Part shown: positions 1 to 64,000 of the stretch, in pieces | Position numbering within the stretch: position 1 is the first letter of the stretch | How the letters are laid out: every line of letters starts with the position of its first letter | NCBI GenBank assembly: GCA_029775925.1 | Contig: JARVKB010000009.1 | Coordinates: 11,283-75,282, forward strand | DNA from: Nitrososphaeria archaeon | GTDB taxonomy: Archaea; Thermoproteota; Nitrososphaeria; Nitrososphaerales; JACAEJ01 | Reading direction: 5' to 3' | Length of the DNA: 64,000 bases | Notes under the pieces: model-generated | The model's input: only the letters and a program-made list of their open reading frames with translations | The model's database searches: none | What the model was told of the DNA's origin: nothing | Position numbers and translations under genes: made by a program

Positions 1-1
1 A

Positions 2-559
2 ATTTTTCTTATACCTGATTGGCGTGATGAAGGGACAATATCAACCATATCCAATTTAAAAGGCATAATAAATAAAATTAGTCAAAAGATAGAAGTTCAC
101 GAACTCCCTATCCCTATAGCAAATTTTGGAGATGCAGTAAAGAGAATTTTAGATAAAATTTACGAAGAAGAAAAAGAAGGAAGAAAGCTTATCATAAATT
201 TAAGTGGCGGGATGAGAATATTAATAATAGAAGCTTTAATTGCTATTATGCTATCAGGAATCAAAGATTTACTCATCGAGGTTCAATCAGAGGATAGAAA
301 GATTACTATCGAAGTTCCATATTTTTGGGAATATACACCTAGCTTAACAGAAACACAAAAGAATATACTCAAATCTTTATTGAAAAATAATATGTCATTA
401 AGTGAAATATCAAAATATTGCAATATACCAATATCAACAGCTTATAGATTAATAATAGAACTTGAAAAACTTGGTTTAATTAAGACTGAGAAGATAGGAA
501 AAGAAAGGATTATAAGCTTAACCATGAAGGGAAAGATAATAAATAGCATAAAAAAATAA
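2..559 (+). CDS. CARF + winged-helix CRISPR-locus-related regulator (Csa3-like), 5' end cut by window edge
   Basis: The frame of the listed ORF is open back to the window edge (IFLIPDWRDEGTISTISNLKG...KLIINLSGGMRILIIEALIA). It has a Rossmann-like N-part ending in an SGGMR loop, then an HTH segment LSEISKYCNIPISTAYRLIIELEKLGLI. The architecture is recalled from Csa3/cas_HTH proteins. Confidence 0.5.
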   Translation: MFLIPDWRDEGTISTISNLKGIINKISQKIEVHELPIPIANFGDAVKRILDKIYEEEKEGRKLIINLSGGMRILIIEALIAIMLSGIKDLLIEVQSEDRKITIEVPYFWEYTPSLTETQKNILKSLLKNNMSLSEISKYCNIPISTAYRLIIELEKLGLIKTEKIGKERIISLTMKGKIINSIKK

Positions 560-564
560 TATTT

Positions 565-1095
565 TTATCTGGCAAATTTACTAGAATTATCTCCATGCAA
601 TTTATCAAGATCGATCAGGCTTCTTTTCAAATCTTTTACATCAACATCAAAAAGATGAAAGGAAAAACCTCTTTTATTAAGCTCAAAAATAAGCTCCTCA
701 AAGAAGATCCCCATACCTCCTTTTAATGGTGCAGTATAGCAAGAACAATTAGGTGAACGAGATAAACCTAAAATACCTGATAGATGGATCTTTGGATTTC
801 TACTCTTCGATATAAGCTCCTCAATCTCTGATGCTACTTTTAATGCTAGCTTTTTTGCATGCTCTCTAAAACCAACTAGAGCATTATACTCATCCTTTGT
901 TAATTCTATTCTTGGATTTCCAAGAAAAAGAATTTCAGGGCAAGGTAGTTGATATATACCTATTTTCATATCAGAAATTTTTTTAACTACTTCAAACAGC
1001 ATTCCTTTAGATAGCTCTTTTTCTTCATTCCACCATCTTGTACATTGGTTCAAAATACAGTGAGCTACAGCTACAATCTTAACATCTTTTATCAA
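565..1095 (-). CDS. DUF523/TudS-like putative [4Fe-4S] protein
   Basis: Three Cys motifs sit in the order and context recalled for DUF523 (thiouracil desulfidase family): AVAHCILNQ, LPCPEI, SRSPNCS. It overlaps the upstream PP-loop gene by 4 nt. Confidence 0.45.
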   Translation of the reverse strand: MIKDVKIVAVAHCILNQCTRWWNEEKELSKGMLFEVVKKISDMKIGIYQLPCPEILFLGNPRIELTKDEYNALVGFREHAKKLALKVASEIEELISKSRNPKIHLSGILGLSRSPNCSCYTAPLKGGMGIFFEELIFELNKRGFSFHLFDVDVKDLKRSLIDLDKLHGDNSSKFAR

Positions 1096-2024
1096 TTTAT
1101 CACACTCTTAACCAAGCTTACTCTTCTACAGTATGCACAAACTTCTGATGAGCTAGGAAAACCACAACTTTTGCATATTGTTAAATCTGGCTGCTTTAAT
1201 TTATCCTCTATCATTGGTATGAGCTTTTTAAGAAATAAGTTTAGAACTTGATAACGAAAGCCAGGTTTTCCTTCACTTAATCGTTCTAACAATTTCTTTG
1301 TCTCTCTAGACTGAGTGCCAATAGAATGTGGACAGCTTTGATTCCTAATCGGTAATTCAGAGTATAATGCATAAAGATAGTCTTCAAGCTCTGTCATCCT
1401 TAGCAATGGTTTTACTTTTTTCGTCTGTAAAGGATGATGTGGATAAAGAACTGGTTTTAACCTTACGAGCTGTGTGAAGTCTTCTGAGAAGAAGGCTGAT
1501 AGCATCGTACCAACAGTGTCATCAAGGTTATGACCTGTAGCCAAAACTTTTACACCAGCTTTTATAGCCATCTCATCAATCAAGTGCCTCTTTATTATAC
1601 CACAAGGTGAACAAATCTTTCTTCTATATATTGTATTTTTAAATCCATCAATGCTAAAACCTTGATCCTCTACTCTCTTTATTATTAGCTTAACATCAAG
1701 CCTATCAGTAAGCTCTTTTACCTTCATCTCACAATGATCTGAGTAATTTTTTATTCCAAGGTTAATGTGAATTGCAGTTATATCAAGCTTTGGAAAGATC
1801 TTTCTAAGGCAATAGAGAAGAGAGCTACTATCCTTCCCTCCAGATACAGCTATACCTAAGGATTCATCTGGCTTGAACATATCATACTTCTCTACTGTTT
1901 CCTTAACCTTTTTTTCATAGTAATCTATAAAGCAAATCTCACAAAGCCTAACTCTACCATCAGCTATGCTTAACTCTGCTTTTTCTTTCCCACACTTAGC
2001 ACACTTTAATGGCATATTAATCAC
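1092..2024 (-). CDS. PP-loop ATPase, tRNA 2-thiolation enzyme (TtuA/NcsA/TtcA family)
   Basis: SGGKDS PP-loop; N-terminal CxxC...CxxC (CAKCG...CEIC); central CSPCG; C-terminal CKSCG...CAYC zinc finger. This is the TtuA-type domain layout. Confidence 0.75.
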   Translation of the reverse strand: MINMPLKCAKCGKEKAELSIADGRVRLCEICFIDYYEKKVKETVEKYDMFKPDESLGIAVSGGKDSSSLLYCLRKIFPKLDITAIHINLGIKNYSDHCEMKVKELTDRLDVKLIIKRVEDQGFSIDGFKNTIYRRKICSPCGIIKRHLIDEMAIKAGVKVLATGHNLDDTVGTMLSAFFSEDFTQLVRLKPVLYPHHPLQTKKVKPLLRMTELEDYLYALYSELPIRNQSCPHSIGTQSRETKKLLERLSEGKPGFRYQVLNLFLKKLIPMIEDKLKQPDLTICKSCGFPSSSEVCAYCRRVSLVKSVIN

Positions 2025-2103
2025 ATTGAAAAATATAAGTAAAAAGTAAGAATTTGTGATTATTAAGCATATTTATTTTATAGTTCAATATATTGAGGAG
2101 AAG

Positions 2104-2757
2104 ATGATGGATAGACCTTACGTGATAATCAACTCAGCAATGACGATAGATGGCAAGATAGCAACGAAAAAAGGAGATTCAAAGATATCAAGTAAAGAAG
2201 ATCTTGTTAGAGTGCATAAATTAAGAGCTTCTGTAGATGCAATAATGGTTGGGATAAATACAGTTCTTATCGATGATCCTTCTTTAAAGGTAAAATATTG
2301 CCAAGGAAAGAACCCTATCAGGATAGTTGTTGATAGTAAAGCTAGAACTCCAATAACATCTAGAATATTGGATAAAGATACTCCGACTTTTATTGCTGTT
2401 ACAGAAAAAGCACCAATCGATAGAATTAATAAACTAAAAGAAGCTGGAGCGAATATCATATTTTGTGGGAAAGGAGAAGAAGTTGATTTAGTTATGCTAT
2501 TCAAGATTCTCAAAGATATGGGAATAAATAAGGTTCTTGTGGAAGGAGGAGGAAATATTAATTGGAGTGTTATAAGCCAAGGATTGTTTGATGAATTACA
2601 AGTTACCATAGGGCCCTTTATAGTTGGAGGAAAAGATGCAATAACTCTTGTTGAAGGAGATGGTTTTGAGAGAATGGATGAAGGTATTAGAGTAAGACTT
2701 CATAAAGTTGAGCAGAATAATGACGAGGTAGTATTGATTTACAAAGCAATAAGGTGA
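2104..2757 (+). CDS. 2,5-diamino-6-ribosylamino-4(3H)-pyrimidinone 5'-phosphate reductase (RibD C-terminal domain / ArfC-like)
   Basis: MMDRPYVIINSAMTIDGKIATKKGDSKISS...VDAIMVGINTVLIDDPSL...VEGGGNINWS is the typical RibD_C reductase pattern. I chose the in-frame ATG at 2104 over the track's GTG at 2056. Confidence 0.75.
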   Translation: MMDRPYVIINSAMTIDGKIATKKGDSKISSKEDLVRVHKLRASVDAIMVGINTVLIDDPSLKVKYCQGKNPIRIVVDSKARTPITSRILDKDTPTFIAVTEKAPIDRINKLKEAGANIIFCGKGEEVDLVMLFKILKDMGINKVLVEGGGNINWSVISQGLFDELQVTIGPFIVGGKDAITLVEGDGFERMDEGIRVRLHKVEQNNDEVVLIYKAIR

Positions 2758-2761
2758 AATT

Positions 2762-3502
2762 TTGAAGAATTATCTTCCCGATTTAACTTGGAAAGAAGTT
2801 GATGAGCTTAAAAAAAGGACTGATAAAGCAATTATACCAACAGGTAGCTTAGAGCAGCATGGCTATCATTTACCTTTAGCAACAGATACAATAATAGCTT
2901 TTGAAGTAGCGAAAAGAGTAGCAGAAAGATTAGATATTGTTCTGATTCCTCCAATAAGCTTTGGATTTTCTATTGAGCATATCGATTTCCCAGGAACTTT
3001 ATCTTTAGATCCTTTAACTTTAATATCTATTTTGAAGAATTTATGCTCAAGCTTGGTAAAGCATGGTTTTAGCAAGATATTCATAATCAATGCTCATGGT
3101 GGAAATAAAGCAATTATAGAGAGTGCTATTCAGCTATTAAAGGATGAGTTGAATATACCATTGTATTCATTTTCATTGCTAAGCATTGCTCAAAAATTCT
3201 TCAAAAATATAAGAGAGTATCAAGAAGGAGAAATTGGGCATGCTGATGAAATTGAGACATCTTTAATGCTTGCTATAAGCCCTGAGAAGGTTAGAATGGA
3301 TAAATGCATAGATGAAGCTCCTAAACTACCAAAGCATCTAACATTTGAATCATCAAAAAAAGAAGTTTCATTTGCATGGAAAACAAAAGAGATAAGTAAT
3401 TCTGGAGTTATTGGTGCACCTAGCAAAGCATCAGCAGAGAAAGGGAGATTGATTTTAGATTACTTAATAGATAGAATTGCTATGATTATTAGAGATTTAT
3501 AG
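2762..3502 (+). CDS. Creatininase-family amidohydrolase, candidate archaeal riboflavin/FO-pathway formamide hydrolase (ArfB-like)
   Basis: The N-terminal pattern PTGSLEQHGYHLPLATD and INAHGGN are typical of the creatinine amidohydrolase family. It lies between the ArfC-like gene and cofH. Confidence 0.6.
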   Translation: MKNYLPDLTWKEVDELKKRTDKAIIPTGSLEQHGYHLPLATDTIIAFEVAKRVAERLDIVLIPPISFGFSIEHIDFPGTLSLDPLTLISILKNLCSSLVKHGFSKIFIINAHGGNKAIIESAIQLLKDELNIPLYSFSLLSIAQKFFKNIREYQEGEIGHADEIETSLMLAISPEKVRMDKCIDEAPKLPKHLTFESSKKEVSFAWKTKEISNSGVIGAPSKASAEKGRLILDYLIDRIAMIIRDL

Positions 3503-4753
3503 CTTATTTATGCTTATAGAAGTAAGATTGCTTTTATCGAATTGAAATTTGTCTAATATATCATCACTGCTCTCATCTTTAAATATCTTCAATATATCGT
3601 ATGTAGTAGATCTTTGAGCTGGTATTCTACCTAAATCTCTGATCAACCTTCTGAAATCCTTTGGGTGTAAGAATTGTCCATAATTTGCTCCAGCAGCCCT
3701 TGATATGCTCTCATCAATTAAAGTGCCACCAAGGTCATTAGCACCAGCATTTAAGCAAAATTGTGCAAATTTTGTTCCTTCTTTTACCCAAGATACTTGT
3801 ATATTATTGATGTTATTCAGCATGATTCTAGATACTGCATGCATCTTGATGACTTCTGCTCCCGTTGCTCCTTCTCTTATTCCCTTCACCAAACCTTTTT
3901 TATACATCGGAGCTTCAGAGTGAACGAAGCTTAAAGGTACAAATTCTGTTATACCATGAGTCTCTTTCTGTATATCTCTTATTATAGATAAGTGCTTAGC
4001 TTTATGTAATGAGCTCTCAATATGACCATACATTATAGTTGAAGTTGTAGGTATACCAATTTTATGGGCAGTCTTAATTACTCTTATCCAATCCCTCGTC
4101 TTTATCCTACCAGGCGATATTATACTTCTTATTTCATCATCAAGTATTTCTGCTGATGTGCCAGGAAGGCTTCCTATACCAGCTTCCTTTAACATCTTCA
4201 AATACTCATCTATACTAGTCCCTAATCTTGATGCACCATAAACTATCTCTTCAGGAGAAAAGGCATGGATATGAATCTCAGGTAATTCTTTCTTTATTGC
4301 TTTGCAAATATCTATGTAAAGATTTCCATTCATCCTTGGCGGGAGCCCAGCCTGAATGCAAACTTCAGTTGCGCCCATATTCCAAGCTTCCTTTGCTCTA
4401 TCGACTATCTCTTTTATTGTTAGAAAATAGCCTTCCTCATCCCTATAGTCCTTACTAAAGGCACAAAATCCACACCTTTTTATGCAAATATTTGTGAAGT
4501 TTATATTTCTGTTAATAACATATGTTACAATATCTCCAACTTTTTGGCGTCTTAATTCATCAGCTGCAAGTATCAAAGTACTCATTTCAATGCCCTTAGC
4601 TTCAAAGAGTTCAACACCTTCCTCTACAGAAATCTCTTTACCATCTATAGCTTTATCAAGAATAGATGCTATTACAGGATCTATTGTGTGAATTATCTTC
4701 TCAAAAAAAGGGAGGATTCTATCAGGTTTAGGACCAATCATATTTAAACCCAA
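3497..4753 (-). CDS. cofH: FO synthase subunit 2 (CofH), radical SAM
   Basis: NINFTNICIKRCGFCAFS radical-SAM cluster motif of the CofH/MqnE clade. It overlaps the CofG-like gene by 10 nt, in the same order as in fused FbiC. Confidence 0.7.
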   Translation of the reverse strand: MGLNMIGPKPDRILPFFEKIIHTIDPVIASILDKAIDGKEISVEEGVELFEAKGIEMSTLILAADELRRQKVGDIVTYVINRNINFTNICIKRCGFCAFSKDYRDEEGYFLTIKEIVDRAKEAWNMGATEVCIQAGLPPRMNGNLYIDICKAIKKELPEIHIHAFSPEEIVYGASRLGTSIDEYLKMLKEAGIGSLPGTSAEILDDEIRSIISPGRIKTRDWIRVIKTAHKIGIPTTSTIMYGHIESSLHKAKHLSIIRDIQKETHGITEFVPLSFVHSEAPMYKKGLVKGIREGATGAEVIKMHAVSRIMLNNINNIQVSWVKEGTKFAQFCLNAGANDLGGTLIDESISRAAGANYGQFLHPKDFRRLIRDLGRIPAQRSTTYDILKIFKDESSDDILDKFQFDKSNLTSISINKL

Positions 4754-5973
4754 TCAAAAGCCTCCTTAACAAATCCAGAATCATCAACAAGGGAGATTAT
4801 ATAACTTTTAAGGGATTCTGGCAATAGATCTGATCTATTTAATATAAATTCAGGATATACAGGCAACCTAGCCTTTAACTCAAATCCATTTTGCTCTGTT
4901 ATTCTTTTGAGATGATTTATCTCAGGCCATGGTGCTTCAGGATTTATAAAGTCTTTTGTTATAGGAGAGATGCCACCCCAGTCGTTTATTCCTGCTGATA
5001 AATAAGCACTATATTCATTAATAAGGTTTGGAGGAGCTTGTATGTTCATTTTACCAAGAAATATTATTCTCGCTAAAGCTATTATTTTTGTAATTTCTTC
5101 TAAACTAGGCTCTCTATGTGATTGCATAGGAGTGTTTGGCTTTGCTCTAAAATTCTGAATTATAATTTCTTGAATATGACCATATTTCTCATTTATTTCC
5201 TTAATAGCGTAAAGAGAATCTATAATCTCATTATAAGATTCTCCTATCCCTATCAACAATCCAGTGGTGAAAGGTATCTTTAATTGACCTGCATACTCAA
5301 TTGTTGCTAATCTTAGCTTTGGTCTTTTACCTGGAGAGAACTCATGAGGACCGTTTTTATCACATAATCTATCGCTAACATTCTCAAGCATTAAACCCAT
5401 ACTTGCATTTACATCCTTTAGATCTGCTAATTCCTTTTTTGTCATTATTCCTGGATTGGAGTGAGGAAGAAGACCTGTATTCTTTATTACCAATTCACAC
5501 ATATCCCTTAAGTACTCTAAAGTGCTACTGTAACCTAATATTTTCAATTCCTGCTTAACTTCTGGATATTTGAGCTCAGGCTTCTCTCCAAGAGTAAAGA
5601 GTGCTTCTGTACAATTGGCTTTACTACCAGACTTTGCAAAAGATAAAACTTCATCAGGCTTCATAATCTTTGCATCTTTATCTTTAGGCTCCCTTCTAAA
5701 GCCACAATATCCACATTTATTTCTACAAATATTTGTTAAAGGTATGAATATCTTTCTCGAATATGTTATCCTCTTCCCTTTAAAATTATCTCGAATTATG
5801 CTTGCTACAAAGAATAATGTTTCAATATTATCAGTTTTTATAATACGATAAGCTTCTTCCTTTTTGATTTCTTTTCCTTCAAGGCTTTTGTACAATACTT
5901 CTCTAAATTCTGAATCAAGATTCTTATCTTCAAGAAGATTAAAGATGCTTTCCTTTGAGCTTATTATGCTCAT
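4744..5973 (-). CDS. cofG: FO synthase subunit 1 (CofG), radical SAM
   Basis: IFIPLTNICRNKCGYCGF motif as in CofG. It is coupled to the cofH-like gene downstream. Confidence 0.7.
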   Translation of the reverse strand: MSIISSKESIFNLLEDKNLDSEFREVLYKSLEGKEIKKEEAYRIIKTDNIETLFFVASIIRDNFKGKRITYSRKIFIPLTNICRNKCGYCGFRREPKDKDAKIMKPDEVLSFAKSGSKANCTEALFTLGEKPELKYPEVKQELKILGYSSTLEYLRDMCELVIKNTGLLPHSNPGIMTKKELADLKDVNASMGLMLENVSDRLCDKNGPHEFSPGKRPKLRLATIEYAGQLKIPFTTGLLIGIGESYNEIIDSLYAIKEINEKYGHIQEIIIQNFRAKPNTPMQSHREPSLEEITKIIALARIIFLGKMNIQAPPNLINEYSAYLSAGINDWGGISPITKDFINPEAPWPEINHLKRITEQNGFELKARLPVYPEFILNRSDLLPESLKSYIISLVDDSGFVKEAFDWV

Positions 5974-6075
5974 CTAATTGGCCTCTTTTAACGATTTGTT
6001 AAAAATAATTATCTTGTTTATTTAATTTTTCATATCAAAAGTATTTATCCATCCTTTTAATGAAGGTTAGAAAGA

Positions 6076-7602
6076 ATGGCTATAGTTAGCGTTACTATGG
6101 ACTTGGCACTTGAGGAAGGACAAACATATGCTGGAGGTTTAGGAGTATTAGAGGGAGATAAATTTTATGCATTAGGAAGGATGGGAATAGATTACATCGT
6201 CTTAACTCTTTTTTACAGAGGTGGTTATGTAGATTATATAGTGCATAAAAACGAACTTATCCCCATAGCACAAAATCAACCCATAGATTTTTTAGACAAG
6301 CTCAAGCCCTTAGAATTATTTACTATCAATTTAAAAAATGAAGAAGTTGTTGTGAGACCTTGGGAATACAAATATAGATCAGCCAGAGCGATCTTCTTTG
6401 AAGCTGTTGATCCAAAATGGGCAAGGGTTTTAACAGATAGATTATACATAGAAGATAGCTTAGAAGAAAGGTTCTATAAATGTGCCTTTTTAAGTAAAGC
6501 AGCGGCAAAGTTCATAGAGAGCAAAATAGGATTAGAGAAGATAGAATACATCGATCTTCAAGAGTCTTATTCCGCCCTCCTACCAATATTACTCCCTATG
6601 GACAATCTTTACAGATTGGTGATCCATACACCAGGACCTTGGGGGCATCCTGTATTTCCTAGAGAAATTATCGAAAAGGAAATTAGCACAAAGTTTGTAT
6701 CCCCTCAAGTCGTTCTAACTGAATTAGGATTAAGTGTAGTTCAAAAGGCTTTTGTAGTATCTGCAAAACAAGTCGATATAATTAAGAAGGTCTTCCCTCA
6801 ACATGTGATTAAAATTAAAGGGATAACAAATGGTATAGATCTTGATAGGTGGATGGATCCAGAGATAAGAAAGTTATATCTTAATGGAGCTTTGGATCTT
6901 CAATCCTTCAAAAAGATTCATGAGGAGCTTAAAAGAAGGGTCTTAAATTATTTAAAGCATTTAAAGAATATCAAAGATGAAGATAGAATATTAATATCTT
7001 GTTCGAGAAGGGTTGTTAAGTATAAGCGCCCTGAGTTCTTATCATACTTTATAGAAGAGAATGAAGATTTACCTGCAATATATATTTTGGATGGGAAAGC
7101 TCATCCCCATGATCATGAGGGAATTAAAAGGATGAGGCAGATGTACGAGCTATCAAAAAAGTACAGCAATGTCTTATTCCTTTCAATATTTGATTTAAAT
7201 ATGGCAAAGATGCTTTTAAAAGGTTCTGATCTAAACATATTCACGCCTTTTTCAGGCTGGGAAGCTTGTGGAACAAGCTATATGAAAGCTGGAGTAAACG
7301 GCGTGCCCACTTTATCATCACGGGATGGTGGAGCTTTAGAAATAATAAACGATGGTGTGAATGGCTGGTTCTTTGGAAAAGACATAAGAGAACTTGTAGA
7401 TATCTATACAGATCCAAAGGCTGAAGAAATAAACAAAGAAGATTATGCTGAATTTAAATCGAAACTCACGAGCATTATAAAGATGTATCAAGAGAATAGA
7501 GATAAATTTTATGAGGTTGGACTAGAAGCCATAAGAACATTCACGCCAAAAGTCGACATAACAAACGCTCTTAAAGAATACTATAAAGGGATAATAAAAT
7601 AG
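6076..7602 (+). CDS. Alpha-glucan phosphorylase family protein (GT35-like, short form)
   Basis: N-terminal TYAGGLGVLEGDKFYALGRMGIDYIVLTLFYRGGY resembles the glucan phosphorylase SGGLGxLAGD motif. C-terminal EACGTSYMKAGVNG resembles the PLP-lysine motif EASGTSxMK. Confidence 0.55.
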   Translation: MAIVSVTMDLALEEGQTYAGGLGVLEGDKFYALGRMGIDYIVLTLFYRGGYVDYIVHKNELIPIAQNQPIDFLDKLKPLELFTINLKNEEVVVRPWEYKYRSARAIFFEAVDPKWARVLTDRLYIEDSLEERFYKCAFLSKAAAKFIESKIGLEKIEYIDLQESYSALLPILLPMDNLYRLVIHTPGPWGHPVFPREIIEKEISTKFVSPQVVLTELGLSVVQKAFVVSAKQVDIIKKVFPQHVIKIKGITNGIDLDRWMDPEIRKLYLNGALDLQSFKKIHEELKRRVLNYLKHLKNIKDEDRILISCSRRVVKYKRPEFLSYFIEENEDLPAIYILDGKAHPHDHEGIKRMRQMYELSKKYSNVLFLSIFDLNMAKMLLKGSDLNIFTPFSGWEACGTSYMKAGVNGVPTLSSRDGGALEIINDGVNGWFFGKDIRELVDIYTDPKAEEINKEDYAEFKSKLTSIIKMYQENRDKFYEVGLEAIRTFTPKVDITNALKEYYKGIIK

Positions 7603-7616
7603 TCGCTTTTTATTAA

Positions 7617-8177
7617 TTAATATCTGCCAGACCATCTCTTGAATAAATTATGCTCTATATTAAGGCTATCAAGAATCTTTCCTACTATAAAGTCTACTAA
7701 ATCATCTATCTTTTTTGGATGATGGTAAAAAGCAGGCATGGCAGGAAGAATTACAACTCCTATTCTCGATAGTTTTAACATGTTTTCAAGCTGAATGGCA
7801 CTAACAGGGGTCTCCCTTGGGACAAGAATTAATTTTCTTCCCTGCTTTATCATTACTTCTGCAGCCCTTAGGATCAGATTTTCTGAGTATCCATTAGCAA
7901 TCCCTGCCAGAGTTTTAGCACTACATGGGACTATTACCATACCATCTGTAATGAAAGAGCCGCTTGACAATGGTGATGATAGATCATTGATTTGATAAAC
8001 ATGATTCGCTAATCTCTCTATATCTTCTTTTTTTAATGAAAGCTCGTTTTCAATTATTTCTTTTGCTTCTTCACTTACTATCAAATAAGTATCAATGCTT
8101 TTATCTAAGAGGACTTCAAGAAGACGTTTGCCATATATTACGCCACTCGCTCCCGTTATAGCAACAATTATCTTCAT
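7617..8177 (-). CDS. ubiX: Flavin prenyltransferase UbiX
   Basis: MKIIVAITGASGVIYGKRLLEVL ... VPCSAKTLAGIANG ... is the typical UbiX/Pad1 flavoprotein pattern. Confidence 0.85.
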   Translation of the reverse strand: MKIIVAITGASGVIYGKRLLEVLLDKSIDTYLIVSEEAKEIIENELSLKKEDIERLANHVYQINDLSSPLSSGSFITDGMVIVPCSAKTLAGIANGYSENLILRAAEVMIKQGRKLILVPRETPVSAIQLENMLKLSRIGVVILPAMPAFYHHPKKIDDLVDFIVGKILDSLNIEHNLFKRWSGRY

Positions 8178-8206
8178 GTTTATTCACAACAACTCAATTG
8201 ATTATT

Positions 8207-8893
8207 TTAAGGAATTATCTTCTCTATAGTACCATCTTTATGACCTTTATAGATCAAATTAATTCTCTCTGTGAAGATTCCTGTCTCGATAACTCCAGGT
8301 ATATCTTTTATCTTAACTGATATTAAAGGAGGGTTTTCGATAATCCCAAAGTCTGTATCAAGAATTATATTTCCGTTCTCAGTAAAAAAAGGATAACCTT
8401 TTTCCATTACTCTTAGCTCAGGCTTTCCACCGATCTTCTCTAACTCTTTCGATATAAAATCTCGAGCAAAAGGGAGAACTTCGATAGGTACTTTTCTGTT
8501 TAAATTTTCTACAAATTTATCTTCATTGGCTAAGATTACAACCTTTTTTGATGCTCTCATTAAAATCTTTTCTCTTAAAAGGGCGCCCCCTCCTCCTTTT
8601 ATCATATTGAATCTTTTATCTATCTGATCTAAACCATCGACTACCAAATCGATAAAAGGTATTAGATTTGATGGTGCAATTTTTAGTCCTGCTCTTTCTG
8701 CAAAGATCTGTATTTGTAATGAAGAAGGTATTACTGAGACTTTGATTTGATTTTCATCTATGAAATTTTTTAAAGCATTGACAAACCTCGATACTGTGAA
8801 ACCACTCCCTAAACCAATTATCATATTATCCTTTACATTTTCAAGGGCTTCATTAGCCATCTTATCAATAATTTCAGCTTTTAATTTTACCAC
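8207..8893 (-). CDS. rpiA: Ribose-5-phosphate isomerase A
   Basis: IGLGSGFTVSRFV, DLVVDGLDQID and KGGGGALLREK are RpiA motifs. Confidence 0.85.
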   Translation of the reverse strand: MVKLKAEIIDKMANEALENVKDNMIIGLGSGFTVSRFVNALKNFIDENQIKVSVIPSSLQIQIFAERAGLKIAPSNLIPFIDLVVDGLDQIDKRFNMIKGGGGALLREKILMRASKKVVILANEDKFVENLNRKVPIEVLPFARDFISKELEKIGGKPELRVMEKGYPFFTENGNIILDTDFGIIENPPLISVKIKDIPGVIETGIFTERINLIYKGHKDGTIEKIIP

Positions 8894-8926
8894 CCCTTTA
8901 TGATTTAAATCATCTCAATTTATAAC

Positions 8927-9448
8927 CTACCAATGTTCAAAGTGTAAAATCTCTTCAAGGGGTTTTCTATCTCTAACTTCTTCTTTTACTTCATCAGGAT
9001 AGCCCAATGGAGTCATGGCAACTACACGTATATTTTGAGGGATACCTAAGACATCTTTTACAATTTTCTCGTTAAAATTTGCTATCCAGCAAGTCCCTAA
9101 ACCTTCTTCAATTGCACAAAGGATCATGTTCTGTAATGCGATGGCTACATCAACCTTCCAATACTCTTCTCCATCTCCTCTTACCCATGCCTTACCAGGG
9201 TCTGCACATGCAACTATTATTACTGGTGCATTGATAAACCAGTCTCTTGGATAAGATTCTCCAAGTTTCCTCTTTATTTCAGGGTTTTTCACTATGATGA
9301 AATGCCATGGCTGACTGTTTGTGGCTGAGGGTGCAAGACGACCAGCTTCAATTACCCTCATAAGCTTTTCCTTTTCAACTTCCTTTGGTTTATATCTCCT
9401 TATACTTCTCCTTAATTTTATTGCATCAAACACATTCAATAAAAGCAC
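8927..9448 (-). CDS. Nitroreductase-family flavoprotein
   Basis: RRSIRRYKPKEVEKEKL...APSATNSQPWHFIIV is a nitroreductase-fold signature. Confidence 0.75.
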   Translation of the reverse strand: MLLLNVFDAIKLRRSIRRYKPKEVEKEKLMRVIEAGRLAPSATNSQPWHFIIVKNPEIKRKLGESYPRDWFINAPVIIVACADPGKAWVRGDGEEYWKVDVAIALQNMILCAIEEGLGTCWIANFNEKIVKDVLGIPQNIRVVAMTPLGYPDEVKEEVRDRKPLEEILHFEHW

Positions 9449-9479
9449 CTAGATTAAATTAAAAGATTAATTTAATAAT

Positions 9480-10118
9480 TTATCCTTCGATATCTATCTG
9501 CTCTAACCTGTCTAGAGCTTGAAGAACCTCTTCCCTTAAAGCCTTGACTTTATCCTCAACTTTTGCTTCTTCTGTCTTTATCCTTGGCTTTTCCTCTTTT
9601 TGCTCAATCTTTGCTTGAGCAGGAATCTTTTGAATTGGAGCTTTGATTTCTTCAAGTCTAGCTTTTGCTTTATTTAACCTATTTTCTATTTGAGTCATCT
9701 TTCTCTCAAACAAGCCTATTAATTCAGTTTTAAGATTCTCTAACTCTCCAACTTCAATCAATAGCTCAGCATTGCTCAGTTTCTCTTCTACAACTTTTAA
9801 CTGTTCACGATATTTATTAGAAAGTTGCTCCCTTTCTTCCTTTGTTATCTTATTTTGAACCTCAGCCTCATAAACTCTTGTCAATGCACTAGATAGCAAC
9901 TCTTTCTCAAGCAATAGAGTGTTTAACTCTTTTCGAGCTTTTTCAAGGTCAGGCATCTGAATTAGTTTTTCTTCAGTAGTTAGAAGAGGGAGTTTAATGC
10001 TAGAAGTTTCAGCCTTTTCTTTTAGTTGCTTTTTCGAAAATTTCGATAAAGCATAAAATATAGAAGAGCCGATGATAAATCCGATCCCTAGTCCAATCAC
10101 TAAATCGAATAATTCCAT
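9480..10118 (-). CDS. Membrane-anchored coiled-coil protein, unknown function
   Basis: One N-terminal hydrophobic helix (LVIGLGIGFIIGSSIFYAL) is followed by long E/K/L-rich heptad sequence. Confidence 0.5.
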   Translation of the reverse strand: MELFDLVIGLGIGFIIGSSIFYALSKFSKKQLKEKAETSSIKLPLLTTEEKLIQMPDLEKARKELNTLLLEKELLSSALTRVYEAEVQNKITKEEREQLSNKYREQLKVVEEKLSNAELLIEVGELENLKTELIGLFERKMTQIENRLNKAKARLEEIKAPIQKIPAQAKIEQKEEKPRIKTEEAKVEDKVKALREEVLQALDRLEQIDIEG

Positions 10119-10208
10119 CTAATCAAAATAATAAATAGTAAAGTAATATTTAAGGCAATCAGTCAAAGATAACCATTCTATTACGAAAAGTTTTGATCAA
10201 GAAAGGTG

Positions 10209-10523
10209 CTACTCTATTCCCCAACGTTTAGTCATTTTTACTATGATGAATATTACAAAGGCAACGATCAAGAAGGTTATCAAAGATCCGATAAAATGCC
10301 CAATTCTGAAGAGGCCGATTTCAATTAATTCCCATCGGATATCAGGCATTGCTAACTGAATTATAGGCATGATCAAATCGCTTACTAAAGCTTGAACTAA
10401 TGCACCTAAGTATATACCGAGAATAAAGGCAACTGCTAGACCTAGCACTTTGTATTTTGAGATAAATTCCAAAAATTCTTTCCTTAAACCTTTTGGAGGT
10501 GGTGAAGGTTTTGGTTCGAGCAA
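10209..10523 (-). CDS. mscL: Large-conductance mechanosensitive channel MscL
   Basis: EFLEFISKYKVLGLAVAFILGIYLGALVQALVSDLIMPII and FLIVAFVIFIIVK align with the MscL TM1/TM2 consensus. The TTG start is uncertain. Confidence 0.75.
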   Translation of the reverse strand: MLEPKPSPPPKGLRKEFLEFISKYKVLGLAVAFILGIYLGALVQALVSDLIMPIIQLAMPDIRWELIEIGLFRIGHFIGSLITFLIVAFVIFIIVKMTKRWGIE

Positions 10524-10635
10524 CTCTCTAATACGCTTAAGCTCCTTTAAAATTTCATCTTCTTTCGACTATCTCACTATTGCTTGGTATATATGAGGAT
10601 TAATAAATTTTTGTTTAAAATGTATGAGATATAAT

Positions 10636-11364
10636 TTATGCTGCTTTTAACCCACATTTGTTTCCACATTCATAGCAAATTCTAAGATGATTCCATTTTG
10701 AGAAAGATATTCTTGTAAAGAGCCAAAAGATGCTCAATAAAATCAAAAAGAGATCGATAGATATACTTTGAACTAAACTATCAACCCCGATCAACATTAG
10801 AAAAACTCCAAAGATGAAGAAGGCATTTATAAAGAGGCGGAGAACGGTCTGTTTAAGATCGAGTAAAGGAAGAATCAAACCTAGAGCAACTCCTAGAAGA
10901 CCGATGATTATGAAGAAGTTTGGAATGAATAAATCAGTGGAGAAATAGATAATAGCCCCGAGGAGACTTAACAAAGCTCCAATAAGCAAACCAGTACAAC
11001 CAGCACAAAAAGACTTATCCTTTATTCGAAACTCATGAGAAGAAAAGTTTTCACAACTAGGATGGTGACCATGCACTATCCTCAAGCCAAAGATAAAAGA
11101 TGCATTATTAGAACTAATCGGCTTTTCTTGAGCAATATTCTTTTTGCAATAAAATACCTTTGAACACTCCTTTGGTAAAATAGCAGCCATCGTTCCTAAG
11201 ATGGATAAAAGCCCAAATGCTAAACCAATTATGGGCTTACGGAATAAAAAATATTCATAATTTAAAGGTAAAGAGAAACTAGTAATAATAAACATAAGAA
11301 GTCCTAAGAATGAGAGAATTAGTAGCAATAAAAGATCGAAACGATGATAGATCTTTCCAAGCAT
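10636..11364 (-). CDS. Polytopic membrane protein with Cys/His motif (DUF2085-like)
   Basis: Multiple TM helices. The central HGHHPSCENFSSHEFRIKDKSFCAGCTGLLIG resembles the DUF2085 H...CxxCtG motif. A C-terminal CYECGNKCG is also present. Confidence 0.45.
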   Translation of the reverse strand: MLGKIYHRFDLLLLLILSFLGLLMFIITSFSLPLNYEYFLFRKPIIGLAFGLLSILGTMAAILPKECSKVFYCKKNIAQEKPISSNNASFIFGLRIVHGHHPSCENFSSHEFRIKDKSFCAGCTGLLIGALLSLLGAIIYFSTDLFIPNFFIIIGLLGVALGLILPLLDLKQTVLRLFINAFFIFGVFLMLIGVDSLVQSISIDLFLILLSIFWLFTRISFSKWNHLRICYECGNKCGLKAA

Positions 11365-11375
11365 AAAAATCTTAC

Positions 11376-12800
11376 CTAGAATAGATTTTTCAACTGGTTC
11401 ATAATGGCCTGACTGGCCATGTATCTGTAGGTTCTTCTTTTTAATTTGTTCTTTGAGAATATGCCTTTTAATCTTCTATTAAAAGAACCATAAAAACTTC
11501 GATAGCATTCATAAAGTTCCTCTTGAACTTCCTCTCTTGATAGATGCTCAGTAGGCATTATCGCATGAACCATATCATAATTCGACCAATTTTTGTCTTT
11601 GATCCATCCGTTCTGCTGAGCTTTCTCATATACTTCTGTCCCTGGAAAAGGTGTCAGTATCATGAATATAGCTAGATCAGGATCAAGATCGTTCACAAAT
11701 TCTCTCATTTTTGCTATAGATTCGGCTGAATCGTTCCTTTCCCCTATTATGAAGGTTGCTTGAGAGAATATATCATTCTCTTTCAGCAATTTTACTGCTT
11801 TCTTTGTGTCTTCAGGGTTTATACTTTTGTTAAAAGCACGAAGGGTTGAATTGTTATGACTCTCAGCCCCAAAAAGTATCCAATAGTTCCCAGCCTTTCT
11901 TAATTTGGGTAAAAGCTTCTTTTGTCTAACGATTTCATCACATCTGGCTTGAAAGAACCACATGATGTCATCAGAAAATTCTCTTCTAATTATTTCATCA
12001 CATAAATCTTCCATAATTTTGCCCATGGTAAGATTATCGTCTGTCAACCAGAAAAATCTAATTCCATAATTCCTATAGCAGAATTCAATCTCATCAGCAA
12101 TTCTCTTGGCAGATTTGACTCTCCATATACCCTTCCAATGTTTCCATTGAGTACAAAAGGTACAACGATATGGACATCCTCTTGATCCTTCTAGCAAACC
12201 ATACCTAGTTTTAGCTCCAGCCATCATCGTGAAGTGATATCTATGAACAAAATCTTTAACAAAGTGATAGCCAGGATATGGTAAATCATCTAAATTCTCA
12301 ATTAAAGGCCTTTCAGGATTATTTATGATATTTCCATCATGCCTAAAGGATATACCATTCACTTTTGAGAAAGATGTTTTTTCCATTAATGAGTTGATCA
12401 ACTCTAAAAAAGTTTGCTCTCCTTCTCCACGAACTATCACATCGATTTCAGGATAGGCCTTTAAGCTCTCTTGAGCCATAACTGTGAAGTGCTGACCCCC
12501 GACTACAGTCAAGGCATCAGGTCTGACCTTCTTGACTATGCTACAAGTTTGAGCAACAGTATAAGTGTTACAAGTTGATAGGCCGCTACAAGCAACAATA
12601 TTTGGGTCAAAGGATTCTATGCGCCTTTCTAATCTCTTCCAATCTATTCTTTCAGCTTGGCAGTCAAGTACTTCAATTTCTACTTCTTTGTTTCTACTCT
12701 CAAGAAAGGCAGCAAGTTGGAGAATTCCGTAAGGAGGTGGAAGATACTCTCCCATTATAAACCAAAATTCTTTAGGCGGCTCTACAAAAAGGACTCTCAT
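11376..12800 (-). CDS. B12-binding-domain radical SAM enzyme (class B), substrate unknown
   Basis: N-terminal cobalamin-binding-like Rossmann part (VACSGLSTCNTY...VVGGQHFT), then GSRGCPYRCTFCTQ radical-SAM cluster motif. Confidence 0.8.
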   Translation of the reverse strand: MRVLFVEPPKEFWFIMGEYLPPPYGILQLAAFLESRNKEVEIEVLDCQAERIDWKRLERRIESFDPNIVACSGLSTCNTYTVAQTCSIVKKVRPDALTVVGGQHFTVMAQESLKAYPEIDVIVRGEGEQTFLELINSLMEKTSFSKVNGISFRHDGNIINNPERPLIENLDDLPYPGYHFVKDFVHRYHFTMMAGAKTRYGLLEGSRGCPYRCTFCTQWKHWKGIWRVKSAKRIADEIEFCYRNYGIRFFWLTDDNLTMGKIMEDLCDEIIRREFSDDIMWFFQARCDEIVRQKKLLPKLRKAGNYWILFGAESHNNSTLRAFNKSINPEDTKKAVKLLKENDIFSQATFIIGERNDSAESIAKMREFVNDLDPDLAIFMILTPFPGTEVYEKAQQNGWIKDKNWSNYDMVHAIMPTEHLSREEVQEELYECYRSFYGSFNRRLKGIFSKNKLKRRTYRYMASQAIMNQLKNLF

Positions 12801-12853
12801 TGCTGATCAACTTAAATCTTACTCGATTTTAATGCTTATTTTTGCTACAATTA

Positions 12854-13162
12854 CTAAGGAGTTTTCTTAACTCTTTGTCCTCCCCGCAAATAAGAAATGA
12901 TTCCACCTATAATGAGCATAATTCCTATTAGAAAGAGAACGCCAGGCCAGAACAAGTTAAAGTACCATAGTATGGCAAGGCCTATTAGGAAAACACCGAT
13001 AGCTATTAACCCCCAGAATTCTCCACCACGCTCCCAGCCAAAGCATTCGTATCTAGGCCCCCTCCACTCCTCTCCTCTATACCCTGATACCGGAGTACCG
13101 CACTTAGGGCAGAATTCTTCTCCTTCAGCTAATTGAGTACCACATTTTATACAATATGGCAT
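12854..13162 (-). CDS. Zinc-ribbon membrane protein (paralog of 13237..13782)
   Basis: MPYCIKCGTQLAEGEEFCPKCGTPV zinc ribbon, an ECFG motif, then two hydrophobic helices. Confidence 0.6.
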   Translation of the reverse strand: MPYCIKCGTQLAEGEEFCPKCGTPVSGYRGEEWRGPRYECFGWERGGEFWGLIAIGVFLIGLAILWYFNLFWPGVLFLIGIMLIIGGIISYLRGGQRVKKTP

Positions 13163-13236
13163 TTAAAACCTTCTTATCTAAGCGAATATATAAGCTCTTT
13201 TAAATTCACAAAATTATGAAGATTTTAGAATTTGAA

Positions 13237-13782
13237 CTACTTTTTTCTTCTCATAAAGTAGGATAGGATAATGCCATATATGATCACTAGTATGCCAATT
13301 GTTATAATTGATAGTACTACAACCATCTGCCAAGTCATAAGCCTTTGACTGTTAAGATAAACAAGATAAGCAATCAATATTGCACCAAATCCTGATAGCA
13401 CATCTTTTAAAGGTCTTCTCCACGATTGTCTTAAGAAAACCCTTATGCCAGCCATAACGAAGTCAGACAATCCTATCAAACCTAGGAAGAGGGCGAAAAT
13501 GTAGCGAAGTTGTGACGATGGGGGTACAAAGACTCCTTCACCTAAACTCTCAAAAAAGGCTTGAAACTCTGATAGAATCCATGTGTTTGTTAAGAATATA
13601 TAACCAACTATTAGAAGGAAAAAGCCAAAGGATACTAAACCTAATTGGTCTCTTTCAGCCCTTCTTTCACCAAAGCACTCTTCTCGAAGAAACTTCCATT
13701 CCACAAATATCGGAGTACCGCACTTTGTGCAGTACCTTGCTCCCTCGTTATATTTAGCTCCACACTTCTTACAATAAGGCAT
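13237..13782 (-). CDS. Zinc-ribbon membrane protein (paralog of 12854..13162)
   Basis: MPYCKKCGAKYNEGARYCTKCGTPI zinc ribbon, an ECFG motif, then four hydrophobic helices. Confidence 0.6.
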   Translation of the reverse strand: MPYCKKCGAKYNEGARYCTKCGTPIFVEWKFLREECFGERRAERDQLGLVSFGFFLLIVGYIFLTNTWILSEFQAFFESLGEGVFVPPSSQLRYIFALFLGLIGLSDFVMAGIRVFLRQSWRRPLKDVLSGFGAILIAYLVYLNSQRLMTWQMVVVLSIITIGILVIIYGIILSYFMRRKK

Positions 13783-13835
13783 CTTTATTCTGTAGAGAGA
13801 TTTCCATATAAGACTTTCCCTAGAGATAGAGATTT

Positions 13836-14837
13836 ATGATTGCTAGTGTTAACTTAAACAAGAATAAATTGGCATATCCTCCATTATTGATAGATCTGTT
13901 GAAAAAACAAAAGTATCATATAGTGGGCAAGCACTCTAGTGTAAAGAAGTGTAAGTGGCTACATGAGAGCCTTGTTCATAACAGAGTCTGCTATAAGCAA
14001 AAGTTCTATGGTATAAGATCCCATCGATGTCTCCAAATGACTCCTGCAGTTTTAAGCTGTTTGACTCATTGCATATATTGCTGGAGAGTGATGCCTGAAG
14101 ATATTGGTATAAAATGGAGTGAAACCTTTGGTAGTGATTGGGATGAACCTGAGGAAATATTAGAAGGATGCATTAAAGAACAAAAGAAGATACTATCAGG
14201 CTATAAGGATCAAGTCATAAAAGGGAGAGTGAGCAAAGAGAAGTATGAAGAGGCACTTAACCCAAATATGGTTGCTATAAGCCTCTCAGGCGAGCCTACT
14301 CTATACCCCAAATTAGGAGAAATGATATCACTATTTAAAAAGAGGAACTTTAATGTATTCTTAGTTACTAGTGGAGTTCTACCAGAGGCTTTGAAGAGGC
14401 TAGAAAGCGAACCTTCTCAACTTTACATATCTCTAACTGCACCAGATTATGATTCTTTTCAAAAGGTTAATAGACCGATATCATCAAGATTATGGGATTC
14501 TCTTATAAAGAGCTTAGAGCTTGTAAAGAGTTTCAAATGTCCAGTAGCCATTAGGATAACAGCAATAAAAGGAATAAATATGGATCGTCCAGAGAGTTTT
14601 AGCAAATTAATAAAAATCTCTGATTGCACTTACGTTGAGATAAAAGCTTACATGCACCTTGGCTACTCTACGCATAGGCTAAATAGAAGCAATATGCCAA
14701 GCTTTAAAGATATTGAAATATTTAGCAATAAATTGTCTGAACTAACTGGGTACAGAATAACAGGGAGTTCAGAGGAGAGCCGTGTAGTATTATTATCTAA
14801 GCTAAAAAAGCCCATTATTTTTAATAAATCTGGGTGA
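13836..14837 (+). CDS. taw1: tRNA 4-demethylwyosine synthase (Taw1/TYW1), radical SAM
   Basis: VKKCKWLHESL...CYKQKFYGIRSHRCLQMTP...CLTHCIYCWR is the typical Taw1 N-terminal and cluster motif. Confidence 0.8.
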   Translation: MIASVNLNKNKLAYPPLLIDLLKKQKYHIVGKHSSVKKCKWLHESLVHNRVCYKQKFYGIRSHRCLQMTPAVLSCLTHCIYCWRVMPEDIGIKWSETFGSDWDEPEEILEGCIKEQKKILSGYKDQVIKGRVSKEKYEEALNPNMVAISLSGEPTLYPKLGEMISLFKKRNFNVFLVTSGVLPEALKRLESEPSQLYISLTAPDYDSFQKVNRPISSRLWDSLIKSLELVKSFKCPVAIRITAIKGINMDRPESFSKLIKISDCTYVEIKAYMHLGYSTHRLNRSNMPSFKDIEIFSNKLSELTGYRITGSSEESRVVLLSKLKKPIIFNKSG

Positions 14838-14904
14838 AATATTTATACCAAAAGATTCATAAAGTTAATTAATTTAAATCTCCTTCCTTAAGGAAGTTAA
14901 AATT

Positions 14905-15495
14905 ATGTTCCAGATAATTGAATTAGAAGATGTTATAAGGATACCTCCAAATAAGTTTGGTCAGCCTCTTAATGAGATAGCATTAGAGATTCTAAAAATG
15001 AAGTATGAGAGCACTATAAGCCCTGATCTAGGTTATGTAATACTCGTAAAAGATGTATCTGTAAATCCTATAGGGAAAATAATCCCCGGTGATGGGGGAA
15101 TTTATCATAAAGTGAATTTTTCCATTCTCAGCTATTACCCAAAGATTCAAGAAATAGTTGAGGGTGAAGTAGTTGAAATAACAGATTTTGGAGCTTTTAT
15201 TAGAATAGGGCCTGTAGATGCATTACTTCATTTATCTCAAATTACAGACGATTATCTTACTAGTGATGTAAGGCAAGGGATAATATTGGCAAGCAAAAGT
15301 AAAAGGATGCTCAAAATAGGTTCTAAGGTTAGAGTTAAAATAACTGCTGTGAGCTTAGGAAGAGGGACGACAGTAGGTAAGATAGGTGTAACGAGCAGAC
15401 AACCCTTCTTAGGAGCATTAGAATGGATAGAAGAGGATTTAAAGAAAGCATCAAATGTTATTGAGGTAGAGAAAAAAGAAAAAGTTGAGAAATAA
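14905..15495 (+). CDS. rpo7: RNA polymerase subunit Rpo7 (E')
   Basis: MFQIIELEDVIRIPPNKFG N-terminus plus an S1 domain (GEVVEITDFGAFIRIGPVDALLH). It heads the conserved rpo7-spt4-DUF359-S24e-S27ae cluster. Confidence 0.85.
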   Translation: MFQIIELEDVIRIPPNKFGQPLNEIALEILKMKYESTISPDLGYVILVKDVSVNPIGKIIPGDGGIYHKVNFSILSYYPKIQEIVEGEVVEITDFGAFIRIGPVDALLHLSQITDDYLTSDVRQGIILASKSKRMLKIGSKVRVKITAVSLGRGTTVGKIGVTSRQPFLGALEWIEEDLKKASNVIEVEKKEKVEK

Positions 15496-15508
15496 AAAGT
15501 GAAAGTGA

Positions 15509-15697
15509 TTGGTTAAAGAGTTAGCTTGTAGAAAATGTAAGACTTTAACAACGAGCCGTATATGCCCTAATTGCAAATCTAAGGATTTAAGCCCTAGTTG
15601 GTCAGGGCTTGTTATAATAAATGATGTAGACTCGTCTCAAATAGCCAAGATTCTTGGAATTACGAAGCCAGGAAGGTACGCTTTAAAGGTAAGTTAA
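15509..15697 (+). CDS. spt4: Transcription elongation factor Spt4 (RpoE'')
   Basis: CRKCKTLTTSRICPNCKS zinc ribbon followed by WSGLVIINDVDSSQIAK. Position in the conserved cluster supports the call. TTG start. Confidence 0.75.
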   Translation: MVKELACRKCKTLTTSRICPNCKSKDLSPSWSGLVIINDVDSSQIAKILGITKPGRYALKVS

Positions 15698-15710
15698 TTA
15701 AAGAACCATT

Positions 15711-16274
15711 ATGCATAAAAGTAAACATAGTAAATTCAATGAAATCGTAAATCATGAATATATTTTAACAGATGAGTTAAGAGAGTTATTAAAAAAGCCC
15801 ATCGGATTTCTGATCTCAAATGAAAATTTGACTTATAATGAGATAAAGAGCCATATAGGAAAAAAAGGAATGATAATTACAGTAGGAGATGCTACTACTG
15901 AAAGATTGATTCAATTAGGAATAATTCCATCAATTCAAATAGTAGATGGGAAAGAGATGAGAGCTAGTAGACCTTTACCATCAGTAAAAATAGATAATGA
16001 GATTAAAGCACCAAACCCAGCAGGGAGAATATCGAAAGAAGCTTTGATGGCTTTATCATCAGCCTTAAGAGCAAATAAACCTGTTAGAATAGTTATAGAT
16101 GGTGAAGAAGACCTTCTTGCATTACCTTGCATAGCTTTATCGCCATGTGGATCTTCCGTTCTTTATGGACAACCTAAAGAGGGAGTGGTCATCATAAAGG
16201 TTAATAAAGTGTCAAAAAGGATGGCAATCTCATTTATGAAAAAGATGATGATAAAGAGTTCTTTTGATGAATAA
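15711..16274 (+). CDS. DUF359 protein (GTP-dependent dephospho-CoA kinase family)
   Basis: ITVGDATTERLIQLGIIPSIQIVDGKEMR and the GEEDLLALP motif. The cluster position is conserved. Confidence 0.65.
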   Translation: MHKSKHSKFNEIVNHEYILTDELRELLKKPIGFLISNENLTYNEIKSHIGKKGMIITVGDATTERLIQLGIIPSIQIVDGKEMRASRPLPSVKIDNEIKAPNPAGRISKEALMALSSALRANKPVRIVIDGEEDLLALPCIALSPCGSSVLYGQPKEGVVIIKVNKVSKRMAISFMKKMMIKSSFDE

Positions 16275-16316
16275 AATATTAATAAAGGCATCCCTCGGTT
16301 TAAGAGGAGTAGGAAC

Positions 16317-16655
16317 TTGAGCATACAAATATTAAAGGATAGTAAGAATAACTTGCTCAGAAGGAGAGAAATCAATTGTATATTCAAATCGATGGCTGGA
16401 CTATTAAAAAGGCAAGATGCTATCAACATGATAGCAAAAAGTCTTAATATTGATGCTAAGAATGTTTGCCTTATCTCTTTAAGCACTAAAACAGGAACCA
16501 GAGATGTTTCAGGTCTCTTTTATATTTATGATAATCCTGAAGATGCAAAAAAACAACTCCCCGATTATCTATTTATAAGGTTACTACCAAAGGAGGAAAG
16601 GGAGAAGTTGTTAAAAGAAAGAAAGAAGAAGGCAAAGAAGGGCAAGGAGAGTTAA
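16317..16655 (+). CDS. rps24e: 30S ribosomal protein S24e
   Basis: [13 protein letters not shown]...[18 protein letters not shown] is the S24e pattern. Confidence 0.85.
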
Positions 16656-16656
16656 A

Positions 16657-16848
16657 ATGGCTGAAGAGAAGAAGGTTAAGAAAAAAGTTAGTCCACAAGT
16701 ATGGAAGTTTTATCAGATCAATGGTTCATCTTTAGTCAGACCGAAGAAAGAATGCCCAAGATGTGGAAGAGGAGTATTTCTTGCAGATCATGCAGACCGA
16801 TTAACGTGTGGGAAGTGTGGTTATGTATTATTCAAGAGGAAACAATAG
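16657..16848 (+). CDS. rps27ae: 30S ribosomal protein S27ae
   Basis: [24 protein letters not shown] is the zinc ribbon of S27ae. Confidence 0.85.
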
Positions 16849-18514
16849 CTTTACTTATCTCATCTCTTATAGCCCTTACTACGTTTGGTGCAAGAATCGT
16901 TTGAAAAGGTGCTAAATAATCAGGATTTAATGCTTCTTTAACTGTATCAATACTTCCAGCTTTAAGATAACCTTTTAAGAATTCTTTGGTTATAGCACGA
17001 GCTCCATGAACGTTAAAAGTTAGCTTGTTAGAATAATAAAGAAATAATGCTATATCCCATGCTTTGTTACCGTGCTCACTTGCTTGCTCTAAATCTGTAA
17101 TAAAGATCTTTCCATCTGAGAGTATTGCATTGCTAGGTTTTGTATCGCCTAAAGAATAACAGTACTTATGAGCGTGAGCGATACTCTCCCCATACATAGA
17201 AATTGGAGACTTATCTACATCATAACCACTCAATATATCCTTAACGATTTTACCAAGGTTTATTCCTTCTATAAAGTTTGTGACGATTATCCTTTTGTTC
17301 AATACGACTGAAATTATTTCCGGAGTATTCAGTCCTATCTCCCTTAACTTCCTTATCGCAGTGTATTCTCTTCCAAGCCGTGCAAGGGGCGAAATTTCAA
17401 ACCATTTCGTAGGTAATGCCCATAAGTTCAAAAAGGCCCATTTTATGGTTTTAACGTCCTTGAAGTTCTTCGCAGCGATACTAATTTTATTATCTCCATC
17501 CTTTAGCACATATACTTTTAAAGTTTCATATATCTCTCCTTTATGTAATTGTTCTACTTTAGTATTCTCACTTAAACCAAGATGACTTACTATCTGCTGA
17601 AGCCAATTATCACTCTCGACTATTAGTAATCCTTCATCTATTCTCCAAAGGTTCTTTGGATGCTTCATCTCTTCAGGTATATCTCTAATCTCTTTTGAAC
17701 GACCGATCTTTGATAATATTTCTCTCTTCATTACATCAAGACCTACATTTCCGGCATATCCATGAATAGCATAAGATATTATCCCCCTTTTCGTGTAAGA
17801 AAAAGTTGTCTTAATCTTTCCAGCCTTTCTTAACTTAAGGAATTCATCCTCTATTCTTAAAAATTCCTCATCTATTAACGATATCCATCTATAACTTTCC
17901 ATTTCTCTTAAAGGCTTGAGAAAGCCTTTAAGAGATGCTTTCAAGTTTTCTTTTCCTAATTCACTAGTATAAGTCTTCACATAACTATATAGAGCTGGAG
18001 GATAGAGAGATGCTCTTTTCTTAAGCTTTTCGAACAAAATGTACTTTATTGGTATGATAAGTTTTGTCGAGAAGTCACCACAAGCTAATGATAACTCATC
18101 AAGAATTTCAAAGGCAATCCTTCTTTTTAACCTAGTCTCAACATCTTCTATGAATTCTTTACCTATTAAGGCTTCGTAAACATTTAACAATCTTCCAGCC
18201 ACAAATTCTCCTAAAGAAGCTACTTCAGCGTCTTTGATAAGAGATTCACTGTCAACGATTAGAGCGGATAAATCTATCCCTTTTTTAATATAATTGTACT
18301 TTATCTTCGGCTTATAATCTTTAAGGGCAACTATAACATCATAATCACTTTCCTCTTTCGCATAGCCAGCCACACGTGAGCCATAAGCACATACAGCTAA
18401 AATTTCTTTTCCTTTTACTATTTCTTCTAAAACTTCGATTATAATGTTTCTCTCTTTCTCATTCAGTCTATGGATTTCCCCATTATTTTTTTCGCTCATA
18501 AAGCTTTCTTTCAA
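16832..18514 (-). CDS. Fusion protein: N-terminal pol-beta-type nucleotidyltransferase domain + C-terminal protein-kinase-like (Bud32/RIO/Kdo-type) domain
   Basis: NTase motif [25 protein letters not shown] (GS...DxD). The C-terminal catalytic-loop-like [25 protein letters not shown] is preceded by a small N-lobe ([10 protein letters not shown]). Confidence 0.5.
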
Positions 18515-19217
18515 GCTCCTTGAGTTTTAGCTTTAAGATTGGATCGATCTTCATTCTTAGAATAGATGATATTGGTAATCTTATTACATTATCACTAGGG
18601 GATATATTTATTGTAGGTAAACCCTTCTCTATCCACTCCTTTAAAGTCTTTTCATTTAATCTCTTATCCTCAAGACCGTTGGAGAATTTCTTTTTTACTA
18701 GACTTACTAAACTTTTATCATTAAATATTAACTTAGGTTCAAAAATCTTCTCATAATCTGAGTAAAGAGATTCAAATAATGAGGTTGATAGAGAGTCTGA
18801 AACTATGTCCAATTTGCTAAAGCTCCTCACAAGAGCTATATAATGTAGGAATTCATGAGCTAAGACTGCCCTTATAGTAGTTTTTAAACCGAATGCAATA
18901 AGAGGTACTGATATCTGAATCAATATCTCTAACCCTGAGATTCCTTCAATAGGAATTGTTCTCGCATAAAGGACTCCTATTTGACCTTTTTCAACCTCGC
19001 TCGATGATAGAAGGAGTACGGGATCGATATAGTAAGAAGGATACTTCAAACCAGAGGCACTCTCAATCTTGGCAATGCTCTCATCCAAGTACTTCATTCT
19101 TTTTTTAATCTTATTTATAATTGATGATGGTAGCTTTCCAAGCTTCTCAGCTTCTTCTAACTTAATCAATGGGTTCAAATCATCATCCTCTTTAATTCCA
19201 ATCAATATAAACAGCAC
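18483..19217 (-). CDS. HExxH-motif protein (putative zinc metallopeptidase), unknown family
   Basis: IRAVLAHEFLHYIALV motif. It overlaps the downstream NTase-kinase gene by 32 nt. Confidence 0.4.
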   Translation of the reverse strand: MLFILIGIKEDDDLNPLIKLEEAEKLGKLPSSIINKIKKRMKYLDESIAKIESASGLKYPSYYIDPVLLLSSSEVEKGQIGVLYARTIPIEGISGLEILIQISVPLIAFGLKTTIRAVLAHEFLHYIALVRSFSKLDIVSDSLSTSLFESLYSDYEKIFEPKLIFNDKSLVSLVKKKFSNGLEDKRLNEKTLKEWIEKGLPTINISPSDNVIRLPISSILRMKIDPILKLKLKELERKLYERKK

Positions 19218-19262
19218 ACTATCCTTAATTTCAGATTCGAATATAAAAAGTAATTTGTATGA

Positions 19263-19718
19263 TTAAGATAAATTATATACAGGCTCCTTTAACCTTTTTC
19301 TCATTTCTATAAAGGTCTCAGTATGCAATATACCATTTATTTTACCTATCTTCTCAGATACAATTTTATGTAATTCATCTAAAGATTTTGCTCTAACTGA
19401 AACGATCAGATCGAATCTCCCCGTAACCTCAGAAATTTCTTTTACTTCTGGTAGGTCAGATAGATCGTCAAGGATTTTATACCTTAGTCTTGAATCTATA
19501 TCCACTCCTATCACGGCAGTTACTAAATAGCCCAACGCTTCCTCGTTCACTGTTACAGTGAAATTCTTAATTATGCCTCTTTTCAATAGTCTCTTGATCC
19601 TACTGTATACTACGGAAGGGTTAAGGTTGATCTTTTTGCTCAGCTTCGGGATAGAAAGATTTGCATCCTTAACTAGTTCTGCCAGTATTCTCATGTCTAT
19701 ATTGTCGATTTTCCCCAT
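19263..19718 (-). CDS. Lrp/AsnC-family transcriptional regulator
   Basis: IDNIDMRILAELVKDANLSIPKLSKKINLNPSVVYSRIKRL HTH plus a C-terminal RAM domain. I preferred the ATG at 19718 over the TTG at 19745. Confidence 0.85.
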   Translation of the reverse strand: MGKIDNIDMRILAELVKDANLSIPKLSKKINLNPSVVYSRIKRLLKRGIIKNFTVTVNEEALGYLVTAVIGVDIDSRLRYKILDDLSDLPEVKEISEVTGRFDLIVSVRAKSLDELHKIVSEKIGKINGILHTETFIEMRKRLKEPVYNLS

Positions 19719-19908
19719 GCCTACACCTTCTTCAATACAACTCAATAAATTCGACTTAATAAACTTAATTTTTCAATTAAAATAAAGATAAACCAAAATA
19801 TTCTTTTTTATTATAACTTAATAATAAAGAAAATAGCAACTAATAAAAAAATTTTGAAATAAGTAAATTTAAAAGAATTTAAGTCATGATTTGATCATTT
19901 TAATTGGT

Positions 19909-20039
<131 letters not shown>

Positions 20040-20046
20040 ATTAAAA

Positions 20047-20059
20047 TTTTATCTTTTTT
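20047..20059 (+). terminator. Oligo-T tracts downstream of the tRNA (candidate archaeal terminator)
   Basis: TTTT at 20047..20050 and TTTTTT at 20054..20059, directly after the tRNA 3' end. Both overlap the 3' end of the convergent HD gene. Confidence 0.3.
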
Positions 20060-20609
20060 CTTCGATACTTCTCCCGACTATTTCCTCCGGGTCGCAGTTC
20101 AACAATCTTGTTAGCTCATTCTTTAATCCTATTATCCTTTTTACTACATCGTGATCGTAACCTAACTCTTCCCTAAGTTTATCTAATGTTTTTTCGAGAG
20201 GGACCACATCGTTTACCTCGACTATCTTATCAGCAAAACAAACTATCTTCTCTTCCAAAGATTCTGGCACATAAATTCCATCTGGTAAACCGAGCTTCTT
20301 AGCCTCTTCGTTCGATATTCCCCCTCCTACGTGCCTTTCTGCAATTCTGGCTATCCTCTCATCTATACCTCTTTCCCTTAAAAGCTTCCCACCTAAATAG
20401 CCATGAAGAGCAGAATGAGTCTTAACTCTTCCAATATCATGTAACAATCCCCCTATCTTAACCAAATCTAAATCAACACAATAGCCTCTCTCTTTAAGTG
20501 CCAAAACCAATATAGTCGAGACTTCACTCACGGTCATGCTATGCTTTATAAGATTTTCAGGGCTCTTTTCTTTCTTCAAAAGATTTATGGCTTCTTGCTC
20601 ATCTATCAC
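20049..20609 (-). CDS. HD/HDIG-domain phosphohydrolase
   Basis: GGLLHDIGR and AERHVGGG are HD-domain motifs. Confidence 0.75.
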   Translation of the reverse strand: MIDEQEAINLLKKEKSPENLIKHSMTVSEVSTILVLALKERGYCVDLDLVKIGGLLHDIGRVKTHSALHGYLGGKLLRERGIDERIARIAERHVGGGISNEEAKKLGLPDGIYVPESLEEKIVCFADKIVEVNDVVPLEKTLDKLREELGYDHDVVKRIIGLKNELTRLLNCDPEEIVGRSIEEKR

Positions 20610-20663
20610 ACTTTTTCATCCTAGTTTAGTTTAAATTATCTTATATAAATAATTTCAAACAAG

Positions 20664-21200
20664 CTAACCTTTTTTAGCATTCTCCATTTCTTCCATTATC
20701 TCCTTTATCTTCCATTCAATTGCCTTCTTTATTTCGCTATTGTCTATCTGACCAAGGATTCTTCCACAGTTGGGGCACCTAAAAAATATCTCCATGGACT
20801 CTTCAAATGTCCTTTTCGGACAAGTAAGGGAACCACAATGATAAAAATCATGACTATTCTCATAAACCAGCTTTTCTTTAAGCCTAATTAAGGCTTTTTT
20901 CTTCTGAGTTTCTATAAAGCTATCTGTTTGATCTCTTTGAGCTTTCCATCTATAAACGAACCAACCCTTCTTTAAGTCACGAACTCTTACCCCAGTGATA
21001 AGAGATCTTCCGAATAGATCATATAAAGCCTTCCTAACAATATTTATCTTTAATCCTGTAGCACTGGCGATTTCCTCATCTGTTGCATTTTCATTGTTAA
21101 GCAAAGCTCTTGCAACTTTTACGTAATCTTCACCACCTATCAGGCCAGATATCTTTACGAAAGCATCTTCGTACTCGATCCTTGAGTGCTTGCTCATCAT
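20664..21200 (-). CDS. tfe: Transcription factor E (TFE alpha)
   Basis: An N-terminal winged helix (TDEEIASATGLKINIVRKALYDL) is followed by a zinc ribbon (YHCGSLTCP...FRCPNCG). Confidence 0.75.
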   Translation of the reverse strand: MMSKHSRIEYEDAFVKISGLIGGEDYVKVARALLNNENATDEEIASATGLKINIVRKALYDLFGRSLITGVRVRDLKKGWFVYRWKAQRDQTDSFIETQKKKALIRLKEKLVYENSHDFYHCGSLTCPKRTFEESMEIFFRCPNCGRILGQIDNSEIKKAIEWKIKEIMEEMENAKKG

Positions 21201-21306
21201 TCTGTTTCTCTCCTTAAAAGGTTTTGTTTGAAATTTAAAGGGTTATAGGATGGCACATTCTTATTTATGTTAAGATCCGCTTTTAAAACTTTCTTCATAA
21301 TAATTT

Positions 21307-21855
21307 TTAGCTATCAATTATCCTCTCAATTTTTTTACCTCTTTTCATAGGAATTATCTTTAACTTTGCTCCTTTAAATTCTTTAGATAACTCTTTTCCC
21401 TCAAAATAACGGTCTAAGAATATCGCTAAAGCCGAGCATTCAGAGTGAGGCTCATTACCAATAGCAACGTTAAAATCAGAAACATCTTCAGAGTAAAATT
21501 CTGACGGAACTTTCTGACTGCCCACAATCACCATCACATCCTTGCCTGATGACTTTATTCTTTTCATTACATCGCTAGTCTCTATGTTTTCACCATAAGC
21601 TGTTAAATGAACGATAATACCACCTTTTTCTCTCCATTCTTTTACCGCTGTTCTCCATGGCACACCCATCTTAAAGAAGAAGGGGCCGCCAAACCTCTCT
21701 ACAACTTTCTCAATAGTATTTTTAATATCTTTATCCTCTACATCAGATAGTATTGCCCCAGATGCACCAAGAGCTCTAGCTGTTAGGATAACATGTGTAG
21801 TTAATCTCTCGTCTCTTAATCTATGTCCCCATCTTAGGACTACAACTTCTGCCAT
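21307..21855 (-). CDS. trm56: tRNA (cytidine56-2'-O)-methyltransferase Trm56 (SPOUT)
   Basis: VVLRWGHRLRDERLTTHVILTARALGASG N-terminus as in aTrm56. Confidence 0.8.
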   Translation of the reverse strand: MAEVVVLRWGHRLRDERLTTHVILTARALGASGAILSDVEDKDIKNTIEKVVERFGGPFFFKMGVPWRTAVKEWREKGGIIVHLTAYGENIETSDVMKRIKSSGKDVMVIVGSQKVPSEFYSEDVSDFNVAIGNEPHSECSALAIFLDRYFEGKELSKEFKGAKLKIIPMKRGKKIERIIDS

Positions 21856-22261
21856 TCCATTAAATTAATCAAGATTCGATCTGCTTAAACTTTCCATTAT
21901 TATTTAATGAGATATTTGCATTTATGACCAAACCTTTTGAAGTTTTTCTATCTATAGACTTAATTTAGAAAGTGTTCAAATGATAAACTTTTGAGAATAT
22001 TAACATTGAAAATTAAGACAGCTTAGTTCTAATCTTTACCTTTATTATCTTTATTCTGAAAAAGATCGATATATTCCCCTAATAATTATGTGCGTTATCT
22101 TCCTATAATAAGATTAAGAGATGAAGACCAAAAGCTGAAATTAAGATTCTTTACACGATTTTAAAATAGGAAAAATTTTAATGAACTTTAGAGGAGATTA
22201 CAATCGACTAAAGAAGGATTGAAGTTTTATCTTTGAAAGAAAATTATTTGACAAGACAATC

Positions 22262-23692
22262 TTAAGATAATATATGCATAACTTTTTCCCAATATCTCTC
22301 ATTAAAGCTACAACTTGGGTCAGGTCCTTGTAAGTCATTGAAGTATGCATAAGCTCTTGCCCTGCATCCTCCACATACGTATTTATATTCACATTCTCCA
22401 CATCCTTTGAAAAGCTCCCTGTTTCTTATTTGCTTTAAGATTTTTGATTCTCTCCAGATTTTGACTAGGCTTTGCTCTCGAATGTTTCCTAATTTTATAG
22501 GTATGAAGACACATGGTTCAATATCTCCGTTTGGTTCCATGCCACAATAAAGGCGGCCAGCACCACAACCTCCAATAAATTCTGTCAGTGATTTTGTCCT
22601 TCCCCTAAGCATTTCCATAACAGCTTTGTTTGTGAAATGTGTTGCTATCAATGGACCAAAAGCAAACTTGTATGATGTTACTGCATATTGAGGAGCTGTA
22701 GAAAACACATCTAATTTACAATCTTTATCAATAAGCTTTGAATAAAGAAACTCTAATAATTCTTCTCTTTCTTTTGGTGTTAAATCTTGATTTATTATCT
22801 CTTTTCCTCTGCATATTGGAATGAAGTTAAACGCTATGAACCTTTTCACATGTAGTTCATTCTCGATAAATTCTAAAAATTTGGGTATTTCTTTAAGATT
22901 GTAATGAGTTATTGTTGTTGCAACACAAGTATCCAATCCAACCTTAACACAGTTTTTTATTCCTTCTACAGCCCTTTCCCAAGCTCCTGATATTCCTCTA
23001 AATTCATCGTGAGTATTCTTAAATCCATCTAAAGAAATCTCAACGTATTGAATACCTATATCTTTCATCTTTTTTGCAACTTTTTCATTAATCAATGTTC
23101 CATTTGAAGCAACAGAAACATAAAATTCTCTTTCAGCAGCATACTTAGCTACCTCAAAGAAGTCTTCTCTTACTAATGGTTCTCCTCCAGAGAACGAAAG
23201 AAAGACCACACCAGCACTTATAAAATCCTCTATAGCTTTTTTTGCTTCTTCGGTTGTTAATTCATCAGGCATAGGTTTTAATTCTGCATTTTCATAGCAG
23301 TGTTTACATTTCAAGTTACATTGCTTTGTAAAATTCCATACTACAAGAAATGGTGCAGCTGTTGTTTGAGGTCTTTGAATACCATAATAGCCTATACCCT
23401 CGAGAATGTTTGCAATACCTCTCCTTACTACAGGATTTTTTAAAGATTCTACTAATTGCTCTTTTAAAACGCCAAAGGATTCAGAACCTTTATCTAAAGC
23501 TAACTTAACTATGAAATAAGCTAATTTTTCTTGAAGGCTTAATTTTTCATTCCCACCAGCATATTTCTTCAGAGCACGCTCTAATTTGCTACCTTTTTCT
23601 GTTCTTTTTGAGATCCATCTTAACAAAATTCTTAAAATAGGATTGCCAAGCCATGTCTTAACAGTGTTTACAACTAAATCTGCCTCATGCAT
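22262..23692 (-). CDS. Radical SAM/SPASM-domain enzyme with an N-terminal extension of about 110 aa, substrate unknown
   Basis: FTKQCNLKCKHCY cluster motif. The C-terminal SPASM-like Cys pattern is CGAGRLYCGMEPNGDIEPCVF ... CGECEYKYVCGGCRARAY. Confidence 0.8.
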   Translation of the reverse strand: MHEADLVVNTVKTWLGNPILRILLRWISKRTEKGSKLERALKKYAGGNEKLSLQEKLAYFIVKLALDKGSESFGVLKEQLVESLKNPVVRRGIANILEGIGYYGIQRPQTTAAPFLVVWNFTKQCNLKCKHCYENAELKPMPDELTTEEAKKAIEDFISAGVVFLSFSGGEPLVREDFFEVAKYAAEREFYVSVASNGTLINEKVAKKMKDIGIQYVEISLDGFKNTHDEFRGISGAWERAVEGIKNCVKVGLDTCVATTITHYNLKEIPKFLEFIENELHVKRFIAFNFIPICRGKEIINQDLTPKEREELLEFLYSKLIDKDCKLDVFSTAPQYAVTSYKFAFGPLIATHFTNKAVMEMLRGRTKSLTEFIGGCGAGRLYCGMEPNGDIEPCVFIPIKLGNIREQSLVKIWRESKILKQIRNRELFKGCGECEYKYVCGGCRARAYAYFNDLQGPDPSCSFNERYWEKVMHILS

Positions 23693-24192
23693 TTTATCTT
23701 CCTCTCAAATTGTTTATCAATAATTCCACCTCATTTTTACGAAAACAAAATTTTTGTTTTTTAACCATTTTAGAACAATTCTCTATCTCAGATAAAAAGC
23801 TTATGTATACTTTTTATAAAAGCCTTAAGCTCTTTTTTAGATATATTCTTCTTAATTTTAATATCGGTTCAATAATCGTGTAATTAGACCGATCCTTCAT
23901 GAGTAATAAATCGTTCTTTAATGTATAATCATAAATCGGAGTTCTAAGTTGGGAGAGTATTGGAACTCAGCGTAATCAAGATTTAAGCTCTTATAAATTT
24001 TATCGTTTGCTTGATTGTTTCTACTATGTCTTGTAGGAAACCTATTATAAAAGAAACTGAATTTTAGCATCCTCATTATCTAGTGATTTCAAATGATAAA
24101 GATAGATTCAAACTTGCTAGCTTTTATTGAGCGTAAAAATCTATTCTGGAAAACGTAGTTGACTTTTCTAGCAATCAATCTTATGATATATA

Positions 24193-25320
24193 TCATAAAA
24201 GAGCAGATTTAGTTAGAGAGCGAGTATAAATCATCTCGTTTATTTTAGATATTAACATATCTATTCCATAGCTAGTTTTAGCAGAAGTTATCACAACATC
24301 CTCAGGAATCATATTAAGAACTTTCATCTTCTCTTTAATTTCATCCATATTTGTAAGATCGAATTTATTGAAAATAGGAAGAATGTTCAAAGGAGAGACG
24401 CCAAGCTCGGCAAGGATGTTCACACAACTTTGATACTTTCTTATCATATTTTCAAGAGGCTCACTAGCATCTATTACTAAAAGAATTAAATTAGCATAAG
24501 TCAATTCTTCTAAAGTTGCTTTGAAGGCTTCTATCATGTATGGTGGAAGCCTACTTATGAAACCAACTGTATCTGATATTAATACTTTTGATTCTGATAG
24601 CTTTAAGCTTCTTGTAGTAGTTGTGAGAGTAGTAAAGAGACCTTTACCAATATCCTTACTCTCTCTTACTAATATGTTGAATAAACTCGTTTTACCAGCT
24701 CCTGTATAGCCTGCAAAAGAGATTAGAGGTAAGTTTACTTTAAGCCTTTTAGATCTGTAAAGTTCACGCCTTTTGCTAACTTGCTTCAATTTTTTCATTA
24801 TTACTGCTATTCTTCTTCTTATCATCCTATAATAATCATCTACATCATATCTTCCTAGACCAAAGAAGCCTGGTTGCTCCCCAATTTTAGCTAGCCTTAC
24901 TTTTTCTCTAGCTCTAGGTATTTCATACTTTAGCTCAGCAAGTTGAACTTGCAGTTTTGCTTCTGCACTAGAAGCTCTTTTGTTGAATATCTCAAGAATT
25001 AATCTCTCTCTATCAATGACTTCTACCCCAGTAAGCTTTGCAAGATTATATATTTGAACAGATCTTAGTTTTTCATCAAAAAGGATTGCATCGATATTTA
25101 TACCCTTTATCATATTTTTTAACTCTTCAGCCTTTCCTGAACCTATACCGTACTTTGCCCTTAGAAGATACTTTTGAGTTACTAACTTGATTACTTTATA
25201 ATCCGCTGCCTCAGCTAAGCCTAAGGCTTCTTGTATTACAAATTTATCAGGATATGTTACAAGTATTGCTTTCTTCAAGTAATTTATTCTATTCTTTATG
25301 CATAAGATAAACGTTATCAT
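24193..25320 (-). CDS. hflX: GTPase HflX
   Basis: HflX N-domain (AELKYEIPRAREK..., coiled linker) plus a G-domain (AGYTGAGKTSLFN, SDTVGFI, NKFD). Confidence 0.85.
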   Translation of the reverse strand: MITFILCIKNRINYLKKAILVTYPDKFVIQEALGLAEAADYKVIKLVTQKYLLRAKYGIGSGKAEELKNMIKGINIDAILFDEKLRSVQIYNLAKLTGVEVIDRERLILEIFNKRASSAEAKLQVQLAELKYEIPRAREKVRLAKIGEQPGFFGLGRYDVDDYYRMIRRRIAVIMKKLKQVSKRRELYRSKRLKVNLPLISFAGYTGAGKTSLFNILVRESKDIGKGLFTTLTTTTRSLKLSESKVLISDTVGFISRLPPYMIEAFKATLEELTYANLILLVIDASEPLENMIRKYQSCVNILAELGVSPLNILPIFNKFDLTNMDEIKEKMKVLNMIPEDVVITSAKTSYGIDMLISKINEMIYTRSLTKSALL

Positions 25321-25403
25321 AAGCTATTAAACTACTTAATATTTCTGAGAATAGTAAGGCATAAAGAATATATGAAAACAATTGTTGTAGATTTTGATAA
25401 AAT

Positions 25404-26426
25404 TTGGAAGGAATTAGCCCAAAAAGAAGGGTACTTGCAGCATTAAAAGGTGAAAAGATAGATAGACCTCCTGTAACTTCTATTGGGGGATGTGAAGGTA
25501 TGTTAACAGTAGATGTTCAGAAAGCTACAGGAATTTATTTACCATACGCTCATAAAGATTCTGAAAAGATGGCTAAGCTTGCTATAGCAAGTCAGAAATT
25601 AACAGGATTTGAAAATGTTAGAGTTCCTTTTGATTTTGTTGTAGAGCCTGAAGCTTTAGGTTGTGAGATTAAATGGCCTGATAAAATAGACCAAGAGTTA
25701 ACGATATTGACTCATAAATATAAAACGCCAGATGAGTTAGTTTGGCCAGAGAATCTACTTGAGAAGGGCAGGATTCCCATCATACTAGAAACCATCAGGA
25801 CTATTAAAAAAGAAGTAGGAGATACTCTCCCTGTTGCAAGCTTTATGGCTGGACCTTTCACTCTTGGTGGAGGACTTACAGGAACAACTAACCTATTAGT
25901 CTGGACACTTAAAAATCCTTATTATGTAGAAAAATTTGTAGAGTTTAGTACAGACATCGTTCTGGAGTATGCTAAGGCTCAGTATAGCGCAGGTTCAGAT
26001 ATAGTGACAATATGCGAACCTAATGCATCTTGTGATATGATAGATCCAAGAATGTTTAAAACTTATGTCAAACCAGCATTAATAAGGATAGCTGAAGAAT
26101 TAAAAGGGTTAAAAGTCCTACATATATGTGGGAAGGTTGGACCTATTATACAAGATATGGCTGATTGTGGCTTTGATGGGATAAGCATAGAAGAGGCTAT
26201 TGATGTAAAAAGAATCAAAAATTTGATAGGGGATGTTAAAATTTTAGGTTACATTCAATCCAAAAACCTAGCTCTAAACACTCCAAATGCTATAAAAGAA
26301 GAAGTTAAAAAGGCTTTACAATCTGGTGTCGACTTATTAGAAGCAGGAGAAGGAATTTTATTACCAACTCCATTAGATAATATAAGAGCTATGGTTGAAG
26401 TAGTTAAAGAATGGAAAATTGATTAA
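25404..26426 (+). CDS. Uroporphyrinogen-decarboxylase-family methyltransferase (MtaA/CmuA-like)
   Basis: N-terminal RRVLAALKGEKIDRPPV and C-terminal HICG...ISIEE resemble MtaA/MtbA-type methylcobamide methyltransferases. TTG start. Confidence 0.65.
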   Translation: MEGISPKRRVLAALKGEKIDRPPVTSIGGCEGMLTVDVQKATGIYLPYAHKDSEKMAKLAIASQKLTGFENVRVPFDFVVEPEALGCEIKWPDKIDQELTILTHKYKTPDELVWPENLLEKGRIPIILETIRTIKKEVGDTLPVASFMAGPFTLGGGLTGTTNLLVWTLKNPYYVEKFVEFSTDIVLEYAKAQYSAGSDIVTICEPNASCDMIDPRMFKTYVKPALIRIAEELKGLKVLHICGKVGPIIQDMADCGFDGISIEEAIDVKRIKNLIGDVKILGYIQSKNLALNTPNAIKEEVKKALQSGVDLLEAGEGILLPTPLDNIRAMVEVVKEWKID

Positions 26427-26511
26427 AATCTTCTAAACAAATAACTTAAATTGCCTCGATTACATTCTAAAAATAAAATCTTAAGAGTTTAAAATTATTA
26501 GATTAAATGAT

Positions 26512-27081
26512 TTGGAAAAAGAAGGTATAATTAATTTCATTAAACTAATAGGCAATTTGAAGAATATAAAAAGGGCAGGATGGATGGAAAAGGTAGGAAT
26601 TAAAGAACCAGAATCTATAGCAGATCATTCCTTTAGAACTGCAATTCTTTGCATGCTTTTTGGAGATATGAAAAAACTCAATACATTAAAGATGTTAAAG
26701 ATGGCTTTAATTCATGATGTATGTGAATCTATAATTGGAGATTTAATACATCCTAAGGATGAGAAAGAGGAATTAAGAAAAAGAAATTTAGAGAATAATG
26801 CTATGATGAAAATTTTATCCTTATTACCAAAGGATATTAGAAGAAAATACTCTAAAATTTGGAAAGAATTTCAAGATGGAGTATCGATAGAAGCAAAAAT
26901 CGTAAAAGAAATGGATAAGCTTGAGATGGCTTTTCAAGCTTTAGAGTATGAGGAGAAAGGATATAGTAAAGAAAAGTTATTAGAGTTTTGGGATACAGTA
27001 GAAAATTATATATCTGATTATGATGCTAAAACTATATTTAATATTCTTAAAAGGCAAAGTATGGGTAAGCAAATCTCATAA
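26512..27081 (+). CDS. HD-domain 5'-deoxynucleotidase-like protein (YfbR/HDDC2 family)
   Basis: LKNIKRAGWMEKVGIKEPESIADHSFRTAILCM ... ALIHDVCESIIGD is the YfbR-like pattern. Confidence 0.7.
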   Translation: MEKEGIINFIKLIGNLKNIKRAGWMEKVGIKEPESIADHSFRTAILCMLFGDMKKLNTLKMLKMALIHDVCESIIGDLIHPKDEKEELRKRNLENNAMMKILSLLPKDIRRKYSKIWKEFQDGVSIEAKIVKEMDKLEMAFQALEYEEKGYSKEKLLEFWDTVENYISDYDAKTIFNILKRQSMGKQIS

Positions 27082-27570
27082 TAATTATTCAATTAAAAAT
27101 TCCCATTTACATCAATAGCCCTGAGGTTTAGAATCTGGTACCTTAAATTCCGAATACTTTTAGAAAGTTCTCTAAAAATTTTTGCTGCATAACCTTGCAT
27201 GGAAAGATTTGCCTACTGTTTTTCAATCTTGCTTCTTGTGGAGGATACTTATCAGCTAAGATTACAGCTCTATTACTTGAATATTATTATCTTCCAATTA
27301 GCTATTATCAATGGAAAGTATCTCAAAGCCTCCAATAAACTCTCTAAATTTCCCTTCTTAATGCTCATATGATTAACAATATCTCTCGCTGAAACTTCGC
27401 CCAAATCCCTTCATCAAGTTTTGAAGCTATTTCTAATACAAAATTATCTCCAATTTTAAGAAGCCAGTATTGCGTCTACAAGCCTATAATGCCTTAGCAG
27501 AAAACCATAAATTGGGAATTAAACATGCTTCTATCAACTAAAGCGATGTAAGCACTTAAAAAATCTTCCT
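27082..27570 (-). pseudogene. Possible decayed gene remnant (PIN/VapC-like is only a guess)
   Basis: A 489-bp ORF-free gap. The minus strand gives stop-interrupted fragments in alternating frames: LSAYIALVDRSMFNSQFMVFC*, TQYWLLKIGDNFVLEIASKLDEGIWAKFQREILLII*, HMSIKKGNLESLLEALRYFPLIIANWKIIIFK*, ANLSMQGYAAKIFRELSKSIRNLRYQILNLRAIDVNGNF*. Confidence 0.25.
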
Positions 27571-28563
27571 TCACTTCCTTTTAGGAGTATCTTCAGGTGG
27601 ATCGTCAATTCCTTTCTCACTTAGAATAAATACAGCTTCTCTTTCAGGATGGTAGGGACTATCCATCATTCTTGCTATCCTATTCTTACCGGCCTTCCTT
27701 AAATAAATTCTGTAAGTGCTTGTATGAGCAACTACATGCCCACCTGTGGGTTTTGATGGATCGCCGAAGAATATATCAGGAGCTGCTTGGACCTGATTTG
27801 TTACTACTACTGCTAAATTGTGGAATTCAGCCATTCTTAATAAATTATGCATGAATCTGTTTAGTCTTTGTTGCCTCTCTGCCAAGGTTCCTCTACCTAA
27901 GAACTCAGCCCTATAATGAGCTACAGCAGAATCTACGATTAGAAGCCTTATTTTATCCTTCTCTATTATTCGCCCAACCTCTCTTACTATAAGCTCTTGA
28001 TGGGCACTATTATACGCCTTTGCCACTATTATCTTACTAAGGATTTCCTCAGGATCTAAACCATGGTTTTCTGATATCTCCACTATCCTCTCAGGTCTGA
28101 AGGTATTCTCAGTATCAACATAAATGGCTCCAGAATTTAATCCTCCTTGCTCTTTTGGCATCTGAACTTTAACACATAAAGTATGGCATATCTGAGTCTT
28201 TCCTGAACCGAATTCCCCATAAAATTCTGTTACTGCTTGAGTTTCAATTCCTCCTCCCAATAAATCGTCAAGATTTCTTGACCCAGTGCTTATTCTATCA
28301 ATGGATTGGCGCTTCTTGTAAAGTTCAGTAGCAGATACAAACTCTTTTTCAAGCCTTCCTAATTCTACTAACTTTGCCCTTGCCTTATTGATAAGATCTA
28401 TGGCTTTACTTAAATCGATATTAACTGCATCAGCGATTTCCGATGGCCCTCTAGATACTAGATCCAGTATATTATATATTCCAGCTGCTGTAAGCTTCTG
28501 CTTTGTTGCTGGCCCTATACCATCAAGAGATTCGAGCTCTATTTCCTTTTCACTCATGCTCAT
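27571..28563 (-). CDS. radA: DNA repair and recombination protein RadA
   Basis: N-terminal HhH (LDGIGPATKQKLTAAGI), Walker A GEFGSGKTQ, Walker B LLIVDS. This is the typical RadA/Rad51 layout. Confidence 0.9.
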   Translation of the reverse strand: MSMSEKEIELESLDGIGPATKQKLTAAGIYNILDLVSRGPSEIADAVNIDLSKAIDLINKARAKLVELGRLEKEFVSATELYKKRQSIDRISTGSRNLDDLLGGGIETQAVTEFYGEFGSGKTQICHTLCVKVQMPKEQGGLNSGAIYVDTENTFRPERIVEISENHGLDPEEILSKIIVAKAYNSAHQELIVREVGRIIEKDKIRLLIVDSAVAHYRAEFLGRGTLAERQQRLNRFMHNLLRMAEFHNLAVVVTNQVQAAPDIFFGDPSKPTGGHVVAHTSTYRIYLRKAGKNRIARMMDSPYHPEREAVFILSEKGIDDPPEDTPKRK

Positions 28564-28624
28564 TTAATTATCTATCTAGATAGATATTAATGTTAACCTT
28601 TCTTAAATGTAATGAGAAAAGGGA

Positions 28625-29950
28625 TCATGGGTTTATTCTAGTTATAGTCCTTGGGAATAGAGTCGATGCCCTTATATGCTTCAAACCACAAATCCATCTT
28701 AAAAGCCTTTCAATGCCAATACCAAACCCTGAATGAGGCGGCAGACCGTATCTTCTTAAATCGAGATACCATGAGAATGACTCTACAGGTAATTCTTGCT
28801 TTCTTATCCTTTCCAATAAAGTATTGTAATCGTGTATTCTTTGCCCTCCTGTTGCTATCTCACCGTATCCTTCAGGAGCTATAAGATCTGAAGACAAAGT
28901 TATTCTCTCATCTTTAGGATCGGCCATATGGTAAAAGCTTCTAGCACTTAAAGGATAGCCAGTTATGAAGAATGGCTTATCAAAGCTTTTTGACAAAATA
29001 TTTTCAGCCTCAGTCGGTATATCACCACCCCATTCAAATTCTATACCTTTACTGATAGCAATTTCTCTAGCTTCATCATAGGTTATTCTTGGGAAAGGAG
29101 GATCAGGTGGTGAAAACTTTCTCCCTATAATCCTTAACTCTTCAGAACATTTTTCAAACACATTACTAATCATATGACATAATAAATCTTCTTCAAGCTT
29201 CATTATATCCTCATGAGTAGCAAAAGCTTGCTCTGCTTCAAGCATCCAGAACTCTGTCAGATGTTTTGCTGTTTTTGATTTCTCTGCTCTGAAAGCAGGT
29301 TGCAGTACAAATACTTTCTCAAAAGCACATATAGCAGCCTCTTCATAAAGTTGAGCACTTTGAGTGAGAAAAGCGATTTTGCCAAAGTAATTTAAATTGA
29401 ATAAAGTCGCTCCTCCTTCACAAGCTGATTGAACTAATGTTGGTGCATTGATTAAATGGAAGCCTTGCTTTTTAAAGAAATCAAAGGACGAGTATATCAA
29501 CTCAGACCTAATCTTCATAATTGATATCGCTTTTCTCCCTCTTATGGATAAATGCCTATTATCATAAAGGAAAGATGGAGATTTTATGGCACTCTTAGTT
29601 ATAGGCCACTTTTCTGATAAAGCTATTATCTTAAATTCTTTTACTGATATTTCTTTGCCTTTAGGAGCCCTTTCATCATCTCTTATCAAACCTCCTACCA
29701 TAACAGTAGACTCTAAGCTAACTCTTTTCATGGCATCGAGAGCTTTCTCATCAGTAATTCCTTCCTTTCCAGCAACTTGTATGAATCCACTGCCATCCCT
29801 AATTAAGCAGAATATTATTTTGCCCATAGCTCTCTTTGATGCTATCCAGCCCAATAGCCTAACATATTCTCCTTTATCAGATTTTAGAGCATCCGATATG
29901 CTATGAGTCCTAAATTTTAACCAATTTATATCCTCAAAAATTTTGCCCAA
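28625..29950 (-). CDS. asnS: Asparagine--tRNA ligase
   Basis: Class IIb motifs match archaeal AsnRS rather than AspRS: FRAEKSKTAKHLTEFWMLEAEQAF, APEGYGEIATGGQRIHDY, WYLDLRRYGLPPHSGFGIGIERL, LFPRT. TTG start. Confidence 0.8.
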   Translation of the reverse strand: MGKIFEDINWLKFRTHSISDALKSDKGEYVRLLGWIASKRAMGKIIFCLIRDGSGFIQVAGKEGITDEKALDAMKRVSLESTVMVGGLIRDDERAPKGKEISVKEFKIIALSEKWPITKSAIKSPSFLYDNRHLSIRGRKAISIMKIRSELIYSSFDFFKKQGFHLINAPTLVQSACEGGATLFNLNYFGKIAFLTQSAQLYEEAAICAFEKVFVLQPAFRAEKSKTAKHLTEFWMLEAEQAFATHEDIMKLEEDLLCHMISNVFEKCSEELRIIGRKFSPPDPPFPRITYDEAREIAISKGIEFEWGGDIPTEAENILSKSFDKPFFITGYPLSARSFYHMADPKDERITLSSDLIAPEGYGEIATGGQRIHDYNTLLERIRKQELPVESFSWYLDLRRYGLPPHSGFGIGIERLLRWICGLKHIRASTLFPRTITRINP

Positions 29951-30063
29951 TGCTAAAAATTAAGATAAGGCATTTTAAAAATTTGATGATTTAAAAATTA
30001 ATAAAGGTAAAAAGATAGAGCACTAGTATTAAAACACCTTTAACTATTTGGAAAAGGATTGGT

Positions 30064-30555
30064 ATGGAAAGTCTTTTTGATATAAGAAGACTCGACGAGT
30101 TGATGGAATATATAAAAAAACTCAGAAGAGATCTATCATCTAAACCTCTAAATGAAGTTCTTTACGATATAAATAGCTTCATAAAAAGGGCAAATAATGA
30201 TGGTTATAAGGCTACAAAGACCATACTATTGCTCAAGCCTGAAAAGGCGGTTACAGCAGAAAAAGCTTATGAAGAACTTTCATCATTGCTAGAAGATTTG
30301 AAGCAAGATTTAACATTAAAAAAGGAAAAAAGTAAGATAATACAAAAGCTAGAAGTCATAATATCGAAGATGGCTAGGCTCAGGATCTTGCTCAACATAT
30401 CCCTTGAGCTTCCTAATCCAATAATAAAAAAGATCATAAGTATGAGCAACTTAGAATTGAGTAAAAAACTCAAGAATCTACCAAAGACTAAAAGAATAAA
30501 GAGATCTAACTATATTCAATCGAAGATAACAGCTTTTACAAATAAAGGCGATTGA
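30064..30555 (+). CDS. Hypothetical K/E/L-rich helical protein
   Basis: ORF with the same codon style as its neighbours. It abuts moaC (stop at 30553..30555, moaC start at 30557). I recognised no motif. Confidence 0.4.
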   Translation: MESLFDIRRLDELMEYIKKLRRDLSSKPLNEVLYDINSFIKRANNDGYKATKTILLLKPEKAVTAEKAYEELSSLLEDLKQDLTLKKEKSKIIQKLEVIISKMARLRILLNISLELPNPIIKKIISMSNLELSKKLKNLPKTKRIKRSNYIQSKITAFTNKGD

Positions 30556-30556
30556 T

Positions 30557-30994
30557 ATGGTAAAAATGGTAGATATATCAAAAAAGCCAGAGCAATATAG
30601 AGAAGCTGTAGTTTATGGAGAGATAAAACTAAAGCCTGAAACTATAATGCTTATAAAAGAAGGAAAAGTAGAGAAGGGAGATCCTATTCAAATTGCAAAA
30701 TTAGCAGGAATCCAAGGAGCAAAGTTCACACCAAATATAATACCTCTATGCCATCCTATTCCTATTGAGAATATCGATGTTGATATTAGCATAGAAGATG
30801 ATAGAGTAATTGTAAAAGCTAGAGTAATTGCTAATAGCAAGACTGGAGTTGAGATGGAAGCTTTGACAGCAACAGCAATAGCTTTACTTAATATTTGGGA
30901 TGTAGTTAAAAAGTATGAGAAAGATGAAAAAGGTCAGTATCCTACAACAGCCATCATGAATATCAGAGTGGTTGAGAAAATAAAGAAGGCATGA
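30557..30994 (+). CDS. moaC: Cyclic pyranopterin monophosphate synthase MoaC
   Basis: KLAGIQGAKFTPNIIPLCHPIPI ... TGVEMEALTATAIALLNIWDVVK are MoaC motifs. Confidence 0.85.
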   Translation: MVKMVDISKKPEQYREAVVYGEIKLKPETIMLIKEGKVEKGDPIQIAKLAGIQGAKFTPNIIPLCHPIPIENIDVDISIEDDRVIVKARVIANSKTGVEMEALTATAIALLNIWDVVKKYEKDEKGQYPTTAIMNIRVVEKIKKA

Positions 30995-31076
30995 CCAAAT
31001 TTTAACCTTATTGATGAAAAATAAGGCTCAAATACAGATTCTAAACCATAGCTACACTTAGAGTTCAGATAGACTA

Positions 31077-31202
31077 GTCAAATTCTCTTACTGCACGCTC
31101 TACCATGGATTCTAACCCTCTATACAAGATTCGCCCTATATCCCAAACCAATAGTACCACTATAGCCACTACCACGGTTTGTGCAGCCACTACCAGTTGT
31201 GA
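31077..31202 (-). pseudogene. Out-of-frame 3' continuation of the 31205..32128 gene (lost C-terminal segment of repeat 2)
   Basis: Translates to SQLVVAAQTVVVAIVVLLVWDIGRILYRGLESMVERAVREFD*. This is homologous to SQLVVAAILVLFFWNIGRRLTRIVDEAMTRLIHE at the end of repeat 1 of the upstream ORF. Confidence 0.6.
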
Positions 31203-31204
31203 TC

Positions 31205-32128
31205 CTATCCTTGGTACAAGGCTATCAACTGTGATGCAAACCAGTATGCTACCACTACAAGTATTGTCAAAGAGATGTCTGTAACCACCCTCTTGAATGC
31301 CCTAGAGTGCTCAAAAGTTATCCCTGGCATCATATGAGCAAAAGTTTCAAAGTTTACGCCAGAAAGTGCAAATGCGTTGGCTACAAACCTAAAAGCAGTC
31401 AACGTGATTATAGCCAGTAGAATCACTAAAATGATCACACCTAGCGTTATTCCTGTATCAAGGATATCTATATTGAAAGTGATTGAAATTAATGGTAGTG
31501 ATGAGTAGCTCACAACTATAAGCCCGATCGTAGCTATGAAATATACGACTGCTTTCAGAATCCGCTCTTTGACTTCTATTTGTGATTTGTTATCATAGCC
31601 AGTCTCATGTATTAATCTGGTCATGGCTTCATCTACAATACGAGTTAGCCTTCTCCCAATATTCCAAAAGAAGAGCACTAGTATAGCGGCTACTACCAAT
31701 TGAGATGCTGGAGCGATAATGTAACCTACTACAGGGATCATAGGAAGTAATGGAGCAAAAGACCAATAGCCTATTAAGATGAAGATAATAAAAAGGAGGT
31801 TGACCAAAGTTCTGATTGCATGCCTAGCTTGCTCTGAGGTGACATCAGGAATCAATTCAGCAAGATTCTCTGGTTTGAAACCTAGGAGACGAAGAGTACT
31901 ACTCACAAACTTGATGAAGAAAAAGCACAATATTGCAAAAATGGCAATGTAAATGGCTGTTCCAAGAGAAATTCCGATGCCTAGCAAGCTTATCTCGAAG
32001 GAAAATCTTAGCAATGGTAGAATGGAGTAGCTGATTATGATTATCCCTATTAAAGTTATAAGATACAGTACTGTCTTGATAAGGGCTCTCTCTATACGCC
32101 TATAAATTGAGTTGCTCTTTATGGTCAA
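31205..32128 (-). CDS. Membrane protein built from two tandem homologous halves, apparently truncated by a frameshift
   Basis: The two halves align, for example KTVLYLITLIGIIIISYSILPLL with KAVVYFIATIGLIVVSYSSLPLI, and GYWSFA with AYWFA. The ORF stops right after the second YWFA. Confidence 0.6.
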   Translation of the reverse strand: MTIKSNSIYRRIERALIKTVLYLITLIGIIIISYSILPLLRFSFEISLLGIGISLGTAIYIAIFAILCFFFIKFVSSTLRLLGFKPENLAELIPDVTSEQARHAIRTLVNLLFIIFILIGYWSFAPLLPMIPVVGYIIAPASQLVVAAILVLFFWNIGRRLTRIVDEAMTRLIHETGYDNKSQIEVKERILKAVVYFIATIGLIVVSYSSLPLISITFNIDILDTGITLGVIILVILLAIITLTAFRFVANAFALSGVNFETFAHMMPGITFEHSRAFKRVVTDISLTILVVVAYWFASQLIALYQG

Positions 32129-32220
32129 TTACTAAGGCACTTAATTTTACCCGAATTAATTGATATGCCATAAAATATTTATTAAGATTTATATGCTTAT
32201 CGACCTAATAAAACATACCG

Positions 32221-32589
32221 ATGAACAAATATAATATTCAAATTGAATCTGGTTGTCAGATAATTACGCTTTCTAAAGATTTCCTAATCATAACGCTCAA
32301 GCCTGAAATTGTTGAGAGGCTAAAGGAGGTTACAAAAGGAGATCATTTGCTCAACCAGGCTGTATTGACTCTTTTAACATGGGCTCATCGCCCAATGATA
32401 CCTATCACAGATATATTAGATGTTGTAATAGAAGTTACTCCAAGCCCTCCGGGTAGCCCAGAGCTCATGAAGCTGATCATAAAAAGCACTTATCACGGCG
32501 GTCAAAGGTTATATGAGGTTTATCTTAAGCCTGACGATGCCCAGAAGTTAGCCAACGAGATTAAGATGCTCATAGGCTCCAAATTCTAA
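32221..32589 (+). CDS. Hypothetical protein
   Basis: 122-aa ORF in a coding-like context upstream of treT. I recognised no motif. Confidence 0.4.
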   Translation: MNKYNIQIESGCQIITLSKDFLIITLKPEIVERLKEVTKGDHLLNQAVLTLLTWAHRPMIPITDILDVVIEVTPSPPGSPELMKLIIKSTYHGGQRLYEVYLKPDDAQKLANEIKMLIGSKF

Positions 32590-32646
32590 CTCTCCATCTT
32601 TTATATTAAACTTAAAAGCAAGAAAGAAATAATCACCTTTGGGTAT

Positions 32647-33963
32647 ATGAGTAAAATGCCATCCCTCGGGGATTATGAAAAAATTGTTGGAGCCGATGTT
32701 ATCAACGAAATAATGAATCTAGGGGATAGGTTGGCAGGCAGAAGAGTCATTCATATAAATTCAACAAAGGTTGGAGGAGGAGTTGCAGAGATACTTCAAA
32801 AGCTTCTACCTCTTCTAAACGATTGCAAACTGAATGTTGAATGGCGTGTCATTGAAGGAGACGACAAGTTCTTTAGAATCACAAAAGATTTTCATAATGC
32901 GCTTCATGGAGCAGATTTAGAGATAAGCCAAGAAATGCTTGATCATTATCTCAAAGTTAATATGAAGAATGCAGAACGAATGGAGGATTTAAGTGAAGCA
33001 GACTTCGTTGTTATTCATGATCCTCAACCAGCTGCGATAATCAAGCATTTTCCTAAGAGAAAAGGAAAGTGGATATGGAGATGCCATATCGATGTTTCAA
33101 CGCCAAATGTTAGGGTTTGGGAGTTTCTCAAAACTTTTGTTTCTCAATACGATGCTGCAGTCTTTCATACCGATAAATTCGCAAAGAAGGACCTTTTGAT
33201 AAGACAATTCGTAATTCCGCCATCTATTGATCCTCTGAGTCCAAAAAATATGGAGATAAGTGCTGATGATATAGACAGAATTCTCTTAAAGCATGGAATA
33301 AAGAGAAATAAGCCCATAATATCTCAGATAGGTCGATTCGATAGATTAAAGGATCCTGCAGGTGTGGTCAGTATGTATAAGAGTGTGAAGAATCCTGGTG
33401 AAGTAGTGGATGTATTTAGGCTCTTTAGAGACGATGAATTCTTAGATCTAACACGGGCTGTTAAGAAGCCCATAGACTGTCAACTTCTGCTTGCAGGAGG
33501 TTTAGCTAAAGACGATCCCGAGGGGCAAGAAGTCTACCAAGAAGTTTTGAAAATGGTAAAAGGTGATAAGGACATCAAGATACTGATTCTCCCGCCTTTT
33601 GCAGATATTGACATTAATGCGATACAGAGGGCTTCCCATGTAGTCCTTCAAAAATCTTTGAAAGAAGGTTTTGCTTTGACGGTGAGCGAAGCTCTTTGGA
33701 AGGGCACACCTGTAGTGGGAGGGAATACTGGGGGGATACCTCTCCAAATAATTAACGGAGTAAATGGCTTTCTCGTAAATAGCATCGAAGAAGCTGCTGA
33801 TAGAGTTCGATTCCTTCTTATGAATCCCCAAAAGGCAAAAGAGATGGGAAAGGCCGGAAGGGAGCATGTGAGAAAGAATTTCCTGATAACAAGGTATGTT
33901 AGAGACCATCTATTAATGTATCTGACTTTGGAGCTAATCCCGAGAAAACTCATTCAGCTCTAA
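32647..33963 (+). CDS. treT: Trehalose glycosyltransferring synthase TreT (GT4)
   Basis: HINSTKVGGGVAEILQKLLPLLNDCKLNVEWRVIEGDDKFFRITKDFHNALHG matches the TreT N-terminal pattern. The C-terminal SLKEGFALTVSEALWKG is a GT4 motif. Confidence 0.7.
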   Translation: MSKMPSLGDYEKIVGADVINEIMNLGDRLAGRRVIHINSTKVGGGVAEILQKLLPLLNDCKLNVEWRVIEGDDKFFRITKDFHNALHGADLEISQEMLDHYLKVNMKNAERMEDLSEADFVVIHDPQPAAIIKHFPKRKGKWIWRCHIDVSTPNVRVWEFLKTFVSQYDAAVFHTDKFAKKDLLIRQFVIPPSIDPLSPKNMEISADDIDRILLKHGIKRNKPIISQIGRFDRLKDPAGVVSMYKSVKNPGEVVDVFRLFRDDEFLDLTRAVKKPIDCQLLLAGGLAKDDPEGQEVYQEVLKMVKGDKDIKILILPPFADIDINAIQRASHVVLQKSLKEGFALTVSEALWKGTPVVGGNTGGIPLQIINGVNGFLVNSIEEAADRVRFLLMNPQKAKEMGKAGREHVRKNFLITRYVRDHLLMYLTLELIPRKLIQL

Positions 33964-34034
33964 TTCTAATTCGACTTAAAATTTGATGGTGAAGAATTTT
34001 TTGTTCTAATTGCATGCTGTAAAGAAGAGCAAAA

Positions 34035-34802
34035 ATGAAGTATGTATTCGAGTCTTGGTCTGAGATTGAAGCACTCTTAAGGTCTAATAAAAGAGTGTAT
34101 GTTCTAGCAGATTACGATGGAACTCTAACACCTATAGCAAATTACCCTGATCAAGCAATCTTAAATGCGGATAATAGAGATTTATTGGAATCTTTTACAA
34201 AAGATAAAAGGTTCATATTAGCCATAATAACTGGGAGATCGCTCGAAGAGATTATTAACCTCGTTAAAATTCAAGGAGTTTATTACATTGGCAATCATGG
34301 ATTGGAGATAAAGGGTCCTTCACTAAACTTCATACACCCAATCGCAAAGAAACTTTCACCCAAAATTTCAAAGATATGTAAGAATCTAAAAGTGAAGTTC
34401 GAATCCATTAATGGAGTAATAGTTGAGGATAAAGGATTGACAGCCAGCATTCATTATAGGATGGCACCAAAAAGAATGATAGGAGAGATTAAGAAGGCTG
34501 TTAAGAACATGGTAAGATCGTATGTAGATTTTGAGATTAGGCATGGAAAGATGGTAGTTGAAATAAGACCTAAGGTTTCTTGGGATAAGGGCGATGCAGC
34601 ATTATGGCTAATTCAAAAACTAGGAGAAGATGGAATTCCAGTATATATTGGGGATGATAAGACAGACGAGGATGCCTTTAAGAAGATTAATTGGGGTATG
34701 GCGATTCTCGTCTCCAGTAGGAAGAGGAGATCAAATGCCAGATACTACCTTAAAAACCCAGAAGATGTGCACAAATTCCTTCACAGGTTGCTCAATTTTT
34801 GA
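34035..34802 (+). CDS. Trehalose-6-phosphate phosphatase (HAD, OtsB-like)
   Basis: VLADYDGTLTPIA (DxDGT), ITGRS and GDDKTDEDAF are HAD-IIB TPP motifs. Confidence 0.8.
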   Translation: MKYVFESWSEIEALLRSNKRVYVLADYDGTLTPIANYPDQAILNADNRDLLESFTKDKRFILAIITGRSLEEIINLVKIQGVYYIGNHGLEIKGPSLNFIHPIAKKLSPKISKICKNLKVKFESINGVIVEDKGLTASIHYRMAPKRMIGEIKKAVKNMVRSYVDFEIRHGKMVVEIRPKVSWDKGDAALWLIQKLGEDGIPVYIGDDKTDEDAFKKINWGMAILVSSRKRRSNARYYLKNPEDVHKFLHRLLNF

Positions 34803-34865
34803 CTTGTTTAGATGCTTTTCAAATGGCTTAAAAATATTTAACAGAGTTAGAAGCATATAGCTATA

Positions 34866-36227
34866 ATGAAAAGACTCAAGATCTGTGTTAACAGCCAGAC
34901 ACCGTTGATAAGGTTCAAGTTAGGGTATCCTGAACTTCTAGAGAAGTACGGTACTCTTGAAGAACCCATCGACCTGAAGATGTTCATCGAGGGCGAGGAT
35001 TATGAGTATACACCAGGAGGAGTAACAGCCATGGTCTACCCTGCCCTCAAAAGGATGATTAAAGAAGGTATTATCTATGAACCAAGTTGGGTATCCCTTG
35101 GTCCAAATGCTCCATCACAAGTATTTTTGGATGAGATGATGTTATATAATGTATCTTTAGAGGATAGAGATATTCATCTTTACTCTAGATTCAAGGAGGG
35201 AATATGGCAAGAGATTCATGGCTTAAGCAAGATGCAGATTAAACCTTCAGAATATGAGGCTTACACAAGATATAACTGGGCTACAGCCCAAGTTTTGTTC
35301 AAATTATTGCCTGAAGTAGATCTTTTCTGGATACATGATTTTCAGCAATTACAAATAGGCAACTTGATAGGACCTTCTGCTCCTACGATTTTCCGTTGGC
35401 ACATTCCGTTTCGCCTAGAAAACTTGTCTAAGAGGGTTAGAACGTTCATTTTAAAGAACATAGAGGCTTTTGATGCCATGATAGTGAGTACAAGAAGAGA
35501 ACTGGAGGGGTTGATACATGCAGGCTATCATGGGAAGGCTCATCAAGTTTATCCATATGTTGATCCTGATAAGTGGGATAAACCATCTAGTTCAGTTTTA
35601 GATAAGTTTAAGAATAAATTTGCGTTAAAAGATGAGAGTTTTCTGCTTACCGTTGCTAGAATGGACAGGATAAAAGGCCAAGATGTTGCCATAAAGGCTC
35701 TGTCTCTTTTGAAGGATATGTTTCCTGATCTGAAGCTCGTTCTGGTTGGAGATGGTAGCTTTACGAGCAGTAGTGCAGGAGGGCTTGCACATCCAAAAGG
35801 CTTTGTTTGGCGCGAGGAATTGCAGAAGCTTGTCAAAGAACTTAAGGTTGAAGACTCGGTAATATTTACAGGTTACTTGAAGCATGAAGAGGTAAAGGCT
35901 GCATACACTTTAGCTGAGGCAGTTATTGTTCCTTCTTACGTTGAAGGTTTTAACCTTACTACAATAGAGGGATGGCTTTATAAAAAACCCGTCATAGTAA
36001 GCAGAAGTACAGGCTCTTCCGAACTTGTAAACGAAGGAGTAAACGGCTACACCTTTGACTCTCATAATCCAAATGATTTGGCAGAAAAGATTAGAATGCT
36101 ATTAACGAATAAAGAAGCTTCTATGAAGATGGGAGAGAATGGTTTCTATACTTCAAGGCTATGCTATGTAGATAAGGCTGTTAAAAGACTTGCTAATATA
36201 TTCAACGAAGTCATAGAACAGTTTTGA
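34866..36227 (+). CDS. Glycosyltransferase with a trehalose-6-phosphate-synthase-like N-half and a GT4-type C-half
   Basis: The order of elements resembles OtsA: YTRYNWATAQVLFKLLPEVDLFWIHDFQQ, FRWHIPF, LLTVARMDRIKG, VPSYVEGFNLTTIEG. The assignment is tentative. Confidence 0.5.
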   Translation: MKRLKICVNSQTPLIRFKLGYPELLEKYGTLEEPIDLKMFIEGEDYEYTPGGVTAMVYPALKRMIKEGIIYEPSWVSLGPNAPSQVFLDEMMLYNVSLEDRDIHLYSRFKEGIWQEIHGLSKMQIKPSEYEAYTRYNWATAQVLFKLLPEVDLFWIHDFQQLQIGNLIGPSAPTIFRWHIPFRLENLSKRVRTFILKNIEAFDAMIVSTRRELEGLIHAGYHGKAHQVYPYVDPDKWDKPSSSVLDKFKNKFALKDESFLLTVARMDRIKGQDVAIKALSLLKDMFPDLKLVLVGDGSFTSSSAGGLAHPKGFVWREELQKLVKELKVEDSVIFTGYLKHEEVKAAYTLAEAVIVPSYVEGFNLTTIEGWLYKKPVIVSRSTGSSELVNEGVNGYTFDSHNPNDLAEKIRMLLTNKEASMKMGENGFYTSRLCYVDKAVKRLANIFNEVIEQF

Positions 36228-36319
36228 ATGAAAGCAAATTTTTAAGGAAGGATAACTGTCAAGTAATTGTATGAACATACCCTTTATGAATGAATTTTTA
36301 ATAATATTGGTGAAAGAAA

Positions 36320-36847
36320 GTGGCAAAGTCTTATGAGGAGCACAAGAGGTTAGCACCAAAGAGCGTAAACATATCGGTAATAACTGTAAGCTCATCAAGG
36401 TATGAGAAGGCATCTCAAGGAATACCAATTGATGATGAGTCTGGATCAAAAGCCATAGAAATGATAAAAGAGAGTGGTCATAATATAGTATCAAGAAAGC
36501 TTGTAAGTGATGATAAAGAGATGATAAGGCTTGAAGTGCTACGCAGCTTATATGATGAAGATGCTGATGTCGTAATTCTAACGGGAGGAACAGGCTTAGC
36601 GAAAAAAGATGTAACTTATGAGTCGATAAAGCCATTATTGGATAAAGAGATATCAGGATTTGGAGAATTGTTTAGAGGGATAAGCTATCAAAAGATAGGA
36701 TCTCCATCTTATCTATCAAGGGCTTTAGCTGGAACTTTAAATGGTAAATTAATATTCTGCTTACCAGGATCACCGAATGCTGTAGAAACAGCTTTAAGTT
36801 TGATATTACCAGAATTATCTCATATGATTTATCTCATAAGAATGTGA
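36320..36847 (+). CDS. moaB: Molybdenum cofactor biosynthesis protein MoaB/MogA family
   Basis: VVILTGGTGLAKKDVTYE ... FCLPGSPNAV are MoaB motifs. GTG start. Confidence 0.8.
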   Translation: MAKSYEEHKRLAPKSVNISVITVSSSRYEKASQGIPIDDESGSKAIEMIKESGHNIVSRKLVSDDKEMIRLEVLRSLYDEDADVVILTGGTGLAKKDVTYESIKPLLDKEISGFGELFRGISYQKIGSPSYLSRALAGTLNGKLIFCLPGSPNAVETALSLILPELSHMIYLIRM

Positions 36848-36851
36848 GAGA

Positions 36852-37763
36852 ATGCTTTTAGATTCTTATGGAAGATCGACTTATAATTTACGTGTATCTG
36901 TAACATCAAAGTGCAATCTAAATTGTATATTCTGCCATAAAGAAGGAAATAATGTTCTAGAAGATAAGCTCACGCCAAAAAGCATTGAAGAAATAGTAAG
37001 AATTGCATCAAGCTATGGAGTTAAAAAAGTGAAGGTAACTGGAGGGGAGCCTTTAATCAGAGAAGACATAGTTGAGATCGTGAATAGAGTATCATCAATT
37101 CGAGGCATTCAAGATTTATCGATGGTTACCAATGCATATCTATTAGAAAATCTGGCCGAGCCTTTAAAGAGAGCAGGATTGAATAGAGTCAACATAAACT
37201 TACCTTCATTAAATCCAAAAAAATATTATGAGCTTACAAAAGGTGAGCTCGAACCTGTTATAAAAGGAATTAAAGCTGCTGTAAAGTATGGATTAACACC
37301 TGTAAAGATAAACATGGTATTGTTGAAAGGAATAAACGATGATGAGCTTGATGACTATATAAAATTCTCAAGTGAAATTAACGCACAAATTCAAGTCATT
37401 GAGTTAGAGCCATTAAAGATAAAAAGTGAACTTTACGATAAGATGCACCTAGAACCTAGCTTTATTGAAGAGATTCTTGAGAAAAGAGCTTTAAAATCAT
37501 GGGTTAGAGAATCCATGCATAGAAGAAAAGTATACGATCTTGGCAATTCTATTGTTGAGGTAGTCCATCCAATCGATAATACAGAATTCTGCTCTTTTTG
37601 CAATAGAATACGCTTAACGAGTGATGGAGCCTTTAAGCCATGCTTGATGAGAGATGATAATAAAATATACATAAACGATGCCATTACTAAAAATGATCAT
37701 TCTAAAATTCTTAAGGCTTATCTAAAGTCTGTAATGAGCCGTGAACCTTATTTCAAGCCTTAA
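36852..37763 (+). CDS. moaA: GTP 3',8-cyclase MoaA (radical SAM)
   Basis: LRVSVTSKCNLNCIFCH cluster motif, VKVTGGEPL, and C-terminal FCSFCNRIRLTSDGAFKPCL second-cluster motif. Confidence 0.85.
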   Translation: MLLDSYGRSTYNLRVSVTSKCNLNCIFCHKEGNNVLEDKLTPKSIEEIVRIASSYGVKKVKVTGGEPLIREDIVEIVNRVSSIRGIQDLSMVTNAYLLENLAEPLKRAGLNRVNINLPSLNPKKYYELTKGELEPVIKGIKAAVKYGLTPVKINMVLLKGINDDELDDYIKFSSEINAQIQVIELEPLKIKSELYDKMHLEPSFIEEILEKRALKSWVRESMHRRKVYDLGNSIVEVVHPIDNTEFCSFCNRIRLTSDGAFKPCLMRDDNKIYINDAITKNDHSKILKAYLKSVMSREPYFKP

Positions 37764-37768
37764 TGATT

Positions 37769-38065
37769 TTATATTAGTTCATAATCAAGGGAGATATATT
37801 CTTCAATGTTTGGCTTGAAATACTCATCTCTATACTTTACATGAATTGGATGCTCCCTGTACTCCTTTAACAATCTTTCATTATCAAAGTCCATCGTTAT
37901 AGAATAATTGTATCTTGCATCTGGTTTAATGGATAATCCAACGGATAAGTTCTGAACCCCAGGGATCTTTGATAATGTTTCCTTAGTTGTCTTTACAAAT
38001 TGATCAAACTGCTTTATTGTGCTTGCTTTTAAATTGAATAAAACTATATGCTTTATCATAATCAA
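37769..38065 (-). CDS. Dabb (stress-responsive alpha/beta-barrel) domain protein
   Basis: IKHIVLFNLKAS ... EYREHPIHVKY is the typical Dabb pattern. Confidence 0.65.
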   Translation of the reverse strand: MIMIKHIVLFNLKASTIKQFDQFVKTTKETLSKIPGVQNLSVGLSIKPDARYNYSITMDFDNERLLKEYREHPIHVKYRDEYFKPNIEEYISLDYELI

Positions 38066-38451
38066 CTCATCTTTTTCATCAAAGTTTTACTATAAATGGT
38101 AAAAACATTCTCATCATTAATGCAATTATCACAAAGGCAATTCGGAGTTAAATTCTTAACATTGCAGATTAGATAGTATGCACAAGAGTAGCACTCTATC
38201 AGTGAATTACATATAAAGCATTTTGGGACGAATTCAAAATCTTCTCCTAAAGCCTTCTTTAATATTGATGATATTGCCATTAAATCGCTATTAGAATCAA
38301 CCTTAAAGCCTTTGTATTTATCATAAACTAATCCTGCCTTCATAAGGTTCATGAAATATTCTTTCCCTAGTTTTGGTAGCTTGAACCATTCATTAATTGC
38401 AACTCTGAAAACCAAAGTAACAGATAGAGCGCAAATAGGGTTTTTAAGCAT
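38062..38451 (-). CDS. Cys-rich hypothetical protein
   Basis: CFICNSLIECYSCAYYLICNVKNLTPNCLCDNCIND cluster. A 4-nt overlap with the Dabb gene suggests coupling. Confidence 0.35.
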   Translation of the reverse strand: MLKNPICALSVTLVFRVAINEWFKLPKLGKEYFMNLMKAGLVYDKYKGFKVDSNSDLMAISSILKKALGEDFEFVPKCFICNSLIECYSCAYYLICNVKNLTPNCLCDNCINDENVFTIYSKTLMKKMS

Positions 38452-38501
38452 TTTTATTTAGTCATAATCTACAATAAAAGCTTATATTTTTAGATATCAA
38501 A

Positions 38502-39716
38502 TTATCCCATCTTTATGGATATTCTTTCAGCCTCCTTCATCATCACTTTTAATGCACTATCATCCAAGCCAAATGCTCTAAAAAATCTTTTCATAGAATC
38601 CTTATCTTTGCTTAAAATCAGTAATAAATATGGTAAGTATATTGATAAGACTTCTTTAGATGATGTGTGAAAAAAATTTGATAGTCTCTTACTAAAATCT
38701 CTTAAAGCTCTACTTTCATTCCACATTCTAATCTTTAAATCCCAAGGCATATCTTCTTCACTATAGCTCACTATACCTTTAGGAATTGTATTGAAAATAG
38801 AGTAGGCTAATATTCTATCAAAGTATCTTAATAATCTCCATTCTTGAGTCTTTTCCATCATCTTAACGATCTCATCAGCTTCTCCAATTTTCTCCAAAGC
38901 TTTTATGAGCAAATCATCACTTAAATTGCTGTTCATAATACTTGCAAAAACCAATCTTATTTTATCCCTTGGCATGATATTACAATTCCTTAAAGCTTCA
39001 TAGGCTTCTTCCTGAGATTTAGCATTAAAGAAACTTTCAAAGCATTCTCTCAAGCTATAGTTTAAATCTCTACTCGATACAATATTGCTAATCTCTTCTA
39101 TAGATAGACCTGAAAGAGATTGAGCAGTATTTATTGCTGCTCTCATATCACCCTTAGATTCTCTTACTATCAAGCGAATAGTTTCTTTGCTTAACCTGAT
39201 ATTCTCTTTTTTAAGAATATTATCAACATAAATCTCTACAAGCCTTGGAGGGATCCTTGTAAATCTAAACAATTTTGATTTTTTTATTAGCTTAATTATT
39301 TTTTTATCATCCTCTAAGTTTGCAGCCATTGCTATTGGCACTATGCTTTTCTCGATCAATTCTTCCACAAACTCTATTCCTCCTCTATCCTGCCTATCAT
39401 ACATTCCATCAACCTCATCCAAGAATATGAGCAAATTCTCGCCAAAAAGACCTTTAGAGCCTAACGATGGCCCTAAAATTTGCATCATCTTTTCTTTTGT
39501 TCTAACATCGCTGGCATTCAATTCTATAGTATTGTATCCTAATTTATTAGCAACTAAATGCACTAAAGTAGTCTTTCCTGTCCCAGGAGGACCTAAGAGA
39601 AGGGCTGGCTTTGACCCTTTTTTCCAATTCTTTAACCAATTAAAGAATTCTACCCTGCTTTCTTCATTGCCAACCATTTCCTCTACGCTCTTAGGTCTGT
39701 ATTTTTCAACCCACAT
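38502..39716 (-). CDS. rfcL: Replication factor C large subunit
   Basis: MWVEKYRPKSVEEMVGNEE ... LLLGPPGTGKTT ... IFLDEVDG is the RFC AAA+ pattern. The length is typical of the archaeal large subunit. Confidence 0.85.
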   Translation of the reverse strand: MWVEKYRPKSVEEMVGNEESRVEFFNWLKNWKKGSKPALLLGPPGTGKTTLVHLVANKLGYNTIELNASDVRTKEKMMQILGPSLGSKGLFGENLLIFLDEVDGMYDRQDRGGIEFVEELIEKSIVPIAMAANLEDDKKIIKLIKKSKLFRFTRIPPRLVEIYVDNILKKENIRLSKETIRLIVRESKGDMRAAINTAQSLSGLSIEEISNIVSSRDLNYSLRECFESFFNAKSQEEAYEALRNCNIMPRDKIRLVFASIMNSNLSDDLLIKALEKIGEADEIVKMMEKTQEWRLLRYFDRILAYSIFNTIPKGIVSYSEEDMPWDLKIRMWNESRALRDFSKRLSNFFHTSSKEVLSIYLPYLLLILSKDKDSMKRFFRAFGLDDSALKVMMKEAERISIKMG

Positions 39717-39776
39717 TTAGAATTCTGATGTTAAATTAGTATAAAAAGCATTTAGTTTTAGCGAAGAGATAATAGT

Positions 39777-40277
39777 CTATTTTCCTGACTTTCTAAAGGT
39801 TATAAAAAGCCTATACGCATATATTGCTAATCCTAATGGAAAAGAAAGCATGGAGAAAAAGTAAATTCCATTGGCTGAGATAAGTCCTAGAAATGGATTA
39901 CCATATATTGGATAAAATGGATTCATCTCTTCATAAAGAAAAGAATCCAAGAATACATGAGAATAGACCCCAAAAAGAGATGTTAAGAGAATTCTTTTGA
40001 AGGAAGACTTTTGCTCGAGCATGAATAATTTCATGATCTTTCTCAACCATCTATAAAGGTAATATACAATGATCGCTGTAAAAATTCCTAAAATTGATGC
40101 GCCAAGATAAGAGTGAAAGAATCCATGGAGAGGTAATGTAGAGCTAAACATTAAAATGCATATACCCTCTAAGTCAATGATTACACTCGACAAAAATAGA
40201 GCAGGCAAATCGAATATTGGGAAAAATAACATACCTATAATGAGAGCAGGACCCCAGTGAAAGGGTGTAAAAGGCAT
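39777..40277 (-). CDS. Integral membrane protein, possible DUF457/DUF4184-like metal-dependent hydrolase
   Basis: MPFTPFHWGPA N-terminus, four or five TM helices, and HSYLG and YSHVFLDS His motifs. Confidence 0.35.
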   Translation of the reverse strand: MPFTPFHWGPALIIGMLFFPIFDLPALFLSSVIIDLEGICILMFSSTLPLHGFFHSYLGASILGIFTAIIVYYLYRWLRKIMKLFMLEQKSSFKRILLTSLFGVYSHVFLDSFLYEEMNPFYPIYGNPFLGLISANGIYFFSMLSFPLGLAIYAYRLFITFRKSGK

Positions 40278-40299
40278 AAAGCATCCCTAATCATGTCAA

Positions 40300-41169
40300 T
40301 TAATGCATTATTCCTCCTATGAGAAAGGCTATCAAGCCGAGGAGCATTCCAAGAAGAGCAATACTCTTTACATATATAGCATTTGTTTTGGATGGATTCT
40401 TAAGGATTTTAGCAGCTGCGTATATGAAAATTAAGTTAGGAATCAATATCAGAATTGCATAAACTATGCTTACTATGCCTGTTATGAAAGGAAACCAACT
40501 AGATATTATTGCCATAAAGAACATGATAGCACCAAGAATGGATGCAAACCTTGAACCATGAATTCTTGCTATTGACTCGATTCCTCTTATTTCATCTCCT
40601 GCAACATCGCTTATCGTTTTTATGACTTCTCTTCCAGTGCCAGCCAAGAATGATGTTAACGCTAACCATAGCAACAATGGTTCATCAGCCTTCCCAACAG
40701 CTACGCCTCCATATATGTATGGTATCGATATTGAAGTTGCTACTATAAAATTGCCTATCAAACCTCTTTTCTTCGCCCAAAAGTTGTAAAACCATGCGAG
40801 AAAAGCAAATATCGATGCTATTAAAAAATTACTCAAACTTATCAGAATAGATGATAATATACCTATTGAAAGAAGAATCAGAGCCAATATAATAGCAGAA
40901 TTCTTTGAAATGGAGCCACTTGGCAAAGGTCTATCTGGTCTATTCACCTTATCAACCTCAATGTCATAGTAATCATTTACTACCATGGAGAAGCTGGATA
41001 TGAAGAAACCTGTCAAAAAACCTAGTAGAGAATAGATAGAGAAGATCATGCTAGGAGAAGCTACACCAATTCCCACTATGACTGCAAATCCTACCATGAT
41101 GGAGTTGATAGGTCTCATAAGAGCAAGTACGCTATTCAGAGTCATTTTATTTGTCCTCTTGTAAATCAA
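40300..41169 (-). CDS. UbiA-family prenyltransferase, likely digeranylgeranylglyceryl phosphate synthase
   Basis: NDYYDIEVDKVNRPDRPLPSG first Asp-rich motif. It has about 8-9 TM helices and a second motif in region GTGREVIKTISDVAGDE. Confidence 0.7.
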   Translation of the reverse strand: MIYKRTNKMTLNSVLALMRPINSIMVGFAVIVGIGVASPSMIFSIYSLLGFLTGFFISSFSMVVNDYYDIEVDKVNRPDRPLPSGSISKNSAIILALILLSIGILSSILISLSNFLIASIFAFLAWFYNFWAKKRGLIGNFIVATSISIPYIYGGVAVGKADEPLLLWLALTSFLAGTGREVIKTISDVAGDEIRGIESIARIHGSRFASILGAIMFFMAIISSWFPFITGIVSIVYAILILIPNLIFIYAAAKILKNPSKTNAIYVKSIALLGMLLGLIAFLIGGIMH

Positions 41170-41184
41170 GATGTAAATTCATTT

Positions 41185-42528
41185 TCAACCCTTTGCAAAG
41201 CTGACTAAGAGTTTTTGTAAGCCTGAGCTATATTGAAATGCCTTCTTCCTCTTCAATACTATATCTTTTGGTAGACCAGCCTTTATAGCTGCTTCTCTTA
41301 AAACCAGTTTGCGCTGATCGTTTAATGGGTCTATCTTCAAGCTCAAAGGCAAGGAAAGAGCATACTTGACTAGATCAATATTAGCGTAGGGCAGCCTTAT
41401 TTCAGTGTAGGGAGAGGATGCTTTCTCATCTCTTTCAAAATTGTTCTTATGAGCTTCGATGATATCTTTTAACATCATATCTTCTGCAAATTCTTCTCCC
41501 ATATCCTTTAAGGCTCTAACATACTTGGCATAGCCTCCAAACAACTCATCTGCAAGCTGACCCAATAATAAAGCATCACAACCTATTTCTGAGCATCTTT
41601 TAGCAGAAAGATTGATGCCTATGCCTATTGCTAAATCCATAACTTTATCACTCTCTATCAAATTTTGTATTAAATTGATCCTATCCCTTAATTGTTTAGC
41701 ATCAACCTGAAGCTTATCAAGCTCCAATCCAAGGCTTTTTGCCGATTTTACAGCATATTCATCCTTAGAGCCTTCTGTGTATACTGATAGAAGAGTTACT
41801 TTAGCTAATTTTGATGTGATTAAAGCTAAAAGAGAGCTATCCAAGCCTCCAGAGAAGCCTATAGCAACTCTATCAAGCCCTTTAACCCTTCTTCTGATAG
41901 ATTCTGAAAGAATTTCTAATACTTTATCTGACGCTTCATCCATGCTAATTTTCAATTTAAGGTCTGCTTTTATTCTGTAAAATATCAAACTTTTTTCATC
42001 TTTCATAGAAAATTTATGGATACTACCTGGTTGGACTCTCTCAATATTCTTAAACCCTATCAATTTAAGAGCTTTCATCTCTGATGCCAAACCAAGAGTT
42101 CCTGACTCTTTAGAGAAGTATAATGGCTTTATCCCTAATGGATCCCTACCGTATATTAATGAATTGTTATAAATTCCTGCAAAGGTAAATTCAGCATCCA
42201 ATTTTGATAAAATCTCAGGGGCTCTTTCTATATCTTCAAAAACATCCTCTAATCTTTTCGATAAATCAAAGCCTTCTGGATGGTAAACTTTACCATGAAT
42301 GGCTACAATATCGTTTGATGCTTTGGATAGGCAACAACCTATTGCCATGTTTGACTTGATCTTATCAAGGTCTGAGAGATCTTTTATGCACTTATCTTCA
42401 GTAATTATCTTATAGCCATATTTAGCACGATGAGAAATAGATTTTAAGGCAAAAACAAGTCTAGGGATTACATCATCCTTGCCAAAAAGAGCGACTATAC
42501 CATTTATTCCATTTAATCTTAGAAGCAT
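41185..42528 (-). CDS. Asparagine-synthetase-like PP-loop protein lacking the N-terminal Cys nucleophile
   Basis: SGGLDSS PP-loop. The Ntn-like N-half is present (YGRDPLGIKPLYF), but the N-terminus is MLLRLNGINGIVALFG instead of MCGI. Confidence 0.6.
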   Translation of the reverse strand: MLLRLNGINGIVALFGKDDVIPRLVFALKSISHRAKYGYKIITEDKCIKDLSDLDKIKSNMAIGCCLSKASNDIVAIHGKVYHPEGFDLSKRLEDVFEDIERAPEILSKLDAEFTFAGIYNNSLIYGRDPLGIKPLYFSKESGTLGLASEMKALKLIGFKNIERVQPGSIHKFSMKDEKSLIFYRIKADLKLKISMDEASDKVLEILSESIRRRVKGLDRVAIGFSGGLDSSLLALITSKLAKVTLLSVYTEGSKDEYAVKSAKSLGLELDKLQVDAKQLRDRINLIQNLIESDKVMDLAIGIGINLSAKRCSEIGCDALLLGQLADELFGGYAKYVRALKDMGEEFAEDMMLKDIIEAHKNNFERDEKASSPYTEIRLPYANIDLVKYALSLPLSLKIDPLNDQRKLVLREAAIKAGLPKDIVLKRKKAFQYSSGLQKLLVSFAKG

Positions 42529-42590
42529 AAATCATTTGATTAATTAAGATAATTTAAATCTATAATGAGTGATTATTTTTAGGTGGAATT

Positions 42591-43028
42591 TTGAAGGAAT
42601 TAAGTGATGAAGAAATTGCTAGTAAGCTAAAGGGCAATACTCTTCGAGTTTATCTAGCTTTATTAAAATCTAAAGATGGGATAATTGGAGTAAGAGAGGT
42701 TCAAAGAGCATTAAAATTCTCAAGTCCAGCTTTAGCTGCGTATCATTTGAATAAATTGGAAGAATTGGGTTTAGTGAAAAAAGGGAATAGTGATTATCAA
42801 ATTGTAAGAGAGGTTAAGGTTGGAGTTTTAAAACAGTTTACAAAAATAGGATCTTTTATGCTACCAAGATATTTATTTTATGCATCTTTGCTAACAACTC
42901 TTTTAGCATTTTATTTAACACAATTTAAAGAAGTTAACTTTTACAGCATATTTGCTCTTATCTTTGGAATTTTAAGCACTGCTATGATGTGGTACGAGAC
43001 AATAAGAACTTGGTTAGAGAAACCTTGA
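42591..43028 (+). CDS. Membrane-anchored winged-helix DNA-binding protein (paralog of 54229..54699)
   Basis: wHTH (GVREVQRALKFSSPALAAYHLNKLEELGLV) followed by two TM helices and a conserved WYETIRTW tail. Confidence 0.6.
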   Translation: MKELSDEEIASKLKGNTLRVYLALLKSKDGIIGVREVQRALKFSSPALAAYHLNKLEELGLVKKGNSDYQIVREVKVGVLKQFTKIGSFMLPRYLFYASLLTTLLAFYLTQFKEVNFYSIFALIFGILSTAMMWYETIRTWLEKP

Positions 43029-43094
43029 TTGTACAAAAATTTGAACAAAGTGTTCAAAAGAATTGGATTAACTATAGCGATAGTGTAAGGTATT

Positions 43095-43724
43095 ATGGTG
43101 ATGCAGTTGGCTTATGAAAGAAAACATTTGATTATATCAGCTATAGCTGGAATCTTAATAGCAGGGCTCATAATAGCAAGCACTATGCTTTCGCCTTACA
43201 TTTATCAAGTAATTAATCCTCCACCTGAAGAGATTACGAGCGTTCTAGAAGTCCCTCCACCAGTAAACACTCCGCTTCCTACAGATCCCTCCAAGATAGG
43301 CACGCTAGCTTTAGTGTTAACTGATGCTCCCCCCAAAACTCTAAAGTACCTTTATATTGAGATCGATGAGGTAAGGTTGCTTATGAAAGGAAACAAGACT
43401 GTTGATTTTTCTGTTAGTCCTAAGATCTACAATGTAACCGACCTTAAAACTCACCCTGTTACTCTTGGCATTGGTAATGTGCCTGAAGGTGATTATACAG
43501 CGATTTGGCTACACATAGTTAAGGCGAATGCTACCTTTGCAGAGAATCCAGATGTAAATGTTACCCTCAAATTAACGGCACAAGGATGGTTGAAGATATT
43601 TGTTCGCTTTGAAGTCAAACCTGAAAAAACCACCTTGGTAGTTCTAGACTTTGATATGGCACAAACTCATGTCAGCCAAGGCATGGTCTTAACGCCTGTC
43701 GTCAGGCCGAAGCAAGTCATATGA
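43095..43724 (+). CDS. Secreted/anchored DUF4382-like protein
   Basis: N-terminal TM or signal anchor, a Pro-rich linker, then LALVLTDAPP...LYIEIDEVRL, resembling DUF4382. Confidence 0.45.
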   Translation: MVMQLAYERKHLIISAIAGILIAGLIIASTMLSPYIYQVINPPPEEITSVLEVPPPVNTPLPTDPSKIGTLALVLTDAPPKTLKYLYIEIDEVRLLMKGNKTVDFSVSPKIYNVTDLKTHPVTLGIGNVPEGDYTAIWLHIVKANATFAENPDVNVTLKLTAQGWLKIFVRFEVKPEKTTLVVLDFDMAQTHVSQGMVLTPVVRPKQVI

Positions 43725-43769
43725 TCTTAATTGGCATAACTAGAACTCTTCATTAACCCACTATATTTC

Positions 43770-45149
43770 TTATTTCTTCATGATCCAAGCCGTTCTTATC
43801 TTTTGGAACTGCTCAATTACATTTGCTATTATCTTTTTTGATGCAGATAGATGCTTCTCAGGATTAAATAAATTTATTATCTCATCCTTTTCCAATAAAG
43901 CACTTAATTCTTCATCCTCAAGAATAGCCTCAGAATATGGTATATTCTTATTTAATGCTTCATTAGCAGACTTTCTTAATAATCTATGAGCCTTTGACCT
44001 CGACAATCCTTTCTTTAATAAAGCATCCAACAAGAATTCTGAATAAATCTGACCTTTAGTCAAATCTATATTGGCTTTCATTCTATCGACCTTAACTACT
44101 AGACCTTTCATAACATCTATCATTAAGTTAATGCACTCATCCAATAATATTAAGGCTGAAGGGATTATTATCCTCTCATTAGCAGAATTGGAAAGATCTC
44201 TCTCATGCCACAATGGTATATTGTTAAGAGCAACTTCTGGTAAAGCTCTAATATACTTAGCTAGACTAGAAACTCTCTCACATCTTATTGGATTCCTTTT
44301 TATTGGTAGTGCTGAGCTTCCTATCTGATCAGTAGCGAATGGTTCTTCAACTTCTTTTATCTCTGTGCGTTGCAGATTACGAATTTCTATAGCCATTTTA
44401 TCCAATGTTGACGCTAACAATGCTGTAAAGAATATTACTTCAGCAAGAATGTCTCGAGGAACTACTTGAGTAGCAGCATCAATTGGTTTTAGACCTAGCT
44501 TTTTTGCTACTAGTGCTTGAACATCCAAAGCCTTCTCACCCATGACTGATCCTGTACCAACAGCTCCGAGAGTTTTACACACTAGTGCTCTATCCTTCAA
44601 TTGTTGCAGGCGAATAATATTACGATTCATTTCAGAAATCCATACAGCAAACTTTAAGCCAAAGGATATTATGCTAGCATGCTGACCATGAGTTCTACCT
44701 ACAGCTGGCAAATCTTGATAATCAAGAGCTTTAACACATAAAATCTCTGTCAAATTTATCATCTTTCTCTCAATTATCTCTAAAGCTTGCTTTAATTGCA
44801 GTGATAAGGATGTATCTAGAACATCGTTGCTAGTTAAGCTATAATGAACCCATGATTTTGCTTCATCGCTGCAAACTTCTACTATAGCCTCTACTAATGA
44901 CGCTGTTTCATGTTGTGTTTTTGATTCTATCTCCCTCCATCTCTCTATCGTTATATGCTCAAGATTCGCTTTAGATGCAATTTCCATGGCAGCATTCTTA
45001 GGGATTAAGCCTATTTCTGCTTGAGCTTCTGCAACAGCAACTTCAACCATTAATTGATACTTTAAATAACTCTCCTCCTCGAATAGATTCCTCATCTCTT
45101 TGCTACCGTATCTTTCAGGAACAGGGATCGTACTTCTGTAAGAGCTCAT
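43770..45149 (-). CDS. purB: Adenylosuccinate lyase
   Basis: Fumarate-lyase-superfamily signature GSSALPIKRNP plus the PurB-type N-terminus RYGSKEMRNLF. Confidence 0.85.
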   Translation of the reverse strand: MSSYRSTIPVPERYGSKEMRNLFEEESYLKYQLMVEVAVAEAQAEIGLIPKNAAMEIASKANLEHITIERWREIESKTQHETASLVEAIVEVCSDEAKSWVHYSLTSNDVLDTSLSLQLKQALEIIERKMINLTEILCVKALDYQDLPAVGRTHGQHASIISFGLKFAVWISEMNRNIIRLQQLKDRALVCKTLGAVGTGSVMGEKALDVQALVAKKLGLKPIDAATQVVPRDILAEVIFFTALLASTLDKMAIEIRNLQRTEIKEVEEPFATDQIGSSALPIKRNPIRCERVSSLAKYIRALPEVALNNIPLWHERDLSNSANERIIIPSALILLDECINLMIDVMKGLVVKVDRMKANIDLTKGQIYSEFLLDALLKKGLSRSKAHRLLRKSANEALNKNIPYSEAILEDEELSALLEKDEIINLFNPEKHLSASKKIIANVIEQFQKIRTAWIMKK

Positions 45150-45313
45150 AAGATTTCTTTTTATTATTGTATATAAAAGTTAATCAGTATTGCTTAATTA
45201 AATCTCAATTTTTTTAAAAATCTTATTTATTAGTAGAAATTTAAGCGCAAAGGGGGCTAATATATCTGCAATATAAGTGGACAGTACTTACAGTAACAAC
45301 TGTTGGAGTTTTA

Positions 45314-46684
45314 ATGGCTGGACTCGATTCTAGGATAGTTATAATCGGTCTACCTCAAGTAGCTTCAGCTTTAGGAGCAGATGCTGAGCAAGCAATATGG
45401 TTTACTCAATCATACATTCTTGGGACTACAATAGCACTACTTCTCATAGGTAGAATTACAGATATATTTGGTAGGGTTAAGATTTATACAATCGGCTTTG
45501 CCATCTTCACATTAGGATCTGCATTAATAAGCCTTTCACAAGGTTTCGCAGATTTCATATTCTTTAGGGGCATACAAGGATTTGGAGCTGGCGTATTATT
45601 CACAAATAGCATAGCAATAATAACAGATGCGACACCAAAAAATGAGCTGGGTTTCGCTCTCGGTGTAAATCAAATAGCCTTTAGATTCGGTGCAATGGCT
45701 GGACTGACTCTAAGCGGAATAATCATATTATTTTTAGATTGGAGAGCGCTCTTCTACATAAATGTACCAATAGGTATCTTTGGAACGATTTGGGCACATC
45801 GTAGGCTTAAAGAGGTAGCAAACTTAGAAAGAGGGGCACCTATAGATTGGGTTGGATTCCTAATATTCACAGCTTCTTTAACGAGCTTTCTTCTAGCTTT
45901 AACATACGCTGTCTATGGAATAGCAGAAAAAACAATAGTCAATACACTTCTTATAATTAGTGCAATAAGTACGATAGCCTTTGTAATTTATGAGAGAAAT
46001 CATAAGCATCCATTGCTCGATTTAAGACTTCTTAAGATAAGAGAGTTTACCGGAGGTATTGTAGCTCAATTACTGAACACAATAGCATGGGGAGCTGTAT
46101 TGCTTTTACTCAGTCTTTACTTTCAGCTCGTTATTGGATTAAGCCCTTTTGATGCTGGAATAAGGATGATACCATTTGATATCGTATTTCTTTTCCTTGG
46201 AGTAATAAGTGGAAGATTATCAGATAGATTTGGGCATCTACCCTTTACAACATCTGGTCTTGCTCTATCCAGCATATCTTTATACCTCTTCTCAACCGTT
46301 GATATATCCACATCATATTCTCTCATATTAATTTATATGATGCTTCTTGGTGCTGGCATAGGTCTTTTCATACCTCCGAACATAAGTTCTATAATGGGCT
46401 CTGTACCAGCTCAAAGAAGAGGAATTGCCTCGGCCTTCAGGGCTACGTTCTTTAACGTTGGTTTTACAATAAGCCTAAACTTAGCTGTCCTGATGATGAC
46501 TTTTACAGTGCCATATTCAATAGTGACGAATATAATATCATCCACAAACCCCATTATCATTCCTGAGGCAGATAAGATTCTCTTTAATGAAGGATTGAAG
46601 AATACATACTTATGGCTCGCTCTATTGAATACTGCTGCCATTCCACCTTCAATGCTTAGAATAAAAAGAATCAAGAAAAAATAA
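45314..46684 (+). CDS. MFS transporter (DHA2/EmrB-like, 14-TM type)
   Basis: GLDSRIVIIGLPQVASAL, GRITDIFGRVK and multiple TM helices. The true start is probably upstream of the ATG (see findings). Confidence 0.8.
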   Translation: MAGLDSRIVIIGLPQVASALGADAEQAIWFTQSYILGTTIALLLIGRITDIFGRVKIYTIGFAIFTLGSALISLSQGFADFIFFRGIQGFGAGVLFTNSIAIITDATPKNELGFALGVNQIAFRFGAMAGLTLSGIIILFLDWRALFYINVPIGIFGTIWAHRRLKEVANLERGAPIDWVGFLIFTASLTSFLLALTYAVYGIAEKTIVNTLLIISAISTIAFVIYERNHKHPLLDLRLLKIREFTGGIVAQLLNTIAWGAVLLLLSLYFQLVIGLSPFDAGIRMIPFDIVFLFLGVISGRLSDRFGHLPFTTSGLALSSISLYLFSTVDISTSYSLILIYMMLLGAGIGLFIPPNISSIMGSVPAQRRGIASAFRATFFNVGFTISLNLAVLMMTFTVPYSIVTNIISSTNPIIIPEADKILFNEGLKNTYLWLALLNTAAIPPSMLRIKRIKKK

Positions 46685-46784
46685 ATCCTTAAATATAACT
46701 ATAGTTATATTAATTCCAAAGTTAGGAAATTAAATTGTACACAAGAATTCATAAATCAATAGACTGCTTATCAAAAAATGGCTA

Positions 46785-47018
46785 TTGGAAAATAAAAAAG
46801 GAAAAGTAGCAAAAATGAGCCTTTGGAATGAACCTGAAGAGAAAAAGCATATCAAAAAATTAATGGAACAATTGCAACAGCTATGCCCGGGCTGGAGGTC
46901 AGTAGGCATGATTCTGAGTTACTTTGAAGTTTATAAGACTCTACCAAAGGCTACTAAAAAGCTCATCTCAACTTATAAAGATAGAAATAAAAAAGAAGAT
47001 TTAACTTGCTATCAATAA
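46785..47018 (+). CDS. Small hypothetical protein
   Basis: ORF only, with no motif. The internal ATG at 46815 is the likelier start. Confidence 0.25.
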   Translation: MENKKGKVAKMSLWNEPEEKKHIKKLMEQLQQLCPGWRSVGMILSYFEVYKTLPKATKKLISTYKDRNKKEDLTCYQ

Positions 47019-47136
47019 AATTTTATTAATTATTAACCATTTTGATAAATTGAATAATTAAGCTTTGTATGGCTACTCCAGCTAGCGGTGATATTTTACC
47101 ATCCTAAAGATGAATATTCTATATGATTTACGCATC

Positions 47137-47883
47137 TTAAAAGCGATGATTTAACCTTGTTCTTAATCTTTGTGAAAGTCTATCGAGCATAGGTAATGTC
47201 TCTTTCCATGTTAGCATCTTCTTGTACCATATGAACCATGGAGTATCTAAGAAACCAATTATGTTCTTGCTTATTATTTGGCCAGCAATCAAAGGTAATA
47301 TTGGCATCAATCCATAGAAGGCTATTGTTACGAATATTATACTATCTAGAGTTAAATCCAATATATCACTTACAATACTTCTTAACAATACTCTTTTTTC
47401 ATATTTTTTCTTTAAGATAGCGAATACATGAGCATCTAAATTTTGGCAGATCAGAAAAGCTATCCAAGATGCTAATGTTATTCTTATTGATAAACCAAAC
47501 AAATTTTGCCAAGCTTCTTCAAATTGAAAGAATGGAGCTGGACTTAATGAGTTTACCATAGCTATGAATGTAATTAGCAATACTTGAGTTATGAATGCTA
47601 CGAATATTGCAAGATGGGCTTTTGCTTTACCATAAGCTTCGTTTATCATATCTATAGCTTGAGCAATAAATGGGTAGATGAATACTGCAGCTGGAGCAAA
47701 GAATTGATAGAAGCCTAGATCGAAGTTTATTATCCTGCTTGCAATTATCTGTGATGCACCTAAGTATATTGTGTAAAATGCAGTTAAAGCTGCAAATCCG
47801 TATTGCTCATATTTTTTGACGATATAGCTACTAGCGTAAGTGACTATTGTTAAGCTGATTACCCAATAAAGCCAGACGATCAT
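47137..47883 (-). CDS. yhhQ: Queuosine-precursor transporter family protein (YhhQ/DUF165)
   Basis: Polytopic membrane protein with VFIYPFIAQAIDMINEAYGKAKA, matching the DUF165 core motif. Confidence 0.65.
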   Translation of the reverse strand: MIVWLYWVISLTIVTYASSYIVKKYEQYGFAALTAFYTIYLGASQIIASRIINFDLGFYQFFAPAAVFIYPFIAQAIDMINEAYGKAKAHLAIFVAFITQVLLITFIAMVNSLSPAPFFQFEEAWQNLFGLSIRITLASWIAFLICQNLDAHVFAILKKKYEKRVLLRSIVSDILDLTLDSIIFVTIAFYGLMPILPLIAGQIISKNIIGFLDTPWFIWYKKMLTWKETLPMLDRLSQRLRTRLNHRF

Positions 47884-48089
47884 TTCTCTCGCTCCAATCT
47901 AGGCATGAGATCATATAGAATCAAGTATTAAAATTCTAAGCTATTTATCTGCTTAATTAGCCTTAGCTATTGCATAAGATGATAGAATTGGAATTTTAAT
48001 AAAATGCTGTCCAATTTCTGGACAAAGAGTATCAAAGATCAGGATAAAATACACTACATCCCCAATATAATCAGAAAAGTGATGCCAGA

Positions 48090-49865
48090 ATGGAGAGGGA
48101 GATAAATAGAAAGGTGGTAAGCTATAGCGTTGTAGCAGTGCTCTTAGCCATTCTACTTGCTACGAGCATATACTATAGTCCTAACTTTCTACCTAGTTTT
48201 GAATATTATTTTCCAGAGCTTAGAACTTTTTCAAGCTATTCTGAACTTAAATACTTTCTTAAAACAAAGATGGAGCAATCTATAAGCTCCAAAGGATTTT
48301 ATGCTTACAACACTTTTATGGATAGCTTTAAATCTTCTCCAGAGTATTCAACAACAAATATTCAAGTTGCAGGTGTAGATGAAGCAGATATCGTGAAGAC
48401 AGATGGAGAGTATTTATATTTAGTTTCAAAAAACAACATCTACATAATAAGAGCTTATCCTCCCGAGCAAGCAGAAATAATCTCAAAGATCAATTTGAAT
48501 GAGACTCACGGTCTAGAGATTTACATAAATGGTGATAGATTGATCGTCTTAGGAGCTTGCTATGCTCCTTCAATTTTTGATTCTAAGATCGATGATATCT
48601 ATCTACCATATTTAAGTGCTGAAAAATCCTTCGTCAATGTTTATGATATTACAAAAAGAGAGGAACCTGTTTTAAAGAGAATGGTAAGCCTAAATGGAAC
48701 CATCTTAGGCTCAAGAATGATAGGCAATTATGTTTACGTTGTGTTCAATCAGATATCTACAATCCCTAAAATTAATGGGATAGACTTCGAGGTTAATTTA
48801 CCGAAGATAAATTCTAATGGCAATATCATAGAAGTAAAGCCATATGAAATAAGCTATATCGATGTCCCAAACCTTTACTACTACTTTAGTACTATTTTAG
48901 CCATCAACGTCCAAAACGATGAGCAAGAGCTCACCTATGAGACAATTCTAACAGGGATGGCATCAATAATATATGCTTCTTTGAACAATATATACCTAGT
49001 AATTCCTAATACAAATTTCTTAATCTCAAGTATAGGAAACGAAGAGACGCTTATTTATAGAATAAGATTAAATGAAGAGAAGATCGTTAGTGAGGCTCAA
49101 GGTTCAGTTCCAGGTTACGTACTAAATCAATTTAGCATAGATGAGTATGATGGATTCTTTAGAATAGCGACAACGAAATGGACGAGCATAGGTCAAGAGA
49201 ACGATTTATACATACTCGATATGAGGCTTAATATAGTTGGAGAACTTAAAGGATTAGCCCCTAATGAAAGGATTTATTCAGCAAGATTTATGAACGATAG
49301 ATGCTATCTCGTAACCTTCAGGCAAGTCGACCCTTTCTTTGTGATAGATTTAAGCAACCCTATGGAACCCAAGGTTTTGGGCTACTTGAAGATACCTGGC
49401 TTCTCGAGCTACCTTCACCCTTACGATGAGAATAATATAATAGGTATTGGTATGGAAGAAAGCAGGGTAAAGTTATCTCTTTTCGATGTCACAAATGTTA
49501 GTGCGCCTATAGAGAAAGCAAAGTTCACTATGCCAGGGCAGTGGTCTGATACTCCAGTTATTAATGAGCATAAAGCATTCTTTTTTGATAAAAAAAGGCA
49601 ATTATTAGCCCTACCAGTCTCGATCTTTTATGTAAGTGATGGACTCGATAGGAAATGGCAGGGTGCATTTATTTTTGATCTGTCCATCGATCAGGGTTTC
49701 ATACTTAAAGGTAGTATAACTCATCAGACCGATGGATTTGAATATGATTTACAAGTGAGGAGAATACTATACATCGATGAAGCCATCTACACAATATCAG
49801 ATGGAAAGGTAAAGATAAACAACATTGGAGATTTATCGATGATAAAAGCCATTAATCTTCTCTAA
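48090..49865 (+). CDS. Secreted beta-propeller domain protein (Beta_propel family)
   Basis: N-terminal anchor, then STTNIQVAGVDEADIVKTDGEYLY and a later YSARFMNDRCYLVTFRQVDPFFVIDLSNP, typical of this family. Confidence 0.65.
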   Translation: MEREINRKVVSYSVVAVLLAILLATSIYYSPNFLPSFEYYFPELRTFSSYSELKYFLKTKMEQSISSKGFYAYNTFMDSFKSSPEYSTTNIQVAGVDEADIVKTDGEYLYLVSKNNIYIIRAYPPEQAEIISKINLNETHGLEIYINGDRLIVLGACYAPSIFDSKIDDIYLPYLSAEKSFVNVYDITKREEPVLKRMVSLNGTILGSRMIGNYVYVVFNQISTIPKINGIDFEVNLPKINSNGNIIEVKPYEISYIDVPNLYYYFSTILAINVQNDEQELTYETILTGMASIIYASLNNIYLVIPNTNFLISSIGNEETLIYRIRLNEEKIVSEAQGSVPGYVLNQFSIDEYDGFFRIATTKWTSIGQENDLYILDMRLNIVGELKGLAPNERIYSARFMNDRCYLVTFRQVDPFFVIDLSNPMEPKVLGYLKIPGFSSYLHPYDENNIIGIGMEESRVKLSLFDVTNVSAPIEKAKFTMPGQWSDTPVINEHKAFFFDKKRQLLALPVSIFYVSDGLDRKWQGAFIFDLSIDQGFILKGSITHQTDGFEYDLQVRRILYIDEAIYTISDGKVKINNIGDLSMIKAINLL

Positions 49866-49894
49866 AATATTTTTATCCATATTTTCACGAAAGA

Positions 49895-49922
49895 TTTATA
49901 ATCTACGACTTTATCGTAGATT
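49895..49922 (+). promoter_or_regulatory. TATA-like box plus perfect 9-bp inverted repeat (candidate DtxR-family operator)
   Basis: TTTATAA at 49895..49901. AATCTACGA (49900..49908), spacer CTTTA, then TCGTAGATT (49914..49922), ending 1 nt before the ATG at 49924. Confidence 0.45.
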
Positions 49923-49923
49923 T

Positions 49924-50607
49924 ATGAGTAAAAAATTATCTGAAATGCAGGAAGAGTACCTTGAATTCATCTATAAGTTAGAGGAAAGAGAAGGAGTTGC
50001 TAGAACTGGAAGAATAGCCAAAGAGTTTAATGTAGCTCTTGGGACTGTTACTAATACTATAGCAAACCTTAAGAAGATGGGTCTTCTTACTCATAAACCT
50101 TATCTTGGAATTAAGCTGACAGAAAAAGGTCGAAAGATAGCTTCAGAAATTATTAGAAGACATAGATTATCAGAGAGGTTGCTTGCGGATGTTCTTAAAA
50201 TCCCTTGGAGTGCAACTCATAATATAGCGTGCAAGCTAGAGCATATCATCAACGAAAATTTAACTGAAGCTATTGAGAAAATCCTTCAATATCCCAAGAC
50301 TTGTCCACACGGAAATCCTGTACCAGATAAGAACGGAAAAATTTTGAAGGATAAATATGAAGCTTTGAGCGGCGTACCATTAAAGTCAAAAGGTAAAATA
50401 ATGAGAATAGTTAATGAAAATGAGAAAGTGTTAAAGTATATTTCAGATCTTGGTTTAATGCCTGGAGTAGAAGTTGAAGTGGAGGAAAAGACATCTTCAG
50501 GGAGAATTATTGTCAAAGTTTCTGGAGTAAGATACTCTATAGGAAAAGAGGTCTCATCATCTATATATGTTGATAAGGAGTCGATGAATTTAGCCACTAT
50601 AGGTTAA
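49924..50607 (+). CDS. DtxR/IdeR/MntR-family metal-dependent repressor with a C-terminal FeoA/SH3-like domain
   Basis: QEEYLEFIYKL...ARTGRIAKEFNVALGTVTNTI HTH; RRHRLSERLL dimerisation helix; CPHGNP metal-site motif. Confidence 0.85.
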   Translation: MSKKLSEMQEEYLEFIYKLEEREGVARTGRIAKEFNVALGTVTNTIANLKKMGLLTHKPYLGIKLTEKGRKIASEIIRRHRLSERLLADVLKIPWSATHNIACKLEHIINENLTEAIEKILQYPKTCPHGNPVPDKNGKILKDKYEALSGVPLKSKGKIMRIVNENEKVLKYISDLGLMPGVEVEVEEKTSSGRIIVKVSGVRYSIGKEVSSSIYVDKESMNLATIG

Positions 50608-50652
50608 GCCATTCATTTCACTCTAAAAAGATTTAGAAAGGAGGATGGCCCT

Positions 50653-50928
50653 ATGGAAAAAAGAAGAGAGATAGAGAAAAAAGAAGTGCCTTTAACCGCA
50701 TTAAGAGATGGAGAAAAAGGAACGATAACTTCTATAGAAGTAAGCTATGGAAGATGCTTAGGATTTGAAAAACGGCTCATGGACCTTGGTCTAATACCAG
50801 GTACTGAAGTGATCGTTGTCAAGTCAGCTCCTTTCAAAGGTCCGTTAGAAGTCTCTGTTAAAGGTTCAAGGTTTGCTCTAGGTCGAGGTGTAGCAAGAAG
50901 AATTTTTGTAGTGAAAAATAATGTCTAA
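50653..50928 (+). CDS. feoA: Ferrous iron transport protein A
   Basis: LMDLGLIPGTEVIVVKSAPFKGPLEV is the FeoA SH3-like pattern. It overlaps feoB by 8 nt. Confidence 0.8.
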   Translation: MEKRREIEKKEVPLTALRDGEKGTITSIEVSYGRCLGFEKRLMDLGLIPGTEVIVVKSAPFKGPLEVSVKGSRFALGRGVARRIFVVKNNV

Positions 50929-52861
50929 AGGAAGACTGACTATCGCGTTGGCTGGAAATGCAAATGTTGGCAAGTCTGTCATATTCAACCATTTAACGGG
51001 CTTACATCAACATATAGGAAATTGGCCTGGAAAGACTGTTGAGAGGGCTGAGGGAACTCTTCACTTTAAAGGTTACACGATAGACATAATAGATCTGCCA
51101 GGAATATATTCACTTTCAACTTATTCTATAGAAGAATTAATTTCAAGAAAATACATTGTAGTCGAAAGACCGGATCTAGTGATAAACGTTGTAGATGCTT
51201 CGGTTCTTGAGAGAAATCTATTCCTTACATTACAATTAATGGAGCTTGAAATTCCTATGATCATAGCTCTAAATCAAATGGATATAGCAAAGAAAAAAGG
51301 CATCAATATTGATGTAGAAAAATTAGAAAAGCTTCTTGGAGTGCCAGTAATACCGACTATTGCTATAAAAGGAGTTGGTATATTCAAGCTTTTAGAAAAA
51401 GCGATAGAGATAATCGAAAAAGGACAAAATGCAAGAAGAATCAGAGTGGAATATGGGAAAGAAGTTGAAGAGAGAATTGCAAAACTCACAAAGATAGTTG
51501 AAGGAACACAATTTTTCTATCCATCTAGATACACAGCGATTAAGCTCTTAGAAGGAGATGAGGAGATTGAGAGAATGATCAAAAAGATGGATCCAAAAAT
51601 AACAGAGATGGCAAAAAAACTTGCAAATGAGCTCGAGAATATTCATGGGCATTCTTGCTCAACTATAATGAGTTCTGAGCGATACGAGGTTGCTGGTTGT
51701 ATTGCTAGACAAGTTCAAAGTATTATACCTCCTATAGAGCCTACAATAGAAGAAAGGTTTCATGCCATTACAACTCATAAAATTATAGGATATATTATTA
51801 TGACATTTTTATTACTTCTAACTTTCTATTCAATTTTTACTTTTGGAGGGTACACTTCAAACTTGTTGAGCAATATATTTTATGGTTGGGAGCCTATCTT
51901 TGAGAGCATATTTGGAAAAGGAATATTAGGAGAATTCGTTTGGGGAGGAGTATTTGAGGGAATTATAGCTGGGACTACGATAGCTTTACCATATATTGCT
52001 CCTTTTTATTTCATACTTTACCTTTTAGAAGATTCAGGGTACATTAGCAGGATAGCCTTCTTAATGGATAATATAATGCATAAAATAGGATTGCATGGAA
52101 AAGCCTTCATACCTATTATTCTTGGCTATGGTTGTAACGTTCCCGCTTGCTTAGCATGCAGGATAATGGAGACAGAAAGGGAGAGGTTTCTTGCAGCTTT
52201 TGTAACAACGCTAGTGCCTTGTGCTGCACGAACCGTCATCATACTCAGTCTAGTAGGTCAATTCATTGGTATTCAATGGGCTTTGATGCTCTATTTATTC
52301 AACCTTTTGATAATATTTGCTTTAGGAAGAATCGCATTTAAAGCTCTACCAGGGGAGCCAACTGCCCTGATTATGGAAATGAGCGATTATAAATTGCCTC
52401 ATTTGAGTACTGCTCTAAAACAAACATGGTTTAGAGTAGTTGAGTTCATAAAGATCGCCTTTCCTTTAATAATCTTAGGTAGCATTACAGTAAAGCTCTT
52501 AGAAATTTTTAGTCTATTTGAAACAATAACTGAGATGCTCAGCCCCATAACAGTAGCATGGTTAGGTTTACCTGCCATAGTTGGAATAACGTTGATATTT
52601 GGCGTGCTTAGGAAAGAGCTGACAATTATTATGCTTGCAACTTTACTTGGAACGACGAATTTTTCAAAAGTTTTTACACCAATTCAAATGATCGTGTTCA
52701 CTTTAGTAGCGATGTTTTATATACCATGTATAGCAACCATCGCTGCTCTGATTAAAGAATTTGGCTTGAAGAAAGCTATTTTTGTAACAGTTTTTGAGAT
52801 CGCCTTTGCAATAATCTTAGGAGGTATTACATTAAGAATTCTTAATGTAATTATAAGTTAA
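50921..52861 (+). CDS. feoB: Ferrous iron transport protein B
   Basis: G-domain (ALAGNANVGKSVIFNHLTG, DLPGIYS, NQMD) followed by a polytopic permease with the GYGCNVPA gate motif. Confidence 0.9.
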   Translation: MSKGRLTIALAGNANVGKSVIFNHLTGLHQHIGNWPGKTVERAEGTLHFKGYTIDIIDLPGIYSLSTYSIEELISRKYIVVERPDLVINVVDASVLERNLFLTLQLMELEIPMIIALNQMDIAKKKGINIDVEKLEKLLGVPVIPTIAIKGVGIFKLLEKAIEIIEKGQNARRIRVEYGKEVEERIAKLTKIVEGTQFFYPSRYTAIKLLEGDEEIERMIKKMDPKITEMAKKLANELENIHGHSCSTIMSSERYEVAGCIARQVQSIIPPIEPTIEERFHAITTHKIIGYIIMTFLLLLTFYSIFTFGGYTSNLLSNIFYGWEPIFESIFGKGILGEFVWGGVFEGIIAGTTIALPYIAPFYFILYLLEDSGYISRIAFLMDNIMHKIGLHGKAFIPIILGYGCNVPACLACRIMETERERFLAAFVTTLVPCAARTVIILSLVGQFIGIQWALMLYLFNLLIIFALGRIAFKALPGEPTALIMEMSDYKLPHLSTALKQTWFRVVEFIKIAFPLIILGSITVKLLEIFSLFETITEMLSPITVAWLGLPAIVGITLIFGVLRKELTIIMLATLLGTTNFSKVFTPIQMIVFTLVAMFYIPCIATIAALIKEFGLKKAIFVTVFEIAFAIILGGITLRILNVIIS

Positions 52862-52914
52862 TAATATGGATAAAATATCTATAGTTTTAAAGACGAAATT
52901 ATAATTTATCAGAT

Positions 52915-53550
52915 ATGTTCAAGAATCGTTTAGAAGCAGGAAAGATCCTTGCTGAAGCACTATCAGAATACAAAAATAAAGATACAATAGTACTGGCAAT
53001 TCCAAGAGGAGGGGTTGTAGTAGCTTACGAAGTAGCTAAGGCATTAAATGCTCCTCTCGATCTTATAATACCGAGAAAGATAGGAGCACCAGATCAGCCT
53101 GAACTTGCTATCGGTGCTGTTACAGAGGATGGCACAACGATTCTAAATCAAGATATAATTCAAAATTTAAAAGTGCCAGAAGAGTATATAAAAGCTGAAG
53201 TAAAACGCCAATTAGAAGAGATTGAAAGAAGAATTAAAAAATATCTTGGGGATAAGCCGAGAATCCCTATAAGGGGAAAGATTGTAATATTAATAGATGA
53301 TGGTGTAGCTACTGGCGCTACAATAAAAGCAGCCATAGCATCTATAAGAAAAAGAGAGCCAGCTTTGATAGTTTTAGCGATACCTGTAGGACCAAAGGAT
53401 ACTATAAGAGAGTTGAGAAAATATACTGATAAAGTAGTTTGCTTGATGATGCCCGAGCCTTTCTTTGCCATAGGGCAGTTCTATGAAAATTTTGATCAAA
53501 TCAGTGATGAGGAAGTCATTCAGATCTTAAATAAGTTTAGGTTTGTTTGA
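52915..53550 (+). CDS. Phosphoribosyltransferase-domain protein
   Basis: VILIDDGVATGATIKAA is the PRPP-binding motif. Confidence 0.75.
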   Translation: MFKNRLEAGKILAEALSEYKNKDTIVLAIPRGGVVVAYEVAKALNAPLDLIIPRKIGAPDQPELAIGAVTEDGTTILNQDIIQNLKVPEEYIKAEVKRQLEEIERRIKKYLGDKPRIPIRGKIVILIDDGVATGATIKAAIASIRKREPALIVLAIPVGPKDTIRELRKYTDKVVCLMMPEPFFAIGQFYENFDQISDEEVIQILNKFRFV

Positions 53551-53704
53551 ATTCTTCATACGCTTCTTTTAACCTTTCTGATATAACTTCAGCTTTCTTT
53601 CTTGCCTTGTTTGCACTACAATTTTCTAAATGCTTCTCATAATCAGTTATTTTAGAGAAAGTTGCACCACATTGAATACATTTCTTTTTAAAACCTGTCG
53701 TCAT
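53537..53704 (-). CDS. Small (55 aa) C2HC zinc-finger protein with classical C2H2 spacing; not in the ORF track
   Basis: My translation is MTTGFKKKCIQCGATFSKITDYEKHLENCSANKARKKAEVISERLKEAYEEFKQT*. The pattern C-x2-C-x3-F-x5-Y-x2-H-x3-C is followed by a basic helix. Confidence 0.4.
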   Translation of the reverse strand: MTTGFKKKCIQCGATFSKITDYEKHLENCSANKARKKAEVISERLKEAYEEFKQT

Positions 53705-53755
53705 AACTAATCAAGTAATTTAATCATCACAAGTATATATTGGTTATTTTAAGAT

Positions 53756-54178
53756 CTATTCACCGATTATCTGTATCACTAGTTCTCTCGATCTACTACG
53801 AATATCTAACTCTATGAAGATTATTTGTTGCCATGTACCAAGAATCAATTTTTTATCTTTAAAGGGTATTGTTAGGCTTGGGCCTATTAAAGATGCTCTC
53901 ACATGAGAGTGGCCGTTATGGTCATGCCATCTTTTTTCGTGCTCATAATCTATATTCTTTGGGGCTATTCTCTCAAGTAAGTTTTGAAAATCCTTCAACA
54001 ACCCGTGTTCATATTCTATAGTTGTTAAAGCTCCTGTAGAGCCAGGAACGAATATTGTTACTATCCCATCTTTAACATCTACTTCATTTATAATATCAGA
54101 TACAGCATTTGTTATATCGATCATATCGAGCTCTCCTTTTGTTCTTATATTGAGGAATTTTGTTAAAATCATACGCAT
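53756..54178 (-). CDS. yjbQ: YjbQ/UPF0047-family protein
   Basis: GSTGALTTIEYE ... NGHSHVRASLIGPSLTIP ... LGTWQQIIFIELD is the UPF0047 pattern. Confidence 0.8.
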   Translation of the reverse strand: MRMILTKFLNIRTKGELDMIDITNAVSDIINEVDVKDGIVTIFVPGSTGALTTIEYEHGLLKDFQNLLERIAPKNIDYEHEKRWHDHNGHSHVRASLIGPSLTIPFKDKKLILGTWQQIIFIELDIRSRSRELVIQIIGE

Positions 54179-54228
54179 CTAAAATTCTTTAGAATTTTAA
54201 GCCCCATAAATAGATATTATTGGAAAAT

Positions 54229-54699
54229 TTAGTAAGGCTTCCTTCTCCAAACTCTTAAAGTTTCATACCAAAAGATGATAGTTGCAATGGTCATGGATAA
54301 TAAAGCAAAAACGTTCAATGCTCCAGCATACTGATAAACGTAAGCAATCAATAAAGTTGAGAAAAAAGATGCATAAAAAGAATAGCGAGGCAGCATAAAT
54401 TTACCTATCTTAGTGAAGAATTGGAGAATACCGACTTCAACATATTCTTTCAAAAAATATCTACCATACTCATCCTTTTCCAAAAGCCCTAGTGAGATTA
54501 ATTTATCCAGATGATGATGAGCAATGCTCGGGCTTGAAAACCTTAGTGCTCTTTGAACTTCTCTAATACCAACGGGACTGTTTCTCTTTATCATGTACCA
54601 ATAAACTAGAAGGGTTTTTCCTTTTAGTTCAGCCTCTATCTTATTAACACTCTTTTCTTTGCTTTTATCACTCAAAGCGATAGATAAAAAGTAAGGCAT
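54229..54699 (-). CDS. Membrane-anchored winged-helix DNA-binding protein (paralog of 42591..43028)
   Basis: GIREVQRALRFSSPSIAHHHLDKLISLGLL wHTH, FFTKIGKFMLPRYSFYAS, two TM helices and a WYETLRVW tail. Confidence 0.6.
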   Translation of the reverse strand: MPYFLSIALSDKSKEKSVNKIEAELKGKTLLVYWYMIKRNSPVGIREVQRALRFSSPSIAHHHLDKLISLGLLEKDEYGRYFLKEYVEVGILQFFTKIGKFMLPRYSFYASFFSTLLIAYVYQYAGALNVFALLSMTIATIIFWYETLRVWRRKPY

Positions 54700-54763
54700 C
54701 TTTATATCTGTTTTATAACAAACGATAAATACAAAGATTTAGAATTTAATCATTATTTTAAAA

Positions 54764-55831
54764 ATGAAGATCATGATAGACAAAGAAATTTTAAAATTTA
54801 AATGTGTAAAAGAAAGTTCATTATATACAAAGAAAGGGGATAGGGTTCGTTGTGATCTTTGTGAGAGAAGATGTCATATCCCTTTGAACGGATTAGGATT
54901 TTGCAAGACGAGAGCGAATATAGATGGTAAATTGTATACTTTAGTTTATGGAGATATATCATCCATATCTTCAAATCCTATAGAGAAGAAGCCTTTCTAT
55001 CACTATTATCCTGGTAGCTATGCTTTAACAATTGGTACGTGGAGCTGTAATTTTACATGCCCGTGGTGTCAAAATTATGATATAAGCAAATACTATCCTG
55101 AACCTTACAGAGCCAATTATATGAGTCCTGAGAATTTTGTAAATTTAGCATTATCAGAAGGATGTCAAGGAGTATCATTTTCTTTTAACGAACCTACTTT
55201 ATTGTTCGATTATGCTATAGACGTATTTCCTTTAGCAAGAAAAAAGAACATGTATACGAATTATGTCTCAAATGGTTACATGACATTAGAAGCTTTAATA
55301 GCTTTAAAAGAAGCCGGGATGGACGCTATAAAATTCGATGTGAAAGGTAATTCTGATGCTGTAAGGAAATTTTGTGCAGCTAAAGTTGAGATAGTATGGA
55401 GAAATGTGAGAGAAGCCAAAAAGATTGGATTACATGTAGAGGTTGTGAATTTGATAATACCAAAAGTCAACGATGATGAATCCAGCATAAGAGAACTGGT
55501 TCAAAGGCATATAAAAGAGGCAAGTGAATATACTCCATTGCATTTTACTCGCTTTTATCCAGCATATAAAATGGTAGATATAGCATCAACACCCGTAAGA
55601 ACTTTAGAAAGAGCTCATGAGATCGCTAAAAAGGAAGGTTTGCAATATGCATATATAGGAAATGTTCCTGGCCATAAGTTTGAGAATACTTATTGCCATA
55701 ATTGTAATGAGTTATTGATAAAAAGATTTGGCTTCTTAATAATCAAATATTCTTTAACTCGTGATAAAAAATGCCCTAAGTGCAGAGAAGAGATACCTAT
55801 ATTTGGCAATTATGTGAATTATTTATGCTAA
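54764..55831 (+). CDS. AmmeMemoRadiSam-system-type radical SAM enzyme (PflA-like)
   Basis: N-terminal CDLCERRCHIPLNGLGFCKTR, cluster motif GTWSCNFTCPWCQN and C-terminal CHNCN...CPKC, as recalled for this family. Confidence 0.7.
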   Translation: MKIMIDKEILKFKCVKESSLYTKKGDRVRCDLCERRCHIPLNGLGFCKTRANIDGKLYTLVYGDISSISSNPIEKKPFYHYYPGSYALTIGTWSCNFTCPWCQNYDISKYYPEPYRANYMSPENFVNLALSEGCQGVSFSFNEPTLLFDYAIDVFPLARKKNMYTNYVSNGYMTLEALIALKEAGMDAIKFDVKGNSDAVRKFCAAKVEIVWRNVREAKKIGLHVEVVNLIIPKVNDDESSIRELVQRHIKEASEYTPLHFTRFYPAYKMVDIASTPVRTLERAHEIAKKEGLQYAYIGNVPGHKFENTYCHNCNELLIKRFGFLIIKYSLTRDKKCPKCREEIPIFGNYVNYLC

Positions 55832-56658
55832 ATCAGACTGGATAGATGACCAAGATAACTACCATCTAGTAGGTAAATTTCTGATTCATTTAATTTCAAG
55901 CATCTTGAACAGAGCAAAGGACCGAGAAGAGAAGCATAATTCATATTTATAGCATTCCCACCTAACAATGGGTTAAAATTTGGCATTATTATTACTTTTG
56001 GATCTCCGAAATTAAAACCAAAATGATCTTTGAAAGATTTGATAGGATCTGCACCAATTTTTAACTTTAAGTACTTTAGAAAGGATTTAGCTAACCTTTT
56101 CCTATCTAATTTTGCCATAACCCAGACAGGCTCTTCTATTCTAAAGTTATTCTCTCTAAATTCTATTGTGAGATGGTTATGGCCCATTATCAATACATCA
56201 CAACTGAAGAGCTCAGGGTAGGGCCATGCATGACCATGGATAAGGGCATAGGATTCTTTATCATTAAAGATAGATATGCCTTTTGAAGAATGGACTTTTA
56301 TTTCCTTAGGCAACAATGCTTTCAAGCCTCCGTCATGATTTCCCTTAACAATTTCTATGGACTTGACCAAATCCTTCAGCTTTTGGAAGAATTGAGGAAT
56401 ATCGAACCGTTCTTGTGGCACTATCTTTAGAGTACCGTGCTTTACATCGCCAAGTATTATTATCCTATCTACTGAAAATTTTTCTACTATTGATTTTATT
56501 TTATCAAAGATTTTTTGAGTTTGAGATGGTATGTTTATCCCTTTTGATGATAATACTGTCTCAAACCCTAGATGCAAATCAGATATTATGAGAATTTTAT
56601 CTGAGGAAGTTTCTAATAAAAGAGCTGGCTCATCAGGAACTATCCTTAGCATAATCAA
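55828..56658 (-). CDS. Calcineurin-like metallophosphoesterase (archaeal SbcD/Mre11-related family)
   Basis: ISDLHLG, ILGDVKHG, VKGNHDG, IHGHAW and MGHNH are phosphoesterase motifs. Confidence 0.75.
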   Translation of the reverse strand: MIMLRIVPDEPALLLETSSDKILIISDLHLGFETVLSSKGINIPSQTQKIFDKIKSIVEKFSVDRIIILGDVKHGTLKIVPQERFDIPQFFQKLKDLVKSIEIVKGNHDGGLKALLPKEIKVHSSKGISIFNDKESYALIHGHAWPYPELFSCDVLIMGHNHLTIEFRENNFRIEEPVWVMAKLDRKRLAKSFLKYLKLKIGADPIKSFKDHFGFNFGDPKVIIMPNFNPLLGGNAINMNYASLLGPLLCSRCLKLNESEIYLLDGSYLGHLSSLI

Positions 56659-56943
56659 ATATAATAAGAAAATAGGTAAAAAGGTTCCTGAGATCTAATT
56701 AGCAATTAAAAATAATTCTTTGTGGTTTAGCATCAAATTTAATGAATTTTTATTGTTGCTTTATGATAAGAGCTTAGTTAGTACAAAGGATAAAAAGCAG
56801 GAACGTTGGAAAAACTCATATTCAAAGTTTTTAAGCCTTGGCTAGGCAATATAATCTCTTAATCGATCCACACATATTCTTCATTTATTACTCAAAAAGA
56901 AGGCTTTTTAAGTATGTTATGATCTTTAAATTAGGCAAATATT

Positions 56944-57174
56944 ATGAGTGATATAACTTATGAAGAGATAAGAAAGAAGGCAGAAGAGTTTAGAGAGACA
57001 GGCAATGCAGTAATGGACCTTTTGGAGGGAAAGGGCATAGACCCTTTTGAAGCTCTTTTCGTTATTTTACCCATTGCAGTAAGCATAGAAAACAAGCTAG
57101 GATGTATGGGTTTGATCGAATTCTTAATCAAAAAGTTCAGAATAGCTTTGATTTACGATAAGTCTTACAAATGA
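56944..57174 (+). CDS. Small hypothetical protein
   Basis: ORF only. It follows a 285-bp gap. Confidence 0.3.
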   Translation: MSDITYEEIRKKAEEFRETGNAVMDLLEGKGIDPFEALFVILPIAVSIENKLGCMGLIEFLIKKFRIALIYDKSYK

Positions 57175-57208
57175 TATAAAATCGAGTTTCAAAAATCATA
57201 AGCAAAAA

Positions 57209-58054
57209 ATGAACGTCTTCAAAAAGAACGGAAAGGTTCTTGTGAGTATTGTAAAAGCTGATGGTAACCTTAAAGATAGCATAAAAAAGGCTGTAAATTT
57301 GATAGGTGGATGGGATAGGTTAAATTTAAAAGGCAAGATAGTTCTTTTAAAGCCCAACTATAATTCAGCAGACGATTATCCAGCATCATCAGATCCAGAG
57401 TTTATAAAAGCAGTAATAGAGTTAGTTTATGAGAATGGAGCAGATAAAGTGATAGTAGGAGAATCATCGATGATGACCTTAGATACGATGAGTGTTCTTA
57501 AGTCTAAAGGGCTGGTAGAAATAGCAAATAAGACCAATGCAGATCTATATTCTTTTGATGATCATGATTGGATAGATGTTAATGTACCAAATGGCAAGTA
57601 TTTAAAAAAAGCAAGCATACCAAAGATCATGAAGGAAGTGGATAAATTAATCTTCCTCCCTTGTCTAAAGACTCATTCCTTGGCAAAATTTACAATGAGC
57701 ATAAAATTGACGATGGGTGCTATAAAAAAGGCGGAGCGAGTTTGGATACATTTAAGGAAAAGAGAAGAAAAGATCGCTGAGCTGGCAAGCCTATTTCAAC
57801 CAGATTTAATAATAATGGATGGGAGAAAGTGCTTCATAAAAGGAGGACCCTTTCATGGAGATGTTAGAGAGCCAGGATTGATTCTTGCTAGTTGGGATAG
57901 AATTGCCATAGATGTAGAAGGTATAAAAATAATAAAAGGGGTTGAAGGAAATAGCTTAAAGAAAGATCCTTGGGATTATGCACAAATAAGAAGAGCTGTA
58001 GAGCTAGGCATAGGGGTGAAGAGTGAAGAAGACTACGAAGTAATTTATGGTTAA
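57209..58054 (+). CDS. DUF362-domain protein
   Basis: VLLKPNYNSADDYPASSDPEFIKAVIE ... LKTHSLAKFT ... IIMDG is the DUF362 pattern. Confidence 0.6.
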   Translation: MNVFKKNGKVLVSIVKADGNLKDSIKKAVNLIGGWDRLNLKGKIVLLKPNYNSADDYPASSDPEFIKAVIELVYENGADKVIVGESSMMTLDTMSVLKSKGLVEIANKTNADLYSFDDHDWIDVNVPNGKYLKKASIPKIMKEVDKLIFLPCLKTHSLAKFTMSIKLTMGAIKKAERVWIHLRKREEKIAELASLFQPDLIIMDGRKCFIKGGPFHGDVREPGLILASWDRIAIDVEGIKIIKGVEGNSLKKDPWDYAQIRRAVELGIGVKSEEDYEVIYG

Positions 58055-58093
58055 GAATAAAATTTAAATTAACGCAAAGCTTTTTTGATAAGG

Positions 58094-58930
58094 ATGAATA
58101 AACCTAAGAATTTAAAACTTAATGAAGATGAAGAGCTTTTAAAATCTTTAAGGCCACATCCTCTTGCCTTTTTAGACTTTTATGCAATATTTTTATATGT
58201 GATAATTATAAGCTCATTCTTCATTTTTTATAGAGAGGATATAATAGCATGGTTGGAGAATATCTACCTTCTAGGTCTATTAAAAGATCAAATTTTTATC
58301 TTGATTTGGAGTGCCTTGATCATAGTACCTTTTCTTGCGATTGCAATTTTAAAGATAACATGGAGATGGTTCTTTTTCGCTATAATCTTGGTCTTTACAG
58401 GAATAGCTTTAGTATTCTTATATAATTTACCATCATATTATATGCAAATGCCATCAATTGTTGCAAGTATTTTAGGATTGATCCTAACAGAATTTTATCG
58501 AAGAGGGCATGCATTCTACATTACAGATCAAAGAATAATATCTGAACTGAGATTTTTATCATATAAAAGGCGTGAGTTGACTTATGGCAAGATTAACGAT
58601 CTCGCCCTCACAAAAGGAGTTCTTGGTCGAATATTTAACTATGGAACTATATTTCCTATAACTGCATCAGGTTTTGGATTAGGGGAAGACTTAGCAGCTG
58701 CTACCGTTGGAGTGGGCGCTTCTTCAAAGAAAGGAGTTGGAGGAGGAATAGCAGTAAGTGGTGGAAGAACGGTATCTATCCCAAGAGGAAGGAGTTCTTA
58801 TGTTTTATTTGGGGTTAGTAATCCAGACGAGGTTTATTCATTAATTTCAAAGCATATCCATGGATATGAAGAAGCACCTTATTTGAAGAAGATTTTAGAA
58901 GAGTTAAAATCTCAAAAAGAGAAAGGTTAA
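58094..58930 (+). CDS. Membrane protein with a bacterial-type PH (bPH_2/YdbS-like) domain and a Gly-rich tail
   Basis: TM helices, then FYITDQRIISELRFLSYKRRELTYGKINDLALTKGVLGRIFNYGTI, then a GVGASSKKGVGGGIAVSGG tail. I preferred the ATG at 58094. Confidence 0.55.
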   Translation: MNKPKNLKLNEDEELLKSLRPHPLAFLDFYAIFLYVIIISSFFIFYREDIIAWLENIYLLGLLKDQIFILIWSALIIVPFLAIAILKITWRWFFFAIILVFTGIALVFLYNLPSYYMQMPSIVASILGLILTEFYRRGHAFYITDQRIISELRFLSYKRRELTYGKINDLALTKGVLGRIFNYGTIFPITASGFGLGEDLAAATVGVGASSKKGVGGGIAVSGGRTVSIPRGRSSYVLFGVSNPDEVYSLISKHIHGYEEAPYLKKILEELKSQKEKG

Positions 58931-59610
58931 GAGATCAAAGGATATATCTCATTTATTACATAATTTAAGAAGTCATCTTTCTCCACTCTACTGAATATTG
59001 TCACTACCCCATCCCTTGTTATCCCTACTATGAAGCCATACCTTTTTGGCTTTATCACTATATACCATACATTACCATGATTACAATAATCATTGTACAA
59101 TGTTGTATCTGCCAAGCTTGAACCATAAAGAGATAATTTTTTAACATTAGGAATATCAACATCGTTAAAGAATACTACTTTTGTATCCTCAAAGTTCTGC
59201 TCATGAAAATTTCTCATTTTTTCTGGAGCGATTCTCGCCTCTACTATATGCCCTGTAGTCAAGAACAATATTTTGCTCATCTGATTCGCAATGCTATTTG
59301 CTTGCATCTTTTTCTCCAATATAGTTAAAAATATTTTATCATTATAATTGGAGAAGATAAAAGGAGCTTCTATAGTTTTAACTGTTGGTACTTTTTCCCC
59401 TCTATGATATATCATAATGACTTGATCTTGTGAATATTTTCCTTCAAGAGCATTTATAACCATCTTCATATCACTTATCTCTGTTATCAGCTTCAATTCA
59501 CGATCATCGAACTTTTGAATTTCTTCAGTCTTAAAATCCTTGAGTTTTGATGCTATTGTGTCTATATCGATTTCTTCTTTAACAACGAAGACCTTCCCTG
59601 CAGTCACCAT
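58927..59610 (-). CDS. Hypothetical protein (227 aa), no recognisable motif
   Basis: Long ORF with coding-like composition. It is divergent from the MBL/SMC-like gene string. Confidence 0.4.
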   Translation of the reverse strand: MVTAGKVFVVKEEIDIDTIASKLKDFKTEEIQKFDDRELKLITEISDMKMVINALEGKYSQDQVIMIYHRGEKVPTVKTIEAPFIFSNYNDKIFLTILEKKMQANSIANQMSKILFLTTGHIVEARIAPEKMRNFHEQNFEDTKVVFFNDVDIPNVKKLSLYGSSLADTTLYNDYCNHGNVWYIVIKPKRYGFIVGITRDGVVTIFSRVEKDDFLNYVINEIYPLIS

Positions 59611-59671
59611 GCTTTTATCTTTGATAAATTAGTTTAAATGCCTTTTAGAATATAATTAAAGTGTTTCTAAA

Positions 59672-60286
59672 ATGATATTTGTCCAAATGCTTATCGGTGA
59701 AATGAAGAATTTTACATATTTGATAGGGGATGAAGATTCTGGTCTTGCTGCTGTCGTAGACCCAGCTGGCGATGTTGATAGAATATTGAAAGAAGCTAAA
59801 ATACGTAATCTAAAAATAGCATACATAATAAATACTCATGCTCACTTCGATCATGTAATGGTAAATGAAGGAATAGCATTAAGGACAAAGGCTAAGATAA
59901 TAATGCATGAAAAATCAAAAGCCATGAAGGATTTATCTGTAAGAGATGGTGATGTGATAGAGGTAGGAAAATTAAAGATCAAAGTCATTCACACACCTGG
60001 CCATTCTCCTGAGAGCATATGCCTTTTAATTGAAAAAAAGCTGTTAACTGGCGACACTCTTTTCGTAGGAAGCTGTGGCAGGACTGATTTACCAGGAGGT
60101 AATCCTGAAGAATTGTACCATAGTCTATTAAAATTGATGAATCTGGACGATAGTATCGAGATTTATCCTGGTCATGATTATGGGGAGAAGCCTTACTCAA
60201 TGATAGGTTATGAGAAAAGATACAATTATGCTTTGAATTTTAATACAAAAAAGGATTTTATTAGATTTATGAGAGGCTCTTTTTAA
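59672..60286 (+). CDS. MBL-fold metallo-hydrolase (glyoxalase II-like)
   Basis: NTHAHFDH (HxHxDH), HTPGHSP, TGDTLF and PGHDYG motifs. Confidence 0.85.
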   Translation: MIFVQMLIGEMKNFTYLIGDEDSGLAAVVDPAGDVDRILKEAKIRNLKIAYIINTHAHFDHVMVNEGIALRTKAKIIMHEKSKAMKDLSVRDGDVIEVGKLKIKVIHTPGHSPESICLLIEKKLLTGDTLFVGSCGRTDLPGGNPEELYHSLLKLMNLDDSIEIYPGHDYGEKPYSMIGYEKRYNYALNFNTKKDFIRFMRGSF

Positions 60287-60314
60287 GTTTAACATTATTA
60301 TATGGTGATAAGCC

Positions 60315-62243
60315 TTGAGCATATTGTCAGGAAAGAAGTCAAAAGCGTCAGTAACTATAAACGAGATAATACTGGAAAATTTTATGTCTTACGAATATGC
60401 AAGAATTCCATTAAAGCCTGGGCTGAATATAATCTGTGGCCCGAATGGGGCAGGAAAATCCTCGATACTTATTGCTATATCCGTGGTTTTAGGTCAGACA
60501 TACACTGAAAGGAGCAGAAAGTTAAGTGATCTTATAAGGCATGGGAAAGAAATAGCAAGGGCAACTTTGATCTTTGACAATAAACCAAAGGATGGCAAGA
60601 AACCAATACCGTTCATAAAATCAGATACATTTATGCTCTCTCGATATTTGAGGAAGGATGGTTCCTATTGGTATGAGGCAGATTATCACGAGATAGATAA
60701 GAGCCAAGTTATAAGGCTGTTTAGAGAGTTTGGCATAAACCCTGATAACATGCTCATAATAATGCATCAGAACATGGTAGAAGAGTTCAGTATCATTTCA
60801 CCACAAGAAAAACTGAAGATGGTAGAAGAGGCAGTGGGCTTTCAAGATTACAGGAGAAAAATATTAGAGGCTGAAGATAAACTTTCAGGTTTGATAAGTG
60901 AAGAGGAATCAACACTAAAAGCTCTTGAGAGTGCTGAGCAAACTCTGAATTATTGGAAAGAAGTTTATGAGAAGAGCCTTATCAGAAAAGAGCTCATCAC
61001 GAAAAAAGGATTTTTAGAAAGAGAAGCCATATGGGCTCAGATAATAAAGCATGAGAGAATATTATCATCTCTAAAAGATAAGCTAAAGAATAAAGTGAAA
61101 ATTTTTGAGGATATTGAATCAAGAATAGAACAGACGAAAGAATTTATAAAAAAATCTTATGAAAAAATTACTCTTCAAAAGATGGAGCAAAGAAAGCTTT
61201 ACTATTCTTTGCTCGAGCTTGAGAAGGCTATAACAGAGATTCAAGTAACTGAGAGTTTGTTAAATCAATTAAATGTAGAGCCTACGGGAAGACTGGCAGA
61301 GAAAGTAAAGAGCTTCAATAATAGTAAGAGAGAGATCGAAGATAAAATTTCTAAGATTCAGATAGAGTTGAGCAATTTAGATAAAGAAATTAATTTAAGT
61401 CTAGAGAAGTATGTCAACCATAGGGTCAACGAAGCTTTATTGAACTTTAGAAAGAAGAACTTAGAAGATGAGATAGACGATATAAAAAGAGAGATAGAAG
61501 ATGAGGAGAAGAAATTCGATGAGTTAGCTCCTTTAATGGAGAAGGCTGGTAAGAGAATAGAGACTGAAAGAAATTTTATAGAGATAGATGCTGAAATCAA
61601 GATATTAGATGCTCAAATTCAATCCCTCGGAGCCATACCTGAAGAAGCGGAAGAGATGTATAAAGCCTATTTAAAGACCTTCAATGAATTAAAGGAAAGG
61701 GCAGGTATACTATCTGAAAACAGGAAAAGGGCTTCTTTAGAGCTGGATGAGAGGAAAGAAGTTTGGAGGAAAGTTTTACAAAAGCTCATAGATGAAGTAA
61801 ATCCTTCATATCAAAGCATATTATCAAAGATCAACGCTTCAGGTAGTGTAAGGCTTATCGATTTAGAAGATTTAGAGACAGCAGGCTTAGAACTTTTGGT
61901 GGGTTTCAGGGGAAGTATGCAATATGTTTTAGACGCTTACACTCAAAGTGGCGGTGAGAGAACAGTAGCCATAATGGCTTTTCTTTTATCTTTACAGCAG
62001 CATATCATGTCCCCTTTTAGGGCTGTAGATGAGTTTGATGTTCATATGGATCCGAGAAACCGTGAAGCCATATTCAAAGTCATAGCCTCAACTATTAAAG
62101 AGAGTAAAGATGTACAGTATCTTATGATTACACCTAGCCAGATCGCTATTACTGAGCATGATGCTCATGTGATATTGGTTCAAAATGTTCAAGGAAAGTC
62201 TGAAGTAAAGGTAGTGAGGGAGTTTGCAAAGGGTAAAGGTTAG
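60315..62243 (+). CDS. SMC-family ABC ATPase with short coiled coil; head motifs SMC5/6-like
   Basis: Walker A NIICGPNGAGKSS; Q-loop region IIMHQNMVEEF; a heptad-rich middle of about 320 aa; signature QSGGERT; Walker B/D-loop FRAVDEFDVHMD; LMITPSQ in place of the H-loop. TTG start. Confidence 0.7.
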   Translation: MSILSGKKSKASVTINEIILENFMSYEYARIPLKPGLNIICGPNGAGKSSILIAISVVLGQTYTERSRKLSDLIRHGKEIARATLIFDNKPKDGKKPIPFIKSDTFMLSRYLRKDGSYWYEADYHEIDKSQVIRLFREFGINPDNMLIIMHQNMVEEFSIISPQEKLKMVEEAVGFQDYRRKILEAEDKLSGLISEEESTLKALESAEQTLNYWKEVYEKSLIRKELITKKGFLEREAIWAQIIKHERILSSLKDKLKNKVKIFEDIESRIEQTKEFIKKSYEKITLQKMEQRKLYYSLLELEKAITEIQVTESLLNQLNVEPTGRLAEKVKSFNNSKREIEDKISKIQIELSNLDKEINLSLEKYVNHRVNEALLNFRKKNLEDEIDDIKREIEDEEKKFDELAPLMEKAGKRIETERNFIEIDAEIKILDAQIQSLGAIPEEAEEMYKAYLKTFNELKERAGILSENRKRASLELDERKEVWRKVLQKLIDEVNPSYQSILSKINASGSVRLIDLEDLETAGLELLVGFRGSMQYVLDAYTQSGGERTVAIMAFLLSLQQHIMSPFRAVDEFDVHMDPRNREAIFKVIASTIKESKDVQYLMITPSQIAITEHDAHVILVQNVQGKSEVKVVREFAKGKG

Positions 62244-63015
62244 CGTAGAAGATTTGATAAGGATCGTCGAGTTATGTAGAACTGTAGAAAGGGAAGGAAT
62301 CGACCCCTTTGAAGTTAATGTGAGGGCTTATCTTGAAAAGCTGAAAAAGTATCTTCCTCATTGGAAGCTATTGGATGAGTTGCTCTTAGATGTAGAGGCC
62401 ATTAATGCCATATCATCAATAATAAAGCTACAGAGTGATTGGATAAAGAGTCGCTCATCATCTCTCTATATAGATCCAATATTCGTTGAGCTGAAGATAA
62501 GGATGTTAGATCAAAAGATGATAGCTGAAGCCTTCCTCAATTCTTGGCACCCTATAGTTGCAATAGATCAAATCTTTTCTCAAAAACTAAAAGAAGCCAT
62601 AGATTATTGGAATAATCTTTTACCATTAAGTGAAAGATGGAGGGAAGACTTCAGTCCAAGTACTCCTATTGGAACTTTTGATATGGATGATCTGATCGAG
62701 CTTAAACTCATCTCCTTGAAAGATTTTGATGAAAAAATGAAGAGATTGCTAGAGGAATTAAGGAGCAAATTAAAAGATAATGATAAAATCGATTATTGGG
62801 ATTTTGTTTGTGCAGATACTTTTGAAGAGACTTTAGAAAGAGCATATATTACAAGCTTTATATTGACAGAGGGCTATGCAACTCTTTTGATAGATCCATT
62901 GGAAGAGAGAATATTTATAACTCTTATAAAAAAATCAAGGAAGAGCATACCATGCTCTTTACCTATAGCAATAGACTATGAGAATTGGAAGAATCTTAAG
63001 GAGAGAAAGAATTGA
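62224..63015 (+). CDS. Kleisin-like (ScpA/Nse4-like) protein
   Basis: N-terminal helical segment (VEDLIRIVELCRTVEREGIDPFEVNVRAYLEKLKKYL...AINAISSIIKLQSDWIK). C-terminal WH-like ERAYITSFILTEGYATLLIDPLEERIFITL. The layout and size match ScpA. It overlaps the SMC-like gene by 20 nt. Confidence 0.5.
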   Translation: MQRVKVSVEDLIRIVELCRTVEREGIDPFEVNVRAYLEKLKKYLPHWKLLDELLLDVEAINAISSIIKLQSDWIKSRSSSLYIDPIFVELKIRMLDQKMIAEAFLNSWHPIVAIDQIFSQKLKEAIDYWNNLLPLSERWREDFSPSTPIGTFDMDDLIELKLISLKDFDEKMKRLLEELRSKLKDNDKIDYWDFVCADTFEETLERAYITSFILTEGYATLLIDPLEERIFITLIKKSRKSIPCSLPIAIDYENWKNLKERKN

Positions 63016-63566
63016 GCGAAAAAGAAGCAGAGACGAGCATAAAGCTGAAGAGAGCTTCACAGCTACTATTCTTTCAAAGACATAAAAAGCTTGGGTTAAG
63101 GGGATGGGAATTAAAGAAAGTATTGGGCAAGGATTTCATGAGCATAATAGATCTATTGAACTCAGAGCTTGATAAATTGAACCTTCAAGTGAAGATTGTT
63201 TTTGAAGATTTTGAAGCAATCGATAAGCCTTCTGAAGAGCAGATCGATAGAGCAAGATTCTTCATAACGATAAAGAACCCTTTAGCAGTTAGCGATATAA
63301 TATCATCTGGGTGGAGAATAGATGATATAGCTGCTTTAGCAGCAGCTATAGCTTTGATAATATCAAGGCAAGGTAAAGCTCCAAAGAGAGATGTAGAACA
63401 GATCTTAAGAGAAAAATTCCCAAAATGGAGAGTTGATATGAACTTAGATAGATTCATCAAAAACGGCTATCTATCAAAGGATGATAAAGATATCCTTTAC
63501 ATAGGATGGAGAACTAGGGCTGAGATAGATCAAAAGATGCTCATGGACCTATTATTGGCAAAATAA
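63012..63566 (+). CDS. Tandem winged-helix (kite/ScpB-like) protein
   Basis: Two WH-like modules: ASQLLFFQRHKKLGLRGWELKKVLGKD...LQVKIV and IAALAAAIALIISRQGKAPKRDVEQIL...FIKNGYLSKDDKDILYIGWRT. A 4-nt TTGA overlap with the preceding gene. Confidence 0.45.
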   Translation: MSEKEAETSIKLKRASQLLFFQRHKKLGLRGWELKKVLGKDFMSIIDLLNSELDKLNLQVKIVFEDFEAIDKPSEEQIDRARFFITIKNPLAVSDIISSGWRIDDIAALAAAIALIISRQGKAPKRDVEQILREKFPKWRVDMNLDRFIKNGYLSKDDKDILYIGWRTRAEIDQKMLMDLLLAK

Positions 63567-63570
63567 CTAA

Positions 63571-63915
63571 TTAAGTGTACAATCTCCAAGTATGATTGCA
63601 TTTTTCATTAGTGCATCTATAAAATTGGGTAGGAGGTTCATCCCCACTTCTGGTCTGTAATAACCACCAATAAGCTGTTGTATTACCACATTTTGGACAT
63701 TCTACAGTAGCAATAGGTAGCGTCTTTATCTCTTTTGATTCATCCCCAAAAATTTTTATATAGTTGGATGGCGATCTCTCAGACTTACCTGTAACCTTCT
63801 CTATCTTTATGTAAAAACCACAGTTATCACATGCTAAACCTTGAAAAGAACTACCTTCTGTCTTTATCTGCTTAAACTTTAGTCTTGTCCCACATTTTTC
63901 ACAGAACTCCATTTT
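63571..63915 (-). CDS. tfs: Transcription factor S (TFS/RpoM family)
   Basis: N-terminal zinc ribbon MEFCEKCG...CDNCG. C-terminal TFIIS-type ribbon CPKCGNTTAYWWLLQTRSGDEPPTQFYRCTNEKCNHTW with the acidic DE loop. I preferred the ATG at 63915. Confidence 0.8.
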   Translation of the reverse strand, partial: KMEFCEKCGTRLKFKQIKTEGSSFQGLACDNCGFYIKIEKVTGKSERSPSNYIKIFGDESKEIKTLPIATVECPKCGNTTAYWWLLQTRSGDEPPTQFYRCTNEKCNHTWRLYT

Positions 63916-64000
63916 ATTCTCACCTTTTAGCAAAAGCACTCTTTAATTTTGAAAGTAAGTTAGATGTATTCTCAATAGCTTTTGAGCAACTAGAGATCAG

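What the first reader, a model, noticed from the sequence alone, without database searches (positions are those of the whole stretch)
60315..63566. Compact SMC5/6-like ATPase + kleisin-like + tandem-WH (kite-like) operon: candidate minimal SMC complex of an undescribed type
Three co-oriented ORFs have overlapping junctions, so they are very likely one translationally coupled unit. The second ORF starts 20 nt before the stop of the first. The third overlaps the second by the 4-nt TTGA.

ORF1 has a split ABC head:
- N-terminal half: ILENFMSYEYARIPLKPGLNIICGPNGAGKSSILIAISVVLGQTYTERSRKLSDLIRHGKEIARATLIFDN
- C-terminal half: QSGGERTVAIMAFLLSLQQHIMSPFRAVDEFDVHMDPRNREA...YLMITPSQI

From memory of family alignments, four features are hallmarks of eukaryotic SMC5/SMC6 heads: the SGGER(S/T) signature, PFR..DEFDV.MD, a TP in place of the usual TH of the H-loop, and the LG....R...LIR.G pattern after Walker A. 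Canonical bacterial/archaeal SMC has SGGEK and ITH instead.

ORF2 has the size and the N-helical/C-winged-helix layout of ScpA/Nse4 kleisins. ORF3 has two WH-like modules, as in ScpB and the Nse1/Nse3 kites.

A complete SMC-kleisin-kite triad with an SMC5/6-type head but a 642-aa ATPase is not a system I can place in any described family (SMC-ScpAB, MukBEF/MksBEF, Wadjet JetABCD, Rad50-Mre11, ClsN/ASRPs).
Basis: partly seen in the sequence, partly recalled or inferred. Interest (0 to 1): 0.85.

Follow-up and report, generated by a model that had tools for sequence, protein, structure and literature searches.

The report
Hingeless archaeal SMC5/6-like three-gene operon
This is a three-gene operon from a Nitrososphaerales archaeon encoding the archaeal relative of the eukaryotic SMC5/6 chromosome-maintenance complex (ATPase, Nse4-like kleisin, Nse1/3-like kite); the family was already described by comparative genomics, but its ATPase has short arms and no hinge, which the papers I could read do not mention.

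Summary
Three co-oriented ORFs (642, 263 and 184 aa) overlap by 20 nt and by the 4-nt TTGA.

- **ORF1** is an SMC-family ATPase. Its best solved relative is yeast Smc5. Its nearest non-archaeal relatives in a 1.84-billion-protein library are eukaryotic SMC5 and SMC6. It shares QSGGER, SPFR.VDE and ITP (not ITH) with them.
- **ORF2** has an Nse4-type C-terminal winged helix.
- **ORF3** is predicted to fold as a tandem winged helix that best matches Nse1 and Nse3.
- **Synteny:** the order SMC-kleisin-kite is conserved in Nitrososphaeria and Bathyarchaeia. The kite alone is found in at least 535 species genomes.

The claim of an "undescribed type" fails. Yoshinaga & Inagaki (2021) defined "SMC5/6-related archaeal SMC". 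van Hooff et al. (2024/25) described exactly these SMC/Nse4-like/Nse1,3-like operons.

What those papers do not discuss:
- The ATPase is a bare coiled-coil hairpin of about 21 nm with a 7-residue tip, no hinge and no zinc hook.
- Rare relatives carry a candidate CxxC hook or a hinge at the same apex.
- A conserved unknown 227-aa gene is often divergently linked to the operon.

Verdict: a new member of a computationally known but experimentally untouched kind.

The parts
60315..62243 (+). ORF1: SMC5/6-related archaeal SMC-like ATPase, 642 aa (possibly 639 aa from the TTG at 60324)
   Evidence: Pfam SMC_N 2.6e-35. Best PDB sequence match is yeast Smc5 at 1.5e-30. Nearest non-archaeal library hits are eukaryotic SMC5/SMC6. 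Motifs compared. AF2 model has pLDDT 84.4.
60354..60836 (+). N-terminal half of the ABC head (aa 14-174), including Walker A GPNGAGKS (aa 42-49, nt 60438-60461)
   Evidence: Secondary structure of the AF2 model. Invariant G42-S49 in the family alignment A3.
60843..61268 (+). Ascending coiled-coil helix (aa 177-318, one continuous helix, about 21 nm)
   Evidence: AF2 model. The length in nm is my inference from 142 helical residues.
61269..61289 (+). Arm tip: a 7-residue turn (aa 319-325, LN-VEPTG) where a hinge or zinc hook would sit
   Evidence: AF2 model. The apex columns of A3 are hypervariable, with indels of 0 to about 45 aa. SMC_hinge is absent at E<=1 for ORF1 and is not among the 25 most-matched families listed for the 36 members. 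There is no CxxC.
61290..61826 (+). Descending coiled-coil helix (aa 326-504) with conserved joint-like interruptions at aa 412-420 (RIETER motif) and aa 438-444 (nt 61548-61646)
   Evidence: AF2 model. R414, T417, R419 and E423 are nearly invariant. The top Foldseek hit is the Pyrococcus Smc head with coiled coil and joint, 5xei, 3.9e-24.
61836..62216 (+). C-terminal half of the ABC head (aa 508-634): signature QSGGER (nt 61944-61961), Walker B/D-loop AVDEFDVHMD (nt 62022-62051), and ITP in place of the H-loop ITH (nt 62127-62135)
62224..63015 (+). ORF2: Nse4-like kleisin, 263 aa. The C-terminal winged helix is aa ~189-261 (nt 62788-63006). The conserved N-terminal helical domain is assigned by analogy.
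   Evidence: Family profile A1 versus PDB: human NSE4 paralogue EID3 8.1e-06, yeast Nse4 1.8e-05, ScpA N-domain only 0.19. Pfam Nse4_C matches 27 of 31 family members, best 2.2e-08; ORF2 itself scores 0.0067, below the cut-off.
63012..63566 (+). ORF3: kite (tandem winged helix; WH1 about aa 28-87, WH2 about aa 93-164), Nse1/Nse3-like, no RING, no cysteine
   Evidence: AF2 model has pLDDT 80.6. Foldseek against PDB: Nse1/Nse3 chains 7dg2_C 6.8e-06, 5hvq_D/C, 7dg2_A (TMq 0.68), followed by MukE, MAGE and ScpB. There is no sequence-level hit.
62224..62243 (+). 20-nt overlap of ORF1 and ORF2
63012..63015 (+). TTGA start/stop overlap of ORF2 and ORF3
60295..60303 (+). TTATTATAT, a TATA-box-like element in the 28-nt gap upstream of ORF1 (inferred promoter, leaderless transcript)
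   Evidence: Sequence only. Inference from the usual archaeal TATA-to-start spacing; not tested.
58927..59610 (-). 227-aa conserved protein of unknown fold; a recurrent divergent upstream neighbour of the operon (candidate partner, membership unproven)
   Evidence: Upstream and divergent in 27 of 51 informative genome loci, 17 of them immediately adjacent. Searching from this protein's side in metagenomes, the operon lies within 5 kb, always divergent, in 32 of 50 loci. No Pfam, NCBIfam, PADLOC or PDB-sequence match.

Best explanation
The three genes encode the archaeal 'SMC5/6-related' SMC complex of a Nitrososphaerales archaeon. They form one tightly coupled chromosomal operon: SMC-like ATPase, then an Nse4-like kleisin, then an Nse1/3-like kite.

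**Shown here**
- Family membership of all three proteins.
- Intact ATPase motifs.
- The conserved gene order.
- A short two-helix arm that ends in a 7-residue turn, with no hinge and no zinc hook.

**Inferred by analogy with Smc-ScpAB and Smc5/6-Nse1/3/4 structures**
- Two ATPase subunits sandwich two ATP between their heads.
- One kleisin bridges the neck of one subunit (through its N-terminal helices) and the cap of the other (through its C-terminal winged helix).
- A kite homodimer sits on the middle of the kleisin. Together with the tops of the heads it forms an ATP-gated DNA clamp.
- Without a hinge, the two arms are not covalently closed into a ring. The only closed compartment would be the kleisin/head compartment. 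The complex would then more likely act as a head-proximal DNA clamp or sensor in repair and chromosome maintenance than as a canonical hinge-closed loop extruder.

Close relatives also carry a ScpB-type kite. This complex therefore probably works beside a canonical SMC-ScpAB.
For: **ORF1**
- Pfam SMC_N 2.6e-35.
- Best PDB relative is yeast Smc5 at 1.5e-30, ahead of Pyrococcus SMC heads, SMC6, SMC2, SMC3, SMC1 and Rad50.
- In the search of 1.84 billion representatives, the first hits after the archaeal family are eukaryotic SMC5 and SMC6 and Asgard proteins. Canonical SMCs (TIGR02169 684-906 bits) are interleaved just below them.
- The motifs QSGGER, SPFR.VDE and ITP are shared with SMC5/6 and not with canonical SMC.
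- In a rough head-domain NJ tree, the family + eukaryotic SMC5/6 + Asgard proteins separate from canonical SMC with 99% support. The core of the family has 99-100% support.

**ORF2:** Nse4/EID3 at 8e-06 and 1.8e-05; Nse4_C in 27 of 31 relatives.

**ORF3:** the predicted tandem WH matches Nse1/Nse3 best.

**Operon**
- Overlaps of 20 nt and 4 nt.
- The order SMC-kleisin-kite is seen in nearly all of 80 genome loci that have enough upstream DNA.
- The kite is present in at least 535 species genomes.
- Neighbours are housekeeping genes: FeoB, radical SAM, MBL hydrolase, TFS.

**No hinge**
- 502 residues separate Walker A from the signature motif. The same spacing is 400-560 residues in 156 of 160 full-length relatives.
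- The apex is hypervariable.
- The AF2 model is a hairpin.
- There is no SMC_hinge match.

**Literature:**
Against: - No experiment exists for any member of this family. Stoichiometry, kleisin bridging, DNA clamping and biological role are all inferred by analogy.
- The kleisin N-terminal domain has only a non-significant match to ScpA (E 0.19). No structure was predicted for ORF2.
- By raw phmmer score, the margin between SMC5/6 (about 128-133 bits) and canonical SMC (about 120-124 bits) is small. My tree is NJ with only two canonical SMCs and no SMC1-4 or Rad50 outgroups. The SMC5/6 placement therefore leans on motifs and on the published phylogenies.
- A hingeless protein might still dimerise through its arm or tip. 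That cannot be seen in a monomer model.
- Whether this genome also has a canonical SMC-ScpAB was not testable within the window. No ORF exceeds 646 aa.
Confidence: 0.78

Rival explanations
1. It is an SMC-like immune system of the Lamassu or Wadjet type. A short coiled-coil ABC ATPase would sense foreign DNA together with small partner proteins.
For: - ORF1's size and roughly 20-nm arm resemble LmuB, which is about 650 aa with about 20-nm coils according to PMC10586767.
- ORF1 matches PADLOC models for mad3 (105 bits), AriA (72 bits) and LmuB (53 bits).
- Eukaryotic SMC5/6 itself restricts episomal DNA (PMC10586767).
Against: - The PADLOC matches are generic ABC-head matches. They are weaker than the SMC matches (TIGR02169 162 bits, Smc5 110 bits).
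- ORF2 and ORF3 match no defence component, whether JetA/B/D, LmuA/C or anything else.
- No nuclease or other effector gene is in the operon.
- Walker B keeps its glutamate (DEFD). LmuB usually carries E-to-Q there.
- The neighbourhood is housekeeping.
- The operon is near-universal in Bathyarchaeia and present in at least 535 species genomes, with about 50% identity across classes. That is unlike patchy, fast-evolving defence islands.
Confidence: 0.06
2. It is a divergent, shortened version of the canonical prokaryotic condensin Smc-ScpA-ScpB.
For: - It has the same three-part composition and gene order as Smc-ScpAB.
- ORF1's best NCBIfam match is SMC_prok_A.
- The profile of the ORF2 N-terminus weakly touches ScpA (E 0.19).
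Against: - The SMC_prok_A score is 162 bits against a cut-off of 729. True canonical SMCs found in the same search score 684-906.
- Head motifs differ from canonical SMC.
- ORF2 matches Nse4_C, not ScpA.
- ORF3 matches Nse1/Nse3 well ahead of ScpB, which ranks 42nd at E 0.035.
- Close relatives carry a separate ScpB-type kite in addition.
Confidence: 0.03
3. ORF1 is a Rad50-, ASRP/ClsN- or RecN-type repair or compartment ATPase that does not use ORF2 and ORF3 as kleisin and kite. The adjacency would be only operonic co-expression.
For: - It has short arms and no hinge, as in RecN.
- Rare long relatives in Bathyarchaeia carry a CxxC at the apex, like Rad50 and ASRPs.
- Weak NCBIfam hits exist to Rad50 (50-55 bits) and ASRP (41 bits).
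Against: - Those scores are far below the cut-offs (700-1000 and 300).
- ORF1 itself has no CxxC. Its single cysteine lies in the P-loop region.
- No Mre11 gene is adjacent. A 276-aa metallophosphoesterase lies 3.7 kb away on the other strand.
- The kleisin and kite genes are adjacent to the SMC gene, in the order SMC-kleisin-kite, in most of the sampled Nitrososphaeria and Bathyarchaeia loci that have enough upstream DNA; five loci show no SMC upstream of the pair and in one the SMC lies 3.3 kb away.
- ASRPs are defined as a clade separate from SMC5/6-related SMC (PMC9389158).
Confidence: 0.07

Closest known systems
Archaeal 'SMC5/6-related' SMC complexes (Yoshinaga & Inagaki 2021, PMC8665677; van Hooff et al. 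2024/25, bioRxiv 10.1101/2024.01.07.573240)
   Same: - Same taxa: Thaumarchaeota/Nitrososphaeria, Bathyarchaeota, Verstraetearchaeota and others.
- Same three subunit types: SMC5/6-related SMC, Nse4-related kleisin, Nse1/3-related kite.
- Same gene order.
- Orthologous kites in assemblies JACAEJ01 and JACPRH01 are scored in their Table S3.
   Different: Nothing differs at the level of membership; this operon is a member. Those papers removed the coiled coil before tree-building. In the text and supplement I could read, they do not mention that these proteins are about 600-690 aa with no hinge. They assume hinge-type homodimers.
Eukaryotic Smc5/6 core (Smc5-Smc6-Nse4-Nse1-Nse3)
   Same: - Head sequence motifs (QSGGER, SPFR.VDE, TP H-loop).
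- Nse4-type kleisin WHD.
- Nse1/Nse3-type tandem-WH kite.
- Presumably the same head/kleisin/kite DNA-clamp geometry (inference).
   Different: - One SMC gene, so a homodimer, not an Smc5/Smc6 heterodimer.
- One kite, so a homodimer, with no RING and no MAGE-specific additions.
- No Nse2, Nse5 or Nse6.
- The arm is about 21 nm instead of about 35-50 nm.
- No hinge.
Prokaryotic Smc-ScpAB
   Same: SMC homodimer + one kleisin + kite dimer architecture, encoded in one operon in the same order.
   Different: Different clade for all three subunits. Canonical Smc is about 1170 aa, with a hinge and about 47-nm arms.
MukBEF / MksBEF / Wadjet JetABC(D)
   Same: SMC-like ATPase with kleisin and kite partners. 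MukE appears among the fold matches of ORF3.
   Different: Much weaker matches (JetC 40 bits; MukE E>=2e-3). Those ATPases keep a hinge. There is no JetD-like nuclease here.
Lamassu LmuB and Rad50/ASRP (ClsN, Sph1/2)
   Same: Short coiled-coil ABC ATPases of similar size. Some long relatives of ORF1 have an apex CxxC like their zinc hooks.
   Different: ORF1 has no hook and an intact Walker B glutamate. Its partners are kleisin and kite, not a nuclease or effector. Sequence scores are far below the family cut-offs.

Membership tests
Archaeal SMC5/6-related complex | SMC-like ATPase whose head is closer to eukaryotic SMC5/6 than to canonical archaeal/bacterial SMC | tested here: met
   Best PDB match is Smc5. 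The first non-family library hits are eukaryotic SMC5/SMC6. The NJ tree gives a 99% split from canonical SMC (rough method, few outgroups).
Archaeal SMC5/6-related complex | Nse4-related kleisin encoded next to it | tested here: met
   Profile A1 hits human EID3/NSE4 at 8.1e-06 and yeast Nse4 at 1.8e-05. Nse4_C is found in 27 of 31 relatives. ORF2 alone is below the Pfam cut-off.
Archaeal SMC5/6-related complex | Nse1/3-related kite encoded next to the kleisin | tested here: met
   The predicted fold matches Nse1/Nse3 best. Orthologues in JACAEJ01 and JACPRH01 are counted as Nse1_Nse3_related in the paper's Table S3.
Archaeal SMC5/6-related complex | Co-localised genes in the order SMC-kleisin-kite | tested here: met
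   Overlapping junctions in the window. The same order is seen in nearly all informative loci among 80.
SMC protein in the strict sense | Split ABC head with Walker A, signature motif and Walker B | tested here: met
   GPNGAGKS, QSGGER and DEFD are invariant in the family.
SMC protein in the strict sense | Long antiparallel coiled-coil arm (about 35-50 nm) | tested here: not met
   The arm helix is 142 residues, about 21 nm, and is folded back by a 7-residue turn. In 156 of 160 relatives, Walker A and the signature motif are 400-560 residues apart.
SMC protein in the strict sense | Hinge dimerisation domain at the arm apex | tested here: not met
   No SMC_hinge match at E<=1. SMC_hinge is not among the 25 most-matched Pfam families listed for the 36 members. 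The apex is hypervariable with indels. The AF2 model is a hairpin. As positive controls, SMC_hinge is found in Asgard P0402 and in eukaryotic SMC5 P0420.
Eukaryotic SMC5/6 holocomplex | Heterodimer of two paralogous SMCs (Smc5 and Smc6) | tested here: not met
   The operon has one SMC gene. There is no other SMC-like ORF in the 64-kb window.
Eukaryotic SMC5/6 holocomplex | Nse1 RING, Nse2 SUMO ligase, Nse5/6 | tested here: not met
   ORF3 is 184 aa and has no cysteine, so it has no RING. The operon ends after ORF3 at a convergent gene.
Smc-ScpAB (canonical prokaryotic condensin) | SMC reaching the TIGR02169/TIGR02168 cut-offs; ScpA and ScpB family partners | tested here: not met
   162 bits against a cut-off of 729. 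There are no ScpA or ScpB family hits; ScpA N-domain E 0.19, and ScpB ranks 42nd among fold matches.
ASRP / ClsN / Sph | NCBIfam ASRP model; zinc hook (CxxC) at the apex | tested here: not met
   ASRP scores 41 bits against a cut-off of 300. There is no CxxC in ORF1.
Rad50-Mre11 | Rad50 models, zinc hook, adjacent Mre11 nuclease | tested here: not met
   Rad50 models score 41-55 bits against cut-offs of 700-1087. There is no hook. The adjacent genes are kleisin and kite.
Lamassu / Wadjet defence systems | LmuB or JetC with LmuA/LmuC or JetA/JetB/JetD partners | tested here: not met
   LmuB 53 bits and JetC 40 bits, which are generic head matches. ORF2 and ORF3 give no PADLOC hit.
SMC-kleisin-kite holocomplex (physical) | Kleisin N-terminus binds the SMC neck, its C-WHD binds the SMC cap, and a kite dimer binds the kleisin | not testable with these tools
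This needs multimer prediction or biochemistry.

The most novel reading that the evidence does not exclude
The predominant archaeal SMC5/6-type machine may be a kleisin/kite-binding SMC that works with no hinge at all. It would be an open-armed, head-proximal ATP-gated DNA clamp.

Within one orthologous family the arm apex may be an exchangeable module:
- a bare hairpin in most members;
- a roughly 400-aa extension with a candidate CxxC zinc hook nested inside Bathyarchaeia;
- a true hinge in Asgard relatives.

A conserved 227-aa protein encoded divergently upstream may be a fourth, unrecognised partner.

If so, hinge-closed ring topology would not be required for the ancestral SMC5/6-type activity.
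Probability: 0.3. Interest if true: 0.7.

Novelty: new member of a known kind. Interest (0 to 1): 0.48.

Why it matters
**Why the system matters.** SMC5/6 is the least understood eukaryotic SMC complex, and its origin is traced to exactly this archaeal lineage.

**What this operon adds.** The archaeal version has only three small subunits: a 642-aa ATPase, a 263-aa kleisin and a 184-aa kite. It forms a homodimeric system and appears to lack the hinge.

**What it could make testable.**
- It could serve as a minimal, tractable model for which SMC5/6 activities (DNA clamping, ATPase regulation by kleisin and kite) need only heads and necks.
- It could test whether ring closure through a hinge is dispensable.

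**A caution for evolutionary scenarios.** Scenarios that treat these proteins as ordinary hinge-dimerised SMCs should take their architecture into account.

**For genome annotation.** These genes are currently labelled 'AAA family ATPase' and 'hypothetical protein'. They can be named.

Tried and rejected
- **ORF3 by sequence:** profile searches against PDB sequences and Pfam gave nothing significant. Only structure prediction plus Foldseek identified it.
- **Defence-system reading:** the PADLOC scan gave only generic ABC-head matches for ORF1 and nothing for ORF2 or ORF3. Rejected.
- **Canonical SMC-ScpAB, ASRP/ClsN, Rad50 and RecN/RecF:** all NCBIfam scores are far below the cut-offs. Rejected.
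- **Intein as the explanation for the roughly 1000-aa relatives:** the extra 400 aa sit exactly at the arm apex and no intein or Hint family was matched. Rejected.
- **Confirming the apex inserts of long relatives by sequence** (P0363 hinge-like, P0315 CxxC hook): no PDB-sequence match. Left as candidates.
- **Identifying the 227-aa neighbour:** Pfam, NCBIfam, PADLOC and a PDB profile search were all negative.
- **Finding arm length or hinge absence discussed in the literature:** no mention in PMC8665677, in bioRxiv 10.1101/2024.01.07.573240 with its supplement, or in PMC9389158. Literature searches for experimental work on the archaeal complex found none.
- **Supplementary accession lists of PMC8665677:** not held. 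A direct accession match for ORF1's family was therefore not possible. The link rests on taxa, motifs and the kite rows of van Hooff Table S3.
- **Canonical SMC in the same genome:** none in the window.

Full report
**Observation**

The ORF list confirms three co-oriented ORFs at 60315-62243 (642 aa), 62224-63015 (263 aa) and 63012-63566 (184 aa).

The DNA shows a 20-nt overlap of ORF1 and ORF2, and a TTGA start/stop overlap of ORF2 and ORF3. A GGAG lies upstream of the ORF3 start. The unit ends at a convergent TFS-like zinc-ribbon gene.

Identical proteins are on record from Nitrososphaerales MAGs. They are annotated only as 'AAA family ATPase' and 'hypothetical protein'.

ORF1's start is either the TTG at 60315 or the TTG at 60324. 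A TTATTATAT box at 60295-60303 would fit a leaderless transcript from the latter (inference).

**ORF1**

Family assignment:
- Pfam assigns SMC_N at 2.6e-35.
- NCBIfam's canonical SMC model scores 162 bits against a cut-off of 729. ASRP, Rad50, RecN and RecF models all score far below their cut-offs.
- The best solved relative is yeast Smc5 at 1.5e-30. It ranks ahead of Pyrococcus SMC heads, human SMC6, SMC2, SMC3, SMC1 and Rad50.

Distribution:
- The homologue search found more than 4,500 relatives. The best 120 are 587-695 aa long.
- They come from Nitrososphaerales, Bathyarchaeia, Hadarchaeales, Methanomethylicota, Thermoplasmata and ANME-1, and are about 50% identical across these groups.

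Nearest relatives outside the family:
- In an exhaustive HMMER search of 1.84 billion cluster representatives, 126 proteins reach E<=1e-30.
- After the archaeal family, the next hits are eukaryotic SMC5 (Thamnocephalis, Tieghemostelium), eukaryotic SMC6 (an insect) and Asgard proteins.
- Canonical archaeal SMCs (TIGR02169 684-906 bits) are interleaved just below. The score margin is small, so I compared motifs directly.

| Motif | This family | Eukaryotic SMC5/6 | Canonical archaeal SMC |
|---|---|---|---|
| Signature | QSGGER(S/T) | QSGGE(R/K)S in SMC5; LSGGE(R/K)S in SMC6 | LSGGEK |
| After signature | SPFRAVDEFDVHMDPRN | SPFRVVDEINQGMDP(R/K)N (SMC5) | SGFYILDEVDAPLDPMN |
| H-loop region | ITP | (V/I)TP in SMC5; (L/I)TP in SMC6 | ITH |

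A rough NJ tree used 304 head columns and 100 bootstraps, rooted on two canonical SMCs.
- It separates the family + eukaryotic SMC5/6 + Asgard proteins from canonical SMC with 99% support.
- The core family has 99-100% support.
- The family is sister to eukaryotic SMC5+6 with 74% support.
- This is indicative only. There are few outgroups and it is a distance method.

**ORF1 architecture**

The family alignment shows highly conserved heads and proximal coiled coil. The apex is hypervariable and has indels of 0 to about 45 residues.

The AlphaFold2 model (pLDDT 84.4) has these elements:

| Residues | Element |
|---|---|
| 14-174 | N-terminal half of the head |
| 177-318 | one continuous helix |
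| 319-325 | 7-residue turn (…LN-VEPTG) |
| 326-504 | return helix |
| 412-420 and 438-444 | conserved interruptions of the return helix (RIETER and LG.(I/V)PEE motifs) |
| 508-634 | C-terminal half of the head |

- The top structural match is the Pyrococcus Smc 'head with coiled coil and joint' (5xei, 3.9e-24). Smc5/6, condensin and cohesin heads follow. The interruptions therefore look like the SMC joint.
- No SMC_hinge domain is detected in ORF1 at E<=1. It is also not among the 25 most-matched Pfam families listed for the 36 relatives.
- The same Pfam model does find hinges in an Asgard relative (P0402, 4.6e-11) and in a eukaryotic SMC5.
- ORF1 has no CxxC.
- Of 160 full-length relatives sampled, 156 have only 400-560 residues between Walker A and the signature motif.

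The family is thus, as a rule, a short-armed (about 21 nm, inferred), hingeless and hookless SMC5/6-type ATPase.

**ORF2 and ORF3**

ORF2 alone touches Pfam Nse4_C below threshold (0.0067).
- A profile of 31 relatives hits the human NSE4 paralogue EID3 (8.1e-06) and yeast Nse4 (1.8e-05) over the C-terminal winged helix.
- The N-terminus touches the ScpA N-domain non-significantly (0.19).
- 27 of 31 relatives hit Nse4_C, best 2.2e-08.

ORF3 has no sequence-level match.
- Its model (pLDDT 80.6) is two winged-helix modules.
- Its best PDB matches are Nse1 and Nse3 chains of Nse1-Nse3-Nse4 complexes (6.8e-06 to 1.3e-04, TM up to 0.68).
- MukE, MAGE and ScpB rank below.
- ORF3 has no cysteine, hence no RING.

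**Context and conservation**

- The kite profile found relatives in at least 535 GTDB species genomes.
- In the 80 best loci (Nitrososphaeria, Bathyarchaeia), the order SMC (1.9-2.06 kb)-kleisin-kite is kept wherever enough upstream DNA exists. There are few exceptions.
- The window's neighbours are housekeeping genes: FeoB, radical SAM, metallophosphoesterase, DUF362, MBL hydrolase and TFS.
- No ORF in the window exceeds 646 aa, so no canonical SMC lies within these 64 kb.
- PADLOC gives only generic head matches for ORF1 and nothing for ORF2 or ORF3.

**Literature**

- Yoshinaga & Inagaki 2021 (PMC8665677) defined 'SMC5/6-related aSMC homologs'. They occur mainly in TACK metagenomes (Crenarchaeota, Verstraetearchaeota, Thaumarchaeota, Bathyarchaeota, Korarchaeota) and branch with SMC5+6. 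The authors assumed homodimeric complexes. They removed the coiled-coil columns and accepted lengths of 500-1,500 aa.
- van Hooff et al. (bioRxiv 10.1101/2024.01.07.573240) showed Nse4-related kleisins and Nse1/3-related kites in TACK and Asgard archaea. These are organised with SMC5/6-related SMCs in operons distinct from the condensin/cohesin-related ones. Kleisin and kite were adjacent in 31 of 31 cases.
- Their Table S3 scores an Nse1/3-related kite, and also a ScpB-like kite, in assemblies JACAEJ01 and JACPRH01. These are the assemblies in which I found kites 76% and 54% identical to ORF3 (L007, L079).
- ASRPs/ClsN are a separate clade with zinc hooks (PMC9389158).
- I found no experimental study of the archaeal SMC5/6-related complex. 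I also found no statement about missing hinges or short arms in the texts and supplement available.

**Interpretation**

The operon is a member of the computationally described archaeal SMC5/6-related complex. Its claim that the system is undescribed is not.

The mechanism is inferred by analogy with Smc-ScpAB and Smc5/6-Nse1/3/4 structures:
- ATP-driven head engagement of a homodimer.
- Asymmetric bridging of neck and cap by the kleisin.
- A kite dimer on the kleisin, forming a DNA clamp on the heads.

The arms are not joined by a hinge or hook. A hinge-closed SMC compartment therefore cannot form unless the arms associate non-covalently. I consider a head-proximal clamp or sensor role in repair and chromosome maintenance more likely than canonical loop extrusion. 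This step is inference.

**Side findings**

1. **Long relatives in Bathyarchaeia.** Rare relatives (P0315 1047 aa, P0320 1028 aa, P0326 1016 aa) carry a roughly 400-aa insertion exactly at the apex. It contains a conserved C-(D/E)-(K/R)-C-G-S motif, a candidate zinc hook. P0315 and P0326, the two of these included in the NJ tree, nest inside short Bathyarchaeia forms with 96% support.
2. **Other apex inserts.** P0363 (982 aa) and P0390 (928 aa) carry globular, hinge-like inserts that were not confirmed by sequence. The Asgard P0402 has a bona fide hinge.
3. **A linked 227-aa gene.** The unknown protein at window 58927-59610 (minus strand) is a recurrent divergent upstream neighbour of the operon. 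It is upstream in 27 of 51 genome loci, 17 of them immediately adjacent. Searching from its own side, the operon lies within 5 kb and always divergent in 32 of 50 metagenome loci. It has no recognisable family.
4. **Operons that are split or incomplete.** A few loci have kleisin-kite pairs with no SMC upstream (L010, L014, L030, L055). In L045, three opposite-strand genes, including a KaiC-like ATPase, split SMC from kleisin.

**Verdict**

- It is a new member of a known, purely computationally defined kind.
- The hingeless, minimal architecture and the plastic apex are real features. They deserve experimental follow-up.
- Interest is moderate.

Noticed in passing
window 58927-59610 (- strand); also L008 3424-4101, L020 2590-3267, L034 3408-4085 and others: A highly conserved 227-aa protein (alignment A4, mean column identity 71%) has no Pfam, NCBIfam, PADLOC or PDB-sequence match. 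It is a recurrent divergent upstream neighbour of the SMC5/6-like operon. It lies upstream in 27 of 51 genome loci, 17 of them immediately adjacent. From its own side, the operon lies within 5 kb in 32 of 50 metagenome loci, always in divergent orientation. In the window, an MBL-fold hydrolase gene sits between the two. It may be a fourth partner.
   Followed up: partly
relatives P0315 (RLI38935.1-type, 1047 aa), P0320 (1028 aa), P0326 (1016 aa); insertion maps to ORF1 aa 319-330 (window ~61269-61304): Rare Bathyarchaeia relatives carry a roughly 400-aa insertion exactly at the arm apex, with a conserved CDKCGS/CERCGS motif. This is a candidate Rad50/ASRP-like zinc hook inside an SMC5/6-type protein. 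In a rough NJ tree, P0315 and P0326 (the two included in it) nest within short forms with 96% support. The motif was not confirmed by a PDB sequence search.
   Followed up: partly
relatives P0402 (Ca. Freyarchaeum deiterrae, 835 aa), P0363 (982 aa), P0390 (928 aa), P0395/P0398 (~630 aa): The Asgard relative P0402 keeps a Pfam SMC_hinge (4.6e-11). P0363 and P0390 have globular, hinge-like apex inserts that Pfam and the PDB search did not detect. Two other short (~630 aa) proteins group with the hinge-bearing Asgard protein at 84% support, which hints at independent hinge losses.
   Followed up: partly
L010, L014, L030, L055 (kleisin at ~6.2 kb, ~6.2 kb, ~2.5 kb and ~2.2 kb); L045 786-4064: Some Bathyarchaeia loci have the kleisin-kite pair with no SMC gene upstream, even at tblastn E<=1. 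In L045, three opposite-strand genes (a KaiC-like ATPase, a 617-aa membrane/KaiC-like protein and a 196-aa protein) are inserted between SMC and kleisin.
   Followed up: partly
window 60295-60324: A TTATTATAT box lies 16 nt upstream of the TTG at 60315 and 25 nt upstream of the TTG at 60324. Databases hold both a 642-aa and a 639-aa version of ORF1. The spacing would fit a leaderless mRNA starting at the second TTG.
   Followed up: no
relative P0417 (781 aa): A 781-aa SMC-like protein retrieved by ORF1 groups with a canonical archaeal SMC (100% bootstrap) rather than with the SMC5/6-like family. It may be a shortened canonical-type SMC.
   Followed up: no
window 55828-56658 (- strand): A 276-aa calcineurin-like metallophosphoesterase (Metallophos 1.4e-09) lies 3.7 kb upstream of the operon. 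It is too small and too distant to be taken as an Mre11 partner, and it overlaps the radical-SAM gene end by 4 nt.
   Followed up: no
van Hooff et al. Table S3: Several Sulfolobales and Thermoproteales (Metallosphaera, Ignicoccus, Acidilobus, Caldivirga) are scored with an 'SMC5_SMC6_related' protein but with no Nse4- or Nse1/3-related partner. How those proteins relate to the short family here, and to ClsN/ASRPs, is unclear.
   Followed up: no

What the first reader, a model, noticed from the sequence alone, without database searches (positions are those of the whole stretch)
60800..61800. SMC-like arms are very short, with no hinge domain and no zinc hook
Only about 320 residues of K/E/L-rich heptad sequence lie between the two head halves (roughly EEAVGFQDYRRKILEAEDKL to VWRKVLQKLIDEVNPS). 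That allows about 140 residues per antiparallel arm, against roughly 350 in canonical SMC.

The apex (around LNQLNVEPTGRLAEKVKSFNNSK) has no globular, Gly-rich hinge. There is also no CxxC zinc hook: the only Cys in the protein is in Walker A.

Dimerisation, if it occurs, must therefore use a different apex or only the heads plus kleisin. The architecture is closer to Lamassu LmuB or RecN-type mini-SMCs, while the head motifs are SMC5/6-like.
Basis: seen in the sequence. Interest (0 to 1): 0.6.

Follow-up and report, generated by a model that had tools for sequence, protein, structure and literature searches.

The report
Hingeless mini-SMC of archaeal SMC5/6-like complex
This archaeal gene encodes a chromosome-maintenance ATPase related to eukaryotic SMC5/6 that, like its relatives in hundreds of archaeal species, has lost the hinge that normally joins two SMC arms, so it offers a natural test of whether that hinge is needed.

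Summary
The 642-aa ORF (60315-62243, +) has complete SMC head halves separated by about 320 residues. AlphaFold2 folds these into a plain antiparallel coiled-coil hairpin: N-arm helix 177-318, 7-residue loop 319-325, C-arm 326-504 with a conserved joint-like break. There is no hinge and no CxxC; the only Cys is C41.

It is not a truncated gene. At least 589 archaeal species genomes encode the same short form, with 247-380 residues between the head halves. It is usually followed by an Nse4-like kleisin and an Nse1/3-like kite, as here (62224-63015, 63012-63566).

The heads match SMC5 best. This fits the published "SMC5/6-related archaeal SMC" operon, whose papers do not mention the missing hinge. 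The resemblance to LmuB or RecN is only in overall shape.

Relatives give the direction of change. A sister group (963-985 aa) and Asgard forms (823-841 aa) keep a hinge. A Bathyarchaeia subclade nested inside the short family has doubled arms and a Rad50-like CxxC hook.

The tip is the least conserved part and the only indel site. I therefore infer dimerisation through ATP-engaged heads plus kleisin and kite, working as a DNA clamp. This is untested.

The parts
60315..62243 (+). Hingeless mini-SMC ATPase (642 aa) of the archaeal SMC5/6-related type
   Evidence: ORF. Pfam SMC_N 2.6e-35. Best solved-structure sequence matches are yeast Smc5 (1.5e-30), then Pyrococcus Smc heads and Smc6. The closest database sequence is 100% identical over 639 aa, and the next is 91% identical at the same 642 aa.
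60315..60842 (+). N-terminal head half (residues 1-176), with Walker A GPNGAGKS at 60438-60461 and the Q-loop MHQN at 60762-60773
   Evidence: Translation. These columns are invariant in the family: G42 P43 N44 G45 G47 K48 S49, H151 Q152. AF2 pLDDT is 80-93.
60843..61268 (+). N-terminal arm strand: one continuous helix, residues 177-318 (142 aa, about 21 nm)
   Evidence: AF2/DSSP helix H177-318. Heptad period 3.5.
61269..61289 (+). Apex: a 7-residue hairpin loop LNVEPTG (residues 319-325), with no hinge and no CxxC
   Evidence: AF2 loop with pLDDT 59-66 in the 311-330 blocks. This is the least conserved part of the protein and the only large indel site, with up to 42 alignment columns inserted after residue 323.
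61290..61826 (+). C-terminal arm strand (residues 326-504): distal helix 326-403, joint-like break, neck helix 445-504
   Evidence: AF2 helices 326-403, 405-411, 421-437 and 445-504.
61524..61646 (+). Joint-like discontinuity in the C-arm (residues 404-444), a conserved island within the arm
   Evidence: AF2 breaks at 412-420 and 438-444. R414, T417, R419 and E423 are nearly invariant. Conservation is 0.58 against 0.46 for the distal arm. The best Foldseek match is 5xei, a Pyrococcus Smc head with coiled coil and joint.
61827..62243 (+). C-terminal head half (residues 505-642): signature TQSGGER at 61941-61961, Walker B/D-loop FRAVDEFDVHMD at 62016-62051, and MITPSQ at 62124-62141 in place of an H-loop His
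   Evidence: Translation. Residue-by-residue alignment to human and yeast SMC5.
62224..63015 (+). Nse4-like kleisin (263 aa); its start overlaps the SMC stop by 20 nt
   Evidence: Pfam Nse4_C E=0.0067 for this protein, and hits in 11 of 14 aligned orthologues (best 5.7e-6). The orthologue profile matches human EID3/NSE4B (1.5e-4) and yeast Nse4 (3.9e-4) as the best solved structures. Found next to the SMC gene in 58 of 80 loci.
63012..63566 (+). Nse1/3-like kite candidate (184 aa); its start overlaps the kleisin stop (TTGA)
   Evidence: Found in the same order in 55 of 80 loci. Pfam MAGE (the Nse3 domain) hits 3 of 14 orthologues (best 3.6e-4) and SMC_Nse1 hits 2 of 14 (0.039). No solved-structure sequence match. 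The fold was not modelled.

Best explanation
What it is (shown): the ATPase subunit of the archaeal SMC5/6-related complex, encoded in an operon with an Nse4-like kleisin and an Nse1/3-like kite. It is the lineage-wide 'mini' form. In order it has a head, a roughly 60-residue neck, a joint-like break, a roughly 78-residue distal coiled coil and a 7-residue hairpin.

How it arose (inferred from a rough tree): hinge-bearing relatives branch next to or outside the short clade. The hinge and distal arms were therefore lost in the ancestor of this clade.

How it works (inferred, not shown):
1. Two subunits pair through ATP-sandwiched heads.
2. Between ATP cycles they stay together through the kleisin and a kite dimer. 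The kleisin N-terminus would bind the neck of one subunit, and its C-terminal winged helix would bind the cap of the other.
3. The two roughly 21-nm arms end freely.
4. The complex acts as an ATP-gated DNA clamp. DNA lies on the engaged heads and inside the kleisin compartment, as in the head module of eukaryotic Smc5/6.
5. It is not a hinge-closed ring that can hold DNA between its arms, so long-range loop extrusion of the canonical kind is unlikely.
For: Identity:
- SMC_N and SMC models match.
- The heads are closest to SMC5/6 by sequence and by fold.
- In a head-only NJ tree the family groups with the SMC5/6-like proteins and away from canonical SMC in 88 of 100 bootstraps.
- The kleisin matches Nse4 and the kite matches MAGE/Nse1.
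- The genes overlap and the synteny is conserved.
- Yoshinaga & Inagaki 2021 (PMC8665677) describe SMC5/6-related archaeal SMC, and van Hooff et al. (bioRxiv 10.1101/2024.01.07.573240) describe its operon with a kleisin and a kite.

Hinge loss:
- The P0175 group has a hinge. Its middle region matches the Pfam-defined hinge of P0214 at 4e-10, and PF06470 is precomputed for four of its members.
- That group has the same kleisin and kite operon.
- It groups with the short family in 92 of 100 bootstraps.
- The Asgard relatives all carry PF06470.

Free tips:
- Identity to the window protein falls steadily from head (0.72) to neck (0.52), joint (0.46), distal arm (0.33) and tip (0.13).
- The tip is the only indel site, and the length between the head halves ranges over 247-380 residues.
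- There is no metal ligand, and no extra hydrophobic stripe on the arms or tip.
- AF2 gives a bare hairpin.
- In the nested CxxC subclade, by contrast, the hook is an invariant island within variable arms, and in the one locus examined its gene is no longer next to a kleisin and kite.
Against: - Dimerisation was not tested; only monomers could be modelled.
- As far as I know, every characterised SMC-kleisin complex dimerises at its apex.
- Coiled-coil tips can pair through poorly conserved contacts; from memory, RecN is an example. SMC arms can also zip along polar surfaces.
- Engineered Bacillus mini-Smc proteins with short arms hydrolyse ATP and reach their loading sites but fail to relocate (PMC5344682). 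A short natural form may therefore work quite differently from what I propose.
- The direction of hinge loss rests on a rough NJ tree. P0175 falls outside the short clade in only 63 of 100 bootstraps.
- The kite assignment rests on weak Pfam hits and on synteny.
Confidence: 0.5

Rival explanations
1. The short arms do dimerise, either tip to tip as a small helical bundle (as recalled for RecN) or by zipping along their length. The complex would then still be a closed but small SMC-kleisin ring or rod of about 2 x 21 nm that traps DNA topologically.
For: Apex dimerisation is the rule for SMC, MukB, Rad50 and RecN (my own knowledge). The distal arm carries conserved one-sided patches that could be arm-to-arm contacts: Y[YF]SLLxLEKE at residues 296-305 and ExYxxxRVxEAxLxFR at 365-379. 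A monomer AF2 model cannot exclude this.
Against: The tip is the least conserved and most length-variable part. Hydrophobic positions make up only about 2 in 7 on the arms and 0.18 at the tip, so no extra stripe suggests a four-helix packing. A nested subclade gained a dedicated CxxC hook, which would be less expected if the tips already paired.
Confidence: 0.3
2. It is a defence-type or repair-type mini-SMC, such as Lamassu LmuB, RecN or Rad50, rather than a chromosomal SMC-kleisin subunit.
For: Similar size and short coiled coil. Weak PADLOC matches to LmuB (6e-15, 53 bits), mad3 and AriA.
Against: Those matches reflect generic ABC-ATPase similarity and are weaker than the SMC matches. The kleisin and kite have no PADLOC match. 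No nuclease or other effector was recognised next to the gene. The operon is conserved across TACK archaea and related groups in at least 589 species, which fits a housekeeping gene. RecN scores 22.9 bits against a cut-off of 408, and there is no CxxC.
Confidence: 0.04
3. The ORF is a truncated, internally deleted or misassembled copy of a full-length hinge-bearing SMC gene.
For: Longer hinge-bearing and hook-bearing relatives exist.
Against: The same architecture is seen in all 120 best hits, 119 of them full-length at 587-695 aa, and in at least 589 species genomes. The motifs are intact and the fold is confident. A homologue 91% identical has the same length.
Confidence: 0.01
4. The mini-SMC does not form homodimers. 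Instead it pairs with another SMC-family protein encoded elsewhere, for example the canonical SMC that many of these archaea also carry, or it works as a single SMC closed by its own kleisin.
For: Yoshinaga & Inagaki report that 44 of 80 species with this type also have a canonical SMC (PMC8665677). In Methanosarcinales and ANME-1 the gene lacks an adjacent kleisin and kite.
Against: No evidence for a heterodimer was found. Many species carry only one of the two SMC types (PMC8665677). The ATP-sandwich motifs are complete, as expected for a symmetric homodimer.
Confidence: 0.05

Closest known systems
Archaeal 'SMC5/6-related aSMC' with Nse4-like kleisin and Nse1/3-like kite (Yoshinaga & Inagaki 2021, PMC8665677; van Hooff et al., bioRxiv 10.1101/2024.01.07.573240)
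   Same: Same taxa: Thaumarchaeota/Nitrososphaerales, Bathyarchaeota, Verstraetearchaeota/Methanomethylicia, and some Euryarchaeota. Heads have SMC5/6 affinity, and the operon holds all three subunits. I file the window gene here.
   Different: Nothing differs in kind. The papers analyse head phylogeny; van Hooff et al. removed the coiled coils by hand from their eukaryotic SMC alignments. Searches of their text and held supplements for 'hinge', 'short' and 'shorter' gave only generic statements. The missing hinge and the 21-nm arms appear not to have been described.
Eukaryotic Smc5/Smc6 (for example PDB 7QCD, 7TVE, 9LWI)
   Same: These are the closest solved heads by sequence, and Smc5/6 chains rank just behind one archaeal Smc head by fold. 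They share QSGGER, PFRxVDE..MD and ITP(K/S) in place of an H-loop His. The partners are of the Nse4 kleisin and Nse1/Nse3 kite type.
   Different: Smc5 and Smc6 form a heterodimer joined by a hinge, with 714-766 residues between the head halves against 320 here. From my own knowledge, the eukaryotic complex also has Nse2 and Nse5/6. None of these was found here.
Canonical Smc-ScpAB
   Same: An SMC head, neck and joint with a kleisin and a kite dimer. The best Foldseek match is the Pyrococcus Smc head-joint fragment 5xei.
   Different: Canonical Smc has a hinge (PF06470) and about 350-residue arms (819-865 residues between the head halves). The window protein scores 162 bits against a cut-off of 729 for TIGR02169. 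It ends about 78 residues beyond the joint.
Rad50 and ASRP/ClsN (zinc-hook SMC-like proteins; PMC9389158)
   Same: ABC-type heads on an antiparallel coiled coil with no globular hinge. A Bathyarchaeia subclade nested in this family carries a CxxCG hook like theirs.
   Different: The window protein has no CxxC and no Mre11-type nuclease was recognised among its neighbours. It scores 41 bits against a cut-off of 300 for ASRP, and no more than 55 bits for the Rad50 models.
RecN and Lamassu LmuB
   Same: Similar overall size, with short arms and no SMC hinge.
   Different: The match is only at the level of generic ATPase similarity (RecN 23 bits; LmuB 53 bits). From my own knowledge, RecN is bacterial and has no kleisin or kite, and LmuB works with LmuA and LmuC effectors. 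No effector-like gene was recognised next to this gene.
Engineered B. subtilis Mini-Smc and Smc(Zh) hook chimera (Burmann et al. 2017, PMC5344682), and 'hinge-less' SMC variants of marine Actinobacteria (PMC12153180)
   Same: Both show that SMC arms can be shortened or the hinge replaced. The Bathyarchaeia CxxC forms are a natural counterpart of the Smc(Zh) chimera. The actinobacterial report is a precedent for natural hinge loss.
   Different: The Mini-Smc constructs kept a hinge or hook. The actinobacterial variants belong to the canonical bacterial SMC branch. Neither is the SMC5/6-related archaeal clade.

Membership tests
SMC superfamily (Pfam SMC_N type split ABC ATPase) | Walker A at the N-terminus; signature motif, Walker B and D-loop at the C-terminus; the two separated by an antiparallel coiled coil | tested here: met
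   GPNGAGKS 42-49, TQSGGER 543-549, FRAVDEFDVHMD 568-579. SMC_N 2.6e-35 spanning residues 15-627. AF2 coiled-coil hairpin.
Canonical SMC (Smc-ScpAB; TIGR02169/TIGR02168) | Globular hinge dimerisation domain (PF06470) at the apex | tested here: not met
   No PF06470 hit. AF2 gives a 7-residue loop. Only 6 Gly in 320 arm residues.
Canonical SMC (Smc-ScpAB; TIGR02169/TIGR02168) | Arms of about 350 residues and a score above the curated family cut-off | tested here: not met
   320 residues between the head halves, against 819-865 in canonical SMC. 162 bits against a cut-off of 729, and 124 against 567.
Archaeal SMC5/6-related SMC complex | Heads closer to SMC5/6 than to canonical SMC | tested here: met
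   The best solved-structure sequence matches are Smc5. The NJ head tree excludes canonical SMC in 88 of 100 bootstraps; this is a rough method.
Archaeal SMC5/6-related SMC complex | Operon with an Nse4-type kleisin | tested here: met
   Overlapping downstream ORF. Nse4_C in 11 of 14 orthologues. The orthologue profile's best solved-structure matches are EID3/NSE4B and Nse4.
Archaeal SMC5/6-related SMC complex | Nse1/3-type kite (tandem winged helix) | tested here: inconclusive
   Conserved third gene. Weak MAGE hits (3 of 14, best 3.6e-4) and SMC_Nse1 hits (2 of 14). No solved-structure sequence match. The fold was not modelled.
Eukaryotic SMC5/6 | Smc5-Smc6 heterodimer joined by hinges | tested here: not met
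   A single SMC gene in the operon, with no hinge.
Rad50 / ASRP (ClsN, Sph) | CxxC zinc hook at the coiled-coil apex | tested here: not met
   The only Cys is C41. ASRP scores 41 bits against a cut-off of 300.
RecN | Score above the family cut-off | tested here: not met
   TIGR00634 scores 22.9 bits against a cut-off of 408.
Lamassu LmuB | LmuB family match, with LmuA effector and LmuC partner genes | tested here: not met
   LmuB models score 53 bits or less. The two downstream proteins have no PADLOC match and are Nse4-like and kite-like.
Any SMC-kleisin complex | Two SMC subunits bridged asymmetrically by one kleisin (neck and cap contacts) | not testable with these tools
   This needs multimer modelling or biochemistry. 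Only single-chain prediction was available.

The most novel reading that the evidence does not exclude
A true SMC-kleisin-kite complex, the closest prokaryotic relative of eukaryotic SMC5/6, works in hundreds of archaeal species with no apex dimerisation at all: open arms of about 21 nm. The hinge would then be dispensable for the core SMC/kleisin activity. Within this hingeless clade one Bathyarchaeia lineage later doubled its arms and gained a Rad50/ASRP-like zinc hook. That is a natural version of the engineered hinge-to-hook swap.
Probability: 0.4. Interest if true: 0.75.

Novelty: new variant of a known kind. Interest (0 to 1): 0.6.

Why it matters
Current models of SMC action treat hinge-mediated dimerisation and long arms as essential. 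These include topological entrapment between the arms, DNA segment capture and loop extrusion.

Here a whole clade of genuine SMC-kleisin-kite complexes, on the branch that leads to eukaryotic SMC5/6, has dispensed with the hinge and with more than half of each arm. If the arms really end freely, the conserved core activity must lie in the heads, neck, joint, kleisin and kites acting as an ATP-gated DNA clamp.

The small size, about 640 + 260 + 185 residues, makes the complex a convenient minimal system for structural and single-molecule work.

Three apex designs occur on near-identical heads: hinge, bare hairpin and zinc hook. This is a natural experiment on what the apex is for. It also bears on what the SMC5/6 ancestor looked like, since the Asgard relatives keep a hinge.

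Tried and rejected
- **Truncated gene or artefact:** rejected on the family-wide length distribution.
- **Defence system (Lamassu, Septu, Gabija and similar):** the PADLOC scan gave only generic ATPase hits and nothing for the partner proteins.
- **Hidden apex domain:** no Pfam or NCBIfam hit and none in the AF2 model.
- **Extra hydrophobic stripe on the arms or tip,** which would suggest four-helix packing: not found. This is weak negative evidence.
- **Preferred or periodic arm lengths:** the histogram is broad and affected by uneven sampling, so I drew no conclusion.
- **Kite fold:** The kite assignment therefore stays weak.
- **Taxon names for the hinge-bearing P0175 group and for P0202, P0207 and P0210:** none on record.
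- **Literature:** searches for a prior description of the missing hinge in this archaeal clade found none. Subscription journals are not covered. One search used a phrase the search could not match, and searches were rejected as malformed queries.
- **Canonical SMC in the same genome:** not testable.
- **ASRP or Rad50 origin of the arm-plus-hook insert in the CxxC forms:** hinted at by a 63-bit match of P0138 residues 344-693 to the middle of the ASRP model. Coiled-coil matches are unreliable, so I make no claim.
Full report
**1. The observation**

The finding's coordinates, 60800-61800, fall inside a 642-aa ORF at 60315-62243 (+) and cover residues 162-496.

Between the two head halves lie 320 residues (176-495). 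They are rich in E, K, L and I (16.9, 13.4, 12.2 and 10.0%) and contain only 6 Gly and 3 Pro. The protein's single Cys is C41, beside Walker A. Across 73 aligned homologues the arms show a 3.5-residue hydrophobic period, and 26-33% of positions are hydrophobic. That is the roughly 2-in-7 pattern of a two-stranded coiled coil.

AlphaFold2 with that alignment (mean pLDDT 84.5) gives:
- one unbroken N-arm helix, 177-318 (142 residues, about 21 nm);
- a 7-residue loop, 319-325 (LNVEPTG);
- a C-arm made of helices 326-403, 405-411, 421-437 and 445-504.

Nothing globular sits at the apex. Pfam and NCBIfam find no hinge or hook.

**2. What it is**

The head motifs are complete:
- Walker A, GPNGAGKS;
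- Q-loop, MHQN;
- signature motif, TQSGGER;
- Walker B and D-loop, FRAVDEFDVHMD.

The best sequence matches among solved structures are yeast Smc5 (1.5e-30), followed by Pyrococcus Smc heads and Smc6. The C-terminal head alone matches human SMC5 best (9.8e-20). It shares QSGGER, PFRxVDE..MD and QY..ITP(S/K) with SMC5; I recall from memory that canonical SMC has ITH at that last position. Foldseek ranks the Pyrococcus Smc head-plus-joint fragment 5xei first, with Smc6 and Smc5 next.

Two overlapping ORFs follow the gene.
- **62224-63015 (263 aa).** It matches Pfam Nse4_C weakly (0.0067), but 11 of 14 aligned orthologues hit that model (best 5.7e-6). A profile of the orthologues finds human EID3/NSE4B (1.5e-4) and yeast Nse4 (3.9e-4) as its best solved relatives. 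It is an Nse4-like kleisin.
- **63012-63566 (184 aa).** It has only weak family support: MAGE, the Nse3 domain, in 3 of 14 orthologues (best 3.6e-4), and SMC_Nse1 in 2 of 14. It is conserved in the same position and so is a kite candidate.

The overlaps are 20 nt and TTGA, which indicates one operon. A TFS-type zinc-ribbon gene next door and the names attached to homologues place the window in a Nitrososphaerales archaeon.

This matches the 'SMC5/6-related archaeal SMC' of Yoshinaga & Inagaki 2021 (PMC8665677). [quoted passage not shown] Those papers analyse head phylogenies. My searches of their text and held supplements for 'hinge', 'short' and 'shorter' returned only generic statements.

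**3. Not a truncated gene, but a derived architecture**

All 120 best database hits are 587-695 aa, apart from one 415-aa partial sequence. A scan of one genome per species found at least 589 loci. The 80 loci kept come from Nitrososphaerales, Bathyarchaeia, Methanomethylicia, Hadarchaeales, Hydrothermarchaeota, Methanosarcinales/ANME-1 and others. In 257 short members the length between the head halves is 247-380 residues; the window's is 320.

The exhaustive representative search also turned up longer relatives.
- **(a) A small hinge-bearing group, P0175 and relatives (963-985 aa).** Its middle region matches the Pfam-defined hinge of P0214 at 4e-10, and PF06470 is precomputed for four members. 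Its gene is followed by homologues of the window's kleisin (5e-13) and kite (6e-20).
- **(b) Asgard forms from Freyarchaeia and Jordarchaeia (823-841 aa).** All carry the SMC hinge.
- **(c) Bathyarchaeota proteins of 1016-1071 aa.** Their heads are as similar to the window's as those of short relatives, and they have an invariant C[DE][KR]CGSxLxxxxW motif at the arm midpoint.

I built an NJ tree of the head domains only (290 columns, 100 bootstraps). It is rough.

| Grouping | Bootstraps (of 100) |
|---|---|
| Family plus SMC5/6-like proteins (unnamed, presumed eukaryotic), excluding canonical SMC | 88 |
| Short family with P0175 | 92 |
| P0175 outside the short clade | 63 |
| CxxC group monophyletic | 100 |
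| CxxC group nested within short Bathyarchaeia sequences | 99 |

Taking canonical SMC, eukaryotic SMC5/6, the Asgard forms and P0175 as hinge-bearing, the simplest reading has two steps. The hinge and distal arms were lost at the base of the short clade. One subclade later re-elongated its arms and gained a hook.

AF2 of the CxxC form P0379 (mean pLDDT 73, lower confidence) places the CxxC in the loop between helices 496-542 and 562-656. It also shows arm breaks at 324-366 and 687-701, which on my reading of the model is about where the short proteins turn.

**4. How the arm is built, and what that says about the apex**

Pairing the helices gives three parts.
- **Neck:** N-strand 177-237 with C-strand 445-504, about 9 nm.
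- **Joint-like break:** a 41-residue detour in the C-strand, 404-444. It is a conserved island, with R414, T417, R419 and E423 nearly invariant.
- **Distal coiled coil:** N-strand 241-318 with C-strand 326-403, about 11.5 nm.

The protein therefore stops roughly 78 residues beyond the joint.

Identity to the window protein falls steadily towards the tip:

| Region | Close subclade | Rest of family |
|---|---|---|
| N-terminal head half | 0.90 | 0.72 |
| Neck (N-strand) | 0.78 | 0.52 |
| Joint | 0.75 | 0.46 |
| Distal arm | 0.69 | 0.33 |
| Tip | 0.61 | 0.13 |

The only large indel block in the family alignment sits after residue 323.

This is the opposite of what I expect, from my own knowledge, in hinge- or hook-bearing relatives, where the apex is a conserved island. 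The CxxC subclade shows exactly such an island. The window's tip has no metal ligands and no excess of hydrophobic positions (0.18).

**5. Most likely mechanism (inferred)**

I commit to an open-armed, head-module SMC.
1. Two subunits engage through ATP.
2. They remain tethered by the kleisin (neck of one subunit, cap of the other) and a kite dimer.
3. DNA is clamped on the engaged heads and within the kleisin compartment, as in the DNA-bound Smc5/6 core structure (7TVE).
4. The short arms act as a gate or lever, not as the wall of a hinge-closed ring.

The steps that are shown are the identity of the three subunits (the kite only weakly), the arm anatomy, the absence of an apex domain, and the variability of the tip. 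The steps that are inferred are the stoichiometry, the kleisin bridging, the free tips and the clamp function.

I put about 0.9 on the identity and about 0.45-0.5 on the mechanism.

The main rival (0.3) is that the arms pair anyway, tip to tip or by zipping, giving a small closed ring. Monomer modelling cannot exclude this, and the conserved one-sided arm motifs at 296-305 and 365-379 could be such contacts or partner sites.

Three other readings fare worse:
- A defence-type or RecN-type protein is disfavoured by the weak scores, the Nse4-like and kite-like partners, and the wide conservation of the operon across archaeal lineages.
- A truncation artefact is refuted by the family-wide length distribution.
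- A heterodimer with another SMC has no support.

**6. Comparison with known systems, and novelty**

The window gene is a member of the already described archaeal SMC5/6-related complex. What appears not to have been described is its architecture. Natural 'hinge-less' SMC variants were reported in 2025 for marine Actinobacteria, a different branch (PMC12153180). Burmann et al. 2017 showed that a hinge-to-Rad50-hook chimera of B. subtilis Smc can function, while mini-Smc proteins reach loading sites but fail to relocate (PMC5344682). ASRP/ClsN and Rad50 are the known zinc-hook families (PMC9389158).

I rate the finding a new variant of a known kind, with interest 0.6. A specialist would be surprised that the closest prokaryotic relatives of SMC5/6 lack the hinge. 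The occurrence of three apex designs on near-identical heads makes the role of the apex directly testable.

One caveat applies: subscription literature was not searchable, so I cannot exclude an earlier description.

Noticed in passing
not in the window; proteins P0127, P0132, P0138, P0374, P0379; locus L082 2105-5248: A Bathyarchaeota subclade nested inside the hingeless family (99 of 100 bootstraps) has proteins of 1016-1071 aa with doubled arms. An invariant C[DE][KR]CGSxLxxxxW motif sits at the arm midpoint, which AF2 places in the apex loop. This is a Rad50/ASRP-like zinc hook on SMC5/6-like heads. In L082 the gene is not followed by a kleisin and kite.
   Followed up: partly
locus L081 4014-8261: A hinge-bearing sister group (P0175 and about 10 clusters, 963-985 aa) keeps the same SMC-kleisin-kite operon. 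Its taxon is unknown, because no source gives a name.
   Followed up: partly
loci L012, L016-L019, L021-L023, L025, L028, L030, L033, L035, L037, L040, L051 and others: In Methanosarcinales, ANME-1/Methanophagales and Halobacteriota the short SMC gene has no kleisin or kite next to it. In L016 unrelated ORFs flank it. The partners may be encoded elsewhere or may be absent.
   Followed up: partly
loci L036 and L043 (both from MAG DASPPO01, Nitrososphaerales SMAG_U12175): Two separate contigs of one metagenome-assembled genome each carry a full SMC-kleisin-kite operon (48% and 46% identity to the window SMC). This is either a duplicated operon or a mixed bin.
   Followed up: no
proteins P0207, P0210 (628-633 aa): These hingeless proteins group with the Asgard hinge-bearing P0214 rather than with the main short family (69 of 100 bootstraps). 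This may be a second, independent hinge loss.
   Followed up: no
window 61200-61229 (residues 296-305) and 61407-61451 (residues 365-379): These are conserved arm motifs: Y[YF]SLLxLEKE on the N-strand and ExYxxxRVxEAxLxFR on the C-strand. By my helix pairing the C-strand motif lies opposite the poorly conserved N-strand residues 265-279. They could be binding sites for a partner or arm-to-arm contacts.
   Followed up: no
window 63571-63939 (-): A TFS/RPB9-type double zinc-ribbon gene (Zn_ribbon_TFIIS, 1.9e-18) lies directly downstream on the opposite strand. It marks the window as archaeal.
   Followed up: no
window 58927-59610 (-): Upstream of the operon lies a 227-aa ORF with no family match. 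Its other upstream neighbours are a bPH_2-domain ORF (58085-58930, +) and a metallo-beta-lactamase-fold ORF (59672-60286, +). I did not check whether any of these is linked to the operon in other genomes.
   Followed up: no
protein P0138 residues 344-693: The arm-plus-hook middle of a CxxC form matches the middle of the NCBIfam ASRP model (63 bits, cut-off 300) and a Rad50 model. This hints that the inserted module came from an ASRP/Rad50-like gene. Coiled-coil matches are unreliable.
   Followed up: no
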